This document shows, one piece after another, positions 1 through 20,000 of a stretch of 20,000 bases of DNA (position 1 is its first letter; each line of letters opens with the position of its first letter). Origin of the DNA: an uncultured virus (IMG/VR IMGVR_UViG_3300025881_001848) (taxonomy: Duplodnaviria > Heunggongvirae > Uroviricota > Caudoviricetes); IMG/VR virus record IMGVR_UViG_3300025881_001848; one strand, given 5' to 3'. Both the position numbers and the translations under genes were made by a program. Below the pieces are notes generated by a model. That model was not told where the DNA came from, did no database searches, and was given only the letters and a program-made list of their open reading frames with translations.

Positions 1-46
1 ATTAGTTTAGGTGATAGAATGAAAGTAATTAAACAAAGGAGGGTTT

Positions 47-394
47 ATGTCTAAGTCTACGTTAAGGATATTTGGTCTAGCATTATTAGTAAGTCTAGTC
101 TCGTTTTTACTAATGTATAGTTACCAACAACTGTCGCCGGAAAAAAGCACTGACATTGAGTTGAATTTACAGGCTTCAGTTATTTATGATTACACGAAAT
201 CCGCGAGAGAAAGTCGAGATTACGCGTATTCGCTATCAAAACTAAATTTGGATACATTAACATGCACGCTAATGGGCACGCAGGGCGTGTGCACAGTGAT
301 TGCGAAAAGCGGTGATATTTTTGTATGGAACACGGTAGATAATGTGTTTGTGCAGCATTTAACCAAAGATGCAATTGCCAACATTCCACTTTAA
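47..394 (+). CDS. Hypothetical bitopic membrane protein (N-terminal TM, C-x8-C motif); paralog of 649-963
   Basis: ORF with strong SD (AAGGGAGGG); hydrophobic N-terminus IFGLALLVSLVSFLLM; C-terminal CTLMGTQGVC. Confidence 0.8.
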   Translation: MSKSTLRIFGLALLVSLVSFLLMYSYQQLSPEKSTDIELNLQASVIYDYTKSARESRDYAYSLSKLNLDTLTCTLMGTQGVCTVIAKSGDIFVWNTVDNVFVQHLTKDAIANIPL

Positions 395-406
395 GGATAT
401 TTACAC

Positions 407-652
407 ATGCAGTTGACGTGGCAAAAACCAGTAGGGCAACTTGCACCAGGGACGGATGAGTTCCAAGCGTTGTCCGATACGCACTTACTTCAGGCCATTT
501 TTGTCTACGGGCATGGTTGGTCGGGTCGATATACTGAGTTGGGTACGTTTGAGGCGGTAAATTTTTCGCTAGACGCGGATCAAGAAATAGAGGCAATGCA
601 TCAGGTCGAAAAGGCTTATGATGCTGCCGTTGATGATAAGGCAAGCGCATGA
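407..652 (+). CDS. Hypothetical protein
   Basis: SD AAGGA; ATGA overlap with the next ORF. Confidence 0.75.
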   Translation: MQLTWQKPVGQLAPGTDEFQALSDTHLLQAIFVYGHGWSGRYTELGTFEAVNFSLDADQEIEAMHQVEKAYDAAVDDKASA

Positions 653-963
653 AACATAAATCACATAAATTGGGCACCATGATCATTCGAAAAGCCATCC
701 TCCCCATTGTGATAGCTATTCCTGTGTTGGTGGTTGTCATCGTAGTGTCTGTACCCCAAGTTATTAGCCTTAACACTAAAGCCAAAATGGTTAATATAGT
801 TGAGCAAAAACGCGTTACTGATCCCCTCTATTTGGGTAAGGTGAAGGCTATTGGGTGTGAAGGTAATTGGTATTCCCCTAGTTGCTTTATTATGAACAAG
901 CAAGGTGTTACATGGTGGTTTAATGATAAAGGTGATGGTTTCGAGAAAAGAGGGGAACAATAA
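649..963 (+). CDS. Hypothetical bitopic membrane protein (C-x8-C motif); paralog of 47-394
   Basis: TM segment AILPIVIAIPVLVVVIVVSV; CEGNWYSPSC; translationally coupled on both sides. Confidence 0.8.
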   Translation: MKHKSHKLGTMIIRKAILPIVIAIPVLVVVIVVSVPQVISLNTKAKMVNIVEQKRVTDPLYLGKVKAIGCEGNWYSPSCFIMNKQGVTWWFNDKGDGFEKRGEQ

Positions 964-1196
964 TGATGGATATGATTGCGTGGATAAGGCAGATACGCAG
1001 TGAACTTAAGTGCGGTGTCGTGCAATTTGAAGCCCTTCAAAACGCCGTAGAGATAACATTAGGTCGTTATGTTGACGGTGAGTTACATAGTATGGTCGAG
1101 CGCATACTGTTTGATGAGTTAGATGAAGCCGGTGATGTTTGTCTTGAACTTGTTGTTTCACAATTTAAAGCAAAATTTCCGCAGTTAAAATACTAA
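963..1196 (+). CDS. Hypothetical protein
   Basis: SD GAGGGG; TAATG overlap with the upstream stop. Confidence 0.75.
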   Translation: MMDMIAWIRQIRSELKCGVVQFEALQNAVEITLGRYVDGELHSMVERILFDELDEAGDVCLELVVSQFKAKFPQLKY

Positions 1197-1202
1197 AAAA
1201 GA

Positions 1203-1230
1203 TTGACAAATAATATCATTTTGATAAACT
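1203..1230 (+). promoter_or_regulatory. Sigma70 promoter P1 with embedded palindromic operator (1213-1227)
   Basis: TTGACA 1203-1208, 16-bp spacer, TG-a-TAAACT ending 1230; ATATCA-TTT-TGATAA. Confidence 0.85.
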
Positions 1231-1247
1231 GTGTGTATTGAAGAAAT

Positions 1248-1259
1248 CCACACACAAGG
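1248..1259 (+). promoter_or_regulatory. CA-rich leader box fused to SD (CCACACACAAGG)
   Basis: Lies between P1 and ATG 1268; 1249-1258 is the exact reverse complement of CTTGTGTGTG at 18836 and 18898. Confidence 0.75.
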
Positions 1260-1267
1260 CGAATATT

Positions 1268-1687
1268 ATGTCAGTAGCTAAAACACTCATTAATTTAAAC
1301 GGTCAGCGCGTGACTAAGCGAGTTACGGGTATTCATACCGTAGAAACGTTGGACGCATTCCGCGAAGAACTCAAAGCCAATCTTGCACTAAACGAAGCAC
1401 ATTTAGCTCAAAAGGGTTTAAGTGCTGACGATTTAAAAGAGGAAGACACTAAGTTCACATTAGGTCAGTACTTCTGGTTTAAGCCAAAGTTAAAGGCTGA
1501 AGAAACGGGTGTGCTGCATGTGCGCTCAAAAGATTACTTCTTTGTGCCCGATGGCACTGAAAGTAAAGTGTATGGTGACAAGAAAGGTTTCGCTTATTCC
1601 ATAGATCTTACTAAAGTAGAAAAACCACTATTACAAGATGTTAAAGCTAATAAAGGCGCGTTAGTGTCTTTTGAGCTAGTCGCGTAG
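1268..1687 (+). CDS. Hypothetical protein (start moved from TTG 1238 to ATG 1268)
   Basis: AAGG SD 8 nt upstream of ATG 1268, downstream of P1. Confidence 0.8.
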   Translation: MSVAKTLINLNGQRVTKRVTGIHTVETLDAFREELKANLALNEAHLAQKGLSADDLKEEDTKFTLGQYFWFKPKLKAEETGVLHVRSKDYFFVPDGTESKVYGDKKGFAYSIDLTKVEKPLLQDVKANKGALVSFELVA

Positions 1688-1727
1688 ATTTATGACATCC
1701 TCCTATTCTCATATACAAGGCAGACTT

Positions 1728-2225
1728 ATGTTAACGACATTAAATAAACTCAATCAGGCGCTTATCATACAAATGACGGCACAAATTATTAATAATGATT
1801 TAGTGCTAGATGATCAAATAGTATCCGCACGGGCATGCATTGAAGCTGTTTGTAAGGGGAAGATACGACTATGTTTGGATGATGATCATACTCGCTCGGC
1901 GCAAGATTTAGCAGACGACTGTGATGCATTTTCCCCTGAAGCTAACCCCAGTGTACCTCGTAAAACGATATTAAAAGAACGCGCTGCATTTATCGCTAAG
2001 GTGAGCCGCCAAGGTATTAAGGTGTCCACAATGGAATATTGGACGGGCAGAGACTGGGAAGGTCTGTTGGGTATTGAGAATAATGCCATCGGTGGTTTTG
2101 TTGGCGAAGATATAATGGGTTCAGGCTATGAGCTGCAATTAATGCAGTCGGCATTAATCGCCTACAACAAACAATCATTAGATGAGCATGGCACCGTCAT
2201 AGATCCTTACTTAAGTGTCGCTTAA
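1728..2225 (+). CDS. Hypothetical protein of a phage/plasmid-type family (EYW-G--W...GFVG-D--GSGYE)
   Basis: ORF 1692-2225; the ACAAGG SD favours ATG 1728; motif resemblance recalled, function unknown. Confidence 0.75.
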   Translation: MLTTLNKLNQALIIQMTAQIINNDLVLDDQIVSARACIEAVCKGKIRLCLDDDHTRSAQDLADDCDAFSPEANPSVPRKTILKERAAFIAKVSRQGIKVSTMEYWTGRDWEGLLGIENNAIGGFVGEDIMGSGYELQLMQSALIAYNKQSLDEHGTVIDPYLSVA

Positions 2226-2298
2226 CACGGCACATGAGATCAGAGTAAATATGTGGCTATTTGTGATAGGTTTAGTTAAGCCTAAAAGGATTTTGCCG

Positions 2299-2503
2299 AT
2301 AACATTCTTGTGAGTGTTATTCACAAAAGCAGGCAGTTTGTTAGCAGGTCTTTAATGCGCTTTGTAAATGGATATAACGACCGCTGGTGGGTAGCCATAA
2401 AACCAATTTTTTAACAGGTAACTGAGAAAAGCGTTGTAACGCGAGAAGCGCCCTATGGGTAACGTGCTCGGTCAGTGTGGTAACAAAACAGTTGCCGGTT
2501 AAA
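2299..2503 (+). ncRNA. Candidate structured RNA or leader in a 305-nt intergenic gap
   Basis: 9-bp hairpin 2299-2320; closing stem TTTAAC-A-GGTAACTG (2410-2424) / CAGTTGCC-G-GTTAAA (2489-2503) enclosing two smaller hairpins. Confidence 0.35.
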
Positions 2504-2530
2504 TAATTTCAAATTCGATGTATTTCAAAA

Positions 2531-3295
2531 ATGGGAAAAAGCATGGCGCAAGTTACTAAAATTTTACAAAACTCCCCCGTTAACCCTGAGTCTTTTGAGT
2601 CACGTGTTGATGTATGGGCGAACTATTTTCATGCCAAAAGCGTGCTAAAGAGCAAGCATCATTTAACTGCTTTTTTTATTGATAGCGCCATTCATTTAGT
2701 AAAGGATAATGGGTGCACGCAAAAGGATGCGCGGCTGCTTGTGGATTATGTTTTCAGCCGTCCTACTGGCGACACTTACCAAGAAATTGGCGGCGTCATG
2801 GTCACATTGGCCTGTTTGTGTAGCGCATCGGGTATCAATATGCACGATGACGGCGAAGCAGAATTATCAAGCATATGTACCAATCCAATTATGCGCCCGA
2901 TGGCGGTGATTGATATTACTGAGCAAGATACCTTTCAATCCCGTGTCGTGCCATGGTTAAAACACTGTTTTGGAGAGGAAATAGCGGCCGATAGAGTAGA
3001 GCGAAATCATCGTTTTTTGGAAGAGTCATTGGAGTTAGTACAAGCTGAAGGTGTCACCGCTGAGCAAGCGCATTACTGGGTGGCAGAGGCTTATAAGAAA
3101 GAAGCTTTATCACCACAACCGGCCTTAAGCGTTGGCAATGTCATGGTGAATTTAGCGGTTCTATGTCGCTCCCTGGGGTTGTGCATGCATGAGAATGCGG
3201 ATATTGAGCTTGCTCGTATTTGGACGAAGGTTGAGAAAATTCGTCACAAGCAAAAGACCAAACCTAAGCATTCACCCTTGCCGATGGCGCAGTAA
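2531..3295 (+). CDS. Internally duplicated all-alpha NTP pyrophosphatase (MazG-like) family protein
   Basis: Motifs ERNHRFLEESLELVQA and VFSRPTGDTYQEIGGVMVTL; two homologous halves of about 95 aa; start may be ATG 2543. Confidence 0.6.
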   Translation: MGKSMAQVTKILQNSPVNPESFESRVDVWANYFHAKSVLKSKHHLTAFFIDSAIHLVKDNGCTQKDARLLVDYVFSRPTGDTYQEIGGVMVTLACLCSASGINMHDDGEAELSSICTNPIMRPMAVIDITEQDTFQSRVVPWLKHCFGEEIAADRVERNHRFLEESLELVQAEGVTAEQAHYWVAEAYKKEALSPQPALSVGNVMVNLAVLCRSLGLCMHENADIELARIWTKVEKIRHKQKTKPKHSPLPMAQ

Positions 3296-3296
3296 A

Positions 3297-3602
3297 ATGA
3301 GTCAGCTCAAGGAGGGGGTTTATGAACATCATAGCGGTGCCCGTTATCATGTAGTGTGCACAGGTACGCATTTGCTAGATGGAAATGAGCCTGAGTGTGT
3401 CGTTTATCGAGATTTAAAAACAGGGGTTTACTGGTCAAGGCCGGTGGTTGATTTTGCTATGCCGTGGGTGGGCGAGCCACCTATTGTGAGGCGGTCGAAT
3501 AATTCAGTTAAGACGAACGTAGAAGCGACAAAGCCTAATTATCCGGTGCGCACATTCTGGCAAAAGGAAAGTGGGTGGTTTTGGCTCGAAGAACCTCAGT
3601 AA
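3297..3602 (+). CDS. DUF1653-like protein
   Basis: GVYEHHSGARYHVV...CVVYRDL...WSRP pattern; start moved to ATG 3297, just after the upstream stop. Confidence 0.7.
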   Translation: MSQLKEGVYEHHSGARYHVVCTGTHLLDGNEPECVVYRDLKTGVYWSRPVVDFAMPWVGEPPIVRRSNNSVKTNVEATKPNYPVRTFWQKESGWFWLEEPQ

Positions 3603-3623
3603 AATTAACATTAATAAGATGAT

Positions 3624-3652
3624 AAAAAGGCGCTGTTAAATAGCGCCTTTTT
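3624..3652. terminator. Bidirectional intrinsic terminator
   Basis: AAAAAGGCGCTG-TTAAA-TAGCGCCTTTTT between convergent genes. Confidence 0.85.
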
Positions 3653-3678
3653 GGTTTTCGTGACAATTTAACACACTG

Positions 3679-4206
3679 TTATTTTTCTACCCACACATTC
3701 GCGCCTTGAACGATGGCATTGCTAAACTGAATGCCTTGGATAGACTCACCAGTATCTTTATAGTAGAAAAACGGCTTATCTTCATTAAAAGGGTTGTAGG
3801 TGACGGCTCGCATACCGCTTAACTCAGTAATATGCGCGTCAAACGCATCGACCAGTGTGGCTCTTACATGCGCGTGTACGTTGCGCACTTGGTCGGATAA
3901 TACTCTTAATCTGCCCGTACCCACAAAGAACGCTGCATCTTTAAGCGCATAACATTTTGCATAACCGGCCACGAGGTTTTTGAACTCCCCCGATTTTGCT
4001 TTTGCAGAGAAGAACTCAGGTTTATTTAAGTTGCGATACACATCGACCTTTTCCCCGACTGTTAAGTGCCGCTTAAACGCTTGTCCTTTGTTTTTAATCA
4101 CTGAGTGCATGCGATTGTTCTGCATAACACTGTTAACGCCTTGGTGACGTTGTTTGGTACTAATAGGTTCGAGTTGTGTGTCGAACATTGATAGTTGCTG
4201 TTGCAT
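3679..4206 (-). CDS. Conserved phage-type hypothetical protein (VYRNL...NVHA...TYNP family) with N-terminal QLSMF
   Basis: SD GAGGAG upstream of ATG at 4206; motifs VYRNLNK, RNVHAHV, VTYNPF. Confidence 0.75.
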   Translation of the reverse strand: MQQQLSMFDTQLEPISTKQRHQGVNSVMQNNRMHSVIKNKGQAFKRHLTVGEKVDVYRNLNKPEFFSAKAKSGEFKNLVAGYAKCYALKDAAFFVGTGRLRVLSDQVRNVHAHVRATLVDAFDAHITELSGMRAVTYNPFNEDKPFFYYKDTGESIQGIQFSNAIVQGANVWVEK

Positions 4207-4290
4207 AATTGTCTCCTCGTGCGTACCAATATAGTACATTAAAAAGTAAAAATGTCCAGCTAAAAACACCGATTCTAAAAAATTAAATGA

Positions 4291-4318
4291 TTGACAAAGT
4301 AGGGTTTAATGATAAAGT
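4291..4318 (+). promoter_or_regulatory. Sigma70 promoter P2 (operator half-site only)
   Basis: TTGACA 4291-4296, 16 bp, TG-a-TAAAGT 4313-4318. Confidence 0.8.
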
Positions 4319-4345
4319 AAGCTTATATTTATGATGGGGGAATGT

Positions 4346-4738
4346 ATGAACGAACAATTACAAAAAGCGGTTGCAACGTCGATAGAAAAAGAAGGTGTAG
4401 CAGAAACGGCGATGTCACTGTGTAGTATGTTATCTGCAATTGCCGAGACACATGGCGACATTACTCACGCCGATACTAAAGGAACGGTGACGGTGAAAGC
4501 CAGTGTACCGAATAACCCAAAACGAGCGGTCAGCAAAGATTCTGTTGTCGCAGCGGCACATTATCATTTAGCGATTGTGCAACGATACCGTGAATATTTC
4601 ACAACTGCTTGTACGAGTATCAAAAATGAAACAGTGACACACTCGGAACTTGACGCCTTGACAATACCGGCGAATAACATGATTTCACAACTGGAAGAAA
4701 TGTTGCAAGCCATCACAAGGAAAAAGAAAATAGATTGA
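4346..4738 (+). CDS. Hypothetical protein
   Basis: SD GGGGGA before ATG 4346; downstream of P2. Confidence 0.75.
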   Translation: MNEQLQKAVATSIEKEGVAETAMSLCSMLSAIAETHGDITHADTKGTVTVKASVPNNPKRAVSKDSVVAAAHYHLAIVQRYREYFTTACTSIKNETVTHSELDALTIPANNMISQLEEMLQAITRKKKID

Positions 4739-4763
4739 CAAGATTATCATAATGAACTATACT
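4735..4763 (+). promoter_or_regulatory. Sigma70 promoter P3 with the operator in inverted orientation (4744-4758)
   Basis: TTGACA 4735-4740, 17 bp, TATACT 4758-4763; TTATCA-TAA-TGAACT; followed by ACACACAACCGAGG leader box 4781-4794. Confidence 0.8.
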
Positions 4764-4799
4764 TACCTTAGTTAATTGAAACACACAACCGAGGTGATT

Positions 4800-5240
4800 A
4801 TGAAATATTTAGTGCTAGCATTTATTGTAATAGGGGCTATTTCAGCCGCCGCCATTTCACAGAAAAAAGATAGCTTGAGTGACCGTATTACGCAAAACTT
4901 TGTAAAAATATATGCGCCAGCTGTCGAAGCCCAAGCCTTTGCAACCATCAATTCAGTAGATCCCTCTATGCGCGTCAGCGTAAGTGCCGATGATATGATG
5001 AGTGACTTATCTAGCTATGCCTATGGTGATAGTGTTAAGCGCCCCTTGTTAATGTCAGATGTTAGTGTTGAGGGGACTATATACGGTATGCAAGGGAACT
5101 GGATGTCAATTATCAGTTTAAAGTGCGAGAAAGGTCGGAATTACTTGTCTGAGCAACTTTATAGTCATAGGGTGTCGGGGTTTCGCTACTCAACCTCTGA
5201 CAAATGGGTGGAAAACGCAAAAACAATGTGCGGTATATAA
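4800..5240 (+). CDS. Hypothetical exported or membrane-anchored protein
   Basis: SD GAGGTG; MKYLVLAFIVIGAISAAA signal-like N-terminus. Confidence 0.8.
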   Translation: MKYLVLAFIVIGAISAAAISQKKDSLSDRITQNFVKIYAPAVEAQAFATINSVDPSMRVSVSADDMMSDLSSYAYGDSVKRPLLMSDVSVEGTIYGMQGNWMSIISLKCEKGRNYLSEQLYSHRVSGFRYSTSDKWVENAKTMCGI

Positions 5241-5349
5241 CCGCCATCCCCTGCTGTATTTTTTACGCAGGGTGATAACTATTTAAAATTCCCTGTTATG
5301 TTTAATGTATTGAAAGATGCATTTCCCCTTATTGTAATTGAGAAACTAT

Positions 5350-5898
5350 ATGACTACACAAAAGACCAGATATGTGACGGTGGTAATTGCCATCAGTGAT
5401 AATGATAAAATAGCTCCGCTGATGACACAATTAAGTGATTCCATGTCAGATGGCGATTTGAAGGCTGATGGCTTTCAGGTGGTGGGCATGTCTCGCGGTG
5501 ATGAAATGAACCGCTTAGAACTAGTTGAAGAAGCGGTTGAACGCAATGATATGGACACTGTCAGGAAAGTAATCAACGCGAATGAGGTGTGTGGTGAAAG
5601 CCAGTTCGATGTTGTGGTACGCGTAACCTTTACCCTGCCGACTAGCGAAGTGGAAGATTGGGAAGGACGCTGCCCTAAATGGGAAATTTCAGATTGCAGC
5701 AATCAGGATGGTACGTCCACAGCACGCATGGATAGAGTGTGCAGGATTGGCGCTTATACACGAGAACAAGCGTCTAAAAGAGCGCTTGACTATGTAGAGG
5801 TTGATGGACCTTCATTGGGTACGAATATTACTGCCGAAAATATCCAGTATTGGGTGGATTCAGACAATGACGACGACATTATATTGGTCGAAGTATGA
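5350..5898 (+). CDS. Acidic hypothetical protein
   Basis: ORF 5338-5898; ATG 5350 preferred; ATGA-coupled to the next ORF. Confidence 0.75.
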   Translation: MTTQKTRYVTVVIAISDNDKIAPLMTQLSDSMSDGDLKADGFQVVGMSRGDEMNRLELVEEAVERNDMDTVRKVINANEVCGESQFDVVVRVTFTLPTSEVEDWEGRCPKWEISDCSNQDGTSTARMDRVCRIGAYTREQASKRALDYVEVDGPSLGTNITAENIQYWVDSDNDDDIILVEV

Positions 5899-6053
5899 AG
5901 ATCTACACCGTTCTTGGGATAATTGCCCTCGTGGCTTTATTATTTATTGTAAACAGCATCAAAGTGCTTATTAGTATGCTGCCAATTTTGGTGCTGGTAA
6001 TTGCGGCATTTTATGGTTTTCGATGGCTTAAAGGGAAAAAGGGATCGCCATGA
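5895..6053 (+). CDS. Small two-TM membrane protein, 52 aa (not in the ORF track)
   Basis: MKIYTVLGIIALVALLFIVNSIKVLISMLPILVLVIAAFYGFRWLKGKKGSP; ATGA overlaps at both ends fill the gap exactly. Confidence 0.75.
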   Translation: MKIYTVLGIIALVALLFIVNSIKVLISMLPILVLVIAAFYGFRWLKGKKGSP

Positions 6054-6535
6054 TAGAAAAGTATAACGGAGAATTGGATAAAGTTGATCCTGTCGCGCTG
6101 GGTGTTAACCTTCGTACAGAGGATAAAAGCTATTGTGACCGCGAACACGATCCTACCGATAATTTTTATGGTGCAGACGATGAAGCTGAGAAATTTTTAC
6201 ATCAATTTTTTAAAGATATAGAAAAAGGTTGGCGACGTGAAGATAGGCGTTTGGCTAAAATAAAGTACCTAAAGCAATTACCTGCATTTCAACAAAGCTT
6301 ACCCAAATTAGGTGAGCTTGTGTTTATCGAGTTTCCTAGTAACAAAGGCCGTTGTTTCCCCTGTGTGGTTGAGTATATTCCGCCAGAGCGAGACAAGGTG
6401 CTCGTGCGATTAACGGATGGTGACGCCAGTTATGGCCAAAGCAATTTGCGCTTAGAAGGGTATGACTACCCTGGCGAGTTTATTAAATTACACCGAGAAG
6501 CGCCTGAAGGGCATAAAGTAGGATCAGAGCGTTGA
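6050..6535 (+). CDS. Hypothetical protein
   Basis: SD AGGGA; coupled within the operon. Confidence 0.75.
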   Translation: MIEKYNGELDKVDPVALGVNLRTEDKSYCDREHDPTDNFYGADDEAEKFLHQFFKDIEKGWRREDRRLAKIKYLKQLPAFQQSLPKLGELVFIEFPSNKGRCFPCVVEYIPPERDKVLVRLTDGDASYGQSNLRLEGYDYPGEFIKLHREAPEGHKVGSER

Positions 6536-6828
6536 ATTTAAGCACGCTAAAACCTCTTTGTGAGCGATGTTTGCTATTGTCAAAGCAGTTGACAGATCCA
6601 GATAAAATTAAGCGTGTAGAAGGGCTTATAGACACCTTGCTTGCTAATGTAGATTGGCCAGATTTAAAAATTGGTGTATGGCTGGGATCTGCTGAGACTA
6701 TATTGATTGAAAACGGAGTGAGCAGCTATGAGGCAGAGCGAGATTTCTCTAGGCCGATTAAGCATGCTTATTTCACTTCTATTGGTGAGCCGATACCGGC
6801 CACTACAAATGTAATGGAAAATGAATGA
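6532..6828 (+). CDS. Hypothetical protein
   Basis: TTG start overlapping the upstream stop; SD AGGA. Confidence 0.7.
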   Translation: MNLSTLKPLCERCLLLSKQLTDPDKIKRVEGLIDTLLANVDWPDLKIGVWLGSAETILIENGVSSYEAERDFSRPIKHAYFTSIGEPIPATTNVMENE

Positions 6829-7517
6829 CTGATTTTCAGCACAAGGTGCGGCCGATTATATTAAATGCCGACATGGTGAATGCCTTATTGTCAGGTAAAA
6901 AGACAGTGACCCGTCTGCCAATCAAGGGAGATGTCCAGTTTTCTGAGCGAAGCGGGTTTAGCGTCGTGAACAAACTCGGTGTGCGAATGTCATGTGGTTT
7001 GGGTTTTACGCCACAAGAAACGCAACAGAATTTTATTAATGGCCGGTGCCCAATTGCCGTGGGCGATTTGTTGTGGGTGCGTGAGACATTTAAAATGAAG
7101 TTAAACAACTACAATGATTTAAAAGGCGAATATTGCGCTGAGTATGCTGCTGATGGTGGTTGTCGCTTGATGGATGCAAATATTGATAATAACGACCACC
7201 TTGCTTATGCTGTTTTGAAAGATACGTGGACGCCATCAATACACATGCCTAAGTATGCTAATAGATTAGTGCTGAAGGTGAAGCGAATTAGTGTTGAGAG
7301 AGTGCAATCAATTACCGATAAACAAGCGGTGGCTGAAGGTATGCCTAGTGCTGAGGAAGCGCAAGCCATGGCGATAGATGCGAATATGACGTGGTATCAA
7401 AAGCCGAAGGTGTGGTATAAGTCACTATGGGAAAAGTTATATGGCACGTGGGATGATGACCCTTATGTGTGGTGCATTGAGTTTGATGTGATTGACAAGA
7501 ATATTGAGGAAGTTTAA
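6825..7517 (+). CDS. ASCH/PUA-like domain phage-type protein
   Basis: RPII...MV-A-L-G-KT-TR, GD-LWVRET, W-PSIHMP, VER-Q-I----A-AEG, P-VW-IEF motifs. Confidence 0.75.
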   Translation: MTDFQHKVRPIILNADMVNALLSGKKTVTRLPIKGDVQFSERSGFSVVNKLGVRMSCGLGFTPQETQQNFINGRCPIAVGDLLWVRETFKMKLNNYNDLKGEYCAEYAADGGCRLMDANIDNNDHLAYAVLKDTWTPSIHMPKYANRLVLKVKRISVERVQSITDKQAVAEGMPSAEEAQAMAIDANMTWYQKPKVWYKSLWEKLYGTWDDDPYVWCIEFDVIDKNIEEV

Positions 7518-7541
7518 ATTGCCTCAATACACGGCTATTAA

Positions 7542-7561
7542 GCGAGTGGCTGCCCACTCGC
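7542..7561. terminator. Hairpin between convergent genes
   Basis: GCGAGTGG-CTGC-CCACTCGC; weak U-tracts. Confidence 0.5.
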
Positions 7562-7574
7562 ATTGTTTATCTAG

Positions 7575-8177
7575 TTAATATTCTTCGTGTTCTGGGTACA
7601 TAAACCCTTGATACTCACAACTTCCGCTTTTACCTTCATGCTCGTATTTGGCGACAGGGTTAAATGACAGTTTTATGTGGTGAGTGATCGTCATAAGATC
7701 GCTTATCTTTAACGTATTTATTCCTAGCAGTTCTGTTATATCGCGGATATCATTAATCGATTTACCGTCAAAAAATGAGACTGGTTCTGCGTAAGTTTTA
7801 ACGACTTTTACTTTTATTTTTCCGAACTTTTCAGTCAGCAAGGTTTTGATGTGCTCAACTAACACGAAAGATACATCGTAAAATACAAAGTTTTTGCCAA
7901 GTTGGTATATTTTAAAACTATCTGAGTCGAGGTAAACACCGGCCACTCTAATGTCTTCTGGGTCGGAATATTTGGGAATAGGGATGTTTTGTCGAGCTAA
8001 CCAGTTATAGACATCTACGCCACCAAAAACGCCATACCCTCCATAATTTTCTTCTTCGAGGTTGGGTTGTCCATCTGGCATTAAAAAGAACACTTTTTTG
8101 CCCGTATTTTCATGCTCTGCAAATTCGCAAGGGATTGATTCGTCGGTGTCGCATGTGGTAAAGCTAAATAAACCCAT
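7575..8177 (-). CDS. Conserved phage-type hypothetical protein (MG-FS-T-DT...YGGYGVFGG-D family)
   Basis: SD GGAG preceded by CACACACC; own promoter P4. Confidence 0.8.
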   Translation of the reverse strand: MGLFSFTTCDTDESIPCEFAEHENTGKKVFFLMPDGQPNLEEENYGGYGVFGGVDVYNWLARQNIPIPKYSDPEDIRVAGVYLDSDSFKIYQLGKNFVFYDVSFVLVEHIKTLLTEKFGKIKVKVVKTYAEPVSFFDGKSINDIRDITELLGINTLKISDLMTITHHIKLSFNPVAKYEHEGKSGSCEYQGFMYPEHEEY

Positions 8178-8210
8178 AGTGGTCTCCGGTGTGTGATGTA
8201 GTGAGTAATA

Positions 8211-8238
8211 ATATTATCATAATGAATTAATATGTCAA
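8211..8238 (-). promoter_or_regulatory. Sigma70 promoter P4 with operator (8214-8228) and CACACACCGGAG leader (8184-8195)
   Basis: Minus strand: TTGACA, 16 bp, TG-a-TAATAT; a second operator-like site at 8272-8286 precedes the divergent gene. Confidence 0.85.
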
Positions 8239-8318
8239 TCATTTTATCTTTATAAATAACATTGGGTATTGCTGTCATTGTGATAAGTTTTGCTTAATGG
8301 TATATAACAAGGAATCCC

Positions 8319-8504
8319 ATGAGTTTTTATATTATTGTTAATAACACCAATATCGACACACTTATTGAGGAGGTGAATCAAAAAGTGGCAGAAGGGTTTG
8401 CGCCTCAAGGAGGCGTTAGTCAAGATCAGGTTACCCTTAATACTCCTAACCCATATTTTAGGCAAGCTATGTTTAGAAAGAGTTACCCACCCTCGTATAG
8501 GTAA
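8319..8504 (+). CDS. DUF1737-like small protein
   Basis: Y-IV......L-EEVN-K---G--PQGGVS....QAM pattern; SD ACAAGGA. Confidence 0.65.
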   Translation: MSFYIIVNNTNIDTLIEEVNQKVAEGFAPQGGVSQDQVTLNTPNPYFRQAMFRKSYPPSYR

Positions 8505-8526
8505 TGAGCATAACCACCATTGAGGT

Positions 8527-8557
8527 GATAGCGCTGCATTAGTGATGCAGCGCTATC
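8527..8557. terminator. Perfect 13-bp hairpin between convergent genes
   Basis: GATAGCGCTGCAT-TAGTG-ATGCAGCGCTATC; no clear U-tract. Confidence 0.55.
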
Positions 8558-8568
8558 CTGTTATGGTT

Positions 8569-9456
8569 CTATTCGCCCTTACTATTCTCTTTCGCTTCTT
8601 CTGAATTACTATAACTATAATCCATCAAGCCCTTGAGTGTTTGTGCGCAAATATTGCCCTCATTATACGCTTGTGTTGCCACGCTCTGAATATAAGCTTC
8701 TTTGGCTTTTACATAAGCGTTGTGAGCCTCAATTTCTGTGTCAAAGGAGCCTAAAAATACGGGCTTACTCTTTATACTTAAACTTGATGAGAAGCGCTCT
8801 CCATTTTTAAGTGACTTCACGCCCCGTAAACAACTGCCTTTTGGATAGTTTTTCAAAAGTGAATTTATTTCAGCCGTCACTAAAACACATGTCTCAGGAG
8901 AATAATGTTTATTGCCTTGGATGATGATGTCTTTATCTAGTTCGCAGTATTTACCGGCTAAAGGCTGAGCGTCATACCAGCGTTTAAAATTACTAAACAC
9001 TAACCACTCAGGATCGATTGAACATCCTTTATACGTTGGTTTCCAATCGTGCCACGCAGTTGTGAAGCATCTGCGCATCATTTGCTGCCACTTGTTATAG
9101 GGTTTATAGTTGGTTCTTGTTTCAATTTTAGTGCCGTGACCAGGGATGTCGCTGTACCCGAACCCCTTACAAAGATCTCTCCTTACTTCTTGTTCTATAA
9201 GCTGTAACCCCTCAATTTTACCCATCAAATAGGATGCTTTCGCTGTTTTACCGTCAATTTTAGTGTGCCCTAAATCAACCAGCGCACTTTCTATCTTTTT
9301 TGGAACGGCGTTCAACCAAAAGTTCATCTCTTTTAAGGCTAGCACTACATCAACTTGGCCATCAGCGGTAAATGCCCCAGTTGCCTCAACGGCAGCGTCA
9401 ATGGGTTGGTCATAATGCAGTAGTTTAATAATAGGTAGCTTCTTATCTTCTTTCAT
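8569..9456 (-). CDS. HNH-like (His-Me finger variant) / AP2-type DNA-binding protein; paralog of 19143-20000
   Basis: Y-KW--M-RRC, YKGCS---EW--FSNF--W, LDKDII--GNK-YSP-TC, G-F----EA--AY motifs; SD AAGGA before ATG 9456. Confidence 0.75.
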   Translation of the reverse strand: MKEDKKLPIIKLLHYDQPIDAAVEATGAFTADGQVDVVLALKEMNFWLNAVPKKIESALVDLGHTKIDGKTAKASYLMGKIEGLQLIEQEVRRDLCKGFGYSDIPGHGTKIETRTNYKPYNKWQQMMRRCFTTAWHDWKPTYKGCSIDPEWLVFSNFKRWYDAQPLAGKYCELDKDIIIQGNKHYSPETCVLVTAEINSLLKNYPKGSCLRGVKSLKNGERFSSSLSIKSKPVFLGSFDTEIEAHNAYVKAKEAYIQSVATQAYNEGNICAQTLKGLMDYSYSNSEEAKENSKGE

Positions 9457-9601
9457 ATCAATCCTTGATAACAATTGTTTAATCCGTTAAGGCAATGGTA
9501 CTCGAATTGTTTAAAAAAACCTTTTTGCACCACATAAGGTGCATAGCGTCTCTTTTTAGGGTTATCAGTGCGTTTAGGTGGATAATTAAAGAAATAAAAG
9601 A

Positions 9602-9629
9602 TTGACAAATTAGTTCATTTTGATAAAAT
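9602..9629 (+). promoter_or_regulatory. Sigma70 promoter P5 with operator (9612-9626) and doubled CA box GCACACACGCACACAAGG (9645-9662)
   Basis: TTGACA 9602-9607, 16 bp, TG-a-TAAAAT 9624-9629; AGTTCA-TTT-TGATAA. Confidence 0.85.
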
Positions 9630-9670
9630 AGGTTTATTGAATTCGCACACACGCACACAAGGTATTTATC

Positions 9671-10594
9671 ATGATTTCTGAAAGAAACGAAACTAGGTAT
9701 AACGATCAGCTGGCAGATATAACCAACAACGGTTTACGCACAAAAGCCCAGCAAAAAGATTTCATTTCACGTGTTAATCGTATTCTAGAGGATTTCTATG
9801 GTGCGGCGAATAGGCAGTCGCAAGATATTGCTGATGAACGCAGTGATGTAGAGCGTGACGCTTATTTCAAAATGAAATGGTCTTTGCCTTGCCCCGTGAT
9901 GGTTCACCAGTATGACAGTGCTATCAAGAAGTATAAAAAGGCAGCTGAAAAAGATGCTGTGTTTGGGGCATTTGTAACCCACCTTGAATTAGCCGATAAA
10001 TATGTGCGTCAAGCGCTAGCGGTTAAAGCAATGAAAGTGACCCCTCGTAAAACGCGATCAGAGACTGAGCGTGAAGCCCATGAAGCACGTTGGAAGAAGT
10101 TGCCTAAAGCGTCTAAAGAAACAGTAGAAGCGATTATATCGTCTGTGACCGCTCCGATTGAGTTGCGTCATGAAAACCGTAAGAGCTTTATGTTATTGAC
10201 TCGCGAAGGGATGTTAAAAGAGTTGCGTGCAATCACTTGTAATAAAACGTATTCAGCTCGCAGAAATGAATTGCGTAAAGAGTTTGGTGGAAGCTTGTTT
10301 GATTTATTAAATAGCTCAGTGCTTGATATTGAAAAAGTATTAGATGAGGAACGTCTTGGTGAGTTTCGTAAAATTCGCTACGCAAGCACACAGCGCCTTG
10401 GCGAGTATGATATTGACTCTGCGGTCAACACCCACATTCAAAGCGGTGCTGATGGTGTAGAGTGTGACTTCAGCCTATTGAAGAACGGTGTTCAAGTAGG
10501 TGTATTTGGATTCAAAGCAATTTTCGCCGGTGGCTACAATATTCAGCGCTTGCATACCCGTACTATTTTCAACGACAAGAAGGTTGGGGCGTAA
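9671..10594 (+). CDS. Hypothetical protein with C-terminal AGGYNIQRLH-R motif (recurrent in phage proteins)
   Basis: 307-aa ORF with promoter and SD; motif recalled, no function known to me. Confidence 0.8.
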   Translation: MISERNETRYNDQLADITNNGLRTKAQQKDFISRVNRILEDFYGAANRQSQDIADERSDVERDAYFKMKWSLPCPVMVHQYDSAIKKYKKAAEKDAVFGAFVTHLELADKYVRQALAVKAMKVTPRKTRSETEREAHEARWKKLPKASKETVEAIISSVTAPIELRHENRKSFMLLTREGMLKELRAITCNKTYSARRNELRKEFGGSLFDLLNSSVLDIEKVLDEERLGEFRKIRYASTQRLGEYDIDSAVNTHIQSGADGVECDFSLLKNGVQVGVFGFKAIFAGGYNIQRLHTRTIFNDKKVGA

Positions 10595-10620
10595 GCCCTC
10601 CTGATTAAGGAACGATTATT

Positions 10621-11031
10621 ATGATCACTAAACGACTTTCAGATCCCGCTGTTGATTTACGTCCTTTCATGGTGCGTAGGTATGACGTAGAGAATTTCGA
10701 TTCAGCGACTCAAAACGTGGATGAGCAAGATGTGCTTTTGCATTATATTGCGAGAGGTGATGGTTTAGGAGGTGGCGAGAGCTTCCCTTACTCTGAATTT
10801 AAAATAGACAGATATTTTCTTGTGGACTGGGTAAGGCACCAATTCCTAAAGCAGGTGTTTAATGTCACGTTTGACCCGTACTACTTGCGTGATGGCTTAC
10901 TGCATAAGAAGTCCAGTGGCTTTGGTGATAAATCGCCTGAGTACGATGTGCCTAAGTGTGTAGTGCGTTTACGTGATGCGATGTTGCAGTGTGATATTTC
11001 GAGACGATACAACGATCAAGAGGTGTTCTGA
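10621..11031 (+). CDS. Hypothetical protein
   Basis: SD AAGGA. Confidence 0.75.
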   Translation: MITKRLSDPAVDLRPFMVRRYDVENFDSATQNVDEQDVLLHYIARGDGLGGGESFPYSEFKIDRYFLVDWVRHQFLKQVFNVTFDPYYLRDGLLHKKSSGFGDKSPEYDVPKCVVRLRDAMLQCDISRRYNDQEVF

Positions 11032-11037
11032 CTATTG

Positions 11038-11081
11038 TGCCTTGCCCACACTTGTTAATAATTATTGGTATGGGCACGGCA
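11038..11081. terminator. Imperfect hairpin between convergent genes
   Basis: TGCC-T-TGCCCA ... TGGGCA-C-GGCA. Confidence 0.4.
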
Positions 11082-11089
11082 AGATGTTG

Positions 11090-11920
11090 TTATAGTAACG
11101 ACTCTTTTAGGCTAGTGAGTCGAGAGGCGAGGGTGCTTAGCTGTTCTTCTTTGTAGTCTGTAAAGCTGGTGTCGTATATTGCTTTTTCATCTACGCCGTT
11201 TATACGCGTCACGGTGGCCGTAAAGACCATGTCATCTCGGTCTTTAGGCGCGTTTCCCCACTCGCCGAATAGGTTGGGGCTTAATTTCCACGTTACTTCT
11301 TCCCCAGGTTCCAACCCGCCTGGGATAGGGTAGTTAAACGTTTCTTCTACCCATGGCACACTGCGCCCTTTAGATATTAATACCCCGTCAAAGTAGGCGC
11401 GTGAGATAGCCTTATCGGTGTTGTTTTTCACGGTGAGTTCAATAATAGCTTCGCTACTATAGTCGGATTCCCTGAAGTAAAAGCGTGATCTAATAACTTC
11501 AAATTTTTTCAATTTATCTTTCGCGTTCATCGCCTCTCTTTTTTCTGCGACTAACTCAGCGATATCGGCTTCAATTTCAGCAATTTCTGAAAAGGCCTGC
11601 GTGCGTCTTTTGGTTTCTCTTTCTGCTAATAAGGCGTTGCCTTGGGTGAGAATTTCGGCAGCTGTTTTACCGTCTAGTTTGGTTTTGATGCTTGCTTTAA
11701 AGGCTTCAGGATCTTTAGCCACTTCAAGTAAATTTCCAGCGCCAGCGAAAATAACCGCTTGGAGTGCTTTATCGAAATGTTCTTGATCGCCTTTGGGCAT
11801 ATTCGCTTTCATTTCCTCAACCGAGGCTTTCATGGTTTCCTCAGAGTTGGCGTCAATTGTTTTCTCTCCACATGCACTTAATGCGACGATGAAAAATAGG
11901 GGTAGATAGTGTATTTTCAT
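11090..11920 (-). CDS. Lipoprotein (resembles the DUF6694 family)
   Basis: Lipobox LSAC at the end of a signal peptide; IDA-S-E-M--S N-terminus; coiled-coil middle; SD AAGGA. Confidence 0.75.
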   Translation of the reverse strand: MKIHYLPLFFIVALSACGEKTIDANSEETMKASVEEMKANMPKGDQEHFDKALQAVIFAGAGNLLEVAKDPEAFKASIKTKLDGKTAAEILTQGNALLAERETKRRTQAFSEIAEIEADIAELVAEKREAMNAKDKLKKFEVIRSRFYFRESDYSSEAIIELTVKNNTDKAISRAYFDGVLISKGRSVPWVEETFNYPIPGGLEPGEEVTWKLSPNLFGEWGNAPKDRDDMVFTATVTRINGVDEKAIYDTSFTDYKEEQLSTLASRLTSLKESLL

Positions 11921-12010
11921 TATATTCCTTTACTACGTAGCGTTTGCATCATCATTATTGATTGATGGGGTGATACTAGTATGACAAATTTAATACGGTT
12001 TTGACAAGAC

Positions 12011-12214
12011 TTAGCTGTATGCTGAGCCGACTTGGTGAGGCGCGTTGCTGTTTGTGCACTTGAGGGTGCAGTTAGTCGCTTTTGGGCATCGCTTATTCCC
12101 ACATTCACTGCACAGGTACATTCTGCTGCCAAGAGTCAACCGTGCTTCAATGGTATTTTCACCTTGAGATGCGCTTGCGCTTTCATGCGCATGGTTAAAG
12201 CAGCATCTTCTCAT
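12011..12214 (-). CDS. Small Cys-rich phage-type protein (C--CGNKRCPKAT...C--SN...GS-Y)
   Basis: Recognisable Cys-rich motif; ATGA-coupled to the upstream gene. Confidence 0.7.
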   Translation of the reverse strand: MRRCCFNHAHESASASQGENTIEARLTLGSRMYLCSECGNKRCPKATNCTLKCTNSNAPHQVGSAYS

Positions 12215-12576
12215 TCTACTTGTTCCTCCGAGTCCTTATTCCCATATTTAATGTGAAGGAACTGAAGCGTCACAATAGGCATTTGGAACAACAATTCGTC
12301 TATATTCTTGTTGCCTTCAGTGTTCATCGGTAAGCATGAAATATATCTATTCTCTTCAACTTTTATGCTGCATGGAAATGCTAAGCGCTCATTTTCACTT
12401 GTGAATCCCCATTTAGCAGTGACAAAAGGACTGACGGTATGAACTATATACCCTTCTCCCCACCACCCTTCGATATCACAATCTGCCGTCACAATCCATT
12501 CATGGAAAAAATGACCGTGAGTGCCGTTTTCATAAAGCGAATCTATCGCAAGTTCATTTTCATCATTATAGGACAT
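12211..12576 (-). CDS. Acidic hypothetical protein
   Basis: ORF downstream of promoter P6; SD AGGT. Confidence 0.7.
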   Translation of the reverse strand: MSYNDENELAIDSLYENGTHGHFFHEWIVTADCDIEGWWGEGYIVHTVSPFVTAKWGFTSENERLAFPCSIKVEENRYISCLPMNTEGNKNIDELLFQMPIVTLQFLHIKYGNKDSEEQVE

Positions 12577-12644
12577 GTTTTGTATTACCTGTATTTAACT
12601 ATCCGCAGAAAATGAAGCGGGTGTTATTTTTTAAAATGATAATA

Positions 12645-12673
12645 AATATACCAATACGCTCAATTATTGTCAA
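12645..12673 (-). promoter_or_regulatory. Sigma70 promoter P6 (no operator in the spacer)
   Basis: Minus strand: TTGACA, 17 bp, TG-g-TATATT. Confidence 0.7.
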
Positions 12674-12760
12674 TATATCTTGATTTTCAGTGCTGAAATC
12701 ACGTCCGATTGCGATAGTATTTATCTACGCAAAAACATTCAAAAAAGGATTTTTAGGTTT

Positions 12761-13312
12761 ATGTCCATAGTTAGTAGTACCCCTCACGTTTCCGTTGTTC
12801 GATTCACCGATAAAAAAAGTGCCTTTAAGTCGCAGTGCCCCTATTATGAATACATGAAGAATGGCGACGCCCAGTGGATAGGTGGAAGTTGTGCGCATTA
12901 TTCGCGTGAAGTTGAATTTACTAAAGAAGCTCAGCGCGTTCAGTCCTATCCAGATTTTAACGGTATATTGTTTCACGGGTTTACGTTTAAGGCGCTAAGT
13001 GCCGATAGATACGTATTCGAACAATCCTGTTACCGGATGTATGAGTATTTAACCGGTGTTTATCGCTCTGCGCATTACGATGGCAAATGTCTCGGTGCCT
13101 ATATATGCTATCAGGAGGATACTGTCACGGGGACAGTTGAGCCGCAGCCTTTTGATCACTCATTTAGTATGGTGATCTCAGCGTGTCAAACAGGGCGCAC
13201 TCACTTGTGGCCGGCTATGATAAGGGATGCAGCCTACTACAAGTCGTTTATGCTGAAGATTAAAGAAAAGTGGGTAACATTTTTAGAAGAATCTGAATGT
13301 TCTCATGCTTGA
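12761..13312 (+). CDS. Hypothetical protein
   Basis: ORF 12680-13312; ATG 12761 after AGGT is the more plausible start. Confidence 0.7.
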   Translation: MSIVSSTPHVSVVRFTDKKSAFKSQCPYYEYMKNGDAQWIGGSCAHYSREVEFTKEAQRVQSYPDFNGILFHGFTFKALSADRYVFEQSCYRMYEYLTGVYRSAHYDGKCLGAYICYQEDTVTGTVEPQPFDHSFSMVISACQTGRTHLWPAMIRDAAYYKSFMLKIKEKWVTFLEESECSHA

Positions 13313-13348
13313 TAGCGATTATCGACAACGACTTAATAATAGGGAAAG

Positions 13349-13609
13349 GTGAATAATGTGTTCGGACTATCGACAATATTGAATAAAATAAAAGTGAGAT
13401 TCAAGGCGCAAGGTATGCCTAAATACCAAAATCTGTACCTTGGCAAAGGGGGTGGTAAGTTGCGGGTTAAAAACGGTGGTGGAGTGGCTGTAGTGAGAAA
13501 TTGCTACTACGAGCCTAAGTTGGGGAGTTATATGTATTGGCTGGATGCTAATGGGGTGTTAGTTACGGTGCCGGAGTGTAATTTGGAAGAAGTTCACTGC
13601 GCAGAATAA
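13349..13609 (+). CDS. Hypothetical basic protein
   Basis: GTG start after AGGGAAAG. Confidence 0.6.
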   Translation: MNNVFGLSTILNKIKVRFKAQGMPKYQNLYLGKGGGKLRVKNGGGVAVVRNCYYEPKLGSYMYWLDANGVLVTVPECNLEEVHCAE

Positions 13610-13621
13610 AGTTAAAAATGA

Positions 13622-13649
13622 TTGACAAATGCGTTCAATTTGATAATAT
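13622..13649 (+). promoter_or_regulatory. Sigma70 promoter P7 with operator (13632-13646) and TCACACACGGGAG leader (13656-13668)
   Basis: TTGACA, 16 bp, TG-a-TAATAT; CGTTCA-ATT-TGATAA. Confidence 0.85.
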
Positions 13650-13676
13650 GAGGTTTCACACACGGGAGATCCTATT

Positions 13677-14060
13677 ATGTCATTTTTAATCAACGACCCA
13701 ATTTTAGATGATGTGGCTTTTGCCGCGTTAACCCCCAGTCAAAAAAAGGCGTATTTTACGTCTATCATGAGTCAAGCTACCGATTCATTTAATGAAGCAA
13801 AGCATGATCGTGCGGAAGAAACATCCGGCAGTGCATTTTTGTGGGTGTCTCTTTATGGTAAAGATGCTATTTCCCGTGCCTTTCGTAGCTTTATTAAAGC
13901 TAATCACGAGCGTCGTGTGATGAACAATTATCGCGGCACTAAACATGCTTGGTATTTTGGTTCTCAGACCTCTCACGGCTATTGGGATGCGCTTGGTGCC
14001 ATGTGTGACGTATTGACGAAATATAAAATCCCTTGTTACACCTGTGATGAGTGGGACTAA
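13677..14060 (+). CDS. Conserved phage-type hypothetical protein
   Basis: Promoter and SD GGGAG; G-A-LWV...F--F-K...A---VL---I pattern. Confidence 0.8.
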   Translation: MSFLINDPILDDVAFAALTPSQKKAYFTSIMSQATDSFNEAKHDRAEETSGSAFLWVSLYGKDAISRAFRSFIKANHERRVMNNYRGTKHAWYFGSQTSHGYWDALGAMCDVLTKYKIPCYTCDEWD

Positions 14061-14456
14061 GTGATCACAATGAGTGTGAAATTATATATTGATGAAAATA
14101 GTCCTGCCGACATAGCGCAGGCAATAAAGTCTAATGATCAGGTGATGTTTAAGCATAGACACTGCGCCATGGCGTTTACCTGTGATGGCACTTACCTGTA
14201 TGCATTTGATGCAGATGACTTCAATCATGATGATATGGAAGATAACGACCTCTTTAGACATCGCGCAGTGCGCTTCACAGACGTTGTGCGCGATTATTAT
14301 GGAAACACGTCGTGCTTACTTGGGTTTCTCAAAGAAATGAAGGACGCTGGCGTTGAGCTTGAGTTGTCAGACATTCATCAGGTAGAGACACTGAGCATTG
14401 ATGGTTATCAGCATGAGTCAGAAAAATTCGCGTCATTCTTCCTCAAAGATAAATAA
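14061..14456 (+). CDS. Acidic hypothetical protein
   Basis: Abuts the upstream stop; start GTG 14061 or ATG 14070. Confidence 0.75.
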   Translation: MITMSVKLYIDENSPADIAQAIKSNDQVMFKHRHCAMAFTCDGTYLYAFDADDFNHDDMEDNDLFRHRAVRFTDVVRDYYGNTSCLLGFLKEMKDAGVELELSDIHQVETLSIDGYQHESEKFASFFLKDK

Positions 14457-14462
14457 AAAAGA

Positions 14463-14490
14463 TTGACAAAAAGGCTCAGTTTGATAATAT
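14463..14490 (+). promoter_or_regulatory. Sigma70 promoter P8 with operator (14473-14487); degenerate C/A-rich leader
   Basis: TTGACA, 16 bp, TG-a-TAATAT; GGCTCA-GTT-TGATAA; leader AAACAAACCACATTCACCACTAAAGG. Confidence 0.85.
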
Positions 14491-14533
14491 AGCGTTATTG
14501 AAACAAACCACATTCACCACTAAAGGTTCTTAC

Positions 14534-15121
14534 ATGAAAGATTTTGATCATTACCAAGCGAAAGACGTTGCCGGCGACCATGCGTTTATTATGCAATTTA
14601 TTGCTGCGGCCACTTTTGTCGATATTGATAACGTAAAAGAAGTTGTTTTTACTGGCAGTGAGCTTCAGGATATTGCAAATAATACAGCGGGTATTGATGG
14701 CTTAAGTGGTTGGGCAATTGCAAAAGCGGGTGATGCAAAGAACGTTGCAATGTATGTGAGCACACATATATTGAAAAGAGATGGTGGCAAGGCGATTGAG
14801 AAAAAAGTCACTCACCTAGCGGAAACTCATCAGCTCAGAAATGCTGGCACTATTGGTAAATTAACGTTTAAATCCATTGATTTTGATATTGAAGGATTCA
14901 CGGCCAAGACCGATGCACTGCGAGCAGAACGAGAAGATCGTTTTGAAGAATTCAAGAAGGACACTGAGGAAGCTTATTCTATGACTGGTTTCAGTTCTAG
15001 TCTAAAAAAAGCAATCCATCGAGCGGCGTGGGAAGAAGGGCACTCTAGTGGCTTGCAGGAAGTGTATAATTGCTATGACAAGTTTGTTGAAATAGCAGAT
15101 GTTGCGCTGACGAGTAAGTAA
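14534..15121 (+). CDS. Conserved phage-type hypothetical protein (AWE-GHSSG--EV)
   Basis: AAAGG SD before ATG 14534. Confidence 0.8.
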   Translation: MKDFDHYQAKDVAGDHAFIMQFIAAATFVDIDNVKEVVFTGSELQDIANNTAGIDGLSGWAIAKAGDAKNVAMYVSTHILKRDGGKAIEKKVTHLAETHQLRNAGTIGKLTFKSIDFDIEGFTAKTDALRAEREDRFEEFKKDTEEAYSMTGFSSSLKKAIHRAAWEEGHSSGLQEVYNCYDKFVEIADVALTSK

Positions 15122-15127
15122 GTTGAT

Positions 15128-15319
15128 ATGGCGCTTTCCCTGACAGATTTTACGCAAAGTGAAGCCGACAAGTTGGCGCAATTTGCTACATGGTACAAAC
15201 GAATGAATATTTTATACCCAGGACAATACCCGCTTGAGATGAGTGACGGTAATGAAGGTGCTTGGGATGAGATGTTGGCAGACTTTGATCCTGCTTCCCC
15301 CGAATACAAACAGGAGTAG
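15128..15319 (+). CDS. Small acidic hypothetical protein
   Basis: In operon, 6 nt after the upstream stop. Confidence 0.7.
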   Translation: MALSLTDFTQSEADKLAQFATWYKRMNILYPGQYPLEMSDGNEGAWDEMLADFDPASPEYKQE

Positions 15320-15325
15320 AGCAGT

Positions 15326-15571
15326 ATGTTGTTTGATAAGATGAAAGAAATGGCAAAGTTGGATTTACCGCTAGATGATGGTGATGTAAATCAGTGTTTA
15401 GCTGACATGCAGACTCATATTGGTGTTGACGATGGCGGGTACGCTGGTGTTTTATTTAGCAGTGTCGAAGATGGCTGGGAAAAGCTTGGTTATGAGGGTC
15501 GCTTAGAGTTCTTAAAGGGCTACATCAAAAGCGAAATAGACTTTAACGTGCATGCGGATGATGGCGAATGA
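15326..15571 (+). CDS. Small acidic hypothetical protein
   Basis: SD AGGAG. Confidence 0.75.
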   Translation: MLFDKMKEMAKLDLPLDDGDVNQCLADMQTHIGVDDGGYAGVLFSSVEDGWEKLGYEGRLEFLKGYIKSEIDFNVHADDGE

Positions 15572-15666
15572 AAAAATTAAGCGTTCGTCGTAAATGTGAG
15601 GTGTTCGCATTGGTGTTTGCTGCCATTGGCGCATTGGGTAGTTTTGTTCTTTTCGTGACGTATTGA
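15568..15666 (+). CDS. 32-aa single-TM peptide (not in the ORF track)
   Basis: MKKLSVRRKCEVFALVFAAIGALGSFVLFVTY; ATGA overlap; ends just before the terminator. Confidence 0.55.
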   Translation: MKKLSVRRKCEVFALVFAAIGALGSFVLFVTY

Positions 15667-15680
15667 TGCTGGACGACAGA

Positions 15681-15714
15681 CAATAAAAAAGGCCTTAATA
15701 GGCCTTTTTTATTG
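15681..15714. terminator. Bidirectional intrinsic terminator
   Basis: CAATAAAAAAGGCCT-TAAT-AGGCCTTTTTTATTG, perfect 15-bp inverted repeat between convergent genes. Confidence 0.9.
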
Positions 15715-15726
15715 ATGTTACCCTAC

Positions 15727-16302
15727 TTAAGGTGTGAATTTAGGTTTACTGAGTTCATCAGGTGCCTGTTCCGGCTTCTGATCAGGTTGTTTCTCTGGCA
15801 TTTCTCTTTTTGCTTTAATCTCTGCCATTAACGCCGCCTGTTTTTCTCTAGCCTCTGCTAACGCGTTGTTATTGTAATATGTGTTTTCATGAGAACAATA
15901 ATTTTCGGTGTAATCCGACACGACAATATCTACTTCAAAATCGTTTAGTTTTACTTCGCTGTCAGGGTTGACTGACAACTTAATAATAGCCATATGGTTG
16001 TATGCGGTTCCACCAGGGATTGTGTAATGTCCGTCGCGAGAATTAAACTGGTCAATTTCCCACTCTTCCGAATCTGGATCTGTGTCTTCAAACTCTATCA
16101 CTAAAGCGTCTAGCATAGCTCTTGCTTGCTGGCTCAGTTCATCAGGATCATGTTCTTCTGCCGCATCATTTTTAAGTGACTCATAAAATGAGTCGTAAAA
16201 AGACTCGCTGATCTCGTCAAGATCTAACTCGAAGTCGAGAACGTCATCTTCAGTTTGAGAGATAAGCTCAATCGTTGCACCTGCAAATTGCTTGTGTTCC
16301 AT
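15727..16302 (-). CDS. Highly acidic hypothetical protein
   Basis: ORF 15727-16407; likely start ATG 16302 or 16314; 29 D/E versus 3 K/R in the first 85 aa from 16302. Confidence 0.75.
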   Translation of the reverse strand: MEHKQFAGATIELISQTEDDVLDFELDLDEISESFYDSFYESLKNDAAEEHDPDELSQQARAMLDALVIEFEDTDPDSEEWEIDQFNSRDGHYTIPGGTAYNHMAIIKLSVNPDSEVKLNDFEVDIVVSDYTENYCSHENTYYNNNALAEAREKQAALMAEIKAKREMPEKQPDQKPEQAPDELSKPKFTP

Positions 16303-16425
16303 GTTCAATTCCATTTGATATCTTTCTAATAGTAAAATTTTATCATACAGCGCAGTGGCTCTCCGCTTTCCACCCTTTTTAATTTCATTTTGATAAAGTA
16401 GTAACACGCAAATAACAATAAATGA

Positions 16426-16453
16426 TTGACAAAATATCTCATAATGGTATGAT
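16426..16453 (+). promoter_or_regulatory. Sigma70 promoter P9 with degenerate operator (16436-16450), extra operator 16382-16396 and CCACACACACAAGG leader (16462-16475)
   Basis: TTGACA 16426-16431, 16 bp, TG-g-TATGAT 16448-16453. Confidence 0.85.
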
Positions 16454-16483
16454 TAAGGCGTCCACACACACAAGGAAAAAATC

Positions 16484-17071
16484 ATGACGACGCTAACCCC
16501 AGTTAATTTCGGCCAGCAATTTAAAGACAAACTAGATATCGCACAAGCCCTTGGCGGTGCAGCTCATTGGTATGGTTTAAGAATGCGTCCGTATTCAATT
16601 GGTGCCCAGCCCACTGATGTATCGTGTTTCCTTGAACCTGAATTAGCGCAGCACGTATTTGAGAAGCTGCAAGATGATGTGAATGTCAGGCACGGTGCAT
16701 TAGCTTACCCGTACCCTTTAGATGATGACCAAGTCGCTCGCTATGAAATGGTGTCACTTGATGTTGGCAGTAAAGCTGAGTATAAAGCGCCAGTAGGCGA
16801 TATGACCACTGAGTCGTTATCACTTGAAATGGCCGATATCATATTTAAGGAACTCTATGATACCCATAAAATCACGTTTGATTTGTTTGATACATGGTGT
16901 GACTATATGGATGGTAAAGATATCACTGTACTTAAGTCGTATGCACGCTATCACCCCGCCTTTATTAACCGCCATAACGATAAAGCGCAATATGCGAAAT
17001 TTGTTGAAGTGTTTGACTTAATTGATGTTGAATCAATAGTAGATGCGATAGCAGACAATTACTTAGCATAG
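16484..17071 (+). CDS. Protein with an N-terminal DarA_C-like (defence against restriction A C-terminal) domain
   Basis: WYGLRMRPYSIGAQP ... RHGALAYPYPLDDDQVARYEM matches the recalled Y---RP---G--P...G---Y---L-------YE- pattern. Confidence 0.6.
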   Translation: MTTLTPVNFGQQFKDKLDIAQALGGAAHWYGLRMRPYSIGAQPTDVSCFLEPELAQHVFEKLQDDVNVRHGALAYPYPLDDDQVARYEMVSLDVGSKAEYKAPVGDMTTESLSLEMADIIFKELYDTHKITFDLFDTWCDYMDGKDITVLKSYARYHPAFINRHNDKAQYAKFVEVFDLIDVESIVDAIADNYLA

Positions 17072-17132
17072 AACCCTGGGATGGATGGAATTTTCACAAT
17101 TGAGCTAACATTGGTATTCACCTTAGTCATGG

Positions 17133-17417
17133 ATGATGTTTATGTTAGTGAAGGTAAATAAAACGTGTTTCATTTGGTTGGTATTCCTGCTGTACTTTAC
17201 GATAGGGTGCTATACAGTCGTGGTCGAACACAGTATGGAAGTTGTCGTGGGTGGTTTGGCTGTATTGGTCATACTCGCAGTGGCGCTGCCTAGTTTAGCC
17301 AGAGATATTGTTGTAGGCAGTGGTTTAACGGGTGCTCAGGAATACTCATCGGTTAGGCATCTTTCGTTATTTTCCTCAGCATACATTATCGGTATTTACG
17401 TCGTTACGCATTCTTGA
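17133..17417 (+). CDS. Small multi-TM membrane protein
   Basis: Three hydrophobic segments; weak SD. Confidence 0.55.
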   Translation: MMFMLVKVNKTCFIWLVFLLYFTIGCYTVVVEHSMEVVVGGLAVLVILAVALPSLARDIVVGSGLTGAQEYSSVRHLSLFSSAYIIGIYVVTHS

Positions 17418-17432
17418 AAAAAGATGTTCCTC

Positions 17433-17460
17433 TTGACTTTTTAATTCATTATGATAAAGT
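17433..17460 (+). promoter_or_regulatory. Sigma70 promoter P10 with operator (17443-17457)
   Basis: TTGACT, 16 bp, TG-a-TAAAGT; AATTCA-TTA-TGATAA. Confidence 0.8.
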
Positions 17461-17658
17461 TGCAGTATCTTAATCGCTACTGCATCATTAGTGTGTAATT
17501 AGCAGTTAAGTCAGGAAATCATCCTTGCATCAGTTCACTGACTCGTCAGGCTAAAATGTAGATTTTGCTAACGCTTTTTAAACCGACTATAGACATATTA
17601 TTTCGGAGTTACGCAAGATAGTAATGAACTGGCTTGTGGAACTCAATAAGGAATAAAT

Positions 17659-18495
17659 ATGACCGCTATTACGGTATCAAACGAACAATTCGCCGCCTCT
17701 CAAGCCGCTATGATAAAAATGCTTGAAGATGAATATGCGATTAGAAATCAGTCTCCTTCGAAGATTAAGCATTTAACGTCCGTGATCCTTAATTACACCA
17801 ACTTTCATCAGTTGGAAGTGTTGCTAAAAGCTAAACAAGACGTACAAACACTCACAGCAGATAATCTTAAAAAGTGTCGCCACCAAGTGGCGACCATCGC
17901 CAAACGCATGATGGTAAAAGGCACACCCCTGAGTGGTTTGTATGTATGTGATAGCTGCCTGCATATTGATATGCATGATGAAATGACACCAGCGAAGCAT
18001 CTTAGCGAAAGGCTAGATGAAAATGGTATTTACACTGATGTGGAATGTCCTCATTGCCAAGCCTTGGCCTATTCAATGAATACGCACATTGAGGGTGGTA
18101 TGTTTGACACTGTATTTACAAGTAATACCTATGCTACATTACCCGACGCGATTAAATTTGCCGATACATTGACCGCAGAGTATAGCGGAAACGCAATCGA
18201 ACAGGATGTTGTTGACTCGCTTCGAATGCTATATTTTATGGCCGACCACGTGGGGAAAGAAGTGTTCGGAAACCCTTCGAACAAATATCAAGCGAGCCAT
18301 GTGTTATCGTCATTATTAAACAGTTGTGAGGAAGCGCTAAATAACGGGTGGATAGAAGGTATTACATTTGGCGGATTGCAGAAGTACTTGCGAAAAACGA
18401 TGTTCAAAGAGGAGTCAGAAGCCCTCACCTCAGCCGGTATCGATCTATGGTTAACCGCCGCGCTTATCAGTCCGTTTTTGGCGCTCGCTAAATAA
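17659..18495 (+). CDS. Hypothetical protein with a C4 zinc-ribbon-like motif
   Basis: CDSC...CPHC; SD AAGGA; about 190-nt leader from P10. Confidence 0.8.
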   Translation: MTAITVSNEQFAASQAAMIKMLEDEYAIRNQSPSKIKHLTSVILNYTNFHQLEVLLKAKQDVQTLTADNLKKCRHQVATIAKRMMVKGTPLSGLYVCDSCLHIDMHDEMTPAKHLSERLDENGIYTDVECPHCQALAYSMNTHIEGGMFDTVFTSNTYATLPDAIKFADTLTAEYSGNAIEQDVVDSLRMLYFMADHVGKEVFGNPSNKYQASHVLSSLLNSCEEALNNGWIEGITFGGLQKYLRKTMFKEESEALTSAGIDLWLTAALISPFLALAK

Positions 18496-18524
18496 AGGAA
18501 CAAATTGTTGTTATCAAAAGTATG

Positions 18525-18549
18525 GGTCGCAGCAGTTGCGGCCTTTTTT
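18525..18549 (+). terminator. Intrinsic terminator insulating the ncRNA locus
   Basis: GGTCGCAG-CAG-TTGCGGCC-TTTTTT. Confidence 0.7.
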
Positions 18550-18699
18550 GTAGATGAGATGGCTAAATCACTAGCCGTGTTAGGGGTTATTCATTATGAT
18601 AGTTAAACTTAAAATGATTTTTTTTGAATAAAAATCGTATATTTAACAAGCATCCAACCAATAAAACATATAAAAAAGTAAAAATAATGCTAAAATCGA

Positions 18700-18728
18700 T
18701 TGACAACTGTATGGGTATCCACTATTAT
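18700..18728 (+). promoter_or_regulatory. Sigma70 promoter P11 for the ncRNA, with A-rich UP-like element
   Basis: TTGACA 18700-18705, 17 bp, TATTAT 18723-18728; A-tracts at 18660-18695. Confidence 0.8.
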
Positions 18729-18835
18729 CATTACAAGTTAAAGAGAAAGACCAGCAGCAAGAACGGATTGCTTTGTTGGCAACAATCAAAAAGTGGTGAG
18801 ATGTCTGATGACAACTTATCAAAATGAAAAAATTA

Positions 18836-19038
18836 CTTGTGTGTGCAAAATGGGTGTGAGTTTTATCCACCCACAGCCTTCACAATAAAGCGTTAAACTT
18901 GTGTGTGAGGAGGGGAGTTGTGTCCCCTCCACCTTTCGCAAGAACCCAGTTAAAATGTGTGTGTGAGGTGGGGAGTTGTGTCCCCACCACCTTTCTCACA
19001 AAAGACTATGTGTGTGTTGGGCGACCTCTTGGTCGCCC
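18836..19038 (+). repeat. Four degenerate tandem units of about 51-62 nt (GU box + hairpin)
   Basis: GU boxes end at 18845, 18907, 18965, 19016; units 2 and 3 share TGTGTGTGAGG(A/T)GGGGAGTTGTGTCCCC(T/A)CCACCTTTC. Confidence 0.9.
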
Positions 19039-19044
19039 TTTTTT
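19019..19044 (+). terminator. Intrinsic terminator, also the hairpin of unit 4
   Basis: GGGCGACC-TCTT-GGTCGCCC-TTTTTT. Confidence 0.9.
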
Positions 19045-19142
19045 ATGCCTACGATTTACCTCCGGCGTCGTTTTCTGATCTTCTGCTAACATTCAGTATT
19101 ATTACTTACTGCATGGATGCAATGATGAGATTGAATTTGGGA

Positions 19143-20000
19143 ATGAAGCTAGATCCTCAATTGGTTAATATTTTACACGCCGATTTACCTGTCATTAATT
19201 ACGCGAAAGAAAAAGGGTATGTATCAAACGGAGAAATTGATCTGTATAGCATGCTTGAGTTTGTAGGCGTGCCCAGGCCTTCAATAAATAATAGGGTTGA
19301 AAAGCTAATAAAAAAACTTCCCATACTAGGCACCTCATTATCGCTAATTAAAGTGGGAGGGGAGGCTCAGTATATGTTTGGTGTTACCGATGCAGTAGAT
19401 GTGCTTGAGAAAATAATTAGGTCAGAGTTAATTGGTGGTTATGGTATTAATGATATCCCACAGAAGATAACTGGGGAATACAAAATATGTTACGAAAAAT
19501 GGCGCAGCATGCTCAGGCGTTGTTACAGGGAGGAATGGCACATATATAAACCTTCATACTCAGGTTGTTCAGTAGCTAAAGAATGGTTCTATTTTAGCAA
19601 CTTTATGCGCTGGCATAATGAAAATTATACAAAAGGTCATGTGTTAGATAAAGATATTATAATAAAAGGGAATAAACATTATTCACCCAAAACATGCGTT
19701 TACGTCCCTGAATATGTGAATAGTTTGTTGATATCACGGACGAGGTCGAATAGGGAGTTACCATCAGGTGTTTTCCTGTTGAAAAGCGATAAAGTCACGC
19801 CGTACAACGTAAAGTTTGAGTTAGGCAAAAAGAAAATGGCTTTAGGTAGGTTTATAAGCCCTGAAGAAGCATTTCTAGCCTGCAAAAAGGTCAGAGAGAA
19901 ACATATTAGAACCGTTGCAGAAAAGGCTTTTGACAAAGGTGAAATAAGCCTTAAATCCTTTAATGCGTTATGTAGGCATCAGGTAGAGGTAGGAGATTAA
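19143..20000 (+). CDS. HNH-like / AP2-type DNA-binding protein; paralog of 8569-9456
   Basis: YEKWRSMLRRC, YSGCSV--EW--FSNF--W, LDKDII--GNK-YSPKTC; start set by N-terminal homology with the paralog (ATG 19122 also possible); stop at 19998-20000. Confidence 0.75.
   Translation: MKLDPQLVNILHADLPVINYAKEKGYVSNGEIDLYSMLEFVGVPRPSINNRVEKLIKKLPILGTSLSLIKVGGEAQYMFGVTDAVDVLEKIIRSELIGGYGINDIPQKITGEYKICYEKWRSMLRRCYREEWHIYKPSYSGCSVAKEWFYFSNFMRWHNENYTKGHVLDKDIIIKGNKHYSPKTCVYVPEYVNSLLISRTRSNRELPSGVFLLKSDKVTPYNVKFELGKKKMALGRFISPEEAFLACKKVREKHIRTVAEKAFDKGEISLKSFNALCRHQVEVGD

Follow-up and report, generated by a model that had tools for sequence, protein, structure and literature searches.

The RNA gene and its homologues

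The window, i.e. the whole stretch of 20,000 nucleotides that was analysed, carries at 18700-19046 a sigma-70-type promoter, an RNA of ~310 nt with four UUGUGUGUG-type boxes and three hairpins between them, and a strong intrinsic terminator. The promoter (18700..18728, plus strand; TTGACA at 18700-18705, a 17-nt spacer and TATTAT at 18723-18728; predicted start near 18735) matches 11/12 consensus positions and is one of five such sites within the window. Its -35 and -10 hexamers and the CATTACAAGT start region are kept in both homologues of the RNA (L023 and L036, see below). The terminator (19019..19046, plus strand) consists of the hairpin GGGCGACC-TCTT-GGTCGCCC at 19019-19038, in which 7 out of 8 pairs are G-C, followed by the U run TTTTTTAT; it is listed first among the window's terminator-like sites and is conserved with compensatory changes (C-G to U-A in L023, G-C to A-U in L036). 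Over the whole window neither the promoter-like sites (59 versus 51.3 +/- 6.7 in shuffles) nor the terminator-like sites (22 versus 17.2 +/- 4.4) are above the shuffles, and for this gene only the quality and the conservation of its two sites count, not the site totals. The original prediction had named a consensus promoter at 18700-18728 and a terminator at 19019-19044, and all the coordinates it gave for its observation hold in the window.

The first ~100 nt (18735..18835, plus strand) form an A/G-rich 5' domain with a predicted hairpin at ~18794-18821, similar in L023 and divergent in L036. It is followed on the same strand by GU box 1 (CTTGTGTGTG, 18836..18845), a type-B hairpin (TGGGTG...CACCCA, then the CU-rich tail CAGCCTTCAC; 18851..18873), GU box 2 (again CTTGTGTGTG, 18898..18907), a type-A hairpin (GGAGGGGA-GTTGTG-TCCCCTCC with an ACCTTTC tail, 18909..18937), GU box 3 (ATGTGTGTGTG, 18955..18965), a second type-A hairpin (GGTGGGGA-GTTGTG-TCCCCACC with the same tail, 18967..18995) and, directly before the terminator, GU box 4 (ATGTGTGTGT, 19008..19017), whose unit is the most conserved one across all three homologues. 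All four predicted boxes, including the identical ones at 18836 and 18898, are present. In the type-A stems 18909-18916 pairs with 18923-18930 and 18967-18974 with 18981-18988; the compensatory change pointed out earlier between these two 8-bp stems holds, and the homologues show more. Just one pair of units shows as much as 89% likeness, over 46 nt. A CRISPR array or solitary repeats, considered and rejected, would need identical 25-40-nt repeats with unique spacers; the conserved part here measures 8-10 nt.

The sequence TGTGTGTG starts at 18838, 18900, 18956/18958 and 19009 and at no other site in the 20 kb, and TGTGTG is found at four loci within 312 nt as against 7 in the remaining ~19.7 kb of the plus strand. 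The RNA region folds with z = -5.56 on the plus strand, none of 100 shuffles being as stable, and with z = -4.18 on the minus strand; both the clustering of the GU boxes and the stability of the fold exceed chance. The predicted mean probability of being unpaired is 0.33-0.74 for the GU boxes versus an RNA-wide mean of 0.40-0.44, so that accessibility is neutral in the model, with no special exposure predicted for the boxes; CACAA-like stretches in the unit tails of the window RNA can pair with them.

The two homologues lie in other marine metagenome contigs (L023:2163-2642, plus strand, 6 boxes; L036:2282-1943, minus strand, 4 boxes) and were found by blastn and nhmmer among loci fetched by a pattern from which the CA box discussed below is absent. 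Both are situated directly behind an orthologue of a 278-aa gene that in the window occupies 17659-18495, upstream of the RNA gene; for its product Pfam, PHROGs, NCBIfam and PADLOC give no family assignment and the Atlas offers only weak look-alikes. The RNA region is ~68-76% identical overall at the DNA level, with the promoter, all GU boxes and the terminator conserved, and in the three RNAs taken together 14/14 units have UUGUGUG or AUGUGUG as their first nucleotides. Compensatory changes occur in the type A, type B and terminator hairpins: the third type-A pair is A-U, U-A or C-G across 7 units, 6 of which have the loop GUUGUG, and the fifth type-B pair is U-A, U.G or C-G across 4 units, the comparative base being thin, with only three genomes of this family (family 1), and the covariation concerning a few positions.

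Searches with four nhmmer profiles found no further copies in the fetched loci; a region flagged there by a GU-box cluster scan (L022:7852-8111) was on inspection not an array. In IMG/VR the patterns for the unit, the promoter, the type-A hairpin and the terminal unit, as well as the 278-aa protein and the alignment A1, gave no matches, and a two-box pattern gave 7 loci, four of them G/T-rich tandem repeats or G/T-rich DNA and three with just two matched boxes, none being a hairpin-loop array of the L017/L049 type described below. The protein alignment A1 had no match in the metagenome scan and the terminal-unit pattern had 0 matches in the genome contigs, where the promoter pattern gave 38 single matches in unrelated genomes, taken by us as chance level. 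Neither a direct comparison of the DNA of 18600-19100 with phages and plasmids nor a megablast of the whole window against phages yielded a match. The sequencing runs containing the sequence are 3 DNA runs of marine metagenomes, with no RNA run among them; across the contigs of these runs the RNA region is without variants. Rfam gave 0 matches at gathering over the whole window and, at E<=10 for 18500-19200, 19 matches, all far below thresholds and none of them GcvB; on the loci of the homologues it gave only a tRNA and two group II intron matches. The RNA is a conserved, structured gene of no described family; the original prediction, too, had recognised no such family.

The region had also been called free of ORFs, which is incorrect for the window, where two ORFs overlap the RNA (18899-19078, 59 aa; 18957-20000, open through the terminator into the HNH endonuclease gene directly behind it), and correct in that no frame is kept in the homologues. 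The shorter ORF might encode a small Cys-rich protein, as the SD-like AGGAGG in hairpin A precedes its in-frame GTG; we find this hardly credible, since this frame stays open across the terminator, the SD-like stretch belongs to a covarying hairpin as its 5' arm, and the homologues, among which the number of units varies and indels of 1-2 nt occur, each contain 2-7 stops per frame. What is found is what a gene for a trans-acting, base-pairing small RNA would in general have: its own promoter and intrinsic terminator, conserved in relatives, and no conserved reading frame.

The uncultured marine mobile element that carries this gene is probably a giant phage, judging from the PHROG hits in the window, the promoter architecture and contigs of 565 kb and 327 kb. 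A PHROGs search with 34/105 long ORFs of the related loci recognised a nuclease, DNA methyltransferases, thymidylate synthase, an NAD-dependent DNA ligase and a group II intron reverse transcriptase; there is no virion protein in this sample.

CA boxes in leaders of the element's own genes

The four UGUGUGUG motifs of the RNA mirror a CACACA motif located just 5' of the RBS in many of the element's own early genes. In the window, exact 8-10-nt complements of the GU box occur in 6 leaders. The box CACACACAAG abuts the SD of the gene starting at 1268 (1249..1258, plus strand; promoter at 1203) and is contained in CACACACACAAG (16463..16474, plus strand), the box next to the SD in the leader of another gene (start at 16484, promoter at 16426). 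The original prediction had placed a 10-nt reverse complement of the GU box at 1249-1258 and 16465-16474, and CACACACAAG was indeed found in the window only at these two sites. The shorter CA runs it reported are all present as well, each preceding the SD of a gene: ACACACAAC at 4781..4789 (plus strand; gene start 4800, promoter at 4735), which contains at 4784-4789 the CACAAC noted as complementary to the GTTGTG loops; CACACACC at 8188..8195 (minus strand; gene start 8177, promoter at 8238, minus strand); the double box CACACACGCACACAAG at 9646..9661 (plus strand; gene start 9671, promoter at 9602); and CACACAC at 13657..13663 (plus strand; gene start 13677, SD GGGAG, promoter at 13622).

With a CA box counted as a (CA)4 8-mer with <=1 mismatch at -28..-5 of the start, CACACA(A)AGG lies directly 5' of the SD in 6/9 promoter-proximal leaders versus 0/25 internal gene starts of the window (Fisher p = 6e-5). 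Across the clade, 46/102 distinct leaders behind [AG]ATTGACA-type promoters have the box, as compared with 1.4% of 20,000 random 24-nt windows of clade DNA. In 33/46 of these leaders the box ends 11-13 nt before the ATG and is thus fixed in position relative to the SD; its distance from the -10 hexamer is variable. The relatives' leaders, too, carry CA boxes abutting the SD, so that the two partners are conserved together and the counter-case of homologous elements with the RNA and no such leaders was not encountered.

Several features of the leaders have to be weighed against these numbers. The promoter and leader form a repeated cassette, also with a conserved ACTGAA-like stretch, so that the CA-box counts are not independent events and part of the apparent conservation of the box may reflect shared ancestry of paralogous cassettes. 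Among 25 clade boxes with one deviation only 8 differ by a transition that wobble pairing would tolerate (A to G in 7, C to U in 1), and in the others the deviation is a transversion, often at the box edge; the deviations show no wobble signature. The idea of a multivalent GcvB-like RNA, put forward in the original prediction, is supported in part by complementarity and conservation and is weakened by the leaders that have no good CA box, namely 3/9 of the promoter-proximal ones in the window (4346, 12576 and 14534, the last with a weak box) and 56/102 in the clade.

Pairing energies give a similarly mixed picture. The duplex CUUGUGUGUG/CACACACAAG is assigned -13.9 kcal/mol and UUGUGUGUGG/CCACACACAA -14.7 kcal/mol, and the boxes find better pairing partners in promoter-proximal leaders than in the remaining gene starts (Mann-Whitney p = 0.005, n = 9 vs 25). 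The level of the best 1% of 5,561 background windows (-17.8 kcal/mol) is reached by only 2/9 promoter-proximal leaders, and the non-proximal gene starts 4206 and 15128 score about as well. GU-rich sequence pairs promiscuously, and this counts against the antisense reading.

ACA motifs just upstream of the SD are described to enhance translation, and the G/U-rich small RNA GcvB to repress it by pairing with them (PMC3879156). The likeness of the window RNA to GcvB (RF00022) thus lies in a promoter-to-terminator small-RNA gene and in a G/U seed facing C/A-rich sequence just 5' of the SD in many mRNAs (6 leaders in the window and 46 in the clade), where the target itself may be an enhancer. In contrast to GcvB, the RNAs described here carry 4-9 copies of the seed, each an exact (UG)n box, with hairpins in between, are encoded by a mobile element and are complementary to its own early leaders; GcvB acts with Hfq from a chromosomal gene divergent from gcvA, and the genes flanking the present RNA are those of the element and have no assigned function; no sequence or structure similarity was detected, the covariance model giving no match even at E<=10. 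The term "GcvB-like" denotes an analogy of mechanism only, not family membership.

This analogy allows for a target outside the element. The boxes and the GUUGUG loops might pair with C/A-rich enhancers of host mRNAs, e.g. those of amino-acid or peptide transporters, and so reprogramme the host, the element's own CA boxes being ordinary enhancers and their complementarity a side effect. The seed composition resembles that of GcvB targets as described in PMC3879156, the RNA would be made from a host-type promoter, and the loop is kept in nearly all type-A hairpins, yet CACAAC is present in few of the element's own leaders. We nevertheless regard such a host-directed mimic as rather unlikely, because it is the element's own promoter-proximal leaders in which CA boxes accumulate, and these would be hit anyway, the complementarity being exact, and because there is no likeness to the GcvB model; it is in any case compatible with pairing to the element's own mRNAs.

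A second scaffold for the GU box

A second RNA family was found in two related loci. In L017 it lies directly behind a tRNA-Arg gene and comprises 9 hairpins (L017:7463-7824, minus strand); in L049 (L049:3644-3794) there are at least 3 hairpins. The loop UUGUGUGUGG is present in 9/12 hairpins, and 8/10 loop columns (UGUGU.UGG) are invariant across the 12, a ninth being nearly so. In the stems 93.4% of cells are paired and 10/11 pairs are changed on both sides, with 0/500 shuffles reaching the observed covariation score. Covariation, which the original prediction had proposed to test, is strong in the second family and takes the form of compensatory changes in family 1. The second family is structurally unrelated to the first but displays the same box; two unrelated scaffolds with one box point to the box itself as the working part, and this comparison suggests that the GU box is functional.

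One short motif on variable hairpins is also the architecture of RNAs that sequester proteins. The GU boxes, which stand in loops in the second family and next to hairpins in family 1, may capture some RNA-binding protein, encoded by the host or by the element, and titrate it as CsrB/RsmZ do with CsrA, with no pairing to CA boxes; the many copies, the variable box number (4, 6, 4 and 9) and especially the second family resemble such sponges. In contrast to CsrB/RsmZ, the motif here is UUGUGUGUGG and not GGA: the loops are GUUGUG or GUGUGU, and GGA occurs only in the type-A stems. Moreover, the exact complement of the box, flanks included, is the most enriched motif by the SD of the same element's early leaders. 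The presence of a complementary RNA motif in the same genomes favours RNA-RNA pairing over protein titration, and we consider the sponge unlikely; we know of no GU-repeat-binding bacterial regulator.

The region may also have no role in trans. It would then be a spacer rich in hairpins or terminators, a site where mobile elements land, or what remains of inverted leader cassettes, and the complementarity of GU and CA boxes would be a historical trace of an inverted duplication with no function. Immediately after the terminator there is indeed a mobile element, which in the window is an HNH endonuclease gene and in L023 a group II intron, and the 10-nt identity shared by box and leader motif is something that an inverted duplication could create. 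Nonetheless, the promoter, every GU box and the terminator have been kept at the overall DNA identity given above while the stems changed in a compensatory manner, the same box is found on the unrelated second scaffold, and outside the 10-nt box the region is not the reverse complement of the leader cassette, all of which makes this explanation quite improbable.

Phage-encoded pseudo-ToxI arrays are known, and the series of promoter, tandem structured units of 40-60 nt and terminator resembles a type III antitoxin. The RNA might thus be an anti-defence decoy cut into units that act against a host Abi nuclease. Such arrays consist of near-identical repeats, however, and the units here share only the 8-10-nt box and a hairpin whose stem varies; the complementarity to the CA boxes would be left unexplained; and no ToxN-like or other defence protein is encoded beside any copy, as PADLOC finds nothing for 9/10 flanking proteins, the remaining one being a group II intron reverse transcriptase. 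We hold this to be very improbable.

Phage RNAs that pair with phage mRNA near the RBS and block translation are exemplified by c4 RNA of P1/P7 and sar of P22 (PMC12197685), which differ from the present RNA in acting on one operon (ant) of temperate phages via one or two sites, while the repeated seed described here is matched by dozens of leaders that are not linked to each other. The known phage small RNAs gathered in Table 1 of that source belong mostly to temperate phages and address one operon or a few host genes, and no repeat-built multi-seed RNA is among those in the table. Literature searches brought up neither an RNA of this kind nor phage leaders with the motif CACACAAGG.

Proposed mode of action

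We favour, with moderate confidence, the reading that the window encodes a multivalent antisense RNA, GcvB-like yet unrelated to GcvB, which pairs with CA-box enhancers of the element's early mRNAs. By its complementarity the RNA would probably damp the element's own early genes. Host RNA polymerase would make the ~310-nt transcript from the conserved promoter and stop at the terminator, and the product, whether or not it is processed further, would serve as a scaffold in which the 5' domain of ~100 nt is followed by four UUGUGUGUG-type boxes spaced by three stable hairpins, the last box standing before the terminator. Each GU box has its Watson-Crick complement in a CA box (A)CACACA(A)AGG immediately 5' of the SD, and partly overlapping it, in mRNAs produced from the repeated strong early promoters. 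There the CA box may act as an ACA-type translational enhancer or as a standby site, and pairing over 8-10 bp (about -11 to -15 kcal/mol), possibly assisted by a chaperone, would silence the enhancer and cover the 5' edge of the SD. The translation of many early mRNAs would then drop together, possibly followed by mRNA decay, and owing to the several boxes per molecule one stable RNA could titrate several leaders.

Repression as the direction of the effect, and the moment at which it would set in, we infer from sequence and comparison. The RNA has a sigma-70-type promoter of its own and so would be made along with its proposed targets, a timing that counts against this reading.

A broader reading appears to us possible and is offered tentatively: a clade of uncultured marine giant phages may exert master control over its early programme by RNA, two scaffolds having converged on 4-9 copies of the UUGUGUGUG seed, one as a free-standing array spaced by hairpins and the other as nine loop-presenting hairpins linked to a tRNA. 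The seed would then titrate the CA-box enhancers in a large share of the sigma-70 early leaders, and the effect would be that of a stoichiometric governor or a shut-off timer. In phage T4 the RegA translational repressor and the RegB endoribonuclease collectively down-regulate early mRNAs at the post-transcriptional level via a shared motif of the initiation region. The proposed system would be the RNA counterpart of RegA/RegB, with the difference that these are proteins, whereas here the effector would be an RNA and the shared motif the CA box 5' of the SD.

If this holds true, an element of virulent type and giant size would label a large part of its early genes with a single enhancer motif and encode multivalent RNAs in which the exact anti-motif is repeated. 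Such a switch would be compact and programmable and would act post-transcriptionally on an entire temporal class of genes. It would also be an independent natural example of ACA/CA enhancers serving as regulatory handles, and (UG)n/(CA)n would provide a very simple seed-target pair for synthetic control. The promoter-leader cassettes of uncultured phages may in this way be mined for regulators from sequence alone.

A structured RNA gene and its homologues

The RNA gene is laid out on the + strand of the window as originally predicted, the coordinates of its promoter (TTGACA-17-TATTAT, 18700–18728), its four GU boxes (UGUGUG-type motifs starting at 18836, 18898, 18955 and 19008), its hairpins (18851–18873, 18909–18930 and 18967–18988) and its terminator (19019–19046) all proving correct. 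The motif TGTGTGTG is confined to this region within the 20 kb, and the + strand of the region folds much better than its shuffles (z = −5.56). That no described family had been recognised agrees with an Rfam search of the region, which returned zero family matches; the sequence search proposed at that stage found no match to its DNA in the phage and plasmid collections.

Scans based on protein or on RNA, run against IMG/VR and a metagenome collection, found no relatives. Scanning metagenome contigs with the early-promoter consensus yielded 108 matching stretches in 105 listed loci, and many of the fetched contigs carry several matches. Since the same pattern gave only 38 matches, all singletons, in 596 Gb of prokaryote genomes, the multi-match contigs are relatives rather than products of chance. 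Two homologues of the RNA were found among these loci by blastn and nhmmer, one of six units (L023:2163–2642, + strand, on a contig also present as L024) and one of four units, as in the window (L036:2282–1943, − strand). Each follows directly on an orthologue of the 278-aa gene found upstream of the window RNA, and both have a TTGACA-17-TA(A/T)TAT promoter whose start region, CATTACAAGT, is conserved, then a 5′ domain, the GU-box units and an intrinsic terminator. In the three RNAs UUGUGUG or AUGUGUG opens 14 of 14 units, and the final GU box always abuts the terminator.

The covariation check in homologues, with a base of only three genomes, revealed compensatory changes in all three hairpin types: the third pair of type A (GGNGGGG(A)-GUUGUG-(U)CCCCNCC) is A-U, U-A or C-G, a pair of type B (GGGYG...CRCCC) is U-A, U.G or C-G, and the terminator stem shows G-C to A-U and C-G to U-A. 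On the basis of these three genomes the case for a conserved, structured RNA gene is good, and we regard it as very probably a real, functional one. The idea of a historical leftover or landing pad conflicts with the conservation of promoter, boxes and terminator and with the covarying stems, while a ToxI-like decoy fits poorly with units that are not near-identical and with the lack of a toxin gene nearby. No reading frame is kept across the three RNAs, which speaks against a small protein encoded by the region.

The ORF listing contains a frame (18957–20000, +) that is open from within the RNA, across the terminator, into an HNH gene; the part upstream of this gene is not conserved in the RNA homologues, and the endonuclease most likely starts near 19113. 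Mobile elements lie directly 3′ of the RNA terminator both in the window (the HNH gene, 19113–20000, +) and in L023, where a group II intron (2643–4498) begins with GTGCG immediately past the terminator T run and comprises Rfam D1–D4 matches (2774–3060) and an RT ORF (3227–4498). Homing to sites just 3′ of terminator hairpins is known for some bacterial group II introns.

Nucleotides 1–30 of the RNA (window 18735–18765) are largely A-R-N triplets (AAG UUA AAG AGA AAG ACC AGC AGC AAG AAC), a pattern that L023 retains in part and L036 does not clearly show; A-R-N repeats are described as Hfq-binding (PMC4104026). A pyrimidine-rich, anti-SD-like motif (ACCUUUC, ACCUUCC, CUUCCCUCC) followed by an A-rich linker (AAAAGA) stands 3′ of most internal hairpins (9/11 in the window, L023 and L036, from reading the unit sequences by eye). 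Its copies in the window (18876–18882, 18931–18937 and 18989–18995) have counterparts in both homologues, and it could pair with an AAGG or GGAG SD or be a chaperone or RNase site.

The putative early region and its promoter–leader cassettes

The window (G+C 41%) consists of densely packed short genes, predominantly on the + strand. The majority are without a known family, and the matches obtained are phage-type: two paralogous HNH homing endonucleases of phrog_953 (8569–9456, −, and 19113–20000, +), an L5 gp82-like protein, a DarA_C domain and an ASCH protein. The 278-aa protein (17659–18495) is assigned to a contig of 564,925 bases, and its sole relative (46% identity) is on a contig of 327,179 bases; the window DNA is present in three marine metagenome runs. 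Virion genes were found neither in the window nor in the 34 of 105 long ORFs searched from related loci. We infer that the window is the early region of an uncultured giant phage.

A perfect TTGACA −35 with a 16–17-nt spacer occurs at 11 sites of the window, many of which have in common the longer consensus GATTGACAAAT..TCAtTTTGATAAnAT. Promoter–leader cassettes are located at 1203, 4291, 4735, 9602, 13622, 14463 and 16426 (+) and at 8238 (−), and the same cassette is present in dozens of copies in related contigs. Its order is an A-rich upstream stretch, GATTGACAAAT, TCAtTTTGATAAnAT (extended −10), a conserved (A/T)TTGAA or ACTGAA past the start, the CA box, SD and ATG; in cassette 4291 the CA box is absent. 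At 7492–7569 (+), a cassette-type promoter (GATTGACAAG...TAAATT) lies at the end of ORF 6825–7517, with a terminator-like hairpin (7542–7561) about 20 nt further on; a very short transcript could result, or the hairpin may just be a terminator common to two convergent genes.

CACACA-type boxes stand directly 5′ of the SD of window genes 1268, 4800, 8177 (−), 9671, 13677 and 16484, each the first gene behind a strong promoter. Scored as a (CA)4 8-mer, one mismatch allowed, at −28 to −5 of the gene start, the CA box is present at 6 of 9 promoter-proximal starts in the window vs 0 of 25 others (Fisher p = 6e-5). For the whole clade, the pattern [AG]ATTGACA-N16-17-TANNNT defined the promoters, and all leaders behind it were taken from the window and from contigs where it occurs twice or more; 13 promoters without an SD-plus-ATG within 80 nt by a simple rule, the RNA's own among them, were dropped, which left 108 leaders, 102 of them distinct. 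The CA box, which was not included in the pattern that fetched the loci, was found in 46/102 distinct leaders vs 1.4% of 20,000 windows drawn at random from the same DNA, the 46 boxes not being independent events because promoter and leader recur together as a cassette. A good CA box is lacking in about half of the early leaders, and no wobble-biased substitution pattern was found in the boxes. In 33 of the 46 the box ends 11–13 nt before the ATG, while its distance to the −10 hexamer varies (8–19 nt); it is therefore tied to the SD, which argues for a role at the level of RNA or translation rather than as a DNA operator.

Gene 1268 has a leader (window 1229–1255) that starts with GUGUGU, which can form a cis duplex with the CA box of the same leader (GTGTGTATTGAAGAAATCCACACAC); one leader of L022 has the same arrangement (GTGTGTGTCAGTTAAATACACACACAAGG). 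Such leaders may represent a built-in cis version of GU/CA pairing.

A second GU-box RNA family

A scan for TGTGTG clusters, which also recovered the homologues of the window RNA, disclosed a second family. One hairpin array (L017:7463–7824, −) lies directly behind a tRNA-Arg(TCT) gene (tRNA and array, 7463–7902); the other (L049:3644–3794, +), represented by its start only as the contig end cuts it, follows an orthologous upstream gene without the tRNA. The L017 array has nine hairpins about 40 nt apart with the loop UUGUGUGUGG, and the last of them, followed by a U run, doubles as terminator. The stems covary strongly: over the 12 hairpins of both arrays 93.4% of stem cells pair, with changes on both sides in 10 of 11 pairs; the covariation score was reached by 0 of 500 shuffles, and pairing in slid controls dropped to 30–46%. 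Of the ten loop columns eight never vary and a ninth hardly does. No Rfam family corresponds to the array. The loop is exactly complementary to CCACACACAA, a sequence of the window leaders (1247–1256 and 16463–16472); the leader of the mRNA carrying the L017 array has no CA box. The presence of one box on two unrelated scaffolds points to the box itself as the working part.

Proposed pairing of GU boxes with early leaders

RNA–RNA pairing is the simplest account of why one genome group should have two motif sets that are conserved, abundant and complementary to each other. A protein sponge, in which the GU-box RNA titrates a protein, would fit the multivalent display of the box but not the complementary CA motif. 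On the strength of the motifs we lean towards an RNA that acts by pairing with the CA-box leaders. The core duplexes comprise 8–10 bp (−11 to −15 kcal/mol) and are predicted to cover the AAG of the AAGG SD. GU seeds pair promiscuously, duplex energies discriminate poorly and the predicted accessibility of the boxes is merely average, yet promoter-proximal leaders still rank better in pairing with them (p = 0.005). The RNA's own promoter is of sigma-70 type, so the RNA would be expected to appear at the same time as its proposed targets. The original interpretation is borne out in part: the gene, its conservation and the complementarity of the motifs stand firm, and the function is what we infer.

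The literature search found no description of this RNA, and among the phage sRNAs in Table 1 of PMC12197685 none is repeat-built, multi-seed and aimed at a whole promoter class. Its proposed action on phage mRNAs is shared with the phage antisense RNAs P1 c4 and P22 sar, and its proposed mode of action is like that of GcvB, of which, with no Rfam match, it is not a family member; a host-directed GcvB mimic would be compatible with the pairing proposed here. In enterobacteria, translation is enhanced by ACA motifs immediately 5′ of the SD, and GcvB represses by pairing with them (PMC3879156). By analogy, the CA box would be a translational enhancer that the GU RNA silences on many early mRNAs simultaneously, its hairpins insulating the GU boxes and stabilising the RNA; repression as the outcome is somewhat less certain than the pairing itself.
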